DNA of 63,910 nt, the filler included, from Folioceros fuciformis (lineage: Eukaryota), in the NCBI GenBank assembly GCA_049999805.1. It is 5 parts of 5 records of this genome, joined end to end, with 100 filler letters (N's around TTAATTAATTAA, not from the genome) between each part and the next. Parts side by side here need not be neighbours in the genome. Positions count along the whole stretch, not along the records: positions 37,581 to 47,524 come from JBNGIO010004114.1; 4 more parts are not named here. The stretch is one strand, 5' to 3'. The first letter of the stretch is position 1, and every line of letters begins with the position of its first letter. Below, in pieces: positions 1-63,910 of this stretch. The translations under genes were made by a program, and so were the position numbers. Below the pieces are notes generated by a model. That model made no database searches and had not been told where the DNA came from. It saw nothing but the letters and a program-made list of their open reading frames with translations.

Positions 1-2
1 GC

Positions 3-3000
3 TGTGGAGCTGGAGGCGGCGTCACTGGGCTCAACCTCAGCAGTTCCAATATCGCTGGTGTGGTGGATGGTCGCCTGTGCGACATCCCGGGGCTGGAGTT
101 TCTCCTCCTCGACGACAATTATCTGGAGGGAGGCTTCCCCCTGGGGCTCTTCAACTGCTCCAATCTTGTGTCGCTCAACCTCAGCCAGAACCTGTTCGAA
201 GGCCCGGTGCCGGATGGCTTCGCCAAGTTGAGCAAGCTGGAGGTGCTGGATCTCTCCTACTGCAATTTCAATGGGAGCATTCCGGCTTCTATTGGCGGTC
301 TTACGATGCTCTCGTTTCTCGACCTGTCGGCCAACGGGTTTACGGACGGAGGCATCCCTGCTTCCTTCACCTATCTCTCAAGTGTCCGCTACCTGCATGT
401 GGCGTGGAATTATTTTCTGGAGGGTCCCTTTCTTGCGGATTTTCGGGGACTGCCCGGCCTGGTGTCCTTCCAGGCTCAGCAGTGTCTGCTCTTCGGCAAC
501 CTTTCCGACACCATTGGGCTGCTCACCAATCTGTCCTATTTCGACGTCTCCAACAACAGTCTTACGGGACGGATACCGCAGTCGATTGTTGCCTTGTCCA
601 ATCTTACCTTCTTCGATGTGGCGAATAACCAGCTCGTGGGTGGTGTTCCTACCGGCGTTTCCAACCTCAAGAGCTTGACGCATTTCTTCCTGTACAGCAA
701 CCAGCTCACGGGGCCGCTGCCCTCTGGTTTCGGGGCTCTGCCCAACTTGTACTCCATCGACGTCAGCAACAATTCCTTGGACGGTCCGATTCCTGGAGAT
801 CTGGTGAATTGTAAGCAGCTCGTCTTGTTCCACATCCAACTCAACAACTTCTCAGGGCCCATACCGGATGGCTTCGCCGACCTTCCGCTACTGCAGGAGT
901 TTGTCGTCTTCAACAACCAGCACAACGGCAGCATACCGTCGCGGTTGGGAGGCCACGCGAACCTCACGCGGATCGATGTTTCTACGAACTCGCTTTCGGG
1001 ATTGCTTCCCCCGAACCTTTGCAGCGGAGGAGTCTTGTATGAGTTGGAGGTCTTCTCTAATTCCTTCAGTGGAAGCTTGCCGGACTCATATGGCAGCTGC
1101 AATAGCCTTAGGAGGATACGGATCCACGACAATGCGTTCTCGGGCCCGTTTCCCCCTGGAATATGGAGCAATCCGGTTCTCCAGTACTTGGAGATATCCT
1201 CCAACCAGTTTGCTGGGAGCATTCCACCGGAGATCGGGAAGGCTTCTAGCTTGAGGACAGTGAGGATGAATTACAATATGTTCAGTGGGGCTATACCTGC
1301 CGAGATCAGTCAGGTGGAATTGGCGGTACTTGAAGCAAGCTTCAACCAGCTGGAGGGGCCGATTCCCGACACCATTGGGAACATGGTGAATTTGACGAGT
1401 CTCCTTCTCAATGCGAACCGAATTTCAGGTTCCATTCCCCCCGAGCTCGGCCGCTGTCGTTCCCTTGCCAACCTTGACCTCTCCAACAATCAGCTGTCCG
1501 GGGAGTTTCCGTCCTCCCTTGCAGAGTTGACCTCGCTGAGCTTTCTGGATGTCTCTGACAACCGGTTGAGTGGACAGCTTCCTCCCAAGTTTGGGCTAGG
1601 GACTGTGATCAGCTCGTTCAATTTTTCCTACAATTCTTTCACCGGCTCTCTTCCGCCAGCGTTCTGGAGCGGCGCATTTGCAGATAGCTTTCTGGGCAAT
1701 CCAGGTTTGTGCGGACCAGGTCTGCCCACATCGCGGCCCTGCACGAAGTCCGGGAGAAACGTTGCGGTGCCGTGGGTTGTGGGTGGGACATTTATTGCAG
1801 CTGCCGTCCTTTTCATCTTCAGCTCCTGTTGGTTCTACCGCAAGTATTCGAAGCATCAGAGGAGCGTGCGCCAGAGGGATGCCGGTCCCTGGAGGCTGAA
1901 GTCATTCCAGAAAGTTGGTTTCTCCGAGGCCGATGTGCTGGCAAGTTTGGACGAAGACAATGTCATCGGAGAGGGAGGAGCCGGCAAAGTGTACAAGGCT
2001 TCGTTGCCAGATGGTCAGGTGGTGGCGGTGAAGAAGCTGTGGACCAATGTGAAAGGTCCAGGCAATCGTAATGACAACGGTTTCAAAGCTGAGGTGGAGA
2101 CTTTAGGCAAGATCCGTCATCGGAACATCGTGAAGCTGCTGTGTTGCTGCTCCAACAAGGAGTCTAATTTGCTGGTCTATGAGTACATGGAGAACGGCAG
2201 CCTCGGGGAACTCCTGCACAGCAAGAAGTCCAGTCTCCTGGACTGGGCCAGCCGGTTCAAGATTGCTCTGGGATCTGCCCAGGGCCTTGCCTACTTGCAC
2301 CATGACTGCATCCCCCAAATCCTGCACCGAGACGTGAAGTCGAACAACATCTTGCTGGATGAAGACTTCGAACCACATGTTGCTGACTTCGGGCTGGCAA
2401 AGATTCTGGAGAAGTTCTCGAGGGGTGACTCCATGTCTGTCGTGGCTGGGTCCTACGGCTACATCGCTCCAGGTACGTTCTCCCTCCCTGCGGACATGCC
2501 CTAGCCTAGGCCTGGGCCTATATGCAACTCGCCATTATTCTGTGAAAAATCTCTCACGTGGGTCACTGTTCTGTACGCAGAGTATGGGTACACATTGAAA
2601 GTGAGCGAAAAGAGCGATATTTACAGTTTTGGGGTAGTGCTTCTGGAGCTAGTCACAGGGAAGCGGCCCATCGAACCCGAATTCGGCGACGGTGTCGACC
2701 TGGTGAAGTGGGTGTCCAGCAAGATCCACAGCAAGGAAGGTCTCCCAGACATCCTAGACCCCAGACTTGGTGGAGCATCTCAAGATGACATGGTCCGCGT
2801 GCTCATGCTCGCTCTGAGATGCACGGATCCAAACCCAGCCCAGCGCCCGACCATGCAGCAAGTTGTGGAGTACCTCCGTCAAGCCAACCCCCAGCAGTCG
2901 GCCAAAGGTGTCAAGGATTGGAAAGACTGTGACAAGGAATTCGGCCGAACGGACTCCACGCCTTTGGATGCCGATGCCTGCCTAGACGTCAAGCTTCTTG

Positions 3001-3008
3001 TGAAGTAA
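3..3008 (+). CDS. LRR receptor-like kinase, subfamily XI (HAESA/HSL-like); 5' end outside the window; exons <3-2472 and 2581-3008
   Basis: About 20 plant LRRs (LxxLxLsxNxLsGxIP), GNPGLCG cap, TM helix, kinase motifs GEGGAGKVY, VAVKKLW, HRDVKSNNILL, DFG. Intron GT2473..AG2580 restores [28 protein letters not shown]. Confidence 0.93.
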
Positions 3009-4326
3009 TAGTAATTGTAGCACTGTCCGTAATCTACCTACTTTGCTAGCCTAGGTAGCCACCACAACTTCCCAAGTTTCCCCATCCACTCTAGCTGGGA
3101 TCTAGTTGTAAAATGATGGATAGGCTCGTAACAGATAGACAGACGTAGTACTGCGGAACCATTTTGTTACATACGGGAGAAGCCACCTACTACCATTACC
3201 GCAGGCTGGATTCATTACTGTTGTGCAAACCGTTACAATGAGCTCAACCCGGCAGAAGTTATCACATCCACCACACCGACCTGTTAGATTTCCCCCCACT
3301 GTTCATTCATTCCCTCGATCATGTGGGTGGGTGGCGCTTCGATGAGACAAGAGTACATAACGGAACCCACTCGCGAGAGCTGGCTTTGGCGGGTGCAGGA
3401 GGATTGTGGGAGCGCAGCGTCACGAACTCCGTGAGCCCGCACTTTCGCAGAAACAATCATATGTAGTACCAGGCATCGAGACACACCGCGGAGGAATGTT
3501 GAGCACAGGTAATGCAGAGTGTCAGGATCCGCTGGCCTCTCCACCTTGTGGACTGTTATGGGTGACGGGGCCCTGTCACCAGGCTGTTGCTGCGAGAGAA
3601 AGTGGCTGACACCGGACAGCATGGGCCGATGGGCCCGCCTCTGCTCACGCAAAAGACACACTCCTCCAATGCGCCTGCCCAGTGGCCACATTATTTTGGT
3701 GCTGCATTGCATGTACAGTGGTACATCCCGCGTGGAACTTTCACATGGGCTCTGTAAAAGCGGCTGCATCGCCTGCCATAGCATGATAAATGCCTTGCGA
3801 GCGCGGCGGCTCGTCCCTACGTTTGAAAGGGAACGGAACGGGGTGCGCACTTCATTCGGAGAGAGTAGTTATGTTCGTCTGTAAAAAACGATAAGTAACG
3901 TAGTATACTATATCCCCGACGTGTGAATGTGGCAGGCTAGGTGGTGTGCATCCAGCGTGCCTGACATGATGCGTGGGGAGGGAAGCGGCAGTGAGGAGTA
4001 AGACGTCGCAGATTGCCAAAGCGTGCTTCGTCTCTTCCTCTCCGCTCTTTTGGGACTGCCAGCGCGGTGTGCATATCCCGACACAACTGGAAGAGATTGT
4101 GCTGCGCATCTGCGTCTCTGGTACATGTTGTCCGGTATTGGCTTAGATGTGATATCCTATCTGGTAGGTCCACTGGCGGACATCGATGAAGATGGGGATG
4201 ATATGTACATAGCCATTTTGCTTTTTCTCACTTTCCATCTGTCTGGAGACGGTGTTGGAAATGGCAGTGGCAGTTGCCTCACGCCATGCGTGAGGACCGT
4301 CTGTCTCACACGAATGCCGTGATGCT

Positions 4327-6626
4327 TCAGAGCCTGAAGTCTATCCGGCTAGGATCGAGTCCCTGAGGAATACCTCTCTCCTCGTCAGGGAACTCGTCAA
4401 GGAACGTGGCCATGGTGGTGGCTGCTTCCAGGTACATGCTGTACTTGGCGACGGCAGGCAGGCCACCGACCTCCATGGCTTCCTCGCTACCCGTGTACAC
4501 GTCGTGCGAAAACCTAGAATCCTTGTCCCCCCACAAAACGGTAGAGGCAAACCCGTTGCACGGGATGATGATATCCTTAACCGTGGGCTTGGTGCTCCAC
4601 TCGCCTGTAATCCAGTCGAGGTCATACAATGGCAGGAAACGCTGGCCGTGCTCGGCCACGAACTCCATGGCTGACAGCAAGAACTGAAACTCATCCTCGG
4701 TTATGTAGTAGCCGAAGGAGAGCCTCGCCCACCCGGGCTTCATCGCACTGTAGCCCTGAGGAAGACCCACGCGTCAGCAAGCCCTGTAAAGAATCTGTAA
4801 AATGCATGAAAGGAAGCTGATGAGCATGACAGGAAACAGACCTGGGCAACGACAGCGTGCTCGATAGCCAGTGACCGGTCCGGATCGATGCCCAGAAGGT
4901 AGAGCCCGTAAGGTCCTGCGCAGGAGCAACCGCCTCTGGCCTGAATCCCGAACAGATCGTTCAGTAGCTTCACCACGAATCTGCAGTGCAGCAGCTTTCC
5001 TACTCGGGATAAGCCAGGTCTTCCAAGACTCCGTCGGTGGAAGCCGCGAGTTCGTGAGATAGGGTCTCGGGAACGGACGGTGAATGAGAGGATGGCACAA
5101 CGCTTCACATCTGTATTGCCCAGGATGTGGATGTAGGGGTTCCTTTGCAGTCTTTGGATGGCAGTCGTGATGAAGTACTCCTCCCGCTGTTGGATGAGGT
5201 CATAACCCATGAGCTCCTTCACCCAGAAGGTAAGAGCTGCTCTCACTTTCTGGATGATGGGCGGTGTGCCCGCATCCTCCCTGGATTCCACATCCTCCAT
5301 GTACACCTGTTTGTGATAGTCCACGAATTGCACGGTGCCACCTCCGCAGGTGGAAGGGGCTGTGTCCTTGAGGAGGTAGAGCGCCTTGCTCATGAGCAGA
5401 ATGCCGGGGGAGCCGGGCCCGCCCGCGAACTTGTGGGGGCTCAGCACAACAGCGTCATACCCGTCCAGCCGACCAGCTCGCATGTCGATCTTCACGTAAG
5501 GGCCACTGAAAACACATGAGAATGGCGGATGCATAGATCAGCAACAGCAATGTGTGGCAGAATGGATGTTGCTCTCAAGGAGGTAGTTGAGGAAAGCATG
5601 CCTGCCTGGCAGCAAAGTCGAAGCAGGCGAAGGCACCGTTTAGGTGCAGAAGGCGGGCTATTGCTCGGGTGTCGGTGAGTATGCCTGTCACGTTGCTGGC
5701 AGCAGAGAAGGAACCCAGCTTGGGCCTGTCTTTGTACTTAGGGTTGGCCAGGGCAGCCTTCAATTTCGTCATATCCACGCCACTCCCGTCCGCTCGTAGA
5801 GGTATCTCCACTACCTGGACGCTCATCGCAGTCAGCTCAGTCCATATGGTATAGCAAATTCACCACAAAGAGCAGACAGACAAATAGGGCAGACCAGAGC
5901 ACGCTACCTACCTCGGCCAAGCTCTCCCTCCATGACAGGAGATTGGAGTGGTGCTCAAACGGTCCTACGAACACTACCCACTTCTCCTCATCGTCCAGCA
6001 TCCTCAGCACCCGAGTCCTGAGAAAGGACGGCACCGCAATACCTAGGCAGTCCTGGAGCCGCTTCAGCGCTGCGGTGGTGCCACTTCCGCAGAAGAAAAT
6101 GGCTTCCTCCTTGGTCCCTCCCAGGCAGCGCTTGATGAACTGCCCTGCCTCCTCCACGGCGTGCCCCGTCATCTTCCCTACATGGCTGTCTTCCGTGTGA
6201 GTGTTGCCTGAAATCCGACACCGAGGCCCGTCAGTCAACCAGAATTGTAATAGCACTACACACAGCTCTTTCCCGACAAGACGCACCGTAGAAGGGCAGA
6301 AGGACCTGGGCGATGGTGTTCTCGATGTGGATCAGAGGCTGCCCCGACGCCGTGTGGTCAGCATACGTCAGAAGCCGGGAAGTTCCAAACTCGGTAAGAA
6401 ATTCCACGCTACGCCCTGGGATTTGCGACCGTATCCACTCGCACTTCTCTTCGTCACTAGGAACGAACTTCTTCCACAAATCGGGCAACAGCTCCTCAGC
6501 ACCCAGCCTACCCAGGCCCAAAGGATGCGGTGGTGACGTCTCCTCGCCTACGCCTGACCCTGCCTGGTTCGGATGCCGGGACACGGAAATTGTTAAACTA
6601 GATGGATCCCATCTGCTATTTCCCAT
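4327..6626 (-). CDS. PLP-dependent class-V aminotransferase / cysteine-desulfurase-like protein; exons 6626-6287, 6207-5912, 5814-5606, 5505-4842, 4755-4327
   Basis: Motifs YADHTASG, GNTHTEDS, EHHSN, SFSAASNVTG, FDFAASGPY, SPHKF (PLP Lys), EDAGTP, RGGCSCAGPY, KPGWARLSF. All exon phases join in frame; one donor is GC. Confidence 0.88.
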
Positions 6627-7629
6627 CGTGTTGTGCCCGCTGCCGAGGTGTGCCTCCCACTATCATGACGACCAACGCACGCAGACACAGATTACATGTT
6701 CACAATATGAGCCCTCTTCCCGCTTCCACAACATCTGCTCTTGGGTTTTTCAACTCATGTACGTTACGAAAGGGTTGACGGTCGATTGGTCAAGAAGGCG
6801 TGATGCCGGCCGGAATCCAGGAATCGCGGCCAAATCCTCTGTCAGGCAACAGGTTTGCCATGTGGGCGGGGGCCATTGGCCTATGAATGGAGTCGTCAAC
6901 GCGGGTACAATTTAAATTCCATTGTTGGAATGACGTGCATAGTACACCTCCGCAAGGAAACGTGTGGAGCGCAGGACGGTGCAAGAAGACTTTGAGAACG
7001 CCATGGCCGAGAACAACCGACCTGCGATGAATACAGTAAAGCTCGACAGTGCTCCACACATCCAGCATCACTACTCAAATATCTGCACGTCTAATGAGAA
7101 CTATGACAACCTGACACCCTTCTCTGGTGGTGTGGCTAGCCAAACACGAGAGCAAGATTACTTCTCAGCAATCCTGAAGAGCTGTCTATTCACTCCGGTT
7201 GCTCGTTCAATTTTGTGGCCTCCCGTTTGAGCAGCAAAAGATTCCGATCTGTATGGTTTGTGCAGATTTGGAGGTCTCTGACAGGGTCTCACCACCATAT
7301 TGTGGTCCCTTTCCTCGAGGAGGCAACTGACAGTCTGCAGTAGCCAGCCAGCCAACCAGCTCCGTGCGCTAGACAGTGGGGCTTCCACGGAGCATACAGG
7401 AATCCTGCAACGAGCCAGAACACGACGCAGGTCATTACTAACAGATCAGCAACAAATGAGTGGCGCAACCCACGCCGAGGGCCATCCATGAGCGTATGTA
7501 CCCACCTCAAGTCCGGGTTCATCAGAAGGGGCTTTCTCCATGGCCGGGCTGATCGCAAGACGTGCACAAGAATACTATCCACATGACTCTCGTTATCCAG
7601 GATGGTATACAGATCCTCAGTACGTGAAC

Positions 7630-9489
7630 TCAGCCCTTGCCTCTGTACGACGGCGAGTAGACTGTAAAGGAGTAGAAGGCAGCCGCCGTGCCACAAGTGA
7701 GAAGCAGCATGGTAGCCCAGGAGGTCACGAACACTGCCAACAACGGCCAATTCACATGCTTCCTGCTGTCCGCCAGCCCAACGCCCACGAGCGCTCCGAT
7801 GAGAATGTGGGTGGTGGAGAGGGGGAGCCGAACCTTCAAGGCCAGCACCACGGTAGCCAGTGCAGAAATGTGGGCGCTGAAACCCCTGGCCGGGGAGAGG
7901 TAGACGAGGCGACCACCAACGGAACGGATTATCTTCCACCCCCAGATGGCGAAGCCGACACTAGCCCCGGCCCCGCCCAGTAACAGCAGCCACGGCACCA
8001 GCGACCCTTTGCCGGCTCCGTCTGCAGTGCCGTGGCTGTAGATGCCCACCACCGCCGCATACGGCCCCATTGCCCACGCCAGCTCGTTGGATCCATGAGC
8101 CAAGGCCGCCGCGCTTGCCGTCAGAATCTGCAGGAAGCTGAAGAGCTCTTCCGCCTTGGCGTCGAACTTCTCCGCCAAAGCGTGCCTGACGAGCGTGTGC
8201 CGGTCGTAGGTCAGCCTGCGACTGTAGGTCGCCGTCCGCAGCCGCAGTAGCGACCGCATGAACTTTTCCCTCCCCGTCAAGGGTGGCCTGCGGCGCAGCT
8301 TCTGGAAGCTCAGCAGACGATTCGGGGTGCTGGCCAGGAGCTGGCCGAAGGACAGCTTGGGCTTGTCTAGGACAGCCGGAGGAGGCACGGCAGGGCTGCT
8401 GATGCTCCTGCTCTTGTAGTGAAGACTGAAGTCCGAGCTCTGTTCCTCCTCATCCCCTTCCACCACCGTGGCCAACATTTTCCGCTCCGTGAATTGCTGG
8501 ATAAGCTCATCGGGACTCAGTTCCTGCTCCTTTTTCCCGCCATCCTGCCCCGGCTCCTGATCCTGCTCCTCCTGTTGCTGCTCGAGGTGGGAGTTAGGGT
8601 TTCTAGTGCTCTCCTCCCCGTCCGCGGAGGGCATAGCCAGCCCTCTCCCGGAGGAGGGGGAGGCGGATGCGGAGTTGAAGCATCCCAGCCTTCTCTGCGC
8701 CATGGGCACCACGATGAGGTACGCGAGCAGGCTAGCCAGGCATCCCGACAGGCCCGCGATCAAGGACGCCCGGCGGGGGTCCAAGTCCCTCAAGTGCACC
8801 CTTGGGCAGGCCCGGTAAATGACGAAGTAGATGAGCACGGCGACGGTGACCCCGTAGTAGATGGGCATGGCTCTCAGGCTGCGCTCCACGCAGTGCTGCG
8901 TGCGGAGGACCAGGTGCTTGGTGGCGCCGAAGATGAGGAAGGCGATGGCGGCGGCGATGCAAGGAGCCAGGATCCAGGACAGGACGATGGAGAGCACTCC
9001 TCCCACGCCGAGTGCCGACTGCATCTCCCCCTTATTCTCGGTCCAGTACACGGATTTCACCCCGCTCACGGAGACGAGGATCCCGATCATGGCGCCCCAT
9101 ACGGCCAGGGTGGAGGAGACCGGAAGCTCCCAATGCACGGCAGCGGCCAGCCATGCAGCTGCCACAATGAGACAGATGAAGAGCCCCCACATGAGCAAGG
9201 CATCGTCCTGCCCCGGGGGCCTGTGCCGCATCACTCTGGCCACCAGAGTGTCCCATTCCCGGATGCCCAAGAGGTACGCCCCACTGATCTCCAGCAGGGA
9301 GGCCAGCAGCACCGCCTGCGGCAGGGTGAGCGCGCCCGAGCCCACGGCCGGGGCGAAGGATAGCGGGAAATCCACCGCCCCCACGGCCACGGCCCAGGCC
9401 ACAGCCACGAATCCCCCGACGATGGGGATCCACCTGTAAGTGGAAGTCAAGTGCCCCGCCGCAGCTGCTGCATCTTGAGACAAATCCAT
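7630..9489 (-). CDS. PiT/PHO4 (SLC20) family phosphate transporter, PTB-like, intronless
   Basis: Two inverted hydrophobic PiT halves (PAVGSGALT, LPVSST, SWILAP; HG.N, WGWKIIRSVG, LPLSTTH..GALVGVG) around a long hydrophilic loop. No evident plastid transit peptide from ATG 9489; the frame is open further upstream. Confidence 0.88.
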   Translation of the reverse strand: MDLSQDAAAAAGHLTSTYRWIPIVGGFVAVAWAVAVGAVDFPLSFAPAVGSGALTLPQAVLLASLLEISGAYLLGIREWDTLVARVMRHRPPGQDDALLMWGLFICLIVAAAWLAAAVHWELPVSSTLAVWGAMIGILVSVSGVKSVYWTENKGEMQSALGVGGVLSIVLSWILAPCIAAAIAFLIFGATKHLVLRTQHCVERSLRAMPIYYGVTVAVLIYFVIYRACPRVHLRDLDPRRASLIAGLSGCLASLLAYLIVVPMAQRRLGCFNSASASPSSGRGLAMPSADGEESTRNPNSHLEQQQEEQDQEPGQDGGKKEQELSPDELIQQFTERKMLATVVEGDEEEQSSDFSLHYKSRSISSPAVPPPAVLDKPKLSFGQLLASTPNRLLSFQKLRRRPPLTGREKFMRSLLRLRTATYSRRLTYDRHTLVRHALAEKFDAKAEELFSFLQILTASAAALAHGSNELAWAMGPYAAVVGIYSHGTADGAGKGSLVPWLLLLGGAGASVGFAIWGWKIIRSVGGRLVYLSPARGFSAHISALATVVLALKVRLPLSTTHILIGALVGVGLADSRKHVNWPLLAVFVTSWATMLLLTCGTAAAFYSFTVYSPSYRGKG

Positions 9490-9870
9490 CCGTCTCCGCC
9501 TGCCGCATGTATCCCTGGATCCACTCCTACTACTATTGCTCCTGCCCCGACCCCTGCCTCTGCGGATGGATTCGGTCGCCAATGGAAGCGCCCGTGGGTG
9601 GATGAGCGAAGTGCGAATCGGATGTGTCAGAGAATCCCCGTGCAGGAGCTGGAGACGGAAGTGGTGGGCAAATTGCTTGTCCTCGAGCATCGCCTCAGGG
9701 CGGTCTGGGGCCGGAAGCAATCTTCGCACTCCCGTGCCACATCCTTGTTAGACGAAACGCGCTTTCTACCCGCCCAGTCAAACATCGGCGTGCACAGTGC
9801 GCCACGCTGACCTAATGCAGGCAATCCCATGAAAGCCTAGCCGTTTCCCATGGCCATGTCGGAGTTACCA

Positions 9871-9878
9871 GCATATTC
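9871..9878. promoter_or_regulatory. P1BS (PHR1-binding, GNATATNC) candidate
   Basis: GCATATTC about 380 bp upstream of the phosphate transporter ATG. Confidence 0.5.
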
Positions 9879-10734
9879 TCCTCATTCCTGCCTTTGTCGC
9901 TTCCGGCAGCCGGCTGACGACGATCGACTCCCCCGCCTACTGGCCCGCCTCGTTCTTTCCGTGCATCTTCGGCCCCATTTACTATTACATTGCTATGCCC
10001 TTGTCATGTCACCACTTGTGAGCGATAGAGATTGCTTCGAGCTTCACGCTCCAGCGCTGGCCTGTGACGTTTTTCCTCGTCTCGTTTGCCATGACGCCTT
10101 TTACTTGAGATGGGTAACCTCTGATAAAAGGGACCAAAGCCCCACAAAGAGAGCCACACATCCCGGGACGTAAACCGGGCCTCCGGCAGCTCATCCATCT
10201 CCATGTCTGTATAGCACACCTGCACTTCGGGAACTGGACACCACACCAGGTGCTGGTGTTATCCTGCTGTCTGGGCGCGTGGCGTTGAGCAAGCACTCTC
10301 TTTCTGCCTCCTCTGCAAGCAAGCCCATGCCATTGGTTGCCACCGAAGGTGAGTGAACGAACACGACTTCGTAGTGAAGTAGGAAGAACACACTAAGAAG
10401 AAGGAACAAGAATTGGTATTGAAATTTCACCAAGCTCAAGGAAACAAACTTTCAACAACTGAAGAATCACATCGTACCAGACCCGGTTCGATAATGGTGA
10501 TAGAAACGCATGAGAAAGGGTTTGGATCATATTCGGAGGAGGGCTGGCACATGAAACGGAACATTCGGTGGTAAGGACAAGACAAAGACGGCAAGTCATT
10601 ACCCAACACCATGCCGCTCAAAGTGAACCATCTCTCTCACAAATAAAATAATTATACGCCTGGCATTGAAGATTAAGTCTTAGCAACATATTCTCTTACC
10701 ATAATACTAAGACTTGCTAAGGACAAGATGGGAT

Positions 10735-10798
10735 AACCCATCTACTCCCCAACGACAAGATGGAATAATTCCATCTTGTCCTTGGGAGTAGATGGGTT
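10735..10798. repeat. Near-perfect palindrome (about 31-bp arms, 1-nt loop)
   Basis: aacccatctactccccaacgacaagatggaat-a-attccatcttgtccttgggagtagatgggtt. Confidence 0.9.
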
Positions 10799-11190
10799 CT
10801 TTGGGGATGGGATCCTTACTCTACCCATCTCCTTGTATTTACTATGCACTTGCTTTGAGTATGACTACTTGCTCACACTGCCTATTTGCTTTGGCTAGCT
10901 TTCTTATAGCCCTCTCCTTACATCTGCTTGATTCTCTTCTATCACTTATGTTCCCATTGCAATGCTTTAAGTCCATATCAATTGCTACCGTTGTTGCTTT
11001 GATCCTAACCTCCTCCACCTTTCAATTTGTAGGCTCAATCCTCATCTCATCCTTCTTTGCCAAATAATGGAGTCTATCATGCCTCTTGAGTTTAGACAAG
11101 ACAAAAGCATGTTGCAATTGATGCTTCTAGTCTTGTGAACCTCCCTCCTCTTTGTAATCCTTGGGAGCCTCAACTTCCTATCTGAGGAGA

Positions 11191-11373
11191 CCTACCTAGG
11201 AGCTGGAGGGTTGTTGTGTTCACCCTCCATTTTGCTCAAACTCTTTATTTGGCCATGATTCTTTGTTAGAGGAGGACAAGGAGCCCTACCTAGGAGCTAG
11301 AGGGTTGTTGTGTTCACCCTCCATTTTGCTCAAACTCTTTATTTGGCCATGATTCTTTGTTAGAAGAGGACAA
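11191..11373. repeat. Tandem duplication of about 94 bp
   Basis: cctacctaggagct(g/a)gagggttgttgtgttcaccc...gaggacaa occurs twice in succession. Confidence 0.9.
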
Positions 11374-12571
11374 CCAAGCAACGAGGACAACTGTGAAATT
11401 GAATGCACAATTGTAAGAGGACATGCATTGATGATTCACACAAAGTAATTGTTGGGTGACAAAGTGGAGGTGAGACACTCACCCAAGGTTCCCTTTTGCT
11501 ACTGCCTGTGTTTTTTACAAGCACATGTCTCCCTTTCTCAACACTTTGTTAAGCAATGAAGGAGGCTATGGATCTTGGTTGATTATTAAGTGTGTTTCTC
11601 GTCACTTACATTTACAAACTTTCTCCTTCAAACAAGAAGAACTACAAGAACTAAGAAACTCAATGTTAGGATGAAATAGGGTAGAGATGACATGGGTTGT
11701 GTATCATGGCATTGCCACTTGATATAATAGTAATTTACATGTCCTACACTTACTCAACATGAACCCTAGAAAGACTAAAGGCATAGCTAAGTAAACCATG
11801 ATTGAAAATGTTTCATTTATTATAAAATAGAAAATGTAATATAAAATGAATTTATATATTAATAAAAAAATTCAGAAGACATCTCACCAAATGGCTGGAT
11901 CTAAGTGAATCAGGAACATCTTTACTANNNNNNNNNNNNNNNNNNNNNNNNNNNNNNNNNNNNNNNNNNNNNNNNNNNNNNNNNNNNNNNNNNNNNNNNN
12001 NNNNNNNNNNNNNNNNNNNNNNNNNNNCTTTTCTTCCCAGCAGCAGCCAGGCAAGAGGCCAGAAGTGGCAGCAGGGCGCCGAGACGGAGTGGGGCGCGAG
12101 ATAACCTTAATATTCTAGTGTCGGCAAGAACCCGACCTAGGTGTAAGGCGCGGACTTGGGAGTTTACTGTTGCTGACCAGTTTTGGACCAAGCTGTCGCC
12201 TCGCCCGCCGCTTAATGGTTCAAAATATGCTCCCTTCAATCTGCTTGAAAAAAGTTGCAGCCAGAGACGGCAGGGCATGGCGAGTCCCTTGCCTTCGTTG
12301 ATGAACTTACCTTTGGGCTTTTCTTTCGAAGTCGTCCCCGGAAGTGTTTCCCCCCTTCATTCGTCGGAACCCTAAGTATGGAATAGTGCGAGATATATCG
12401 TGTTTCGCATCAACAGTCTTGCAGGAGCTCGGGCAGCTTGGGTGTTTGGACTGGCTTTCAGCAGGACGTATTCAGCAGCTGTATATGAGTGCTAGTTGCT
12501 TTGTGTCCAGGCATATTGAGGGCAATTGAGGGCAATTGAGCAATCTTTTGTGTTTTTCTAGTCACCTAGCA

Positions 12572-15500
12572 ATGGTAGCTCCGTATCCCAACGACGATGA
12601 CGAGGATGACGACAACATTGGCCTTGATGAAGACTTTTACAAGGAAATGGAAGCCTTGAAACGAGCTTGCCAGCTGAGGGATCAGAACGAGGTCAGCGAA
12701 GTTGAATCTGGGAGCGATGAGGATGAGGATGAGGATGAGGGTGAAGATGAAGACGAAGACTCAGATGAGGAGGTGTTGCGATCAATTCAGACCAAATTGG
12801 ATGCTTACAAAAGTGTAGATCTTCAGGCGCCGTGTCTTGGGTCGTCCGGAGGCGACGAAGATGAGGATGAAATTTTGCGATCTGTGGAAAAGTTTTGCGG
12901 TAGTCTGACAAGAGCTACACCCTGCGCAGCTGATGGAAGCGAGGGCTTAAGTGGTGTGGAGGATTTCGGAGGTGTGACGGGAACTCATCGCACTTTGGAT
13001 TTGTCGGTCGCCTCAGAGAACGAGCAAGGAAGTGGGGCTCAAAGTTCTGGCAAAGATGTGGAGGGAGGTGGTGGGAAGTTCCCAGAGGCACCCTCCCTTT
13101 CTGTGCCCTCAAGGCTGCAGGCAGTCTTGTCTGCCTTGAATCAGAACCGTTTTTGTCAAAGAATGATACGAAACCTAATGCACCAGGTCGAGTTGAAGGA
13201 GGCGGAGAACAAATTACTTCAGGTCCGCGTCAAATCTTTCGCTCGTTCGGAAAGTCTGTCGAAAAGGAGGTCGACAGGGCTCTTCAACACCAGGCTATCG
13301 AATCCTATTCTGACTTTCATCTCGAACCTGAAACGCAGGGTTAGCCGGAGGCATTTTGAAAATGTGAGTGCTGTTGCCAGGCGGGTCCTGATTCTCACGT
13401 GTCTATCCTTTGGCTTCGTCGTTACTGCGTTTTGCAGCGTTTAGTGTTTCGCTGCTTGCAGACATTCTGTGCTGTCTCTGCTTGTTGAGTGGTTGCTTAT
13501 GAGGTAACACTACTGGCAGCCAGCAGATGCTACAGCGATGGTGCCTCAACCAAATCCTGATGTCGCTAAGTTCCAGAACTTGGGACGAAAGTTGCCCCTC
13601 TCATTCATGGAGAAAAAGTGGACTGCCGATGAGAAGACTGAGTTATACAACGGTGTTGTACAGCAAATTCAAGAAAGTCGTATGGAGCCAGTGATGGAGG
13701 CCATTAGGTAACAAATCCGTATCTGGCTGGTAGTTGTTTATTGATTTGACTCATGATTGCTAATTTAACATGTGGTTTATAGAATTGTTCTGCCTGCTTC
13801 AGGTCGGGGGTACAGGATGTCAGCACACTGGATGCAGAGCTTAAGAGGATCAGGGAAGATGTGATTACTTCTCACGATATTCAACAAGCCCTGCCAACAC
13901 TGAACTGGGAGGAAATTGCAAAACTCTATGTTGTTGGGCGGTCTGGACAGGAGTGCAAGATGCAGTATGTCGACCCCTTCCGCCTGTGTCTGGGCAGTCT
14001 TCTACGATTGGAATTCCTTTATTGTTTGTGGACTTCACCTTTGGCACCTTTCTTTATGTGCCGTTGATAGTTTCATATTCATGTCTGTGTTACAGGTGGA
14101 TGAATTATGAAGATCCTACCATCAACAAGGGAGCGTGGTCCAAGTCCGAGGACAAGAAGCTCCTAAAGATCGCCCAGGAGCATAATTTTTTCCACTGGGA
14201 TAAAGTAGCTGATTTGTTAGGGACTAACAGAACAGCCGCTCAATGCTTCTCGCGATACCAAAGGAGTCTAAATGCAAGCATCATGCGTAGCTCGTGGACA
14301 AATGAGGAGGACGAACAACTACGTTGTGCAGTTGCAAAATTCGGGGAGTGTGACTGGCAAAGTGTTGCAGCCACTATGGAAGGTCGAACTGGTTCTCAGT
14401 GCTCCAACAGGTATCATATCAGCATAGTCTTGTCTTCTTGGGTGAAGAGCCTGCAAACCCTGAGCTGGGAGATATGAGCGTCCGGCTCTGTATATTTCTC
14501 TGAATTGTTGCTAGTGGCTGGTATGGTCACAGACATGCTATTATGTTGTAAAGATCCAGATTGCCATTAGAGCGTCTGTTCTCTTTTGCAGGTGGTACAA
14601 GGTCCTTCATCCTACTATTCGCAGGAAAGGAAGGTGGCTCTTAGAAGAGGACAAGCGACTGAAGTGGGCCGTGTCAGTTTATGGTGCCCAAAAATGGCGC
14701 ACAATTGCAGCACATGTACCTGGGCGAACTGATATTCAGTGCCGTGAAAGGTTTGAAAGCATCATTGCTCCTAAGCATTGTTTCTAGCTTCTGGAAATAC
14801 TGTGGACAAGAACGGTTGGGCGAGCGATGGGATAGATAAGAGTATTCCAGGTGTATTTTGTAATTAAAGTTGCGGGTCTGTGCAGGTGGGTGAATGTCCT
14901 TGATCCGTCAGTGAATATAGGTGACTGGACAACCGAGGAGGACAAACAATTGGAAGAACTTGTCGCCAAATATGGAGAGCATCGCTGGGCGACAGTTGCC
15001 AGAGAAACGAACTGCCGAACAGATAGTCAATGCTGGAGGTGCGAACATACGACCTGGAGCCCAGACAATTTCACATGGCTGTATTGTGGCCAGAAGTTGA
15101 CATGCCGTTTGTGGATGCAGAAGGTGGAAGAATCTGCATCCTGAAAATCAAGCTAGTTTTCATCGTGAAGGGCAGATCATGAGGGCAGCACTTCCCAGCA
15201 ACTTTGTGGGCCGTGCCAAGGAAAGGCCAAACCTTGGTCCTCAGGATTTTGTATCGGAAATATCTGATGTACCAGTTGCGAAGCGGGCTCCTGGCCGGTT
15301 TCGGAAAGAAGATGCAGAATATAGGATGGGGTAATGGTTTATCAATCTTCAGGCCTAGAGTTTTTATGCCTGTCTCACGGACATTCTCATGCAATTTTTG
15401 TTTGTATGTCAGGAACAGAGAAACTTCGGTGGAACAGGATGGTGGAGTCTCTGACGCAGTGGCTCTTGAGATGCCAATGTCCCGTCGAACAGCTGGATTG

Positions 15501-17042
15501 AAAAGGTCGAGGTCATCTAAATCGTTGGAAAGTGTAGGGGCTGATGGTGAGAGGGAGAGTCGTTCACCCAGTGAAGATAATCTCAGTCACGAGGTTGTGG
15601 CCACTGAGAGTCTCCCAGGAACTCCGGTCAGTTGTTTTCAACAGACACCATTCAGCCAAAGATGTAAATCTGTGAAAAGCAGGCCTGCTGACAGACCACT
15701 CTCAGTGGAGACAACTCATGGCCAAGTTACCCTGCTCCCAACAATGCCTGATAATCCCCAAGCAATAGATGAATTCATGGGTCTCGTTCGTATGTTTCAC
15801 AGTTTTTGTAAGTACGCGTACAAGGTGCATCCTATTGAATCAACATCCTGTGCCGAAGTAGCAGAGAGCAGTGTCCGTGGTGAAGAGGCTACGGCATCTA
15901 TAGCAGCTGTTGCTGTTCCAACACCTTCAGCTTCCAACAGGGCAGGGGTTGATACGGATGTCATGGAAATGGAGCACTCTCCAGTGGGTGACGTTAAGGA
16001 TCTTGAGGCAGCAGCTTTGAGAACATCCACTGTCATAGTGGCAGGTGCAACAGGGGGCGACCCTGAGGTGGCAACTGCTGCGAGGGTGGATCTTGAAGTG
16101 GCAGCGGCGACAAGGGCCATTTTATCCTGGCCCTTTGCGGTTGGGATGTTTGATCTGTGTGCGGCAACAAACAGCACCCTGGCCGGCAGGAAAAGAAGGC
16201 AGTCATCAGCACTGATTACTCCTGAACAGAATGTTCCTGAGAATGTGGCAGCCGTTACAGCTGCAGGTGATTTAGTAGTAGCGGAAAGGAAGGGAGCGAG
16301 ACAGACAGACTGCATTTCTGAACATAGCAAAAAGGAAAGGCCAAGAGTGCAGGCAGATCCTCAGGACCCAAACTCTGTGGACGGCAATGGGTCACCAGAA
16401 GTAGGCAGACGGAAGAGGCAGAGGGTGCACGCTGATGTTCTTCGTGCAACCAACTCAATGGATAGCGGTGGAAGATCTGGGGCGAGTAAGAGGAAAGGGC
16501 AACGGCAGCAGGCTGATTCTAGTGCAAACGTGGAGAGGAATGTGTCCTCAGATGAAGGGCGAGAGGACAAGCAAAGCGAGCGGACAGACCTTCCAGTTTC
16601 AACGACGGACAATACCGGCAGTGCAGGTGTGGATAGATTGAAAAGGTCCACCAATGCCGTTGCTGATAACGGCAGAGGAAAGAGACAAAAGAAACAAACA
16701 AATGTGATAACTGCTAGAGTGAACCGCAGCAGAAAGAAGGGAGGAAAGACAGAAATCGTTGTTACTACAGGTCACACGAGGGAGTTGGTCGACATAAACG
16801 CAACTCCCGAGGTAGAGACAAGTGACCCACAAATGAGTACTACTATCTCGCCTGAACAAGAGGGAATTAGGGAGGCAGCCATCCCAGCATCTGCAATGGA
16901 AGAAGGAAGGAAGCGACAGAGGAAGAAGAGCGTGAAAGCTCTGTCGACTGTGTCCACACCACAGCCACCGCAGGGGAAGGAGACTGAGGTTCTTTCAGGA
17001 AAGCGGCGTAGGCAACCTCCAAGGCGTCTCATAGCTGACTAG
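12572..17042 (+). CDS. MYB4R1: MYB4R1 / SNAPC4-like multi-repeat Myb protein; exons approx. 12572-13363, 13520-13707, 13803-13964, 14096-14410, 14592-14750, 14886-15038, 15121-15330, 15413-17042
   Basis: Four or more Myb repeats (WSKSEDKKL..W..VA..LGTNRTAAQCFSRY; WTNEEDEQL..GRTGSQCSNRW; WLLEEDKRL..GRTDIQCRERW; WTTEEDKQL..RTDSQCWRRW), acidic N-terminus, SNFVGR..ERP.L...DF motif, long low-complexity basic tail. Confidence 0.85.
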
Positions 17043-17504
17043 CATCAGCTCTCTGGATGGTACGGTGGATGGAGGGATGGCTATTTGTCAGGAGTCCAAT
17101 CTCTGAAGTTGCTTGCTTGCCTCTTTCCACATTCCGGTCAGCTCTGCCTTTGCAGGCACCGACGACGGATCCAATTCCATCTGCCAAAGCGAGGTATTTG
17201 CAGTGTCCCGCATCCATAGAAACCAAACCGCGAGCTCTTTAGGCTTTTGACGAGGTGTAACTGGGAGGGTGACGCTCTGTTTCCTGCACAGATCCCTCGC
17301 TGAACTGAATGGTGCTTGACGAAGGCTTGGATGGGAAAGAAAGATCAGGGCGACGAGAGGACCAGCAGTGGTAAGGCAGCCGATTGTAAGACTCTGTGCA
17401 TATGAAACATTTATTGATTTGCCTATCTTCTACTTGGAGATGGAAATAAATATCTATAGAAGGCGGAGGTGCAAATGAGTGTCCATAAGAATGGAGTGCC
17501 TGCC

Positions 17505-18593
17505 TCATGAGAGTCGTTGGGATATCTCTAAGAGGGTCATACCAGCAAAACCGAGGAAGAGCGCCCCTCCCACATACGCTATCACCCTCTCTGACAGGTA
17601 ACTACTCAAGAAGGAACCGCCGAGAACGGCCAGCAGTGTGGCCACACCATGTCCAACAATAGCACCCGACACCACGCCCAACGGATCTGACGCTGCAGCT
17701 AGAGCAATGGTGGAGAAGAAGGACTTATCCCCCCATTCCGCCACAAAAACTAAAGCAAAAGTGCCCACTATGGTCCCCGCTGCAGCCTGTAAGGCGCCAG
17801 ACGCAAGACCCGAGTCATCCACTCCAGCAATGGCCAGCTCGGCCTCCTGCTGTTCTTCGGCCAGAGCTGAATCCTCCATGGAAGCGGCACTGATGAGAGT
17901 GGTGACCCCGAAGTACACGAGCAGCACAACTGCCGCAAGATCGTCCAGCGGAATCTGCGTCTGCCCGATCCCAAACGGAAGAATCTCATCGACGTAGTGG
18001 AACCCCCGCCCCAACGCGACGGATATGAGCGTCATCGCTGCCAGAGCCCCGAAAGTGCCTACGAAAACCGGCGCACTGGACTTCCGCGCAGACAGGAGCG
18101 CGGCAATGAAGAACGTTTTGTCCCCGATCTCAGAGAAAAAAATGAGCAAAAACGAGGACGCAAATCCACTCTGAAAGTCGGCTCCATCATCCAGCAAGCC
18201 AGCTATTTGCTCCCCGGGCACCGAGTCCGGCCCGGCCCAGGCCGCCCCGCCCGCCAATGCTCCCAGGCCAGCCACACCAAGGGCCATCCATTTTAATCTA
18301 TCAGAGGAGTCGCCACCAACTCCGTCCCTACAACAAGCCGCTTTCTCCTCGCCGTTGGTGCCGCTCGCCCCGTCCAATCCCTGGGCCTGCACCTTCCGTG
18401 CCGCCGCCTTCTGCCACACAACAGAACTCCTTCTTCCTCCGACAGACACGTTCCCTCCGATTCCGCTGCTCTCCCGAATGCATTTGCAAGCCCCGGAGGA
18501 AGGCCGGCGCGAGAGCGCATTCCTGCACTTGCTCGGCAACCGCGACACTGACGTGTGACAAGAGAGCGTGGCCCGCACCACAGTGCTCTCCAT
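17505..18593 (-). CDS. PAM71: GDT1/UPF0016 chloroplast Mn2+/Ca2+ transporter, PAM71-like, intronless
   Basis: Ser/Arg-rich transit peptide; twin motifs FSEIGDKTFF and AEWGDKSFF; TM helices around an acidic loop (EEQQEAE). Confidence 0.88.
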   Translation of the reverse strand: MESTVVRATLSCHTSVSRLPSKCRNALSRRPSSGACKCIRESSGIGGNVSVGGRRSSVVWQKAAARKVQAQGLDGASGTNGEEKAACCRDGVGGDSSDRLKWMALGVAGLGALAGGAAWAGPDSVPGEQIAGLLDDGADFQSGFASSFLLIFFSEIGDKTFFIAALLSARKSSAPVFVGTFGALAAMTLISVALGRGFHYVDEILPFGIGQTQIPLDDLAAVVLLVYFGVTTLISAASMEDSALAEEQQEAELAIAGVDDSGLASGALQAAAGTIVGTFALVFVAEWGDKSFFSTIALAAASDPLGVVSGAIVGHGVATLLAVLGGSFLSSYLSERVIAYVGGALFLGFAGMTLLEISQRLS

Positions 18594-19038
18594 TCTTTAC
18601 TTCATGCCAATCCTGCCAGTCCTGTACCTACATTTACCACTCGCGCCGGAGGCAGAAGCTTAGCGCCTGACTAGTCCTCTCGCATCACATCCCTTCTCCT
18701 TAGATGTCTTGCTTTGCTTCCCAACTCCCGGACAGGCGGACAACTCTAGTCTACTTAACACGCCGGGTTGCATGATCTGCCGAGCGCCTGAGGTGAGAAT
18801 TCAGGCTCGGAATTGGCGCCAAGAAAAATAGTGATAAGGTTCCACCCTGGTTAGTGTACCCGGTTCCGTTGTGCGTCCGCATAGAGCAGTTTAGAACCTC
18901 CTGGTTTGCGTTCAGAACGCGGCCGGACGCCGGTTGCACAAATTTAGGGCTGTTGACTAGTTGTACCTTTCTCTCCGGGACGTCTAGCTCAATTTTTTTT
19001 GCGCGGAAGCTCGCGACTTTCTTTGGCGGCTGGCAATC

Positions 19039-19746
19039 ATGTCGACGAGCGAGCTTGCTTGCACGTATGCGGCCCTCATCCTGCACGACGATGGCATCTC
19101 CATCACTGTAAGCCAGCCCGAATCTCATTCCTTCGCTCTTTGAGCTGTCGTCGCGTCCATGTTGTTGTGTTGGGTGCGCACCAGGAGCGTTAGGGTTTTA
19201 TCTTTGTCATCGCGGCGCTGTTCTGGCATGGAGGCTTTGGCAGGTTTGTTCTGTGTGAGGTTTCTGTTTGAGCTCCTGATGACGGGGCCACGCTCCTTGG
19301 CGCATGGCAGGCAGACAAGATCGCGACGCTGCTCAAGGCTGCTAATGTCTCGGTTGAGTCATACTGGCCGGCGCTCTTTGCCAAGCTTCTTGAGAAGAGG
19401 AGTGTAGAAGACTTGATCACGAATGTCGGATCTGGTGAGCCGCAGTGTCCTTTTGTTTGGGTTTTCTGTAGCAGCTTTGTGTTTTTCGGTGCAGCCATGA
19501 CCGGACTCCCGGTGTCCAGGTGGTGGAGGCGGTGCTGTTGTGAGCGCTGGGGCTGCCGCACCAGCTGCCGCTGCTGCCCCTGCGGCGGAGAAGGCGGAAG
19601 AGAAGAAGGTATTTTCTTGCCTGCTAGTTTCCTGTGCGAGTGTCCGTGTGAGTTGGGATGGTGATGGCCTGATGATGTGTCTGTGGCAACAGGAAGAGCC
19701 TAAGGAGGAGAGTGACGATGACATGGGTTTCAGTCTATTTGACTAA
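19039..19746 (+). CDS. RPP1: 60S acidic ribosomal protein P1; exons 19039-19107, 19311-19434, 19520-19608, 19693-19746
   Basis: [19 protein letters not shown]..., YWPALFAK, Ala-rich hinge, C-terminal [13 protein letters not shown]; canonical splice sites in phase. Confidence 0.96.
19191..19198 (-). promoter_or_regulatory. Telo-box (AAACCCTA) in RPP1 intron 1
   Basis: TAGGGTTT on + strand; telo-boxes are typical of the 5' regions of plant ribosomal protein genes. Confidence 0.45.
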
Positions 19747-20279
19747 AATTTTACGCATGTATTGGAGGGGGATATTCAGTAAAGCTCCGTTTTGTTTACG
19801 TGCCGTGCGTTTTTCCTACATGGGACGCTGCATTTTCAGTGACCGAAGTTTTCTGCGAGTTGTCCTCTTTGCATTCGCACATTCCTTCATTTCTGAGCTT
19901 CTTTGGTTTTCTTCGGTGAACTGTCTGCGTAACCTACGTAAATTGCACTAGGAAGAGGAGGTGCATGATTATGCTTACCGCGCGTTCGAGGTATTACCTT
20001 CGCTCAGGAGAACCGTAGTGGCTATATCGCTGGAGTCCAAATGGCTTGGGCCCAATGGGTTCTGTGATTAAGCAGCCTGCGAGGTCTTGTGCTTGATCCA
20101 CTTGGACGTTGGATTGATGATCTGCGAATCTGATAAAAGCATTCTGCGATTCCGAAGAGAAAGATTAACGCGTTCTGCGATCCCTTCAAGAGTTAGGGGC
20201 GTTAGCCCCTAGTGTTTCTATCATGGGTTACCTTAGCCTTTAGTGGTCGTATCATGGGTTAGCATTTAAGAGATTTCTA

Positions 20280-21245
20280 AAGAGAAGATTAAAGCATATG
20301 CGATCCTAAAGGGTAGATTAAAGCATCCAATTATCTTCAAGGGAAGGTTAAAGCATCCAATGATCCTTCAAGGGAAGGTTGAAGCATCCAACAATCTCTA
20401 TTGATAAGATTAAAGCATCCCCTAAATGCTTAAGGTCATATTAAGCATTAAAGCATCCTGCGAAGTTTAAAGGGAAGGATGCAAGATGCCTAAAGAAGCC
20501 CAAAGGGAAGAATGAAGGATGCCTAAAAAAAGCCTAAAGAGAAGGATGAAGATGCCTAGAAGGGAAGGATGAAGGATGCCTAAAGAAGTCTAAAGAGAAG
20601 GATTAAAGATGCCCAAAGAAGTCTGAAGCGAAGGATGAAGGATGTCTAAAGCAGTCTAAAGCAAAGCATGAAGGATGCCTAAAGAAGTCTAAATCGAAGG
20701 ATGAAGAATGCCTAAAGAAGACCTAAAATAAAGGACGAAGGATTCTTAAGAAGCCTAAAACTAAAGCAGAAAATGAAGGATGCCTAACTCCTAAAGAAGC
20801 CCAAAGCGAAGGATAGAGAATGCCTAAAGAAACTCAAAGTGAAGAATGAAGGATGCATAAAGAAACCTAAAGAATAAAGGTTGTCTAAAGAAGCCTAAAG
20901 CAAAGGATGAAGGATGCATAAAAAGACGTAAAGAATAAAGGTTGCCTAAGGAAGCCTAAAACGAAGGATGAAGGATGAAGAATGCCTAAAGGAACGGATA
21001 AAAAATGCCTAAAGGAAAGGATGAAAGATCCTTATAAGGAAGGAGACCTAAAGGGAAGGATACATGATCCCTGTAAGGAAGGAAGCGTAAAAGGAAGGAC
21101 AAAAGATCCCTACAAGGAAGGAGGCCTAAAAGGAAGGAAGCAAGGACAAAAGATCCCTACAAGGAAGGAGGCCTAAAAGGAAGGATAAAAGATTTCTATA
21201 AGGAACGAGGCTTAAAAGGAAGGATAAAAGATCCCTATAAGGAAG
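20280..21245. repeat. Degenerate purine-rich minisatellite (unit about 30-40 bp)
   Basis: Recurrent aaggatgaaggatgcctaaagaagcctaaag, drifting to aaggataaaagatccctataaggaaggaggcctaaaagg. Confidence 0.9.
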
Positions 21246-21394
21246 ATACCGGAAGAATTACTAGTTCCTTATACTATGGTATAAGTAAACTTTAACCAAA
21301 AAAAATATTAGTATTTTTTCTTCATAGATGCTAAAAAAATTCTTCTATATATAATCATTTTTTTCTTCTTTGTATGCTCAAGCTGATTTTTTTA

Positions 21395-22500
21395 TTTTAA
21401 AAAACAAGATAGAAAAACCATCTACCCTTAAAGAGAAAGATAAACCATGATAGGACACTATGGGCTAACCCCCTAAACCTTAAAGGCTACCAATAGCACC
21501 TAAAATATCATGGTACGGGGGAGCTAAAACATCATGGTATGGGAGGAGAAAGGGTCTCCCTATCACTAGGGTTGCTGACACTGCCTCTACTTCCAACGTT
21601 GTATATGTATTCAAAATGAAAGTTGAGCCCACGTATAGCATACGATCCCATGTTTTAAACCTAATGAACATGACCCTATTGATAGTGTGCAGCTATCAGG
21701 GCATCCCAATCTGGTCATCCTTTTTCTTCCTTTCTAACACACTGCAGAACACATTACATTTTGACACAATCCCTTTATGGTTTTTAGGGTCCGAGGGCAT
21801 ATGATGCTAACCAAGTCGCCATGCTCATTGTCCCCTTCTTTTGGCAAACCAAGTCCATTCTCCTTGGAGGCTAGGTTTTTTTTTCGTGAAGATCCTTGGA
21901 GGCAAGGTTCATGGCTAGCCAAGTCTATCTCCCTAAAGGCAATGTTTGTGTTATAACACCTTGGGCTATGGAAAGCTAGGGAGAATGAAACCATTCAACA
22001 GGGGAACCAAACCATATAGTCTTTATTTCTAGCCTATGAGGGCAATATGACCCAATAGCGAATTACAAGCAAAATCACAAACTTCAGGAAGACTTCATTC
22101 TATTGTCGAAGAAGGCAAATACCCCTCCATGCCCATGGAGTGGCCTCCTCCTTTGCCCATGACTGCGGGTACACCTCTAATGGCTTCATCCTCCATGTGC
22201 ACGCAATCTTGGATCTGGTCATGTGTAGCGCAATGTCTTACAAGTCTTGTATCAAGGGAATCCGCACCCTAAACCTACACAACCATGTCCAACATGAAAT
22301 CTGCAAGGCAAACTGCAGCCAGAACCTTCAAGGCAACCTACATATGCTAATTGCATGGTGCAAGACCATATGCAAGACAATCTGGACCTACCATTTGCAA
22401 GAAAATCTACAACTAGGGTCAGCACTTGCACACTACTCTTGCAACCCCCGAGGCCATGTGCAAGACGAACTGCACAATAGCCTTTGCTGAAATCGAACCC
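21395..22500 (-). mobile_element. Degenerate 3' portion of a LINE-like element
   Basis: 21395-21600 is clearly similar to 62243-62435. Broken minus-strand frames contain a Cys cluster (LCQNVMCSAVC) and a WAWRGI-like motif. Confidence 0.45.
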
Positions 22501-23171
22501 TCAAATCCCTCGTTGTAGCTGCTTACCCCAAGGTGTATGGGAAAGTGCAAACAACAATTTGCAATATGCAAAGCAATATGGGGGGCAAGCTGCATAGCAA
22601 TTCAGACAAAATAGTAGGGAATCACATCAGATTAGAATGGATTGTACATTAGCGCTCTGCCAGCAGTCTCTTGTGTATGCAAACTCTGTCAGACACGTCC
22701 TTGGTGCCTGCTGACCTCGTGGTGGTTAGGTCGGCAGATAGGTAACGACTTAACGCTTCAAATCTCGTATCGTTTATACTTAACTAACTACGCTACTTTA
22801 TCGTGCTGCTCTTCAGCTCTCCCACACAACACATTAGAGTAGTGCTCGTCGAAAATTCTTCGTCGCTGTATTGCCGCGGTAGCTTGAGTCTTCGAATTGC
22901 TGCCAGCACTGCACCACTGCAGCTTCTAAATCTTCGATGCCGACAAGCTCCCACAGTGTGACGGCCCCATGAATGTTGAGGCCGTGACAGCCTTCTGCCC
23001 CAGCTAAGCTCTCACAGCCCATCTTCAGATTCTGGCTGATACTCAAGTGGACTGAAGGGCCTATTTTGGCTNNNNNNNNNNNNNNNNNNNNNNNNNNNNN
23101 NNNNNNNNNNNNNNNTTAATTAATTAANNNNNNNNNNNNNNNNNNNNNNNNNNNNNNNNNNNNNNNNNNNN

Positions 23172-24035
23172 CCAAGGTGCTCATCGGCCTGCTGGCGCTC
23201 GGCTTCGGGCTGTACATCATCGGGCCCCCGCTGTACTGGCATGCGGTGGAGGAGAGTGCGGGAGCGGACGCGGGCTCGGGCTCGGGCTCGGGAACGGCCG
23301 GCATCTATTCCGCCTCCTGCCCCGTCTGCGACTGCGACTGCGAGTCCGAGAACCTGGCCGCCATTGCTCTCGCAGGTATGTGTGCCCTATCGGAGCCCGA
23401 TCTGGCCGGAAAGCGTTCGGATCTGACTCTTGTACTGTGGTGTGATGGATCCAGGCCTGGGAAACCTGACGCTGGGGCCCGCGGAGTGCGGCAGCGAGGA
23501 CCAGGACTGGCATTCCGACATGCTGTCCTCCAAGAAGGAGCTCCGGGAGGAATTGCAGCTGCAGGAGGCGGTGGCTGCCGACGCTAAGCAGCGGGCCGAG
23601 TCCGCGTTCCTGGATGCTAAGAAGCTGGCGTCGCAGTACCAGAAGGAGGCGGAGAAATGCAACATCGGGATGGAAACGAGCGAGGAGGCCAGGGAGCGGG
23701 CAGAGGCTGCGTTGGAGGCGGAGAAGAAGAAATCCGCCATGTGGCGGCAGCGGGCCAAGGGCCTGGGATGGACTGAGAAGCTTGGGAGCGGGACTGGAGT
23801 CAGGGTTGGGGTTCAGGCTGAGACGCAGGTGGCTGAGCTCGATGATCCCGCCGACATGCAGCTGAAGGTGATACAGCTTGAGGAGGTGAAGGAGGAGGTG
23901 CGTGATCCCGAGCTCAATGTGCAGGTCACGGGGGAGGAAAACCTCGGGAGCACTTCCGGCGGTAGCAGCAGCATCAGGTACAAGAAGAAAAAGTACGGGA
24001 AGAGGAAGAAACGCTCTTCCTCCCCTTCCTTGTAG
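23172..24035 (+). CDS. DUF1068 family membrane-anchored coiled-coil protein (5' end lost in gap); exons <23172-23375, 23455-24035
   Basis: TM segment followed by YIIGPPLYW, SCPVCDCDC, EELQLQEAVA, AKKLASQYQKEAEKCNIGMETSEEARERAEAAL, W.QRA..LGW. Confidence 0.9.
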
Positions 24036-24060
24036 CGGTAGCTTGAGAGCATGGCGGTAA

Positions 24061-24090
24061 CAGCAGCAGCAGCAGCAACAGCAGCAGCAC
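24061..24090. repeat. (CAG)n microsatellite downstream of the DUF1068 gene
   Basis: cagcagcagcagcagcaacagcagcagcac. Confidence 0.8.
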
Positions 24091-26007
24091 CATTCTTTGA
24101 CTCAGGTGACTCCCAATAAGCAACTTGCAGAGTCCCGTGATTCACACCAGCTGGTAGTAGGTCAGTACGAGTATTATAGCCAGGAAGGAGCGTCGACGGC
24201 ACTGCATTGCACTGAAAGAGGACACGGTTTAGGGCACTGAAAATTTGAGGGTTAAGGGATTCTGAATATAGGGGTGTGTGTCGGTCGGGTCTCAGATGGG
24301 AAGTGCTGAGAGGGAGAGGGGGGAAGGTGTAGCAGGTGGAGCAGGGGCGTGTGCAAGGGGGTTGGTGGAGAGACTGATACGTCTCCACATCGCACTGAGC
24401 ACATGCAGCAAAGATGTTGATTTCTCGGACCTGGTCTGTGTCACCATCCATTATCGCCACCATCGTGCTGAGGCCAGTGGCCATGTCGCACCCTTACGGG
24501 TTGCAGCCCTGTTTCTTGTAGCGAGACCAGATTTGTCCTAATTAAAATCGCTCCTAAACTGCTTGGGAGCTATCAGTGCAGCGCAGCAGCTGCCATCTGA
24601 TGGTTAGAATCTCCGTTTTCTTTAAGGCCTTCCAGCTCCTACACTTGAATCTGTGTGTCGGTGCAGGTATCCCCATTTGTATGCCTTTGCCGGACACAGT
24701 GCACCCTGAGCTGGAACGCATCCTTGTCGAGCCATAACATGACAAGTGCCATGACGGTGACTCAAATCCATGTCTGGAGCACCCTTCTCTTGGCCTTGTT
24801 TGTACAGTCTCACACACCATAATTCATCTCTGTTTCGCACGAGAAGTCCATGGCTCTTATTTCAGTGGCTTGGAATAGCATCTGGCCGCTACACATCTCG
24901 CACTGGTGCGGCCCTCCGTCTGTCCACACCCTCTCTTGGCGCTTCCTGAAACTTAGCAGGGGCCCCCGATCTTGTTGGGCTTGGAGGAATCCCACCTGAT
25001 CTTGCTGAACCTTTGCAGGAATCCTGCCTGGCACCAGCGTTTTTCGCTCATGGCAGGCAACCGGGGACCTGGCTGTGTACGTGGGTATCTTCAGTTACCC
25101 AATGGCGGGGCTTAGGTACCGTTGGTCCCTTTCCAGTGGCTTGTTCCGCACCACAAACCATCGGGGTGTAGATGGGACTTTCCGTCCAATCTCTTCATCT
25201 CGTGTGTCGTCTCCATGTTGGGGGACCCCGATAGGTCGGTCTCCAAACCCTTTGGTTTCATCGCCCACAAGCCTATCAACGCACGGATGATACACATTAG
25301 CGAATTAGTCGAACGGAATACCACTAATTTCCTTGCTTAGGTGTTGGGATCAATTAAGGTGGTTGAACAACTCCGTTGGAAGCATCCCCCTATGTGCTTG
25401 CACTGCCAAATGCATGATATCAACATTCAGAGCTGCCCTTTACTCCATTTACAGCGTAGGGTGTTGTTAAAGGATGTTTGTTACATGTTTATGAGATATT
25501 AGGGTATATCGAAGATGCTTAGTAATACTATGGCAGATCAAAGACTCATGGTTGTAGTAGAGTATAAAAGAAATGAAAAAAGGAAGAAGAAACAAACAAG
25601 CACATCCACCTGACCAGATTTGGATTTCTACTTTGATACAAGAATCCAAAAGTATCCTGATGAGAAAACACTTTGAATGTTCGAGTATATCTGATTATCG
25701 AAGGAGATCCGATCCCTTCAGGCTCCAAGAGTTGGCAACAAAGTGCACCTTCGCTGAGCCTGTTTAGAAGTGAAGTTTTAAGGGGCGACGTTGGGTGAAA
25801 GGCGTGTGAATCTCATAGACGCAATATGGGTTATGTCAAATCTTCCCAACCAACTTGGAGAGTGGATCTGCTTGTGACTGAAGTCTGAAGGGTGTATCAT
25901 GGTGTACCGTCAGTGATTGATGACCATTTCCTAATCCCCCGATGGCCGAGAGCTTGTGGAGCCTCCACAGGACTCCACACCCAGAGACGAAGTTGAGTGC
26001 AAGTGTC

Positions 26008-27564
26008 CTACAACAGGTTCAACGACCTCAGCCGTTCTTCGTGCTCCGGATCCAGATGTGGTGGCACATAATTGCCGTGCATATCTACCACAATGTACTC
26101 CTGCTTGAGGACAGAGTTGTCCAGTGTCAGCATGCACTGGAGCAACCTACTGAAGAGTTTGAAAGATGGTGAAGGAAGTTCAAACCGACCTTTGTCAGAA
26201 CCCTCTTTGTCAGAATATGGTAGTGCCGTTGCCAGATCCTCTGCACGGCCATGGTTGCTGCAAGAAGGCCATAAGCAACGCCCAAGACGGCGAAAATGAC
26301 AACGAAAAACACCAAGAGAGCCCCACACGCTTCCACTGAGGCAGGGAAGCAGTCCAGTACGCCCCAGCCGTAGCAGCAGTGCCGGCAGCTTGCCATACAG
26401 GGGTCATCGTTGTTCGCTACTGATGAGCAGTGTACCACCAGCCCTCCGACGCCTAGGATGACGAAGAAAATGAAGACACCTGCGGCACCAGGGGATGGAG
26501 TAGGTGGCGGATGAGCACGAATCTTATAGTCCAACCATACAAACACCTTGCAGGCCGGAGAACGTCAGGATACGACTGTGTTGATGCACTTCACAAGGTA
26601 TCTGCAGTGATGTGGCGGAGCTGTGCAGGTTACCATAACGACAAGCAAACGGCAGAGGACGTGCGTACCAATGCAGTAGTAGAAGGGCACAGGGTGCTTA
26701 TGAAGCACCCCCTCAGAGAAGGAATCTCTGAATTCCCCATTGTAGTCCATCAAGTAAGCTGCTCCACCTAAGGCGAAAACAGTCTGGCCAACATTCGTGA
26801 CCGTCAGGTAAATACTACCTCACCATGCTACACCCTCGCAACGACTGGGAGAAAGGTGCGAGCACTCACTGTTTGCACAGCCAGGAAGACAAGTAACACA
26901 TCTCGAGCTACAAACAGCTTGAACTTAAGTTTCCGCCAGGAGTAGTCGTCAGGAATCTCAGGCCGCAAGTGGAATTGCGCCTTGCAGGTTGTGCAGTGAG
27001 AGAACGCAAAACCCTCCTACAAGTGAACCATGATATCAAAGCGGGTCCACTGCTACACCTCACCTTCCACTAATGCTAATCCTGTCCTCCCAGCATTCGC
27101 AACCACATCCACCATTTCCAGCCCCGCCCAGCAGGTCATTACACAGCATGAAAGCCCGAAATCTTCTTGAATTCACACCGCTCGAAAGTGGCAAAGACAA
27201 AAACTGACCTTCACAGACCGCCAGTGATCAAGACACGATCGATGCACCAATTGCTGGGTACCCTTGCACATACAGGGAGCTATCAACTCGTCCCCTGCGC
27301 AAGCATTTCTTCTGAATTCAGTCTCATCTGACCCCACCAATCCTCTGCTCCCAAGCCTTCCCCACCCCATGACGGAAACCTACCACACGTCGGTGGCTCT
27401 GCCTCAAGGCAAATCCGGCAGCACGCGCTACTTCCTTTCTCCTCCCCATCGCACTCATCGACCGCAACCGTGGCCGGCGGCTGCAGCAGAGGCAAGGTGT
27501 CGGGGTCTGCAGACCCGTCTTCCCTCGAAGATTGAATCTCAATGTCTCCCACCTTCTCCTTCAT
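26008..27564 (-). CDS. RING-variant (RING-CH/MARCH-type) E3 ubiquitin ligase with TM helices; exons 27564-27384, 27294-27209, 27016-26870, 26783-26669, 26479-26190, 26100-26008
   Basis: CRICLE..LIAPCMCKGTQQLVHRSCLDHWRSVKEGFAFSHCTTCK (C4HC3), TM helices, QRIWQRHYHILTKR..TKEYIV.D, LDPEHEERL. Confidence 0.92.
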
Positions 27565-28245
27565 CTTCCCTGGGCAAGCCCTCCAAGAGACCGTACCAAA
27601 TTCGCAGGAAACACGAGTACCAGAATTTCGCACAACAGCACTGCGGGCAACCCAAAACCCACTCGCTCAGCGTATCTCGTCTATCACGAAATTCCCAGTG
27701 CACAGTCCTAGTCCATCCAAAATTGCACCCTTGTGGTGTCGGCAGGTTGGCACCGCAGCGAGGATCGCCTTCCTATTAGACGATGCACCCTACTTTCCTG
27801 GAAGCCAGAAGCAGCTCCCTGGCCGGTTACGGCCTCGAGATCCGTCTGGCCTGGTGGTCCAGAAATTAGTGACGCTATGGCTTGCTCCGGTCAGGAGTCA
27901 GGGGAGAGAGACCGTGCAGTGAGATGGGATGGAATCAGTCGTGCACGACGATGTGGGACGACGACTGACGCATCTGCCGTTCTCCCATCTTTCGATGTTA
28001 TCGGTGTCCCCCTACATCTTCGCCTCTTGCTGATGTGCCTTCTTGGATCACCCCACCCAGCTCGTTCTTCACCACCCAAGTCATGTGTGCAGTTGAGCAG
28101 GAGTATTGTACTGTCTTTATAATGGACGCGTGCCTTTGTTGTCGGCAGCAATCTTGACTCTCTGGTGGTCAGGAGTGGGTCCACACGCCTCATCTCGGAA
28201 TGATGAGCGTGAAACTGGGGTTTGGATATGGTGGGAGCGGGGGTT

Positions 28246-31200
28246 TCAAGGAGATTTTGTCATCTCTTGAGCTACTTTCCAGTGGTAGACCTGCACAGAG
28301 TGAGATTGGAGCTTGGCCTTAATGGCGTCGGCAGCATCCTGGTCTTTGGCCATGAGAAAGCCAAATCCTCCTCCACCTGCTCCAGCCAGCTTGTAGCCGC
28401 AGGTCAGATGCTCGATGTCTCGGAAAAGCTTGTCGACTCCAGGGTTGCTGCAAGAGGGGTCTAGCTCCTGGTTTAGATTCCAGGTGTGTGACATGACCTC
28501 GCCGAGCTTGTCAAGGTTACCTTGATGGAGATATGCTTGGCCTTGCTGGGCAAGGTCTGTTAGCCTTTCGATGGACCTTATCAGGACTGCATCTCGCTGC
28601 AGGTAGCGGCGAACAACTTTCTCCAACACAGTTACTGCTTGCCTCACCTGCGAGAGCTTCAGGATGTTGGCAACCTGCTTGTACGAAATTCTTATCTGAG
28701 TAGGAGGGAATTAGGGAAGCCTCACCTGACCAGTGAAGACTACAACCATCCGTTGTTCCAGTTCTGCAAGCACATTGCAGGGCAAAGAGATTTCTTCAAC
28801 GTTGAGCTGGAGTTGTGTTTGGCCTGGGATCCCAGTGGTACACTTGATGCCAGGGTACAGTCCTCCGACTTGATCTTGCCAGCCACCGCCTGAGCCCATT
28901 ACCTGCTCCAAAATCAGTACAAGGCGTGCTATCTGGGCTTTGCTCTGCCAGTCATCTCCACCCCTTAGCCTAAGAAGACTTTTCACCACTGCAGCAGCCA
29001 GAATGCTTGATGTGCCCAAGCCACTGCCTCTCGGAACATTTGACCAGGTCTGGATTTCGAGTCCAACCCCGTCAGGCAATAGTACCTTGCACCTTCCACC
29101 TGCACCTCTCAGAACAACAGACGAGAGTCAGGTACAGACAGTCACGTGTCTTTGATACAAGTGCAAAAGAAAGGCTGCACATGAGACCTGCGAATCCAGT
29201 CACCATAATGGCAGCCTTAACCAGTCGAAAGGGGTCGTCCGGCTGCATTGGCAGTATGATGTCGTGAAACTCCTTGATAACTGCCTTGTTGCCTGCATCA
29301 TCAGACAGCCAGATTCCTGGCTCCAGGGTTGCACACACTTTTGCCCCAACGGGAGCAGCTCCTTCTAACAGCACTGCCATATTCAAGACTCTGCCCTTTC
29401 TTTCCAGACTCCAAGGTGGAGTGTCACTCCACCCGCCAGAGATATCCAACCGCACAGGGAGAACCGTGGTGATAGGGGCACCGAAAGCCAAGTGATTCAA
29501 ATTGTACATGGAATCTGGCTCGTCTGCTATCTCAAAGAAACTTGCTCAGAAGTCGGATCCTGTAATGCAAAAGGAAATCATAACAGAAGGCCAGACTGAC
29601 CTGTTCGATTCATCCGTGCAACAGCTTCTGTTTCTGCTCTGATTGCCCTCAGACCTTGTGCTTCAAGTATCACAGCACGGTCTTCCTCACCAGATGCCCT
29701 TGCAAGGTCTGTTCCTTGTCCCTTACGTTCACTGAGGAGCAGGCATTTAACAACTCTTTGCAAATGTCAATTCCAGACTCTCCTTCGAGGATCCGCCGAG
29801 AGAGTTTGGAGAAATCTCGTGTCATTCCCTCAGTGATGTTTGCCCTAGCAAGACTTGCTGCAAGTTTGGCATGAACTATTACCGTCTCTGTGTGGAGTCT
29901 GACAAAGTCAGTTTCACCATGGAGGTCTGCCAGGCTCAGGCGGATACATTTCCGCCAATCGTGAGCTATTTTGGACGATGGTTCAATGGCACCGAACAGC
30001 CACAAGGAGAAACACAGTCTGTCATTTGGGGGCCCGAGGGGGAAAAGGTGTGCATTCCATAGATTCTTGCAGTTACTGTTGGACTCTCGGCCCCACAAGT
30101 CCTCCTCCTTAATACCCATGTTGGGCAGAAAAGTATCCCATGCTTCACCCAGAAACGTACTTCCAGGGCCACCATACGGAGCTTTGGGGTTATCTCGAGT
30201 ACCACAACAGAGAGTGATCCTGTTGTGCGAAGCATTCCTTAGTGGCACTTCCCACAGGCAAGAGTCATCAGGAACAGCAACCATTCCAGACTTCTGGCTC
30301 GAGGTTTGACATTGGGTGATGTGCATTCCCATGACAAAACAGCGACTCCCAATATGCACGCCCTTTGCCAATGAACAGTAGTAGATCAGGCTTTGTTTAC
30401 CCACAGAAGTACCTTCTGAAATTTCAGAAGCTATGATGACTGCTGATGCAGCCACCTCACAGGATGAACGCGGATATGGCATTACGCTGAAGTGCTGATG
30501 CAGACCTCGCCAGGACTGGTCCTGACTTAGGTGATCCAGAACTTCAGTTGAGGTCCCGAAATGAAGAAAGGTCAAGTCACCTGAATTGAACATCCAACTG
30601 GAGAAAATCACCTCATTCGCCGGAAATGCGATAACACCGGAAAGGAGAGCAGAGGCGATGAGTTGTGTCTAATCGCAAAATAGGAAAGCCCGACACTTAC
30701 GAGCGCAGTAATGGTATAATTGGCTTGATCCAAGGGCCTCAATCAGCTGCTTGCCCAGAGGTCGAGATAACAGCCACTGATGCCGAGCAAGCACCCATGC
30801 TCCAGCCATTTCCTCATACAAGCTCAGCTATGACCAAAAGGGAGGACGAGGACACGACATCAGCATGGGTATATGAAGGAAAACACTGGACCAAAGAGGT
30901 GAGAAGGAACACACTTGCTGCCCACTGTCCACAAGGCTGGAAACAGGATCCGGCTCCTGAAGGGCAAGGCCGATCAATGCAGTGCATACTTCTCCACGCA
31001 GAGCAAACATGCCCGTATCAAGCAAAACTTCCCCAGAAGGCCCAATAGCTCCTTTCCTTGCCATCTCCTCCAGAGTTGGCTTCTGCAAAAGATCCTCTAC
31101 CAGAACAGGGTCCTGGCTGGAGAAAACCTTTGATAAAATGACTCCATGGTGTGAAGCCAAATCAGGAGTGGCAGGAACTGTGACAACGCACACTCCATTC

Positions 31201-31919
31201 TCAGGTAGGGTCATAGCTTTGGCTCTAAAGCAGGGCAGGACATCGCCAGTCATAATGAAAACGCCGCCTGCCAGGACAATTCCCAGCATGCATGTCACAA
31301 AATTGAACTGGAAGCAAGATCAGCCCACCAAGGAAGCATTCACTAATTCACTCACCTGCATCTCCAAATGCAGGGACTACATGAAGAGAAATTGCAAAAA
31401 TGTGGTCAAAGAGAGTTGGAGTTGGGACATCCGGATCTGCCTGAGCCGGGAAAGGAAGGAATGCTTTTCCTATAGCATTTGCCCAGGGGACTCTCTGAGA
31501 ATCCCCACCAGTGTGCAGCAGCAACACTCGCAATTCAGAAATTGGTCTACCCTTCCAAGTTCCTCCCTACATGGCACAGAGGTGAGGGTCAGAAAACTTG
31601 TTCGTAAAGCCTGTGCAGGGACGTGCACATTTTGTGAGATCACCACAACCATGGAGTCAAGCTTGTTGGAGAGGGCACGAAGAGCACAAAGAGTGGCGGC
31701 CCCGGACCCCACACGTTGGCCTTGGGGATCGGACACCGCCATAGTTAGCGTAGTGGCAGGTAGGGTGCCCTGGGACTTGGCTCGCTCCAGATGTAGCTGG
31801 AAGAGCTCCTCCTGTCGAGGGCTGGCTGCAGTGAGCAAGATGGCATCCCATGTGGGCACTCTCTCGGGGCAGCGCAGGGACAGGCGCAGTGTGAACCAGG
31901 CGTCGTCCAAAATCTCCAT
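28246..31919 (-). CDS. FKGP: Bifunctional L-fucokinase / GDP-L-fucose pyrophosphorylase with an apparent frameshift at about 29713; start may extend upstream
   Basis: VPTWDAILLTAASP, RVGSGAATL, LLHTGGDSQRVPWAN..GK, FLHFGTS.EVLDH, PVRLDISGGWSDTPPWSLER, VPRGSGLGTSSILAA, GGGWQDQVGG, GAGGGGF. Eight exons reconstructed with GT-AG sites. Confidence 0.9.
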
Positions 31920-33922
31920 GGCGGCAGCTCCGCCAAAGAGTCAAGAATGTACCTGCCCCATGAAGAGAACACTAAGCGAGGAGAACAGGTACTAAGCCAG
32001 ATCAGGAGGAGTACGACATGAAGAATGAGCATCTCAAGATTCTAGAGGTCACAATCCTGTCCTTCCAGATTTGAAGTACAACTACAGTTCCTTGGCGAGA
32101 CTGCCTCGGTACGGCTGTCATCACCTGCTGGAAGTCCCTGTAGCACGGAGTTCTGATCTAGACAGGAAGGCCCCATACAACAAAGAGAAGGACCACAGTC
32201 AAGTGCCTATCAAGGTTAATCAAGTCTGTATCGTAGAAAGTCTCGCGACGCCTTGTCCTGAAACTGGAAGGCAGACTCCAGTGTATGAATCAGACAGCTT
32301 AATTACTTCTTCAGAACCACAGGATCAACGTCCCCGATGAGTTCTTCATCAGATCCCATGAACCAATAGCAGTCGCACCAGTCATTCAGTCTGACAATAT
32401 GCATCGGATTGCACCAGAAGACCAAGAACTGCCCGGGAGAAGCAACCAGCGCCCTCCCTAGCTTTCAATCTCATCCACCTCCAGAGCACAAAACATTGGC
32501 CAGTAAGAAAACCCAGTAGCTAAGCTAAAACCACTTCCACGCACACCCCAAAAAAGGCCTACCGCATACCCCGTTTGAACACTAGAAGATGCAACTATGC
32601 TGAATGCAAACCCCATTTGAACACCCAGAAGATGCACCTATGCTAAACAATGGCCCCATCGGATGAGGAGGCTGAGGCTTTACAAGCGTTGTCTTCTCGC
32701 TTCCAGGTGGTCCAAACAGTAGAAGTCTCAACTTCTTCCACTGTAGCATATGATGCAACCTTCCGCATTTTGCAGTTCTATGAAGGCCTGGGTATAGTCC
32801 ATACGGATAAAGCACAAGATTACCATATCCTGGACTGCCCACTTTGCTTTCGTTCAACCCACTGCCAGTTATTATAAAACCAGCACCAGCATCACGGGGG
32901 CACCTCTTCTACAATTCAACACTTGAAACCTCCATTCGCCATCAGAAAACCGCTTCAACTGAGGTCTGTCACAAAGCTTGGAAACAAAGTGAATAGCATC
33001 GGGTGAGGTACCCTTTGTCATGTCTGTTTGCCTAGGCTAGGCACCTTCCGACCCGCTGAATATCGTAGGTGCTCTGCTTCCATGACCAGAGTATGGAATG
33101 CTCCGGTTTGGACTAGACTGAATAAATTCGAAAGGGCAAGAATCAGAGAGGATATCCACAGCTCTGTTCACGAGTTCTAACACCCGATAGCAAGATACAG
33201 TTGGTTTGACCTTGATCCTTTCCCTTCCTTCGTTCCGCCCCACACAGGGTACACATGCACTGCAACGCGTGAGGAATGACGAGAGGCTTCGTAGACGGCG
33301 AATCCACGGCAAAAAGGGTGGCGAAAATCTTCTCCGTGTTCCACGCAATTCCTAGTCTTCCCTGGAGCACTTCACGACGATTTGCTTTTTATAGCAATGT
33401 CAGCATCAGGGCCGGTGAATGGTGGACATCCTGTTCCCAACGCTCGCTCGAGATCGCGAGGCTTGCGCGCCATCGTGTTGCATGGCTGCGGAAGACGAGA
33501 TAGTGTTTTCACGACAGGATCCGGGCCAGCACGATTGGCACAGTACTGTGACGGTGCTGGTTGAACTATCATCACTCTGCTCTGCTCTGTGGGAGAGACA
33601 TTCTGATTTGTTAGCTGCCCTGTGACAGAGATCTCATTCAGATGTGAGATAGGTTTGTGGTTGGGATTGGACCTGGATTTGGGCAGTCACGAGTCATTCC
33701 TGCTCTGACCTAGAGGCCCCTCCATCCTAACAGAGGCATCAACCTTCGGATTTGTTGAAGGAGTTTGTGAAGAACAGTGACACAGGAAGGAAGGAGGGCA
33801 GGGAAGTTGACAGGGAAAAGGATAAGGCGAAGGGAAAGGAGAAGGAAAATGGCCGCGTTGTAGATCCTCATGGCGCTGGGATGACAAGCAGCATAGTTTG
33901 AATAATTATGAGGGAAGAAGGT

Positions 33923-35113
33923 ATGGGGGAGCCGCAGCATAGCAGGCATCGGCCGAGTAAGCAGCTGAAGACTCTTGTCCATGTTATGCATCTACATCCG
34001 AGCTCGTGGAGCCAGCCCTCGGTTGCCGCCATACTTGAGGTACAAAATCTGCTCTGCTTATACACGATGAGGACAATGTTTTGGCCTGCAAGTGTAATGA
34101 TGTCTGGAAAATGTGTGAATTCTTGCGTGAGCAGGACTTGGAGGTGTTGGATGCGGCAGTCACCGCGGAGGACGTGCAGGACAGGGCGAAACGGATACGA
34201 CAGCAGCTCATCCTGCCCCTCGCGGACATTGTGACTGCGCAATCCAAAGTTATCGCTGTGGAACGCCGCAGGCTGGTTGAGAAGGAACAGAATTTCAAGG
34301 CAGTTCTGTCGTCGCTGGAAGCGGAGAAGAACCAGGCAGTCCAGCTCTACCAAGAAGAAGCTGCCCGGCTGGCCACGCATAGCCATTTCTGCGACATGCT
34401 ATTAGGGTAACTGGATTTTGTCGATGACCTCTCCGTCATGACTTCCGTGCCTAACGTTCGGTATCATTCTATTCCTTACATTTTGCCGTCCGGTCCTCGA
34501 GAGCTGATGTCTGGGGCTTTTCAGGGACCTGGATGAGATGGCCAAAACCCTAGACCGCACCAGGATGGAAAAGAAGCAATCGGAGGACAGAGCTGCAGAG
34601 CTCGAGGTGGAATTACAACGCCTCGTTTTGGAGAATGAGGATCTCATGAGGACCGCTCTGGCTGGAGGTCAGGGGGAGATGGAGTGTTCGGAGTCCGTGA
34701 ACCAGCCGCTGTCTGAGTGCGATGAAACAGAGCACTCCGACGACAACCGAGCCGACGAAGCCGCGGGAAGGGGTATGCACGCTGATGATGCATTGTCGAG
34801 GCACGAGGACGTTGAACGCAGGGATGAGAGGGGGCGGCGGGAGTTGCAGGAGCAGGTCTATGGGGAGGATTACAGCGCTCTCCAATGCAGGCCGCCGGAC
34901 AAGGCAAGCCTTCTGGAAAGCGTGGCCATCGTTTTGATCCAAGAAGGGTCTACCAGCATCCAAATGATCCTGGAGTCCGGGCTGTCCTTAGCGCCGCACG
35001 CCCTGCTCCATTTTTGCAAGAGTGTGTGCGACAGGGCTGTGCTCGGCGTATCGTCCGCCATCCTCAGCACCGTTAAGCATTCACCTATCGGATTTGTGTA
35101 TCAGATGTATTGA
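33923..35113 (+). CDS. Unassigned coiled-coil protein; exons 33923-34039, 34135-34406, 34525-35113
   Basis: Three GC-rich ORF segments joined in phase by GT-AG introns; E/K/R/L heptad-rich centre. No family recognised. Confidence 0.6.
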
Positions 35114-35655
35114 TCCTGCCCACTATAGAGGTCGCAGTCACAACCATGTTTGGCCGATGCGCACTCTGTCCATTGTGTGCTTGGATTTGCCATGCGGAAA
35201 CCCATTCTGCAGTACCCTTTCATATGTTTGTAGGTACAGCGAGCATATGGGTTAAGTTCAAACCCTCTGGAGGACTTTCGGGGTATCCACGAAACACTGC
35301 GTCGAACCGACCCCGAAGCCTCAAAGAAACTAACGATAGCGTGGGCGACTGCGAGGGTAGGCGTGTAAGCGAAGAAGCTAACGACACCAGAGGCACCACA
35401 GAAATTTATGTAGCCACATAGGTCCCCAAAAACCGTTACAACATCCTAATTATAAAAGCAATCATGCATATGGCCCCAAGAACCAACAAATATGCAATAT
35501 CGATACGGTCACGCGTTCTTTCGTACAAAGTTTTGCCCGGCCATATAAGGTCCCATTGGTAGTAGGGCGCCATACAGGCGCCATAATAGGAACAAATTTG
35601 AAGTTTTCATAAGATTTTGTTTCTAACACGTTCAGGTTTGTCAGTCTTGTCACTC

Positions 35656-35804
35656 TCTCTTTTGGTAGGGATTAGGGTTGATCATCCATCTTGGATATCA
35701 CTTTATCTTTTGGTAGGGATTAGGGTTGAACATCCATCTTGGATATCNNNNNNNNNNCTTTATCTTTTGGTAGGGATTAGGGTTGAACATCCATCTTGGA
35801 TATC
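35656..35804. repeat. Tandem repeat of about 45 bp (third copy may be a gap artefact)
   Basis: tcttttggtagggattagggttga(t/a)catccatcttggatatc three times; a 10-N gap lies between the two identical copies. Confidence 0.75.
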
Positions 35805-35828
35805 CCAGGGTCCCAGCGAACCTTGTAA

Positions 35829-36003
35829 CGTTCAGCCTTGTAATGTTCCCTCCGCACTCTCTCTCGCCTATATGCACACCTTCGACCGTTCAGCCTTGTA
35901 ATGTTCCCTCAGCGCTCTCTCTCACCTATATGCACACCTTCGACCATTCAGCCTTGTAATGTTCCCTCAGCGCTCTCTCTCGCCTATATGCACACCTTCG
36001 ACC
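35829..36003. repeat. 58-bp tandem repeat, three copies
   Basis: cgttcagccttgtaatgttccctcagcgctctctctcgcctatatgcacaccttcgac starting at 35829, 35887 and 35945. Confidence 0.92.
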
Positions 36004-36379
36004 GTCTCTTAGGTGCTACTTCATTCAGTTGCCATGCCACAAGCCACTGAAGGGGACATCCCTTTTGCGCATTCTTATCTATCGCCACACCCCTGCTTGC
36101 ATTTGGTATGAGGTGAAGAGTGGGGATGTGAGGAGAGGGGAACATCCCCATCCGCTAGTTTCTTCTCTATCTCCGCACCTCAAGGGTTCCCTCCATACAA
36201 GTAGCAGCATTCACACCAAACAAGGATTGCACACACCAAACAAGGATTGCACTAGCTGAGGGAGGAACGAAATTCACATCTTTATTTCACAGCCCATGAG
36301 GGCAAGCCAAATCGACAAAGGGTTTCACCCCAAACCACACATGCCCCTAAGCCAATGGAAAGATGTCCCCTGTGTATTC

Positions 36380-37050
36380 AAGATAGTGAATGTGAGCCAT
36401 CATTTCCTTCTATTCTAAGAGTCACTCCTAGAATGTCATAATCAAGAGTATGGGTGTAAAGTAGAATTGCAAGAAGACTTGTGGAAATGAACCTAAACCA
36501 GCTATCTTTGTTTAACACTCTAAAGCAAGTGATAGCCATTGTTAGAAATCCATGAGCTGTGAGCAATAACATGTGTGCCTATGAGTGTCTTGTGTTAGTT
36601 ACCACTTGCTCCTACAAGTGTGGCAAAGCACGATACCCTTAGAAGTAATTGTCTTCCTTTGCAAACCATTCGTGTTATAAGGACTGTTTAGAGGTTGAAG
36701 CTGCCTTCAAAAGTGTGTTTAGTAGAAGCCAAGTGTTTGGCCACATGTTGAGACTAATGCTTACCATCCTTTGCAAAGCTTGTACTTAATAGGCCCAAAG
36801 TTGTTGTACAATCCTAGCAAACATCATTTCCGAAGTTGTGAGGAGCACTCACCTCTATACATTTTGATCCAGCCTGAATTGCTAGAAAGATGCTGAAAAA
36901 CAAGTGCCTCAAGTGCCCAGTCATGATCACCAAAGCTGTAGCCCATTGTCTAGAAGGCATGAACACTATATGAGCTCCTCAAGTTCCAAAACTTCATTGG
37001 CCACAAGCTGGAGGGAAGGAGGAGGAGGCTACTAGACAGAAACTACTCCA
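36380..37050 (-). mobile_element. Possible hAT-type transposase relic
   Basis: Minus strand reads TLIGTHVIAHS, resembling the hAT 'IG.HC.AH' motif; otherwise heavily degraded. Confidence 0.3.
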
Positions 37051-39998
37051 CATTGGCAAGGTGTAGAGCAGTTTACATGTGAATGCTTCCTCCTCCCTAG
37101 AGATCTCTAGTGATGCATGTGTTTGCTACACTACATTTTTCCCGTTTTTGTCTAAGCTCTAACTTTAAAAATCATGGTGTGTCACACCAACCCAGAAAAA
37201 GAGATGATTGTGTCCCCATCCATCCACAAACTTCTACACATGAACTGGAATTGTGTCAAGCATGATTGTGTGTTACATAAACGGTGGAGATGTGTCAAAG
37301 ATGACTGTGTGTTATTGGATAGGTGCATGCAAATAGTAATTAATTAATAATTTACTTATCCTAATAAGTATGATTAGTGGTAATTAATAAAATATGTAGT
37401 TAGAATAATTAAAGAATAAAATTTAATGTGAAGTCAACAAAATAGATACAATTGTGGTTGAGCATTCAACAATATATGAGNNNNNNNNNNNNNNNNNNNN
37501 NNNNNNNNNNNNNNNNNNNNNNNNTTAATTAATTAANNNNNNNNNNNNNNNNNNNNNNNNNNNNNNNNNNNNNNNNNNNNTAATTAGCACAAAGAAAAAT
37601 AGGAAAAATGACCAGAAAATCAAGGAAAATTAGGAAAAATAAGTTGAAAAAGAAAACCAAACCATACCACTATTAACCCTTTTTCAACCAAAACAAACTA
37701 CTACCCCAAACTTTGGAGGTTCACACATAGGAGAGAGTTTTGGCCTGTAGAGAAGAAAACAAGTAGTGGAGAAGGTGTGGAAGAATAAAGGAGGAGTAGA
37801 GGTGAAGGTGAAGGTCGTTGTAGTATATAAAGTTGTAAGGCACCGAGAGTGCTCAGGGCTTGGTAAGGAGCCTGAGGATGTGTTTCCTTAAATCCGCCCT
37901 AATTGGTTCGTGTTTTTGACGTGGTGCTGGCAAGATCTGAGGGAGGGGGTTCAAGGATCACTAGAGGAGCCACATGGCAAAGGAGGAGAGGAGGAAGCAA
38001 GGAGGAGAGAAGAAAGAGAGGTCTCACACTCTCACACAATCTCAATTGCAAGGGAGCTCAAGAGGGTATTTATACCCTGTAGAAGAGCTCCCAAGGAAGC
38101 TTCACAAGCAGCGCACAGGAAGTTGCGCAAGAAGCTTCCTACAGATTAGCTTCAGCTATTATAAACAAATGATACTTAACTAGACACTAATCTTAGACTA
38201 AACACAAGAATACCAAGAATATGCTCCTCAAGAAGTGGCAAGATGCTCCTAGACGCCCAAAGGACGAGATCGTCTTCACAAAGCCATGTTGGAAGAAATT
38301 TGCTTTTGGGGTGGATGTGGGTGTATAGATGTAGTCACTTAGGACTAAGTGGCCACTTGAATTGATCATGCTTATAAGGATTACGTATAGGAAATCCTCT
38401 CCAAGGTTTTGTGCTACAGATTACACCCATCTGGGAGCATAGATCTACCCAAAAAATGTGGATCAACCTAAAATATGTGGCCTTGGTGTCTAATTGTTCA
38501 CACGTCACCGTGAGCAACGATCATTCCTATGATTCCTAGCCATTTGATGTGATGGGTGCACAACTTAATGTAGTAATCTAGGCGTGGAGAATAAGAATTT
38601 GGAGGGAGAGGTTGTATGCCTCTCCCAAAATAGGGAAGCCTCATGAAACATTGTCATGATACTTCATATATGGCTTTAGCTCTAATGCAAGACATGCCCA
38701 TGAGATATGAAGCATGATAGCCCGTATTCCATTAGAACTCCATGGTTGAGTTGGTGACTTGCAAAGGTTCCATTTTTTGTTTTTTGTTGTGTTTTTGGAA
38801 TTAAGAACATCCAGCTCTTATTTACTAATAACTCCATGGTTAAGCACACTTGGGTTGGATCAAAACCTGAATGGGTGACCTACAAAGGTGTTTTTTGGAA
38901 TTCAAAATATCCAAATATGAACTAGAGATGCATAGAGAAGGTTTGCATATCCAATTAAAGCTATTTGATAATAGTTTATATTAGAGGCAATATTCTACTA
39001 AGCATGTTGTTGGCAACAACAATCGTATGATTAGTTTGATCAAGGGATTTGTTGTTATGGAAGCCATGGTTCTACATGACCTTGATACCAAATTAGAATT
39101 GCTAATGTAGAGATAGATGCACCAAAGATGATCTATTAACAATTGAATAGGTGGGTACATTGGTAGGCCTTAAATAGCAGTTATTGAAGGAGTGTGTTCT
39201 TTACCTAGCTTGTCATTTAACTAACTGCAATTATATCTAAGTCTGGTTAGACTAACCAAAGTGATACACAACGATATGGTCTGCCTTATATTCTAACTTG
39301 TTCGAGGACGCATTGCTCACCAGTTGTGAATGGTTGACCACGCATGGAGGGAGGGAACAAGCTCCAAGCTTTAGTGTCTTTTGGCAAAAGCCCCTAGAGA
39401 AGGGAGGAGAGAGGCTCCAACACATCAAATGGCAGGATGCAATGTATGGAAACAACAATGACAGGAAATAGAGGGGAGTACATGGGTCCCGCAGGGAGGA
39501 GTGCAGAGTCCAAGGACACCAGGGCAAGGCAACTCTTACAAGGGCAAGGCAACTCTTACAAGGGAAATTGGTGAGACAACGACGGAATGATAGGAGTCTC
39601 TAGGAAAACCTTTTTATAGCCTATGGTCCCATTTTGGGGCTGGATTTTCCTATTTCAAAATTATTTTCGCCGTCCAGGTGAATCAAAACTCGCCCATTCT
39701 TTTGAGAGGAAGTCCCTTGTGGTCCCGCTTTGGTATGCCATATTGGCCACTTCTTGGTGTCTTATTAGGAAAATAGTGCCACTCCTATTCCAACTGGAGG
39801 GTTTTCCTTCCTCGCGCAAAAGGGGGTCTGTCAAGCGTAAACGATGAAGCAAAGATGGGGCCGCGGGGATTTTCCTCTTCTAATAACAATGTTATCCCGA
39901 AGAAAATGGCCCCGACGACGTTGTGAGATTAAACCAAAACCCGACGTTGTTTATATCCATTTTCCTCCGCAGAACAGTGTGCTTGTATTCAGCAAAGT

Positions 39999-42203
39999 AT
40001 GGTGCCCCTGAGACTTGCTGCACCGCACTCAGCAATCTCGGATGCGCGTATAGTGGGGATAGAGGAACGAGGGGCGTGGAGGTCAGATACTCGTGTGTCA
40101 GGCTCAGCCAAGCCTAAGTACGCTTTTGGCAGTTTGGCTCTATGCAAGGAAGAGCTTGTTGCCAAAGAGCGGCAGGAGGTTCTATGGCAACATTTCTTCT
40201 CGCATCCATGGCAGTGGTGGGACAACAGGGCGGATAAGAGGAGCGGGCGTCATCCCGATTTCAGGCACAAAACTTCAAAGGAGCCCCTGTGGCTGGACAA
40301 CTGTCACAGGCCAGGTTGGGTGGACTGGCAGCTAGCGAGGTGGGATGCTACCGCTGCATACCCGTACCCACAAGAGTCCATGCTCCAGAGCTTGAGCAGA
40401 AGTTGTAGGGACGGGAAGCTGATGGACGCTGTCCAATCCCTGGATCTGTTGGTGCAGCGCGCATGCCCTATCAGTTGTTATCTCTTCTACCGTGTGCTGA
40501 AGCTCTGCATTGAACAGAGGGATTTAGCTCTTGGCAGGCGTGTGCATGCTCTTGCCCAGAAGAGCGGATACGGGTCAAATGCCTTCTTGGCCAATCACAT
40601 CATCGCCATGTATTGTTCTCACGGCCTATTGGAGGACGCAGCCGAGGTCTTCACCACCGTAATAGCTCCGAACGCGCACATGTGGGCCACCATTATGTTT
40701 GGGTATGTCCGCCACGGCGAGCCCGTGGCTGCTATCAGGCTTTACCAGTGGATGCGGAATTCAAGCGTGAAGCCAGACAATCGTGTATTTGTAGCAGTCC
40801 TCAAGGCTTGCGCTGCAGCAACCGATTTAACTGCAGGCGAGGAAGTGCATGCTGATATTGTGGCCTGTGACTTACGGGTTGATATCTTCATCGGCAGCAG
40901 CCTGGTGAACATGTATGCAAAATGCGGGAGCGTGGAGGCTGCTCGTTCTGTTTTCGATGGTCTGGACAGACGAGATGCAGTGACGTGGAACGCCATGATG
41001 GTGGGATATGTGCAGCAGGGGCTTGGTCGAGAAGCTTTGGCCCTGTATGGGATTATGCAACAGGAGCCCATCCCTCCTGAAGACCGTGTTACATTTGTGT
41101 GCCTCCTTCAAGCATGTGCCAGCATGGGAGCACTGCAGCAAGGGACGCAAGTACATGCCCAGATTCGGAAAAGGGGCTTGGAAGCAGATTTGTCGATTGG
41201 CAGCGGTTTGGTGGACATGTACGCCAAGTGCGGCAGGTTGAAGGATGCTCGCAAAGTTTTTGATGGGCTGCCCTTTCCCGCGAAAACTGTTGTGACATGG
41301 ACTGCGCTGCTCAACGGCTACGCTGAACATGGGGTTGGTGAAATGGCAGTTCAGTGCTTTGAAGAGATGCGGAAGCAAGGTGTGGAGCCGGATGGAGGCA
41401 GTTTTGTAAGTGTTCTGGTGGCCTGCAGTCATGCAGGCCTAGTGCAGGAGGGCCTCCAATATTTCAGGATGATGGTAGAGGAGTACGGCATTGTGGCACT
41501 TGACTACCACCATAATTGCATGATCGATCTTCTTGGGCGGGCAGGTTGGCTGGATGAGGCCGAAGGTATACTTCAGACTGCGGCATTCGACAGTTACGTT
41601 GTGGGGTTGAAGGCTTTGCTGAGTGCGTGCAAAAACCACGGTGACGCGGAGCGCGGGAAACGATGTTTTGAGCGTCTGGTAGCCCTTGACCCTCAGAATG
41701 CACCTGCCTACGTGCTCTTGGGTGGCCTTTACGCCAGTGCGGGAAGGTGGGAAGATGCGGAGGAGATAGAGAGGCTGAGAAAGAGAGCAGGTGCATGGAA
41801 GAAACCTGCGAAGGCTTGCATTGAAGTGAGGCAGCAGGTGCACGAGTTCACCGTAGGGGAACACAGAGAGGAGATTTCGTCTAAGCTTAGGAGCATGAGC
41901 ACGAGGTTGAAGGAGGAGGGGGGTCACTTGCCACAAACAGATCTTGTGCTTTGGCCCGTGTCTGAGCAGGCGAAGGAGGATGCACTGTGTGGGCATGCGG
42001 AGAAACTTGCCCTGGCCTATGGTCTTCTCAACACGCCCTATGGCACACCTTTGGTGGTCACAAAAAATCTTCGTATGTGCAATGACTGCCACAGCAGTAC
42101 GAAGATCATGTCCCGTCTTGAGCAGCGGGAGATTATAGTCCGGGATGTCAACCGAGTGCACACTTTTATGGATGGCAATTGCTCATGTCGTGATCGGCAC
42201 TGA
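39999..42203 (+). CDS. PLS-class PPR protein with E domains and a DYW:KP (DRH-type) deaminase-like domain; N-terminal OSB-type PDF motif; intronless
   Basis: P-L-S repeats (LVNMYAKCGS, VTWNAMM.GY, TFVCLLQACA), E region, KKPAKACIEV, HAEKLA, KNLRMCNDCH, C-terminal CSCRDRH. Confidence 0.95.
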   Translation: MVPLRLAAPHSAISDARIVGIEERGAWRSDTRVSGSAKPKYAFGSLALCKEELVAKERQEVLWQHFFSHPWQWWDNRADKRSGRHPDFRHKTSKEPLWLDNCHRPGWVDWQLARWDATAAYPYPQESMLQSLSRSCRDGKLMDAVQSLDLLVQRACPISCYLFYRVLKLCIEQRDLALGRRVHALAQKSGYGSNAFLANHIIAMYCSHGLLEDAAEVFTTVIAPNAHMWATIMFGYVRHGEPVAAIRLYQWMRNSSVKPDNRVFVAVLKACAAATDLTAGEEVHADIVACDLRVDIFIGSSLVNMYAKCGSVEAARSVFDGLDRRDAVTWNAMMVGYVQQGLGREALALYGIMQQEPIPPEDRVTFVCLLQACASMGALQQGTQVHAQIRKRGLEADLSIGSGLVDMYAKCGRLKDARKVFDGLPFPAKTVVTWTALLNGYAEHGVGEMAVQCFEEMRKQGVEPDGGSFVSVLVACSHAGLVQEGLQYFRMMVEEYGIVALDYHHNCMIDLLGRAGWLDEAEGILQTAAFDSYVVGLKALLSACKNHGDAERGKRCFERLVALDPQNAPAYVLLGGLYASAGRWEDAEEIERLRKRAGAWKKPAKACIEVRQQVHEFTVGEHREEISSKLRSMSTRLKEEGGHLPQTDLVLWPVSEQAKEDALCGHAEKLALAYGLLNTPYGTPLVVTKNLRMCNDCHSSTKIMSRLEQREIIVRDVNRVHTFMDGNCSCRDRH

Positions 42204-42774
42204 CGCAGACAGCTAAAGTTAATCACCATTATGTGTCACACTTAGTTAAGCGAAGTGGAAGCGGCCGGGAAACACCTGGGGGTGTTCTGGGTACTGCGTG
42301 CGTGCGGTAGGTGAACGAAAATGGTCTGCAATCCAGGACTACCTGCAGCTGTAGGGCACATCTCGCGGGGGACTCCCCACCCGATGCAGGTATACTTATA
42401 CAGTGCAGCGAAAGAAGCTTACTCCCGTATATGGATGTGCACCATGGCGTCTTCTGTATGGCACAGTGTCCATGCCTGTGCAGCGAAGCCGCTCTTTGGC
42501 GCAGGCAGACGTGGTAGCAGCAACAGCAGCATTGCCCGTTGTTCCTTCCTGAACTTTCCATGCCGAAGGCTGGCCGGTGCCCGAGCGCCTAGAATATCGC
42601 CACAGCCTTTGGCCACTCATGATGATCTACGTGTTCAGGTGAAAGGGGGGCGTGTTCTCAGCCCGTCGATACCCCAGCTCTTCTTCCACCGATATCACGC
42701 TTCTCGTCCTCACCACATTTCTTTGCTAAGTGCAGGTAATTCACGCCCTGCCGTCTCATTTCACGGACTCTCAG

Positions 42775-43513
42775 ACGGAAGCGTTGGATTTGGACATTGG
42801 TGTGGAGACGGTATGTTGGTTAAAACCCCTTTGGTCGTTCCGCATGTATCTGCCGCAAAACTGAGGTCATCTTACAGGACCCCGGTGGGAAGCAGATCTT
42901 TCAGGTTATCGCTTCTGGCGCGGACGCCGTATTCGACCATCTCCCTGTCACCACCCCCACCATCCTAGTAGGGCTGGTTTCGACCTATTATCTGGTTAAT
43001 CTCATTCTACGAAGTATTTTCTGCAACTATTTTATGGTGGCCCCTTCTGTCCACCTAGGCGAGATTACAGCCGAAGGGCTCCGAGCCTACGATGGGACTG
43101 ATTCCTCGAAGCCTTTACTTGTGGCCATCAAGGGCCACATATATGACGTGTCCCACTCGCGGTATGAGCCCCTCCCTTTCTCGCCTTTCTTCCATCAATG
43201 ACATGAAGTGCAGGGGTGAAAGCCTGCCATTGCTCACAACTTGGATGGATTTGCATTCAGGATCCTCTATGGCCCTCGAGGTCCCTATTCCCTGTTTGCG
43301 GGCAGCGAAGCCAGTCGGGCTCTGGCCAAACACTCTTTCGAACAGCACGACCTCACTGATGATCTTCAAGGGCTCACGCCTGACGAGATGGATACCTTGT
43401 CCGACTGGGAGTTAAAGTTCCGCAATAAGTATCCGAGAGTCGGCTTCATCGCGGGTTCCATGGCAGCATTCAGCATGGAAGGAGACGGCGTGCCGGGAGG
43501 CATGGACGGATAG
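42775..43513 (+). CDS. Membrane steroid-binding protein (MAPR/MSBP, cytochrome b5-like); exons 42878-43160 and 43261-43513, probable 36-nt exon 42775-42810; start unresolved
   Basis: TM segment ILVGLVSTYYLVNLIL, then LGEITAEGLRAYDGTD..KPLLVAIKG.IYDVS.SR..YGP.GPY.LFAG..ASRALAK.SF..W..KF..KYP.VG. Confidence 0.85.
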
Positions 43514-44390
43514 TTTAGTACAATGGGCGGTTTGAACGATGTACATAATTTTGAATCGTTATGTAGGGCGGACAGTTTTTATTGATTTCAGTAACAGACT
43601 TGTCCACCCGAAGTGCACAAGTACGTTTTTAGGTCATGAGTGTCCTCAAGGGTTGCGCAACGCTAGTAGCCCACGTAAATTGCTGCATTCACAATGTAGC
43701 AATCGTCGCTGCTGTCACCCATGGTTGCAAGAGCAACGCCGCTAGAGCAGATGAGACCACCGTCCACAACCTCCACATCCAGAACCTCTCCACTGCCAAG
43801 ATCCAGCGCATCGATCAAAACTTGCTCGCGCTTAGCTGAAATGCACGGTAAACTAGAACGGAACTCAGCTTACTACGGGAAAATCGATTTCACTTTCTGG
43901 ATGTCCAAGGAACGAATGGTGGACTGCGGCACGCCGAGCTTTACTTTCAGTTTCATCTGCTGATAGCTCACGCCCGGCAGTGCTCCTGAGAACAAAGAGG
44001 TCCGGAGGAGTCATGGCTAGCAGCATGAGGACAAACTGGGACCGTGTGATTCAACAACTCACATACCCGTACGAAACGCAGGGATGGAGTTGGAGCTGAT
44101 GGCATTCTTGCAAGCACGCATAGCTGCCGCTGTAATGTCTTGCCTGCCAAAACAATGTACTCTTCGTCGTGAACAAGGCGCTCCGTTTCCACCCCAAGCG
44201 GAGACTCCAAACTTTCTTACCCATGCTGATCGTATCCCGTGCCCATCTCTACAAACAGCAGCTTGAACGGGCAGTAGGGTGCACGAACTGATGTTTCCGG
44301 AGACGGGCAACTTGCTTCAGCCATACGATCCAGCCGCCGATGTTCCAAGTCGAGGTGAGCACAGGAGTGTTATAGCTACCCACTTAGCAC

Positions 44391-45527
44391 GGCTGAAGCT
44401 AAAGATAGCGTGGCCAGCCGCGGGGCCCGCCACCTGATGGCATGGTGAGCCATAACCCTCCCGCTCTCCATCTCTCCTCTCTCCTATACCTACGGAGTTC
44501 TCCCTTGAATACATACGGCCAGTAGTATACCGACTTCGTCTCGCGAAACCGGGTTTGAGTTTTGAACGAAACCGGATCGTTTCGGTGAGGCACTCGAATC
44601 AACCCTAAACCCGGTTCTGGATGGCTTGAACACATTTATGCCAAAAACTGAAAGTTGCTTCGCTGGTTGAAGTCAACTGCTGACAGTGCGGTCTGATGTC
44701 TGCCGAAATGCCCGCAGATCGCGTTGGTGGTGTAGGGTGTGCCGCCTGGTTTGTTTGCTGTCACTGCTCTGGATTGGAAATGTAGCAAATACAAACATAG
44801 CTCTACGTCAAGTGTGGAGAAGGAAATGCGGACAACTTTCATCCCGTGGATGCGTGTACCAAATTCCATTACCAATGGGAGAGCTGTCCCAAGCCCCCAC
44901 AAGCTATTCTGTGGTGAGCAGTAAGAAGAACGCAATTGTTGTTGGGGGACCTTTATTTCCTAAGCTCGATACGGCTTGCAAACTCACGAGGTATGACTCA
45001 CTCAATCTTGGTGAGGCACTTCAGCTGATGCCTTGTGTCTCACAATGTATGTTCTTCTATAGGTTATGGTGTGCTTATGGACCTTCAGACTTACGTACTG
45101 TCGTGTTCAAGAGGTCTGTGAAAGAGAACATGTTCTCCCCAATTCGCCAAACATCTTCCCACACGGACTCCAGAAATTACAGCAACCATACCTTAGCACG
45201 ACCATCGTTTTTCCCTCGCCCTCGCCTCTTGGGAGAGTAGGAAACCTCGTCAACCTCGTCCTGATTCTCATCCTCCTGCTCATCATCCGTCTTGAACATT
45301 TTCGCTAAGGCAGGCTCAAAACCGTTGAGGCAGGCTCAAAACTCAACCACTGAGGCATCTCAAAACTCAAACCCGATTTTGCGAGACGAAGTCGATACAC
45401 GACTGGCCGTATGTATTCAAGGGAGAACTCTGTAGGTATAGGAGAGATGGAGAGTCGAAGGGGCATGGCTCACCATGCCATGGAGTGGTGGGCCCCGTGG
45501 CTGGCCAGGTTATCTTTAGCTTCAGCC
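44391..45527. mobile_element. Non-autonomous Mutator-like element (MULE), 1137 bp
   Basis: Imperfect TIRs of about 170 bp (GGCTGAAGCTAAAGATA... / ...TATCTTTAGCTTCAGCC); perfect 9-bp TSD ACTTAGCAC at 44382-44390 and 45528-45536. Confidence 0.93.
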
Positions 45528-46029
45528 ACTTAGCACACCCTCGTGATACTGGAAATGATGCAGGAAACGGGGCTCCCCAGTGACTGAAGTGTCAGGAGTG
45601 GGAGTGGCGGCGAGGAGCGGGAGGTTAACGGGGGCTGCAAGGCCGTGCAGGCCNNNNNNNNNNNNNNNNNNNNNNNNNNNNNNNNNNNNNNNNNNNNNNN
45701 NNNNNNNNNNNNNNNNNNNNNNNNNNNNNNNNNNNNNNNNNNNNNNNNNNNNNCCCCCCCCCCCCCCCCCCCGCGGCTAGCAAGCGCTCGGCAGCCTTGT
45801 AGGGCATGTTCAGGCGTGGTAGCGGGCCTAGGTTGGGGGCTAGGTTTGGTAGACCTTGGGGCTTTGTCGTATTTCAATCTGCAGCCTTCTGGTCCATGTG
45901 GAGTTGGGTTTGGTGGATTTTTCATCTTTTTGTTATTTTTTTTATGTTATGGTTTCTTTTGAGATTTGAAATTTCTGATTGGCTTGGAAATTTTCGGAGA
46001 GCTTTGGTTCCATAGTATTTCTTCGTTTT

Positions 46030-46440
46030 GATATTCAGGGCTTGAAGCCGGAATTATGCAAGTAGGTTGGAGCTGGCAAGGTGTTTACTATTGGTCTCTC
46101 TTTGGCATTCTATTTTGTTCACGTATAGCACCTTATTCTTCTACTCTAGCCAAAGATACTTGTGGTGGCAAAACCCCGGGCACTGTTTGCCAACGGGTTC
46201 AACCTTTAGCGGCCACACTTATCCCATTGTCATTGAGACATTGGGTTTCGTTCCCACGAAGGAGCGATGGGGTTCCTAGCTGCTCTAGATGGAGGGTCGG
46301 ACTTAATCGTTTTGATGACGGATTCGAGGGCTCCCCTCCAGCTCTGATCAGGCGTGGGACAATCCTTGCTATCCAGCGGTCAATTGCACGTCTCTTGGTG
46401 CCCACAAACTCACTCCAGTCACTACAACGACCCTAACCTC
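46030..46440 (+). mobile_element. Fragment of a restriction-like-endonuclease (RLE) non-LTR retrotransposon
   Basis: Frameshifted motifs GHTYPIVIETLG and ILAIQRSIA resemble the RLE C-terminal consensus F.P...ET.G ... S.A.QRG.A. Confidence 0.5.
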
Positions 46441-47694
46441 TCAAATTTGCGACTTCCCTCACTCACTTCACTCACTCACTCACTCCAGCACCAACATCCA
46501 GCAACCAACAACGACACCTCTACCTTCTACGCTTTCCTATTGACTCCCCCTACCCGGCAAGAGTCACTAGACTAACCCCAAAGAAAAGCATACCGCCACC
46601 CACGATCCTACCAGACACCATGCAAGCATGGTCGGCACTCACTCCAGCCCTACGAGGAAACGAAAATGACAGATCATGGGGACTCGACACGGAGAGCACG
46701 ATCAAGAATTAAAAGGGACCCCACCCTTAACCCTGGCCACCACTTCTCAAAGCTTTACCAGACGCTGCACACATGCATAGCCGGCACACACACTGCTGTA
46801 TCCAAGTAGGGACAGCTTGAGAGAGCTCGCAAAGTGACAACCTGCCTCCTACAAGCTCACCTGATCTTATAGGAGCCTCTCTCTCTCTGACTTCACCTCT
46901 CTCTATCTTGACAAATATTATTTTAATAGGACCACTAGCCTAGCCAGCTGTCACCAGCCACTTATTTAGACTTTCCTAGCACATCCTTCCACCAATGAGC
47001 TAGCCCTACAACCTACTGACCCTACCACCACAAGTATCTACCACCTCTTAAACTACCCTAAGATTTTGAAGGATGCCTAATCTTCAAAGTTCTTGTGGAC
47101 GCCGCCTCTTCCTTGCTGGATGGCCGCCCGCAAAGCCTTCCCCTGCAACTTTTCCCCCTTGGTGGCTAAGCCTGCCTGCACGGGAGGAGTATGCGTAGTG
47201 GGAGAAGATAGGGAAGAGGTGGGAAGAAGTGGGATTAGCAACCAGAACCGGGCTTGAAGTTGGCAGCTTATTCAGCAGAATCGCCTTCTAGCCGAAATGG
47301 TTCCTCGACCATGGAAAGCTAACCCCGGGGTGTTGGGACAAGCCCCGGATTGGGAGGAGACAAAAGCAAGTGAAACAGAGTTGAGGTGGAATTTCTGGAA
47401 TTAAATCCAGAAAAATAGGGGTGAAATAGAAAAAAAAGAAATTAGAAAAATAGAAAGAAAATAAATACAGGGATACATATATTGCATATGTATCAATACG
47501 TATAAATATGTATCAAAACCATATNNNNNNNNNNNNNNNNNNNNNNNNNNNNNNNNNNNNNNNNNNNNTTAATTAATTAANNNNNNNNNNNNNNNNNNNN
47601 NNNNNNNNNNNNNNNNNNNNNNNNCGTTTTGTGTGTCACCTGACATGTGACGGTTACAACCGTATTTAGGTAACCGTCTAGTTCGCTAATTAAC

Positions 47695-49700
47695 CTAAGG
47701 ACTGGACAAAATTAATATATATATAGTTTCACCTTCAACTACCGCGGGCGGCACGAGACTACCGGTAGCCCCGCCGGCTACCGATTCGAAAACTGGACTA
47801 CCGGTAGCCCCTTCGGCTATCGGCATCGTCGTCCGACCACAGCGCCCGGCCTTGCCCTTCCCTTTTACTAGCTCCCTGGCCTCGTCCCGTTCTCGTTTGT
47901 ACCTATCCGCCAGCTTCTGGGCTTGTTCCATCGCAGCCATCTCCTGCTCCTTAGCCTCAGCCAACTCCTGCTGTATTTCCAAATTAGTTTCATGGGCTAC
48001 CCTCACCTGAGCTAGGAGCGACTCTTGTTGCTCCATCAGTGCCTGGATCTCTGCCCTAGCTTGGTGCGCCTCTTCCTCTGCCTGTGCCTTGCCCTCACTC
48101 AGGACCCATCGCTCTTCTTCCAGAAGCCGTCGTGTCGTTTCAGACTCTGCCAGCCGTCTCTAGGCTTTGGATTCCTTTCCTCTTTCCTCTTGCCTCTGCC
48201 TCTCCACTTCGGGCCTCGGCCTCCTTTTCTGCCTGCCTACTTAGCCAGGTCAATGCCCTAGCCACCTGGTCCAACACGTCCGTTTGGGCCCGCACCACGG
48301 CTGAGGTTAGTCCTGGCAGATCCACCTCCTGTGACTCCACCGGGGCCATTCCCCTCTTGGTTATCTGCCTCCCCATCAGCGCCCGTATCTTCTCCAGCTC
48401 CTCCGCCTGTAACCTATCCGCCTGAGGGATCTTCCTAAAAACATCCTCCCATTCTGGAAAGGCTTCCTGCTCTGGATTGTGCCCTAATTCCCTCCTTCCC
48501 TCAGGAGGGGTCACTTCCATCACTGGCATTTGCTCATGAGGTGCCTCTAGTTCCCCTTTGTTCAGTTCCTGCTCTATCGACCCTTGGTCTGCTATATCTT
48601 GAACAGCTTCCTGCTCCCCCTTAGCCCGTTCTAGGCCTACCTCCTATGACACCAACCCACTTCCTTTTCTAACCACCTGACCACTAGCCCGTCTCCTCTT
48701 GGCGGGAGCCTTTTTCCCTGACCCTGCCTTTCTCTTCTGCCTGGCGTGGGTCTCCTCCGAACTGTCCGCATTGCTTGCCTCCCAGCTGCTTGAGTTGGCT
48801 CCTGCTGGTCCAGCGGGCTTCCACTTAACATCTCTTATTGGTCTCCACATGTGCAGTGAGGCGAGGACCTCCAGCTCAGACACAAGATTAGTATAGCAAT
48901 AGATATGAATTAGAAAGGGAGAAATCATTGAAGGTCGGGGTGAGCACAGGGTTAGATTCTACCTTTCTTCATCCATCCTGGCGTACAAGATTTTCCCCCA
49001 GTCCACCTTGCTCCCTTTTACCACCTCGTGCGCAAACAGAAGCATCTGGTCGGACAGATAATCCTGCTTGCGGACTTGCAGAAAACATAGGAACCACCTG
49101 GCCAAACCCATCAGCTGCGGGTTGGCCATGTCGCGGACCAGCCACCTATTAATAGGCTTCCTTCTTGGTGTCTGGTTTGAGTAGCCCTTCGGCCTCCGCC
49201 GTGCCACCTCGCTTCTTCAGAGACTCCAACACTAGTCCCCCCTCCTCTTGCTGGTCACGGCCATACCCTCACCTTATCAGCTCTAAATTCCACGCCTGGG
49301 GTCTGTCGCGTATTCCCTCTTCCCGGACAAGCCCTCTCATTTTCAGGGCGCACTCCCTCACCAGCTGCGGCGCTGCATGATTCCACCTTTGGGTCATGAA
49401 CCTGAGGCCTAGTTCTTCGACCAGTTCTCCCGCTCTGACCCTCCAGTGTTTCATGTTGGGCCACAGGAGCACATCAATCCTTGGTACAGGGAAGTCTCCC
49501 TCTTCATGCTCAAGTACCCTTACTCCTAGTAGCAACTCTGACCGCGACCTCATCCTCCTCCGTAATCCGAACCTTGCTACCCTCCTGCGCCGGTGGTTGC
49601 CAAAGCACTCCGCCCGCTCTGCTGTACTACCCAAGCTTCCACTCCCCTCCAGCCATCGTCGCGCTTCATGGCAACTCCCGCTCCCGTTCCAACTCGCGAA
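47695..49700 (-). mobile_element. Degenerate accessory ORF of a probable LTR retrotransposon
   Basis: Long broken minus-strand frame (PQLVRECAL, KVDWGKIL, SPFLIHIY, then coiled coil) with stops and frameshifts; resembles extra ORFs of non-chromoviral Gypsy elements; G-rich tract at about 49916-49928. Confidence 0.5.
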
Positions 49701-50159
49701 AGTTTATGCCCCGATTACTGCCCAAGCCCTCCCCTGTTTCCCCCTGGGGTTTTGTGCTGCCGTTCCCGTTCCACTACCGCTGGTTGGGCTACTATCGGTT
49801 TCCCTTTCCCGATGGTCGCCCAACCGACTACCATCCCCCAGTCATCGCACTTCGATTTTTCACCTAAGTCCTTAACTACCTAAGCCCCTACCCCATTTCC
49901 TGCTTCTTGTTTTCCAAGGGGGGGGGGGTACATATATAGACACATGGGTGCCCCCGCACTACCAAGGGCCAAGGACGCCCTCGCCCACACTTTCCCTTGG
50001 TCCTGTCACTCCATCCTATCAGATCATCAAGGCCAAGAAACCCTTTGGGTATAAATACCCAAGTATTATTTCGATATTAAGCCGATCCATTCGCATCTTT
50101 ACAAAACAAAACACAACTTGTTCACTCTGTTCCTCAAAATAGGAGTCCCGAAAGTTTTT

Positions 50160-52075
50160 TTCCTCTACATAGTGTCACCTTCTTGGAACCACATGCATCT
50201 ATGGGAGAGCCAATACCTTCAAAGGGAGTAACTCTAGCTCTAGAGGGAGTGACTGTAGCTTAAGAGGAGGTAGAAGACTCAGTAGATCCGGATGAGCCAA
50301 ATCCAGCACTTGACCCTCCTATGGACTATCCCCAAGATGACTTTGGCCCTATTGATGATGCTCCACCACTACTTGATGATGCTCTACCAGCACTTGACCA
50401 TTTGAGCCAGAACAACCAGATGTGTTAGTACAAGATTTTGTGGAGCATAATGCATTTTCAGAACATGAACAGTTCATTTTTTATCAAGTTGATTACCAGC
50501 ATGAAGATCTGTTTGATGAAAATGCCTTCCAGGATGCTCTTGCACGTGAGGAGGATGTGCCAGATGTCGCTGAGCCACCTATACAAGAGCCTCGACACTC
50601 CACACGAATGAGTCTAGCTAGGTCAGAGTGGGTAGAACCACCATATCAATCAATTGATTTCAAGCATTCCACTTCAGCACCAACAGTCATCTTACCAGAT
50701 GAGCCCAAAACTCTATCACAAGCATTCAATGGTCCAAAAGCTGCACAATGGTGTGTGGCAGTTGAAGATGAATATCAGTTGTTGATCAAAAACAAAACCT
50801 GCACTCTTGTTGACCTGCAACATGGTAGGAAGCCCATTTTTTTTTCGCCAAGAGGAAAGCCCATTTCAAGTAAGTGGGTACTTAAATTAAAGCTGAAGCC
50901 AAGGGTGAGGTTGCTAGATTCAAAACTAGACTTGTGGCGAAAAGGTTTCACTCAAGTCGAGGGACTCGACTACCAAGAAACTTTCTCACCTATTGTGAGG
51001 GCTCAGTCCATTCGGATCATCCTTGCACTTGCCACAGAGTACAACTTAGACCTCTAGCAGGTGGACATGTGCACGGCCTTCTTGTATGGAGACTTGGACG
51101 AGGATCTATATATGCAGCAACCTGAGGCATACATTGATCAGAAGCACCCACACAAGGTGTTGAAACTCCTAAAATGGATAGATGGTTTAAAGCAGTCTGG
51201 GAGGGTATGGTACATTACGATTCACATCTACCTTCTTAGCATCAACTTTGTACAGAGCACAACTGACACAAACGTGTATCGGCTTACCAAAGGGGTAGAG
51301 TACGTGGTCCTGGCATTGTATGTAGACGACGTGATTCTAGCCACCAACAGCCAGCCATTGTTGTTAGAAGTGAAAGTCCTGCTAAGCAAAAAGTTTGAAA
51401 TGAAGGACATAGGAGCCCTCAGATTCTACTTAGGGATCCAGATCATTCGTGACAGACCTGAGAAGCTTATGGTTATACACCAGCTCAAATACATTAACGA
51501 AATACTGTGAAGGTTCAAGTTAGAGGACTGCCAACCTGCTACAACACCAGTAGCAGTAGGAGTTAAGCTCACAAGTCTAATGTGCCCTTAGACTGCCCAG
51601 GAGAAACAAGATATGGAAGGAGTTCCTTACAAGCACGCTGTGGGAAGCCTTATCTTCATGGCAAATTGGACGAGACCTGATGTACAATACACTATAAGCA
51701 CAGTCTCTCAATTCCTGGAAAATCCAGGGAGGGCACATTGGATTTCTAATAAAACGGATATTTAGGTACCTCAAGGGCACCATGTATCATGGGCTGGTAT
51801 ACAAAAGCAACAGGCAAGATAGACTTATCTTGTCAGGCTTTACGGACGCTGATTGGGCATCAAACTCAGACTCCCGCAAAAGCCTATCCACGTATTGTTT
51901 CTTGTTAGCCTCTGCAGCTGTTAATTGGACCAGCAAAAAGCAAACATTTATATCACTCTCCTCCACTAAGGCAGAGTATAAGTCACTCATAGAAGCTATG
52001 AAGGAAGCAAAATGGGGAAGGAGATTTCTACATGACCTAGGGCAGAAGCAAGAGGAACCAACCTTGATTTTGTGT
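50160..52075 (+). mobile_element. Ty1/Copia pol remnant (RT and start of RNase H)
   Basis: EPKTLSQAF, KGFTQVEGLDYQETFSP, D..TAFLYGDL, GLKQSGRVW, LYVDDV, GFTDADWA..RKS, W.SKKQ, ST.AEY; multiple stops and frameshifts. Confidence 0.95.
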
Positions 52076-52591
52076 ATTTCAAGAGGTCTTGCTCCTCAAC
52101 ATCTGAACTCTACCCTAGACATCTCTGAACACTCATATATATATTATATATATAGCATGCATTCATGTGTATATGGGGTGGCCAGCCCCTATATGATATA
52201 CGCGTATATTCTTGTCAACAGTGCACTTGGATGCCTCCCCTTGGATGCTTCCTCTCCGTCGTGCACACCAAGGCTACTGGTCATCCTGCCACTCTTTGGT
52301 GGTTTACTACACACGAGATCGACAAAAGGAGTAGCTTATCTCTACTCCTCCTCCCTCGATGTGAGTACAGTGATCACACTCATANNNNNNNNNNATCTCT
52401 ACTCCTCCTCCCTCGATGTGAGTACAGTGATCACACTCATAATTATTGGATGCCTCCCCTTGGATGCTTCCTCTCCGTCGTGCACACCAAGGCTACTGGT
52501 CATCTTGCCACTCTTTGGTGGTTTGCTACACATGAAATCGATGAAAGGAATAGCTATCCTCTACTCCTTCTCCCTCGCTGCAACACCTTCA
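52073..52591 (-). mobile_element. Putative 3' LTR of the Gypsy element, with an internal tandem duplication
   Basis: Minus-strand PPT AAGGGGGGGAG (52602-52592) is followed by TG; the segment ends ...ATACA at 52073; 52227-52355 is repeated at about 52446-52575. Confidence 0.6.
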
Positions 52592-52682
52592 CTCCCCCCC
52601 TTAATCTGCTGACCATCTCTCATTGGTAAGCCATATTAACAAACTTTTCATCAACATACATACACGCTGAACATACTACCCT

Positions 52683-55340
52683 TCACAATGTGTCAACCGC
52701 TACACACATTTGACAAAACCACTGCCCATCTGGCACTGCTTCTAGTGAAGGCTCTAAACAAAAAGTATGCCGCCCATCATTGCACCTATTACACAACAAC
52801 ATGCAATGATCACCTCTAGAATCTCCACAACCTATACAAGCAAACCCCTTCCTCGGCACAAAAGCTTGCACATCAATTATCGGATTCAAGTGAGGTAAAT
52901 GACATGGTGCACAATTTTTCATGTGTTCCAAACAAGTTGTACCATCCTTTCCCTCCAACTCCAGAATTCCATTCAACTTCACACTTCTCACCCTTAATAT
53001 TATCCTACTCGCACTTGTATCAATTGTTGTCATCGTCTTGCTCTACAAATATACATAATCTCCAACTTCAAACTTTTTCACCTTGGGCCTGAAATGTCCA
53101 CTCCTTGTTTTCCTGTATCTTAACTCATCCTTGTGTTGAACTAGTAATAGGTTATCCATTGCCATAGGCATTATCCTTCTAAACAACTCCGCTCTATGTG
53201 TGACTATCTTTAACCACTTATTAGGATCGTCCAAATCCACTATAGCATTCACCTTGTCTTCTAACATCCTAGATAATGCCCAAACAACAACATGTACGGT
53301 GAAAACTTTCCCAGCAATGCTTGCCTACTCCTCCTATAACCCATCGCAAGAAATGGTAACATCCTATCCCACTCACTCTTGTCCATTACCAAATAATATT
53401 TCCTCAAAGCACTCTTACATGTCTGTACCATTCTTTCTGCCAAACCATCAGCCTCCGGGTAGTTTCTTGAAGTTACCCTATGATCAATAAGGTACTCATT
53501 TAAAAATTCATCAAATTCTCTCATAAATTCAGTACTTTGATCTGTCAAAACTTCTGCACAAGCCCCAAAAACACTCAACACATGATTAAAAAATGCTTCC
53601 TTAATACCATGTGACTTCTTCTCTCTCAAAGGCACCAAAACTATCCATTTAGAAAAATGTTCTATCATCACCAACATATATTTAAAACCTCTATGTGTAA
53701 CTAGTAACTCTCTAGCCAAATCCAAACTCCACCTATAAAACATCCCTAATAGGCAGCGAATGAAGTTGAGAAGTTTTGCATGAAAAGCTTGCCTTCATCC
53801 TATCACAAACCTCACAAGTAGACACCACCTGCTCAACTACATCCATCATTCCCTTCCAATAATAACTATTCATGAGCAAACTCAATGTTCTTTTTTGTAC
53901 CAAAATGTCCTAACTCTACATGAATCTTTTTTGCCAAACCCATTCTTTCTTCAGGTCTTGGTACCACCCTCATGTTATCATTAAACAACAACTTATTGTC
54001 AACCCATACATATCTCCTGCTTCGCTTTTTCACCCTATCATTCTCCTTCACCGTTAGCGTTTCCTGATTGCCACTCGTCATCACTCTCTCTAATGTACTC
54101 TTATCCTCCCACACATCTACTGGCACCGAAGAAACTCCCAACTCCACCAAATTCACCAGGTATGCACTTGGTGTCCATCTAGACACCACCAGATGAACCC
54201 CAACATTCTTATCAAAATCCTGCCTGGCAACTGTTGAGTTTCAACTTTTCACTCTTCATCAACCACTTCAAAGGTTGATGATCTGTCACCAACTCAAATT
54301 AAGCCCCATACAAATAAGGCCTAAAATGCGATACTGCCCATACCGTTGCCAAACATTCCCCATGATATGAGGAATAATCATTCTATGCAAAATTGTTACT
54401 CCTGCTTGCATATGCTACCACATGCTCTACCCCACTCTCATCATCCTGCGCCAGCACTGCTCCCAAACCACGGTTGCTCCAATCTGTATATAACTTAAAC
54501 TTTCTGTCAAAATTAGGTCTTGTTAATAAAGGCTTGCTCATCAAAATGCCCTTTATCTCCTTAAATGCTCTCTGCTGATCTTCTCCCCAAACCCACACTG
54601 CATCTTTCTTTAACAACATTGTCATTGGTTTTATCACCACACTGTGGTTTGCCACAAAAATTGCGATAATAATTAACCAATCCTAAAAAAGAACGCAAAG
54701 TTCCCACATCTAAAGGTGGTATCATTTTTGCTATCGCTTCAACTTTAACATCATATGGTGCTGTACCCCTAGGCACTATAAAATGTCCCAAATATGCTAT
54801 CTTAGAGGACCCAAACCTACACTTTTGTGAGTGACATGTCAAACCAACCTCCTTCAGTCTATCCAATACTTGCCTAATATTCTCCTTATGTTCTTCCACA
54901 CTACTACTAAAGATTATTACATCGTCTATGTAACATATGGTGAATGACAAACCTCTCAATGCTTGATCCATCGCTTTCTAAAAAGCACTAGGAGCATTCT
55001 TCAATCCAAATGGGATAACCACCCATTCCTATAAACATCTATTACCCCAAAAGGCAGTCTTCTTCTTATCCTCCTCTTCAATTTCAATTTAATTTAAACC
55101 ACCCCTCAAATCCAATGTTGAAAATATCTTACATTCACCAATTGCATCAAAAATTTTCTTTGGCGTTGGCATTGGATATCTATCCATAAGCGTCACCTCA
55201 TTAAGCGGCCTATAGTCACCACACATCCTCTTTTTTGTCCAATTATCATGCACATCCTTCTTTGGTGGAAGCATCGTAGCTGCTGCATACTCTAACTCCG
55301 AAGACCTTATCAATCTATCTTCAAGCAACTCTTAACACTT
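52683..55340 (-). mobile_element. Ty3/Gypsy pol remnant: RT, RNase H, integrase, C-terminal PHD finger
   Basis: RMCGDYRPLN, FSTLDL, YIDDVIIFS, LRSFLGLVNYY, LYTDWS..GLGAVLAQ, VVAYASR, H.ELGHFG, IEHFSKW, VLTDQ, ADGLAER, FEVGDYV, then C4HC3 PHD. Confidence 0.95.
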
Positions 55341-56069
55341 CTTGTCCACAATCTCATTTGAGCGTAGGTGTTGCAAACTTTCACCCTTTTCCGATTTACT
55401 CAAAACTTCTTCTTCCTTGGAGCATAATAACACTTGTACTTGTTTGACCCATATGCATCGTTCGCCCTACCTCACCTCTTGCACATGACTCTAGACATGC
55501 TTCTACTCAAAACCGCTCCCATTTATGCCATGTTCTAAGGAGGTAGAAAACTATTATTTTGATAGTGACAAGTTTTAAGACATTTGTCCGATGATGCTCC
55601 GTGTCATGCCATTACAACGCTTTCCTATTCTCTAACATATGCAAATGCTGATTAACAACATAGAACCTTTGATTCAATTGTTCAATTCGCTACAAGCTTC
55701 TTGGTTACAATTGCTCATTTGCAAAAACACTAAGTGCGTCACCGCTCATCAAGCTTTCTAAGCGAACTATCAAAAGAATGTTTGATCATTCTTTCTCCGT
55801 CCCTATATACCTACAACATACCGTTACTAACCACCTGAATGGTCATTTCTAAACCGTCATCAACTGTCTACAAAGTTAACCATAAAAAACCCTACTCTTC
55901 AACCGTTCCTTTGCCAGCACTTTTGCCTGCCAACTGTCTCTTTAGTCAAATGTAAAGGATTTACCCTTTATGCCAGCGTATTCATCCCAAGCAAACAACT
56001 TTTGCAATTGCGACTTGCATAGAAAGTTCTCACAGATGCAAAACTTTAACAGACTTTCTAAGTCATGAC

Positions 56070-56303
56070 ATGTCTGCCCCGGCCTTGGTTGCTAACCCAC
56101 GTTTTCACGCTAGAACCAAACATATAGAGATACAACACCATTACATCCGTGATGCTGTGGACAGAGGTGTGACAAAAGTAGGTTTTGTGGGAACTGATAA
56201 CAACACTGCCGACATCCGGACCAAGGCCTTGCCAAAACACAAACATCATCAGCATATGGAGGGCTTGGGGATTAGTGGCTTCACAGCACACACTGAACAG
56301 TAG
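56070..56303 (+). mobile_element. Ty1/Copia RNase H C-terminal fragment
   Basis: NPRFHARTKHIEIQHHYIRD ... ADI.TKAL ... LG. Confidence 0.9.
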
Positions 56304-57083
56304 CTGTTCACTTATCTTGTGGGTTGGGTTGGTAGGTGCCATCTTTCAAGTCAGGAGAATCTTCCCATAAGTTTGCCTTGTGGAGACGCCTTGACAGTTA
56401 AGCACCTACCCCTGCTCCCCCAGCAGCTAGATACCTAGACATCAGCACTAAGTGTGTGAGTGTCATAATAGAATACCAACCAGCTCAAGCAAGTTAGCAA
56501 CAGGTGGATGAAGCCAATTGTATACATAGTCGCCTGGCTACCAACAAACACATGCTCAGCCTCTCTCACAGCCTTCCCTCAAAGATTTGGTCAGTCTAGC
56601 AGTGTCCCGTAGTAGGTTCAGCAGCCCCTTTCTGTTCTCCATGTCCTCCATAAGCTAGGGATTAGAAGCAGCTGTTGGCATCGGCCCTCCCCAATCCACT
56701 ATCAGGTTGATGGTCATCCTGAATTGACCGTTGATGATGGCGTGCTCGATATTGATCCATTCCTCTTAGTCTCTATCGCCAGCTGGTGGACCGAGCGTGG
56801 CAGCCTGCTAGCACGGCTCCATCTTTGGTGCATGCTTCCCAAGGCCCCCCCTTTGCTGCATGCGTATAAGTTGCCACTCCTGGTCCTCATAGTGACAAAT
56901 CTGGTCGGTAATTGGATCACAGCGAAGAGCACAAGTTCGAATGCAACGATTATGGTTGGTTGCATCTGAGACTCCATGGTCATCGATGGCAAGCACTCGA
57001 TGGTGGTGAGTGGCAATGCTAGTAGAGGGATCTCGTGGCCATTGCAAGGACATAGCGTGTAGCTTGTTGCGCTCGAGAAGGAG

Positions 57084-57296
57084 TGTGACGAGTTAAGGCC
57101 CTTACGGACAGAGTTCATTGTTAGGGTTACTTGCTTACTTGCTGGTTATTTATACTAGGGCTAAATATGTGAAGGGTTGCTTAGTCGAAGAGGTGCATGG
57201 CAACAAACACTTAAAGTGACATTTTGTACCATTGTTTAATTATTAAGAGATAATATAGTTGAGGCAAAAGTGCTAGCTCTCTGCGTAAATTACACA
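57084..57296 (+). mobile_element. Putative short LTR (213 bp)
   Basis: TGTG...CACA termini, preceded by purine tract GAGAAGGAG and directly followed by the PBS. Confidence 0.6.
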
Positions 57297-57308
57297 TGGT
57301 ATCAGAGC
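57297..57308 (+). other. tRNA-iMet primer-binding site
   Basis: TGGTATCAGAGC immediately after ...CA. Confidence 0.9.
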
Positions 57309-58619
57309 TTGTAAATGCTCAGACTCCTCAATCAATAATGCCAGGACAGGGTAGATCCAATGGGGATCATCGCCAGAACAGAAGAGGCCGACGAGTGGTT
57401 GTGATACACCCACCCAGATTTAAGAGGCCTACTCTTGCGGACGAAGTTCTAGATCTCTACGAGGCAAACTACCCTGAATTGTGCCTTAGGCAATTTGTTG
57501 GTAGGAATTCAGAACCCCCTAATGCACAAGCAAGTGTTGCAAGGTTACAACAGAAAAGTTCTCAAGTACATTCCTTGTATTGTGCTATGTGCTACACTAG
57601 AAATCAGAACCCTGGATTGCGCTATCAGCCACCTGCCCATAGCATTCCTGTGCATTCGCTCTTCACAAATTATGCCAAGACACCTATATGCTCCTGCAGT
57701 AGATAACCATTTGTAGTCAGTTCCTAGTCTGAAGGACCATCCAAACTATGACTACACAATTAGGTGGCTGGAGGGAAAAGAAATTGTTGAAGATTGTTTG
57801 GAGTCTGCTCTTGAAAAGATTGAAAGAAATCAACACATTCTACGAGACGGTGTTGCTCGCATGCAAGTTTGCATCGACACAAAGATTGCAAGGATCAGCC
57901 ATGATGTGAAACATCTCACAGAGACTCTGCATCAAATGGATATTGGACAGAGATACTCACTAGAGTTTCCTTCCTTCAACAGCAGCACCATCCTGTGATC
58001 CTGCTTCTGTTGGCAGGGAGCGAGGAGACATGAAGCGCCACTGTCTAGACAGTGGCAACCTTTCATTCAAATTCGAAGGAGCACAATTCCATATTTGTCC
58101 CTTGCATCTTTTGTGTCTTCTGCTGTTTGAAAGGGCAACTAACCTGTCACATTCAATCAACATGACGGTTAGTAACCCTAAAGAACTCAACTGTAATGTT
58201 TCATGTTTGAAAGTGCACTAAGTTTCTTTTGCAGGACATATATGTTTCTTGGAAGGTAAATGAAGGAGGAAGCATGTTGTTGATCAGATAGGTGCCTACC
58301 CGCCCCTTCTCATCTTCCCCCTCCATCTAGCCCCCTGTCACACATTGTCAGCATTAGCTGCATTTAAGATAACATACATGTTTTAAGCATGACAGCACAC
58401 CATGTTTTGTCTTCCCAAAACCATAGTTTAAAGGTGGAGACTTAGCCGGTTTGCGTGTCCAGATTCGGTTACGACGACAGTGATGATAGTGACATCAACC
58501 ACCACTCCTCTTCCAGTTCAAAGGAAGGTGAAGTTGACCAAGCTGCATATTTTGCATCCTTTTTTTGGTCGAACCCTCCAATAGTTCCCATCATCCATGT
58601 TGCACAATCACATGTAAAC

Positions 58620-60270
58620 ATGTCAAACCCATCATTTACATCAGACTTGAAAGAGAAAGATTGGTTTAACGGTACTAAGTACCCTATGTGGAGAGTGCGT
58701 ATCAAGGCCATCCTCATAGCACAAGGTGTCTGGAGTGTGGTCAGTGGTTCATTTGCAGAACGTGATCCAGCCACAGGCAATCAAGCTAATAAGGATAGGT
58801 GGGGAGCACATAACCAAGTTGCTGTAGCAGTCTTGTTCAATGGACTCGACTCCATACTTGTCCCTGACATAGAGTATCTCACAAAGGCCATAGAGATATG
58901 GAACCAATTAGAAAAGACCTATTAGGTCACAAATATAATGCAACAATGCACTGTTAGGCAAGAATATTATACGTTAAGAATGAAAGAGGGAGATAAAGTG
59001 GGTCCTTACTGTACTGAGTTCCGCCACTTACGTGCTCAACTCGCTTCATTGAAGTACAAGATTGTTGGGGAACATGTTGTGCAGCTGCTGAGCAGCTTGC
59101 CTACATCCCTCCAGCAATTTGTTAGTTTGTATAATAGGCCTTTGTGTATAGCATAGGCTGCTATAGCCGCCGGGAACGCAAACACCCTCACAATTGAAGA
59201 TGTCATCGTGGCTGCCTTGCATTCGGAGTAGCACAGTTGCCTGTTTTCTGTCGGAAGCTCTAAGCCAAAGGCAGATAAAGTATTAATGGCCAAGTTTAAA
59301 CCTAACAGGTGGAAGGACAAGCCTGACCAAGCAAACGAAGGTGATTCCGGATCATCCAGCTCAACTCCAAAGAAGACAGTCAACTGCAATTGGTGTGGTA
59401 AACTCGGTCACTGGGCCAGAGACTGCTGTAAAAAGAAGGCAAGGGAACCCCTGAAGAAGGCATCCACCAGTGTTGCTGTTAAGGACAAGAGCTCAAACGA
59501 CTCTTCCTCATTTGCAGAGAGCGTCAAAGGAATAGTCAGAATCTACACATTATGTCTCTCAAACTCCTTCCATGATAGCGACAGTTGGTACTTGGATTCA
59601 GGTGCAACTACCCACAGATGCAAGGAAAAGGAATTGTTCTTGTACCTGGACACCTCACATATCCATGATAAGGTGTTGATGGGTGACGAGAAGAGTGAGA
59701 CAGGCCTTCAAATTGAAGGACGTGGTAAATGCATTTTCGGATTACATGATAAGGTTGACCTGGTACTAGAAGATGTCTTGTATGTCCCACGAATGGCAAA
59801 GAACCTCGTGTCCTTGAGCAGGCTAATGAGTCTGAAACTGTACAGCATGTTTGCAGACAGAACTTCCTGCTCTTTCCACACTATCTCTATCCCGCACAAT
59901 CTAGTATTCAAAGGCATTCTTGACTGTGATCTGTATCGTTTGGACATCTATTGTAGGTCTCAACCCGCAGCTCTATCAATAGGCACAGGTCAGCTGGATT
60001 CAAAAGTGTTAGCTTCCCTTTGGCATGCTAGGCTTGGTCATGCCAACAGGGGAAAGCTCATTGACATGGTTACAAAGGACTGTTATCAAGAACCCCTACC
60101 TAGATGCTTCAAGGACCTTCCGATTTGTGAAACCTACATACTTGCTAAGCCAGAAGGAATAGCCATTTTCAAGCACACCTGCACATAGGGCCAATCATAT
60201 GTTAGAACTAATACATGCTGACATCTCTAGGAAAATTCACAAGCCATCATTTGGAGGTTCTCGGTATTTG
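58620..60270 (+). mobile_element. Ty1/Copia gag, protease and start of integrase (degenerate, truncated)
   Basis: FNGTKYPMWR..KAIL...GVW, LRMKEG, LLSSLP, zinc knuckle CNWCGKLGHWARDC, WYLDSGATTH, DVLYVP...NLVS, LWHARLGH, LELIHADI. Confidence 0.95.
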
Positions 60271-60754
60271 TGGAATGCGGGTTTTTGGCAAGTACCCGCA
60301 GTAGGTAGGGAGTTGCTAATAACATTTTCAGTTTTGTTTGGTCTTGGTTTGGTAGGTTAGATGAGTGGCGATAATAAGGGGTAGTATTATAAAGAAGTTA
60401 CCTTCTTTGGGATGGCTACCTATAGGGAGGTATGCNNNNNNNNNNNNNNNNNNNNNNNNNNNNNNNNNNNNNNNNNNNNTTAATTAATTAANNNNNNNNN
60501 NNNNNNNNNNNNNNNNNNNNNNNNNNNNNNNNNNNGCCATAGACTGCGGTGACCGTATGGATTTAAGATTGTACAAGAGATACTCACACTCTCGAAATAA
60601 ACATTGTGTGAGCACATGGTTTGGTTACGGACAATGTTGTAGAATCACACAGAATGCGAGTCTTAATTGGACATGTATAGAATGCTACTCCACGTCATCA
60701 GAGGGGTAGACGTTATAGCTACTAAAGTTATGGTCTAGCTAGCTAGTTCTGTTT

Positions 60755-61560
60755 CTATATTGCTTTAACTATGGATTCTCCCAAGAATCTTAAGTTAGCT
60801 CTTATACTGACCATAGCATTATTATAAACTATTGCTAGTTGTTCAAACTTTTCTAGCTTTTTGGTTTCCAACTCCAACATTTCATTATGTCTCTTCATCT
60901 CGAACCGAACAATCTCATTGTTCTTTTGCAAAATGGAGAGCAACCCTTGAACACTTTTGGAGGTCTTTCTCCTCTTCTTAGGAAAGGCCTCTTTCACAGG
61001 AGAAGTACTTGTATCGTTATTTTGTACATCATAATTTGTATATGTTGTATTTGTTTCATTCGATTCATTAGTTCCATTCAAACCAGTAGTTTCATATAAA
61101 CTAGCATTCTCAAACAGCTAAAATTCCTCTTGGTTTGCAGCACTCTTTGAATTGATGCTAGGTGAATAAAAACAAGCCCTTATGGATTAACAACACGATT
61201 CTTACCACACTAAGAATCGACATGATCATATACAATTTGAAAGAAATTGGTAAGTAGACAATAGCTTGCTCTGGTTTTGGAATCCGTCGCCCAATAGTTG
61301 TCCTTCCCACTCGAAATGGTCTTCTGGTAGTTGTTGATATTTTTGTAATATGTGAAGAGAGCCTCCCACTTGTTTTGGCACTAAGCAGCAGTTTGGGTAA
61401 CACCTTGATCGAGGCACTAGGCTGCAATAGCTGCCCATTGTTGGGCTCCCGTCTTGGTCCACTCTTTGCTCCCTCCAGCTTGATATTTGTCCATGTCATT
61501 CCTTCTTGCTGCCTACAATACTACCAATTTTTCCGTTGTCCAATGCCTTCACGATTTCTT
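60755..61560 (-). pseudogene. Degenerate Myb/SANT-like (trihelix) protein, probably PIF/Harbinger ORF1
   Basis: Minus frame with stops: QQWAAIAA*CLDQGV..CQNKWEAL..YYK.I..YQ..NYW..R..LP.NF..VYD, then a coiled-coil tail. Confidence 0.6.
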
Positions 61561-62242
61561 GGGAGGCCGATGTGACAAGTCTTGTGAGAATGGTTGGCCT
61601 AGATCAGAGTGTGGCTAAGAAAGTGAAACATCAAATGGATTGTCGGGCTATGACAACTCAAATCCATTTCTTGTTGCAGAAGAAGATATGAAATTCGCAC
61701 AAGACATGAATGAGGAAGACATTCTGAAACGTGCATAATTCTACGAAAAAAGCACCATAGAAATGAACGTGAACAAACATGAAACTAAGAACCGGGGAGA
61801 GAGAAGGAAGAGAGAGGTACTTGACTGGCCAAGCCAAAACTTGACCCGAAACTCCAATACCTACCACTAAGAAAAGACCTTGTTCCGTAAACGAGGGAAC
61901 CTAGCCTTGGCTACTTTTTTTGGGTGGCCGAGTAAATCGCATTTTTTCGTTTAGCGTAGCCTGGGTCCGGGTTCAGGCTCACACGAAANNNNNNNNNNNN
62001 NNNNNNNNNNNNNNNNNNNNNNNNNNNNNNNNNNNNNNNNNNNNNNNNNNNNNNNNNNNNNNNNNNNNNNNNNNNNNNNNNNNNNNNNCAATTGGTGTGG
62101 ATCAAGTGTTGCACGATAAACTAATTAATATTGAAGATAAGAGAAAATTACTTTGAACTAAAAACTTTCATAACATCAAAGTTGTATGATGAGAAACTTC
62201 TACATTCTTACATCTTGCTTTATGAAGAACAAAGATCTCTTA

Positions 62243-63560
62243 TTATTTAAGAAAAACAAGATGGGAAACTCATCTACTCCAAGAGAGGGAGATAAACTAT
62301 GATAGGAACACTACAGGCTAACCCCCATGAAGCCTGATGACTACCAATAGCAACAAAAACATCCTGGTCTGGGAGGAGAAAGGGTTTACCTACCACTAGA
62401 GTTGTTGACGCCGCCTCTCCTACCAACATTGTTGTCTTGTATATGGCATTGACTAACGCTTGTTGTAGAGCAATGAAAACCCTTTACTGAAAAAACACTA
62501 CAATATACAAAAGAGGAAGACCAAGCCCATTTTTCGTGTTGTGAACCACCTTGGCGCAACACTTCAAAAACTTGGAAAATGCCTTGCACATGGCCTCGTG
62601 GGTCTCAATGGCAAGGGAATAAAGGTGTGTCCAAGTTATATAAGGGAGTAGTTATGAATCTTGGCCAATGCAATCCCCTCTGCCGCCCAACTCAAGAAGT
62701 TGAGGACGACATGCTCATAGACCACGACCAATGTGGAGTCAATTATGACCACATCACCAATAGAAACTTGCTGATCTCCCTGGATGAGGAAAAGGTCAAC
62801 CTGAAAAGAAACACTATTAAGTAGAGTATATGGACACTCCATGAAGGGTAGAAAGGCAACCTCCTTGGCCAACAAAAACAGAACATATCGCATGACATTG
62901 TGTATAGCAATTTGTTAACCCCCAACTGCGCAATTGGCAAGATGAGTACCAAAGTTGTCTAATGGTACCCCGCAAATGTAAGAGGAGAGAGAGAAAGCAT
63001 AAGGTTGGACCAACCCAAGGGGAAACCTCATCGCAATAGAGAATGTGGTTGGTGCGATTCAGAAAGCCTAAATGCTAGGTTGAGCCAAGAGCCAAGAGTG
63101 CCTTTTCTTGAGCACGAACAGAGCCACACGCAAACGGGCATGGGAATAGAAGAATCTTGAAGATGATTGAGTTGCAACCTGCTCTTATTTCTTCTTGAGA
63201 AGAGAAGATTGGAGCCCCCCACTTCCCACTGCAAGAAGAGATGAAAATTGAGGCATAGCAATCCTAGCCGCAAAAGAAAGAGAGTCCCTAACCGATGTTA
63301 GAGACGCCTGCAAAGGGAGGGCACCCTTCGTAACACCAAGGACGAAAGATTCCAAAATATAGGCATCACAAATGAGGAAAAAGGGAAACCAAAATAGGAG
63401 CCAAAAGAGTCCAAGAAATGCCATTGGTACCAATATCTTCATCTTCAGCAAACTTATGCCTCCAAACAAGGAAGAGATGGTTGTCACCTTACAAGGTCCC
63501 CTACATGACACTCAAAAGTACCACAGCCGATTATATCACCAAAAACCTGGATGATCCTAT
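62243..63560 (-). mobile_element. Degenerate L1-like LINE, 3' region
   Basis: LSFAARIA and VWLCSCSRKGTLG resemble L1 'LS..GR' and 'W..C.PK..GGLG' motifs; the terminal 200 bp match 21395-21600. Confidence 0.5.
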
Positions 63561-63910
63561 TGTCAAGGCTCCTTAAGCTTGTTAAGGATGTCAAAGAGAA
63601 GGAGATCGTCCAGAGAGGGGCACCGTCCAGAGAGAGAGATCGTCCTGAGAGAGGGACCGTCTAGGAAAGGGAACCGTCCAGAGAAGATACCATGGACGAT
63701 GAGGAAGTGATTTTTTCACCTAAGAAGACCAGAGGAGGCAAATCCCGCAAAAGCAAACCAAACCTTGCACTTACAAAACTTTATCTTCAGAATAGTATGA
63801 GCTAACTCTAAGGAAAAAGCTTTAAAACTTCCTTTGCGCAATCATGTGGCCCCAATATGTAAGTATCGCCCGCCACAAAGGGATAAAAGCAATTAGAAAT
63901 TGACGAGGCA

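Follow-up and report, generated by a model that had tools for sequence, protein, structure and literature searches.

The DNA analyzed here, referred to as the window, is a stretch of 63,910 nucleotides from Folioceros fuciformis, and it carries an intronless open reading frame (ORF) for a protein in which a PDF motif of the OSB kind stands between a presequence-like N-terminus and a PPR array that is followed by E motifs and a DYW-type deaminase domain (Table 1). The ATG assigned to this ORF is the first in-frame ATG downstream of a stop, and on the opposite strand no ORF of at least 100 aa overlaps the PDF motif. A preliminary description of this DNA had read residues 62-112 as an OSB-type motif fused in front of an RNA-editing PPR array; translation places these residues at exactly the positions it had assigned to them, with the same reading, and Pfam together with the translated ORF bears out that the motif precedes a PLS-E-DYW array within one and the same frame.

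Table 1. Coordinates of the ORF and of its features, counted along the window
Feature	Residues	Position	Strand	Basis or remark
Intronless ORF	734 aa + stop	39999..42203	+	ORF scan, translation; layout: presequence-like N-terminus, PDF motif, PLS PPR array, E1/E2, DYW:KP (DRH)
Disordered N-terminus	1-52	39999..40154	+	presumed organelle-targeting presequence
Single PDF motif	54-122	40158..40364	+	phmmer, own PDF profile, conserved columns, AF2
PDF core	62-112	40182..40334	+	translation
WWDNR	73-77	40215..40229	+	within PDF core
PDFRHK	86-91	40254..40271	+	within PDF core
Twelve PPR-type helix pairs	125-527	40371..41579	+	Pfam PPR, PPR_2, PPR_1, PPR_3; AF2
E1/E2 motifs ending in KP box	534-608	41598..41822	+	Pfam E_motif at 547-608
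KP box KPAKACI	602-608	41802..41822	+	end of E1/E2
DYW-type deaminase domain	642-734	41922..42200	+	Pfam DYW_deaminase; C-terminal DRH
HAEK	666-669	41994..42005	+	DYW domain
CNDCH	694-698	42078..42092	+	DYW domain

The encoded protein and coverage of its gene

Pfam recognizes PPR (E = 1.6e-43), E_motif (9.5e-12) and DYW_deaminase (2.9e-33) in the 734-aa protein, and in the AF2 model of the whole protein the PPR helix pairs run from 125-137/141-153 through to 502-514/518-527 with pLDDT above 90, their spacing suggesting three P1-L1-S1 triplets followed by P2-L2-S2. With its PPR repeats, E motifs and a deaminase containing the zinc-site residues of HxE and CxxCH, the protein is by sequence a PLS-class PPR-DYW factor, and the gene is predicted to encode a PLS-E-DYW protein that edits RNA in an organelle, both targeting and editing being predictions. 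It has been described that in the DRH subtype of DYW:KP a KP box replaces the PG box, HAE replaces HSE and DRH replaces the C-terminal DYW, and that DRH and GRP are hornwort variants of DYW:KP (PMC9478123); the hornwort PPR proteins of this subtype are candidates for U-to-C editing (Gerke 2020 and Gutmann 2020, cited in PMC9478123). The deaminase studied here has KPAKACI, HAEK and a C-terminal DRH, and by this DYW:KP, DRH subtype the protein is therefore a candidate U-to-C editor of the hornwort type, its DRH ending pointing to a probable hornwort origin. No Pfam SSB match was obtained in the 734-aa protein at E≤1, where only PPR/TPR-type, E_motif and DYW families were found, and residues 1-134 matched no Pfam family at E≤1. 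Thus, as no OB-fold/SSB-like domain lies ahead of the motif, the protein is a carrier of the PDF motif rather than an OSB protein. Residues 1-52 have no secondary structure in the whole-protein model (pLDDT 24-34), and the motif lies behind this disordered N-terminus and not inside it.

Three contigs of run X1 (39982..40918, 40902..41120 and 41092..42089) are colinear with the gene and show 0 differences from it, while another X1 contig skips two neighbouring stretches bounded by GT..AG, so that the run appears to hold spliced RNA. X1 has no cover over 39000..39981, which was not taken as evidence of a transcript start. Contigs of related organisms (runs X2, X3 and X7, about 93% identity) likewise run from the motif into the PPR array. 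The differences considered are the best-supported ones, with 149 more beyond them, and the counts for the core of the motif (3 synonymous and 3 nonsynonymous, namely S68L, H103Y and R104K) are thus incomplete; none of those listed in the core falls at a conserved column. Apparent joints within the ORF at 90% likeness, of which there are many, arise from paralogous PPR repeats and do not mark introns.

Homology, recurrence and descent of the PDF motif

The PDF motif has been defined as a stretch of about 50 residues with a Pro-Asp-Phe signature and flanking W, WWDNR and LW positions (PMC6963530). A phmmer search with residues 50-122 against 1,835,955,588 proteins returned 633 matches to the motif at E≤1e-3, of which 175 reach E≤1e-10 and 15 reach E≤1e-30. 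Among them are single-motif matches to SSB-domain proteins, such as P0108 (E = 6.3e-13, 50% identity, Pfam SSB at 1.1e-17), whose cluster includes a 'protein osb1 mitochondrial', and P0122 (E = 2.3e-12), named 'OSB1, mitochondrial-like protein'. Pfam SSB was present in 30 of the best 150 of the 633 matches, and 74 of 150 matches from an iterative search were SSB-like; a PDF profile of our own, built with this sequence included, matched residues 54-122 at E = 3.6e-24. Nine columns (W63, W73, D75, R77, K80, P86, D87, F88 and W107) are invariant in a 43-sequence alignment, and this gene keeps all 14 columns whose conservation reaches at least 90% among 183 PPR-linked and also among 178 SSB-linked motifs. 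The shared columns are mostly aromatic or basic (W, W, D, R, K, PDF, K, LW, P, W), and the 51-residue core holds 7 W, 3 F, 8 K/R and 5 H. A consistent difference between PPR-linked and SSB-linked motifs is seen at two columns, one with F against L and the other with D against N. Judged by these comparisons, the stretch from residue 54 to residue 122 is truly homologous to the OSB PDF motif, with a similarity far beyond chance, and the identification made in the preliminary description holds on the strength of the phmmer matches and the shared columns.

The fusion is not special to this gene. One search with a consensus-like motif gave 130 PPR-sized proteins with an N-terminal PDF motif, and the 120 listed among them comprise 87 from Diphasiastrum, 22 from Sphagnum, 3 from Calypogeia and 8 without a name; the fusion was also found in ferns. 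A word-based search with the gene's own motif (residues 50-122), a method that needs several shared 5-mers, gave one candidate and no match. Among the 120 listed, one PDF copy is present in 95, two in 20 and three in 5, and the first motif begins within the first 200 residues in every case. The conserved columns are intact across liverwort, moss, lycophyte and fern. In 52 of 151 PDF+PPR proteins, the nearest P-type unit that could be detected begins 0-9 residues behind the motif, and in nearly all others it begins at about 70-89 or 100-119 residues, distances that correspond to whole PPR units and are to be read as spacing classes rather than exact linker lengths, since the single-motif PPR profile detects P-type units only.

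A co-occurrence of the motif with DYW:KP, raised in the preliminary description, is not specific: the 120 listed PDF+PPR proteins divide into 34 PG-like, 4 KP-like, 9 other and 73 without a DYW end, and the motif is present in 3 of 19 HAEK-type (KP-like) relatives and absent from 16, many of these models coming from short contigs whose N-terminus may be cut. A PDF motif specific to DYW:KP was thus rejected, carriers being mostly PG-type or DYW-less, and KP-type editors do not need the motif in general. Among 120 PPR homologues, none of the 24 seed-plant rows (15 Cryptomeria, 9 Ginkgo) has a PDF motif. Database examples of the fusion are many, and for all of them the annotation goes no further than hypothetical, uncharacterized or PPR protein; no paper was found that mentions the fusion or joins PDF and PPR, although Zaegel 2006 (PMC1785405), Gerke 2020 and Gutmann 2020 may mention it and the supplementary tables of PMC13386178 and PMC13393729 may list such proteins. 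Within a known family, the PDF+PPR architecture is a variant that is real, recurs and has apparently not been described before.

A tree of the motifs, built with FastTree from a short alignment, requires 7 label changes, compared with a minimum of 45 over 200 shuffles; related sequences carry the same label in it, and three labels were assigned manually, that of P0106 after its Pfam match and those of P0097 and P0081 by eye. PPR-linked motifs form clades of their own, apart from most SSB-linked motifs, and the motif of this gene falls, with a support of 99, in a clade of 14 tips, 11 of them PPR-linked and 3 unlabelled. This suggests that the PPR-linked PDF motifs are an old lineage and not random captures.

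Possible roles of the fused module

An AF2 model of the PDF domain alone, from a 43-row alignment (pLDDT 90.0, pTM 0.74), predicts two helices (residues 46-68 and 107-120) with short strands between them (73-75 and 88-90). No clear match to this predicted fold was obtained: when PDB sequences were searched with the motif, the one row returned was at chance level (E = 1.5), Foldseek found nothing in the PDB at E≤1e-3, the best Z of VIA-align over 48,161 chains was 4.8 with none ≥5, and a search of the ESM Atlas gave no usable match, which does not show the fold to be new. In the whole-protein model the PDF helix spans residues 106-118 and the first PPR helix starts at residue 125, a gap of about six residues; the PDF part has a pLDDT of about 50 and no confident placement against the PPR array, so that the geometry proposed below is derived from sequence spacing.

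It is proposed, at a probability of roughly 0.45, that the PDF motif acts in cis as a sequence-unspecific clamp for single-stranded nucleic acid beside the first PPR repeat. It has been reported that the PDF motif of AtOSB1 alone suffices for ssDNA binding, the OB fold being dispensable (PMC6963530, PMC6451138). In the protein described here, which would be targeted to an organelle and would retain the motif in its mature form, the module sits behind the disordered presequence-like N-terminus and shortly ahead of the first PPR helix, from where its most probable contact would be with the RNA strand that the PPR array itself binds, immediately 5' of the footprint of that array. Such a contact may strengthen binding or prevent the site from folding, leaving the PPR array to read the sequence and the DYW domain to act on the target base. 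Nucleic-acid binding by this copy, a preference for RNA and an effect on editing are thus expectations of the proposal, and RNA binding by a PDF motif would be without direct precedent because the reported preference of recombinant OSB1 and OSB2 is for ssDNA rather than for dsDNA or RNA (PMC4166229).

The same ssDNA preference could instead anchor the editor in nucleoids, at transcription bubbles or R-loops or at intermediates of replication or recombination, and so allow co-transcriptional editing. A tether to ssDNA was raised in the preliminary description; we consider it unlikely. Binding of ssDNA in preference to RNA is the only PDF activity reported in PMC4166229, PMC6963530 and PMC6451138, and the 14 columns shared with OSB-linked motifs are all retained here; however, the separate clades of PPR-linked motifs and the consistent two-column difference suggest that their function may have shifted, and the short gap to the RNA-binding array would make it easier for the motif to touch the strand held by that array than to reach a DNA molecule elsewhere.

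A contribution of the PDF module to oligomerisation or to docking with OSB, Whirly, RNA polymerase or another editing factor, without any nucleic-acid binding, is rather improbable. AtOSB2 reportedly forms a tetramer (PMC6963530), the two amphipathic-looking helices predicted to flank the small strand region may provide an interface, and the presence of one to three copies per protein would also fit a function based on valency, but the predominance of aromatic and basic residues among the conserved columns is typical of single-stranded nucleic-acid contacts, and no partner is known. Least of all is it to be expected that the motif is a passenger that came down from an ancestral PLS gene, multiplied as retroposition enlarged the PPR family, and now contributes little or merely extends the targeting region: the expansion reported for these lineages is massive (PMC13386178), so that a neutral appendage could have been copied many times, and most HAEK-type relatives and all seed-plant rows lack the motif, but conserved columns intact in this gene and from liverwort to fern would be unexpected in a neutral stretch of 60 residues, the module is predicted to fold, unlike residues 1-52, and relatives have it as far as about 200 residues into the protein and sometimes in more than one copy, which fits a transit peptide poorly. 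For the same reasons (predicted folding, repetition and deep placement in relatives), the PDF motif was judged unlikely to be part of a transit peptide.

Comparison with known systems

PPR editing factors are usually drawn as a transit peptide, a PPR array, E motifs and a DYW domain, and known fusions of PPR proteins to extra nucleic-acid domains are mostly of the P-class. To this picture is added a further module, conserved and, by prediction, able to fold, which is carried by well over a hundred PLS proteins; they belong to a liverwort, mosses, a lycophyte and ferns and include the product of the KP-type gene studied here. Surveys that rely on Pfam miss the module, since the PDF motif has no Pfam model. 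RRM-PPR (such as PPR4), PPR-SMR, PPR-LAGLIDADG and PRORP/NYN proteins likewise combine a PPR array and a second nucleic-acid-handling module in one chain; unlike the mostly P-class fusions, the PDF module is found at the N-terminal end of PLS-class, editing-type proteins. The extra domains listed for Physcomitrium PPR proteins in PMC9459714 are RRM, LAGLIDADG, SMR, NYN, CBS and SAP, a list that does not include PDF. Hornwort DYW:KP DRH proteins share with the present protein the PLS array, E1/E2, the KP box, HAE, CxDCH and the C-terminal DRH, but in the account given in PMC9478123 they appear without an N-terminal PDF module.

By analogy of role, the module may be compared to the MORF/RIP helpers of seed-plant editosomes, both being accessory and raising, in the case of PDF putatively, RNA binding by PLS editors; MORFs, however, are separate proteins with an unrelated fold, whereas PDF is a motif fused in cis, and MORFs are reported to be absent from mosses (PMC9459714). 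It is conceivable, albeit improbable, that the PDF motif was the ancestral cis-fused helper of land-plant PLS editors, a 5' single-strand cap doing a MORF-like job in non-seed plants that was lost from PPR genes when trans-acting helpers arose. If this were so, the OSB ssDNA binders and the PPR editors would share a module linking organelle genome maintenance and RNA editing. More generally, if the module binds RNA or DNA, the modelling of target affinity and specificity of these editors would change, as would the requirements of a minimal natural U-to-C or C-to-U editor for engineering and the view of how editing may be coupled to the nucleoid.

A further comparison is with the OSB proteins (Arabidopsis OSB1-4 and relatives), which are likewise related to plant organelles and carry the same motif of about 50 residues (W..FF..P..WWDNR..K..PDF.HK...LW...P.WV). 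In OSB proteins the PDF motif lies C-terminal to an OB-fold/SSB-like domain, whereas here it is N-terminal to a PPR array and unaccompanied by SSB, and the PPR fusion offers a second, independent context in which the function of the PDF motif may be learned.

The PPR gene, its PDF motif and its transcripts

The window is plant nuclear DNA with several large ORFs and contains 672 N. Its PPR-E-DYW protein, P0001, carries PPR repeats (Pfam E 1.6e-43), an E motif at residues 547-608 and a DYW deaminase domain at residues 642-732 (E 2.9e-33), and a Pfam search placed its residues 1-134 in no family. No in-frame ATG lies between the preceding stop and the ATG at 39999, and 40182..40334 corresponds exactly to residues 62-112, with the sequence reported in the preliminary description.

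Large ORFs and gene fragments in the window
Feature	Position	Strand	Remark
LRR receptor-like kinase ORF	3..2504	+	incomplete at window start
PHO4-family phosphate transporter ORF	7630..9690	-	
GDT1-family cation antiporter ORF	17505..18593	-	
Fucose pyrophosphorylase fragment	29670..30593	-	
PPR-E-DYW protein P0001, 734 aa	39999..42203	+	from ORF and translation
Copia-type Pol/GAG-pre-integrase fragment	59286..60188	+	

The PDF motif has been described as a repeat of about 50 residues by which OSB proteins bind ssDNA, and in AtOSB1 the motif alone is reported to suffice for binding (PMC6963530, PMC4166229, PMC6451138). Searched by phmmer with P0001 residues 50-122, a set of 1.84 billion representative proteins yielded 633 matches at E<=1e-3 (175 at <=1e-10, 15 at <=1e-30), many with several matched stretches, indicating tandem PDF repeats. 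Pfam at E<=1e-5, run on 150 listed matches, assigned the SSB family, which alongside PDF is the OSB architecture, to 30, PPR families to 10 and a kinesin motor to 1, and a local iterative search of the same 150 found 74 SSB-like, 11 PPR and 65 with neither. The clusters of two SSB+PDF matches are named 'protein osb1 mitochondrial' (Phtheirospermum) and 'OSB1, mitochondrial-like protein' (Drosera). Nine columns are invariant in a 43-row motif alignment, and in a profile alignment 14 columns are at least 90% conserved in both PPR-linked (n=183) and SSB-linked (n=178) motifs, with the window motif retaining 14/14. Based on these matches, the OSB1-named clusters, the conserved columns and the published definition, the identification of the PDF motif is sound; P0001 is not itself an OSB protein, because it lacks an SSB-like domain. 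Translation, Pfam and motif searches also confirm that the motif precedes a PPR-editing array in one ORF, as first proposed.

Modelled by AF2 from the 43-row alignment, residues 45-128 fold confidently (pLDDT 90.0, pTM 0.74): residues 46-68 form a long helix, WWD and FRH lie in short strands, and residues 107-120 form another helix. In the whole-protein model (mean pLDDT 83.2), residues 1-52 are disordered, the PDF part reaches only about pLDDT 50, and regular helix pairs at residues 125-597 lead into the DYW fold, with about six residues between the end of the PDF helix and the first PPR helix; the array may be read as three P1-L1-S1 triplets followed by P2-L2-S2 and E1/E2.

An X1 contig of 937 letters equals 39982..40918 with zero differences, and two further X1 contigs extend coverage to 42089. 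Another lacks two stretches of 97 and 85 bases, both bounded by GT..AG, that lie shortly after the PPR ORF; from this contig, no run being recorded as RNA, we infer that X1 holds spliced transcripts. Contigs from related organisms (X2, X3, X7; about 93% identity), running from 40063, 40093 or 40151 to 40928, join the motif to the opening PPR repeats without a break. Of the differences in the motif core, at least three are synonymous and at least three are not (S68L, H103Y, R104K), and those listed leave the conserved columns untouched. At the other end of the gene, a 1757-letter X1 contig (42083..43000, + strand; depth about 140 versus 15-33 for the PPR contigs) begins within the last 120 bases of the ORF, continues downstream and omits the 97- and 85-base stretches 42636..42732 and 42810..42894, both GT..AG-bounded on the + strand. 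Its start, depth and skipped stretches thus point to a more highly expressed, spliced + transcript overlapping the PPR gene at its 3' end.

Distribution of the fusion and of the motif

Named PPR-bearing phmmer matches come from the ferns Adiantum capillus-veneris and Pteridium aquilinum, the lycophyte Diphasiastrum complanatum and Sphagnum. Compared over their whole length, the best 120 homologues of P0001 reach at most about 53% identity, hence there is no close named orthologue among them. According to our own PDF profile, 31 of these 120 have an N-terminal motif, including 18/29 Diphasiastrum rows, four of the liverwort Calypogeia fissa, Sphagnum rows and the KP-type P0198 (ending in GRP) and P0211 (ending in DRH), and it was found in 0/24 seed-plant rows (15 Cryptomeria, 9 Ginkgo). 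The same 120 also include a DYW editing-type protein from outside the plants: P0281, a PPR-E-DYW protein of 1095 aa (PG-type, ending in DYW), is annotated as belonging to the amoeba Balamuthia mandrillaris.

When proteins of 480-1530 aa were searched by region with a motif close to the consensus (P0256 residues 25-108), 130 of 136 candidates matched at E<=1e-3. All 120 matches listed (87 Diphasiastrum, 22 Sphagnum, 3 Calypogeia, 8 without species name) carry PPR Pfam families and are positive for the PDF profile, with one copy in 95, two in 20 and three in 5, always starting within the first 200 residues. As judged from these proteins, the fusion is widespread among PLS-class PPR proteins in non-seed plants; within searches that started from non-seed sequences, and among the matches listed, its absence from seed plants is no more than suggested. 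The database models of P0177, P0201, P0217 and P0274 begin mid-motif, the match opening at residues 2-13 with profile positions 39-55. These models probably lack part of the N-terminus, so counts from annotated proteomes would be underestimates.

A FastTree was computed for 394 motifs, of which 63 are PPR-linked, 178 SSB-linked and 153 unlabelled. PPR/SSB labels change 7 times on it, whereas 200 shuffles never gave fewer than 45 changes (mean 55.8). PPR-linked motifs account for 43 of the 49 tips in one clade (support 84). A second clade, with 14 tips and support 99, places the window motif with fern and other PPR proteins; 11 of its tips are PPR-linked and 3 unlabelled. The tree shows clustering of PPR-linked motifs and not a dated single origin, given the short alignment and the labels common to related sequences.

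The motif also occurs in other contexts. P0002, P0003, P0005 and P0006 are near-pure PDF-repeat proteins without SSB or PPR domain, with matched stretches numbering 13 in a Kingdonia uniflora protein of 1160 aa and 9-11 in the others. In two Ranunculales/Striga models, which may be gene-model fusions, PDF motifs share a chain with a kinesin motor or with an 'interactor of constitutive active ROPs' protein. One review calls the motif green-plant-only (PMC4166229). PDF-repeat proteins of the dinoflagellate Effrenium voratum (P0013, P0397-P0401; P0013 with 9 matched stretches and no SSB or PPR domain) and an SSB+PDF protein of the chlorophyte Pyramimonas (P0120) extend it beyond land plants and streptophyte algae.

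Editing type and possible role of the motif

DYW:KP proteins are marked by changes in three regions, the PG box, the HSE and the C-terminal end, with DRH and GRP as the two hornwort variants (PMC9478123). P0001 has KPAKACI for the PG box, HAEK for HSEK, CNDCH and a terminal DRH, matching this description in all three regions, and is therefore a candidate U-to-C editor of KP type and DRH subtype, probably of hornwort origin. A general tie between PDF fusion and KP type is not supported: the 120 listed PDF+PPR proteins comprise 73 without DYW end, 34 PG-like, 4 KP-like and 9 other, and only 3/19 HAEK-type proteins compared have the motif. The initial interpretation thus stands for motif identity and fails for the KP link.

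A conserved OSB-type motif, folded in the model, lies directly ahead of the first PPR repeat in many PPR proteins of the editing type. In such arrays it is the initial repeats that contact the target's 5' end. Since the motif adjoins these repeats, it would act in cis as a sequence-unspecific clamp on RNA just 5' of the PPR footprint, which is tentatively the most economical reading (probability about 0.45), although OSB1 and OSB2 are reported to favour ssDNA over RNA (PMC4166229) and the module's placement in the whole-protein model is not confident. The ssDNA or nucleoid tether originally envisaged would retain the sole activity known for the motif and is a possible, less likely alternative; a protein-protein role is somewhat less likely still, and a passenger or vestige is improbable.

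In the full-text literature searched, no paper joining PDF and PPR was found; an earlier mention is possible. The available text of a 2026 kingdom-wide survey of editing factors contains no occurrence of PDF, OSB or ssDNA (PMC13386178). The extra domains named for Physcomitrium PPR proteins in the available part of a review are RRM, LAGLIDADG, SMR, NYN, CBS and SAP, without PDF (PMC9459714). The PDF+PPR fusion is genuine and recurs, and it is a variant architecture within a known family that has apparently gone undescribed.

Follow-up and report, generated by a model that had tools for sequence, protein, structure and literature searches.

The question raised by this locus of Folioceros fuciformis is whether a gene for a protein with a DYW:KP domain encodes a working catalyst of U-to-C RNA editing, a reaction for which functional data come only from consensus-designed KP proteins, which stay crosslinked to RNA. 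KP domains are confined to lineages with U-to-C editing, namely hornworts, some lycophytes and ferns, and are the proposed catalysts (PMC11845758, PMC9478123), in agreement with what the first-pass annotation had said of the class. They are recognised by their N-terminus, where Lys-Pro stands instead of Pro-Gly (PMC11845758). Further marks of the class are Ala or Cys where Ser would follow the His of HxE, a last triplet that is not DYW, and a domain length of 132-133 residues. Most KP domains lack the xHP residues, and in hornworts the class falls into two subgroups, DRH and GRP (PMC9478123).

Within the window, the whole stretch of 63,910 nucleotides that was analysed, ORF scanning and translation revealed at positions 39999-42203 of the + strand a single uninterrupted ORF of 734 codons, closed by a TGA stop at 42201-42203. 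When its product (P0001) was used as a tblastn query, this locus was the sole match in the whole window. Pfam detected PPR (E 1.6e-43), E_motif (PF20431, E 9.5e-12, residues 547-608) and DYW_deaminase (PF14432, E 2.9e-33, residues 642-732, profile positions 1-91 of 93), and E-values of this order show that these features of the protein are not due to chance. Pfam together with hand segmentation gave the layout of a PLS editing factor, in which a P/L/S array is followed by P2-L2-S2, E1, E2 and DYW:

39999..42203, + strand: intronless gene for a PLS-class PPR protein (P0001) that carries E1, E2 and DYW:KP (ORF, translation, Pfam)
40215..40292, + strand: conserved motif WWDNR-x-K...PDFRHK...LW, residues 73-98, before the PPR array (regular expression)
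40371..41597, + strand: twelve PPR motifs, residues 125-533, three P1-L1-S1 triplets and then P2-L2-S2 (hand segmentation, Pfam PPR)
41598..41801, + strand: E1 (residues 534-567) and E2 (residues 568-601), PPR-like motifs (Pfam E_motif; boundaries by hand)
41802..42200, + strand: DYW:KP domain, 133 residues (602-734), numbered 1-133 after PMC11845758 (translation, alignment)

We conclude that the locus is an intact nuclear, intronless plant gene for a PLS-class PPR protein ending in a DYW:KP domain.

The PPR array is preceded by 124 N-terminal residues. A regular expression for the conserved motif within them matched 17 of 264 proteins, P0001 among them and both PG and KP kinds represented. 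The motif gave no Pfam family at E-values up to 10 and no usable Atlas match, and a word-sharing search returned no shorter homologue with common words. It resembles the OSB 'PDF motif', a likeness that we take to reflect, at most, a putative homology. The latter motif is described as a stretch of about 50 residues in which Pro, Asp and Phe are conserved (PMC6963530). The twelve PPR motifs, each of 31-36 residues, were segmented by hand on the numbered sequence, their boundaries being set with consensus motif lengths and the array as such being backed by Pfam PPR. Segmented in this way, they have as fifth and last residues L/S, Y/N, N/N, A/D, V/D and S/D (motifs 1-6) and N/D, V/D, S/T, T/D, V/L and N/Y (motifs 7-12); the last residues of S1-3 (T) and of S2 (Y) are non-canonical. 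If the PPR code holds for this tract, the target would presumably read roughly Y-N-N-G-U-N-R-G-N-Y-N-N-N-U, with the edited U last. Such a code carries only about 11 bits, which is too little for naming an RNA site.

A DYW:KP domain with a DRH terminus had been annotated at 41796..42203, and translation places its named features exactly there. Codon W600 begins at position 41796, and the C-terminal translation runs ...GAW-KKPAKACIEV-RQQVHEFTVGEHREEI...CGHAEK...RMCNDCH...CSCRDRH, followed by the stop, so that the replacement of the PG box by KKPAKACIEV, the HAEK...CNDCH zinc site and the DRH end are all as described. The numbering of PMC11845758, when applied to the domain, yields C6, T17, G64, K88, V113, V119 and H133, which are the consensus residues named in that paper. 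The positions of interest are as follows:

41802..41819, + strand: K1-P2-A3-K4-A5-C6 (the K602-P603 start), replacing the PG box x-P-G-x-S-W (alignment)
41856..41867, + strand: G-E-H-R, where four residues of PG domains (the xSHP segment) are deleted (alignments)
41994..42002, + strand: H65-A66-E67 (codons cat gcg gag), zinc-binding His and glutamate of the catalytic site, flanking an alanine typical of KP domains
42063..42065, + strand: Lys88 (codon aaa)
42075..42092, + strand: M92, then C93-N-D-C96-H97, the zinc-binding CxxC and a histidine (codons)
42192..42200, + strand: C-terminal triplet D-R-H in place of D-Y-W (gat cgg cac tga, with the stop)

These positions were compared with 30 rows of KP domains that carry the deletion (group A), 16 rows of a DRH/GRP cluster and 171 rows of PG domains, the groups having been drawn up after a first tree had been seen and consisting mostly of unnamed relatives, as opposed to a published KP/PG reference set. 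Position 3 is A in 14 of the 16 cluster rows and 28 of the 30 group A rows, and G in 163 of the 171 PG rows; position 6 is C in 12/16 cluster rows and W in 100/171 PG rows. The absence of D.SHP, also noted in the first pass, proved to be a real deletion of four residues: in an alignment of 232 DYW domains, the interval holds five residues in P0001 and nine in 135 of 140 PG-class rows, and the HMMER alignment of P0001 to PDB chain 9kfx shows the same 4-residue gap. Position 66 is A throughout group A (30/30) and S in all but one of the PG rows (170/171). Likewise, M occupies position 92 in every group A row (30/30) and V in 120 of the 171 PG rows; PG V95 is given as the counterpart of KP M92 in the discussion of PMC9478123. 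The last residue is H in 11/16 cluster rows and W in 163/171 PG rows. Lys88 is also present in 167 of the 171 PG rows, and is thus necessary but no diagnostic of the class.

H65, E67, C93, C96, H97, H120, C127 and C129 are all present in P0001, and each is conserved in at least 29 of the 30 group A rows. P0001 has both zinc sites, the catalytic Glu and Lys88 in intact form. At all tabulated positions P0001 has the majority residue of the DRH/GRP cluster, except that it differs from these relatives at D47 and V116, where the majority residues are E and A; V116 is unusual, being found in 1 of the 16 cluster rows. The domain is predicted to fold with a mean pLDDT of 95.1, and the top PDB matches of the predicted fold are DYW domains, the best being 9kfx_A (TMq 0.90, rmsd 1.8, E 1.4e-19). 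The DYW:PG C-to-U factors of known structure (OTP86 DYW domain, 7o4e/7o4f; DYW1, 7w86; a synthetic PPR-DYW, 9kfx) share the fold and the zinc deaminase core with P0001 (fold E-values of 1.8e-11 for 7o4f_A and 1.9e-10 for 7w86; sequence E-values of 1e-40 to 1e-29). They differ from it in that P0001 has a replaced PG box, no xSHP, A for S at position 66, M for V at 92, V for F at 119, and DRH for DYW at its end.

Profiles trained on random halves of the comparison groups scored the domain of P0001 at 230.9 bits (KP with deletion), 177.1 bits (other KP) and 169.3 bits (PG), and assigned all held-out rows to their own profile (group A, 15/15; PG, 86/86). Its identity is 64-77% to the 16 DRH/GRP-cluster domains and 41-54% to the 171 PG domains. 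In the DYW phylogeny, which the first-pass annotation had proposed as a check, the trees are weakly resolved. P0001 fell into a KP cluster of 32 rows (SH-aLRT 92), separate from an xYW cluster of 71 rows (93), and in a quick tree of 65 rows, 22 PG rows stood without P0001 on one side of a starred branch (95); across trees, the KP-cluster branches that include P0001 had SH-aLRT values of 88-93, none of them starred. However, when P0001 was constrained to join the 22 PG rows, the resulting tree was not rejected by an AU test on the 65-row set (142 columns; p-AU 0.514), and its log-likelihood was higher by 1.35 units. An alignment of 142 columns cannot fix the junction of the PG branch, and since the tree by itself proves little, it is not our main argument for the KP class. 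The cluster of P0001 includes P0124, which EukProt assigns to the hornwort Nothoceros aenigmaticus, and the fern-type KP rows form a separate subcluster (P0084, Pteridium). With its DRH/GRP relatives and this one named member, the cluster points to a seedless land plant, most likely a hornwort, as the source of the gene. Taken together, the diagnostic residues, the domain length with its indel, the profile scores and the clustering support, at the level of sequence, the assignment of P0001 to the DRH subgroup of DYW:KP, as annotated at the outset.

P0001 resembles the hornwort DRH-subgroup KP proteins (Gerke et al. 2020, as cited in PMC9478123), the template of the designer protein KP1, in its KP-A-K-A-C start, its 133 residues without xSHP, HAE, M92, K88, the retention of D131 and K101, and the DRH end. 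In contrast, GRP proteins replace D131 and often K101 (PMC9478123), both of which P0001 keeps. The homologue comparison returned no near-identical protein, the best full-length identity being 58%. The DYW:KP class and its DRH subgroup have already been published, and P0001 is a typical, ordinary further member.

Three of seven designer KP proteins edit U to C, KP2 and KP3 of the GRP type and KP6 of the fern type (PMC9478123). They share the class, HAE, CxxC and Lys88 with P0001, but are consensus proteins whose artificial PLS tract targets Arabidopsis rpoA, whereas P0001 is natural and has its own tract of 12 motifs. Their HAA and AxxA mutants lose U-to-C activity (PMC9478123), and so do mutants of K88, which is essential for U-to-C editing (PMC11845758). 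It seems probable, at about 0.65, that P0001 is an organelle-imported, site-specific U-to-C editing factor of the DRH-type DYW:KP class. The protein would be imported into the plastid or the mitochondrion, where its PPR tract would bind one or a few transcripts with the last S2 motif four nucleotides upstream of a uridine, and the KP domain would convert that uridine to cytidine. By analogy with the model put forward for designer proteins (PMC11332814, PMC11845758), the zinc/Glu site would activate C4 of the uridine, Lys88 would then attack C4 to form a protein-RNA Schiff base, and resolution of this intermediate would leave cytidine. With this model in print, the earlier remark that the chemistry is poorly understood is partly outdated. 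The same annotation had spoken of an intact U-to-C factor. The gene is intact and, as described below, apparently transcribed, but the function assigned to it goes beyond the evidence: according to PMC11845758, activity has yet to be demonstrated for any KP protein found in nature, and KP1, the design based mainly on DRH sequences, is outside the three of seven active in E. coli (PMC9478123), so that U-to-C activity of P0001 can only be inferred.

P0001 may instead be, though this is rather unlikely, a deaminase that edits specific sites from C to U, or an enzyme active in both directions, its KP-type sequence notwithstanding. Its HxE/CxxC deaminase core is intact, designer KP6 edits C-to-U as well as U-to-C (PMC11845758), and in vitro the recombinant form of KP6 edited C to U only (PMC11332814). 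Moreover, P0001 carries G64, V113 and H133, and the changes E64G, L113V and F133H turned KP6 into an enzyme with C-to-U activity only (PMC11845758). These three residues, however, are merely the consensus of natural KP domains, and P0001 also has C6, T17 and V119, which moved KP6 towards U-to-C (PMC11845758). It also has Lys88, the residue whose replacement switched designer proteins to C-to-U, and the restriction of KP domains to U-to-C-editing lineages likewise argues against a C-to-U enzyme (PMC11845758).

A similarly low likelihood attaches to the idea that DRH-type proteins are not autonomous, P0001 being an RNA binder that depends on a partner or on some plant-specific cofactor, or else a specificity or stabilising factor only. 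That DRH-based KP1 is not among the active designs while GRP-based KP2 and KP3 are would fit this idea, as would the finding that synthetic KP enzymes stay crosslinked to RNA whereas the edited RNA of a fern is not crosslinked, which implies an extra step in planta (PMC11332814). Conversely, the conservation of catalytic and zinc residues across the cluster argues for retained catalysis and, with four of the seven designs having failed, one failed consensus design is weak evidence. With a similarly low likelihood, the mode of action of DRH-type KP domains may differ from that of the GRP and fern types, in that a plant-specific factor or nitrogen donor would be required for completing the reaction or for release of the Lys88-RNA intermediate.

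Contigs of run X1 tile the gene and its flanks without a difference:

39982..42635, + strand: stretch tiled by four X1 contigs with 0 other letters

The four contigs cover 39982-40918, 40902-41120, 41092-42089 and 42083-42635. The last of them continues downstream, spliced, into neighbouring genes, skipping three GT..AG and three CT..AC intervals; joined in this way across six canonical introns, it indicates that the run behaves as cDNA, and X1 was taken as cDNA from this spliced contig, the RNA label of the run being only a guess. Stretches without contig cover, such as 38254-39915, carry no evidential weight. Since exact, partly spliced contigs tile the whole ORF, the DYW:KP gene is very probably transcribed. 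In a second organism (X2), contigs are 93-95% identical across 40093-42198. Among the differences of the X2 copy, the 13 that were listed all lie in the N-terminal region, at first (5), second (2) and third (6) codon positions; this is too small a number for dN/dS, and none of the 13 falls in the DYW domain.

That the ORF is a silent or decaying, functionless paralogue of a very large PPR family is highly improbable, for although hornworts have over 1400 PPR proteins (review, PMC10030945) and 351 X1 and 417 X2 contigs are at least 90% alike to the 8.3-kb stretch, the 734 codons hold no stop or frameshift, every catalytic residue is intact, the exact contigs come from a run with spliced sequences, and the X2 copy is closely similar; the first three of these points led us to reject the pseudogene reading. 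The gene of P0001 is natural, intact and apparently transcribed, belongs to the DRH type and has a short PPR tract, which makes it a reasonable candidate for heterologous expression or knock-out. Its value is that of a test object and not of a discovery, as it is one ordinary member of a large, described family. If DRH types do work differently, a short, intact and expressed gene with a conserved copy in X2 would be a practical entry point, from which the first natural U-to-C factor might be characterised and the missing step in planta worked out.

Contig joints within the ORF (for example 40931>41288 and 41230>41420) were considered as introns and rejected: their ends are non-canonical, their short sides measure 21-39 letters, and the contigs are only 90-95% alike. 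We read them as cross-placement of paralogous PPR repeats. Contigs of at least 90% likeness lie deepest over the PPR repeats, at 40747-41577.

Translation of positions 39999-42203 (+ strand) gave one ORF of 734 codons, closed by TGA. Pfam detected PPR repeats in its product (E 1.6e-43), an E motif at residues 547-608 (E 9.5e-12) and DYW_deaminase, PF14432, at residues 642-732 (E 2.9e-33). When the protein was searched against the whole window with tblastn, only its own locus was matched and no second copy was found. Motif borders were segmented by hand on the numbered sequence, guided by the consensus lengths of PPR motifs:

residues 1-124, N-terminal region
residues 125-533, PPR tract of twelve motifs (three P1-L1-S1 triplets followed by P2-L2-S2)
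residues 534-567, E1
residues 568-601, E2
residues 602-734, DYW domain of 133 residues

Numbering of the domain from K602 yielded C6, T17, G64, K88, V113, V119 and H133. These are the consensus residues of natural KP domains reported in section 4 of PMC11845758, and this match fixed the register of the domain. The domain starts with K1-P2-A3-K4-A5-C6 and also carries H65-A66-E67, K88, M92, C93-N-D-C96-H97, H120, C127-x-C129 and D131-R-H133. The first-pass annotation had placed a DYW:KP domain with a DRH terminus at 41796-42203; this interval runs from W600 to the stop, and its translation contains all the motifs quoted. DYW:KP domains are defined by KP where other domains have PG, by a C-terminal triplet that varies and by an HxE motif whose middle residue is Ala or Cys (PMC11845758, section 3); most have 133 residues and lack xHP, and M92 is the counterpart of V95 in PG domains (PMC9478123, sections 6 and 12). 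The query domain showed every KP feature listed in these sections. The assignment to DYW:KP with a DRH terminus is supported by the diagnostic residues, the deletion and the profile scores.

For comparison, we assembled 264 proteins, the query plus 263 from whole-protein and DYW-region searches of 1.84 billion representatives. Of 8000 candidates scored in the whole-protein search, 2080 had E <= 0.001, and the best 120 were used; the DYW-region search gave 2901 matches with E <= 0.001 (309 with E <= 1e-30), of which the best 150 were used. The query DYW region was matched by 248 of the 264 proteins; 232 with near-full coverage were aligned, and the other 32 were left out. Over 133 columns, the query was 64-77% identical to the 16 rows of the DRH/GRP cluster, as against 41-54% for the 171 PG rows. 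An interval with five residues in the query had nine in 135 of the 140 strict-PG rows. Except for D47 and V116, the query agreed with the majority residues of its cluster at the tabulated positions.

Residues of the DYW domain by group (group A, KP rows with the deletion)
Position 3: A in 14/16 DRH/GRP-cluster rows; G in 163/171 PG-type rows
Position 6: C in 12/16 DRH/GRP-cluster rows; W in 100/171 PG-type rows
Position 47: E in 9/16 DRH/GRP-cluster rows; D in the query
Position 66: A in 30/30 group A rows; S in 170/171 PG-type rows
Position 92: M in 30/30 group A rows; V in 120/171 PG-type rows
Position 116: A in 15/16 DRH/GRP-cluster rows; V in the query
Position 119: V in 14/16 DRH/GRP-cluster rows; F in 151/171 PG-type rows
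Position 133: H in 11/16 DRH/GRP-cluster rows; W in 163/171 PG-type rows

Rows of group A (30, query left out), group B (other KP-like, 30) and PG (171) were also halved at random, and HMMs built from one half were used to score the other. Scores of the query were 230.9 bits with the A model, 177.1 with B and 169.3 with PG. The groups had been drawn with the first tree already seen, which makes this a consistency test rather than a blind one. Each of the 15 held-out A rows had its top score on A (A minus PG, +26.8 to +74.0), as did all 86 held-out PG rows on PG (-83.8 to -32.9) and 14 of 15 held-out B rows on B.

A quick maximum-likelihood tree was built from 132 rows (all 40 'KP', all 52 'mixed' and a random 40 of 140 'PG'; 142 columns). 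The query fell within a 32-row cluster (SH-aLRT 92) and, inside it, among 18 rows ending in DRH or GRP (SH-aLRT 93); none of the branches holding the query had starred support in this tree. A separate cluster of 71 rows (SH-aLRT 93) had the termini DYW (50), DFW (9), EYW (4), DHW (2) and six singletons. In a 65-row quick tree (31 rows of group A, with 22 drawn at random from the PG cluster and 12 from the remainder), a starred branch (95) set the 22 PG rows apart, with the query outside. The DYW-domain phylogeny proposed in the first-pass annotation placed the query in KP clusters, but an AU test on the 65 rows did not reject its grouping with the 22 PG rows (p-AU 0.514), and the tree so constrained lay 1.35 log-likelihood units above the free one. 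Our reading is that the long PG branch can join the KP cluster at nearly any of its short inner branches. In view of the AU test, membership is not established by the tree alone.

An AlphaFold2 model of residues 568-734, from a 26-row alignment, had a mean pLDDT of 95.1 and a pTM of 0.86. Its best PDB matches were DYW domains, 9kfx_A (E 1.4e-19, TMq 0.90, rmsd 1.8 over 168 columns), 7o4f_A (E 1.8e-11) and 7w86 (E 1.9e-10), followed more distantly by cytidine deaminases.

Two hornwort KP subgroups, DRH and GRP, are named from the last three residues (PMC9478123, section 6), and both termini fill the query's cluster. Ten relatives were checked for a source name and two had one: the hornwort Nothoceros aenigmaticus for P0124, a transcript product that clusters with the query, and the fern Pteridium aquilinum for P0084, which falls in an adjoining subcluster. 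Together, these observations make a hornwort origin of the gene likely. The best 120 of 2080 matches included no near-identical protein (best full-length identity, 58%); the best DYW-domain identity among the matches listed was 77%. The papers cited here already describe the KP class and its DRH subgroup, together with the residues that mark them and a proposed mechanism, and the gene is thus a further member of a published class. Hornwort PPR proteins number over 1400, as stated in a passage of a review (PMC10030945).

Binding and editing geometry would be as in established PLS-DYW editing factors. The PPR code, applied to the fifth and last residues of the query motifs, gave a degenerate target motif of about 11 bits. 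By analogy with designer proteins, the query KP domain would itself be catalytic. HAA and AxxA mutants of designer KP proteins lost U-to-C editing (PMC9478123, section 7), and Lys88 substitutions abolished it and turned the proteins into C-to-U editors (PMC11845758, section 4). In the model outlined in PMC11332814, a lysine attacks uridine C4 to form a Schiff base, hydrolysis of which would free cytidine in planta. Against a U-to-C reading, PMC11845758 (section 3) reports no established activity for natural KP proteins, the DRH-based design KP1 was not among the active ones (PMC9478123), and the design KP6 has dual activity (PMC11332814).

Upstream of the PPR array lies a further conserved element:

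40215-40292, + strand, box WWDNR-x-K...PDF(R/K)HK...LW, residues 73-98

A regular expression for this box matched 17 of the 264 proteins, query included (PG type 9, KP type 3, others 5), among them named lycophyte, liverwort and moss proteins. It resembles the 'PDF motif' of OSB proteins, ssDNA-binding proteins of plant organelles; searches for a Pfam family, an Atlas match or a shorter homologue gave nothing.

X1, a public sequencing run, contained 0.84 of the sampled words. Four of its contigs tiled 39982-42635 with zero differences from the window, and the last lacked six intervals of the downstream genes, three bounded by GT..AG and three by CT..AC. X1 thus includes spliced sequence, as expected of cDNA, although its record does not label it as RNA. 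The exact contigs had no joint inside the ORF, and the gene is thus intronless there. In X2, a run from another organism, four contigs across 40093-42198 differed at 55/836, 39/741, 35/474 and 8/131 letters; this identity of about 93-95% points to a conserved copy. An X1 contig of 1757 letters (42083-44220) begins within the 3' end of the PPR ORF and defines introns in two genes:

42635>42733, 42809>42895, 43160>43260, + strand, GT..AG introns of the gene after the PPR ORF
43792>43874, 43984>44066, 44142>44220, - strand, CT..AC introns of a gene further on

Either the transcripts are tightly packed or overlapping, or the assembly merged neighbouring transcripts.

The neighbours of the PPR gene in the window are ordinary plant nuclear genes, including a fucose pyrophosphorylase fragment, and pieces of copia-like retroelements:

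3-2504, + strand, long LRR receptor-like kinase, apparently single-exon, running off the window start
7630-9729, - strand, PHO4-family phosphate transporter, 699 aa, apparently single-exon
17505-18593, - strand, GDT1-family cation antiporter, 362 aa, apparently single-exon
50422-52612 and 59286-60188, + strand, copia-type fragments (RVT_2; Pol beta-barrel, GAG-pre-integrase), broken by N runs

The kinase, PHO4 and GDT1 ORFs indicate a gene-dense plant nuclear region. None of the 13 N runs in the window touches the PPR gene. The runs are of 10, 44 or 100 bases (for example 11928-12027, 37481-37580 and 45654-45753), and several are paired, 12 bases apart, as masked or gap stretches.
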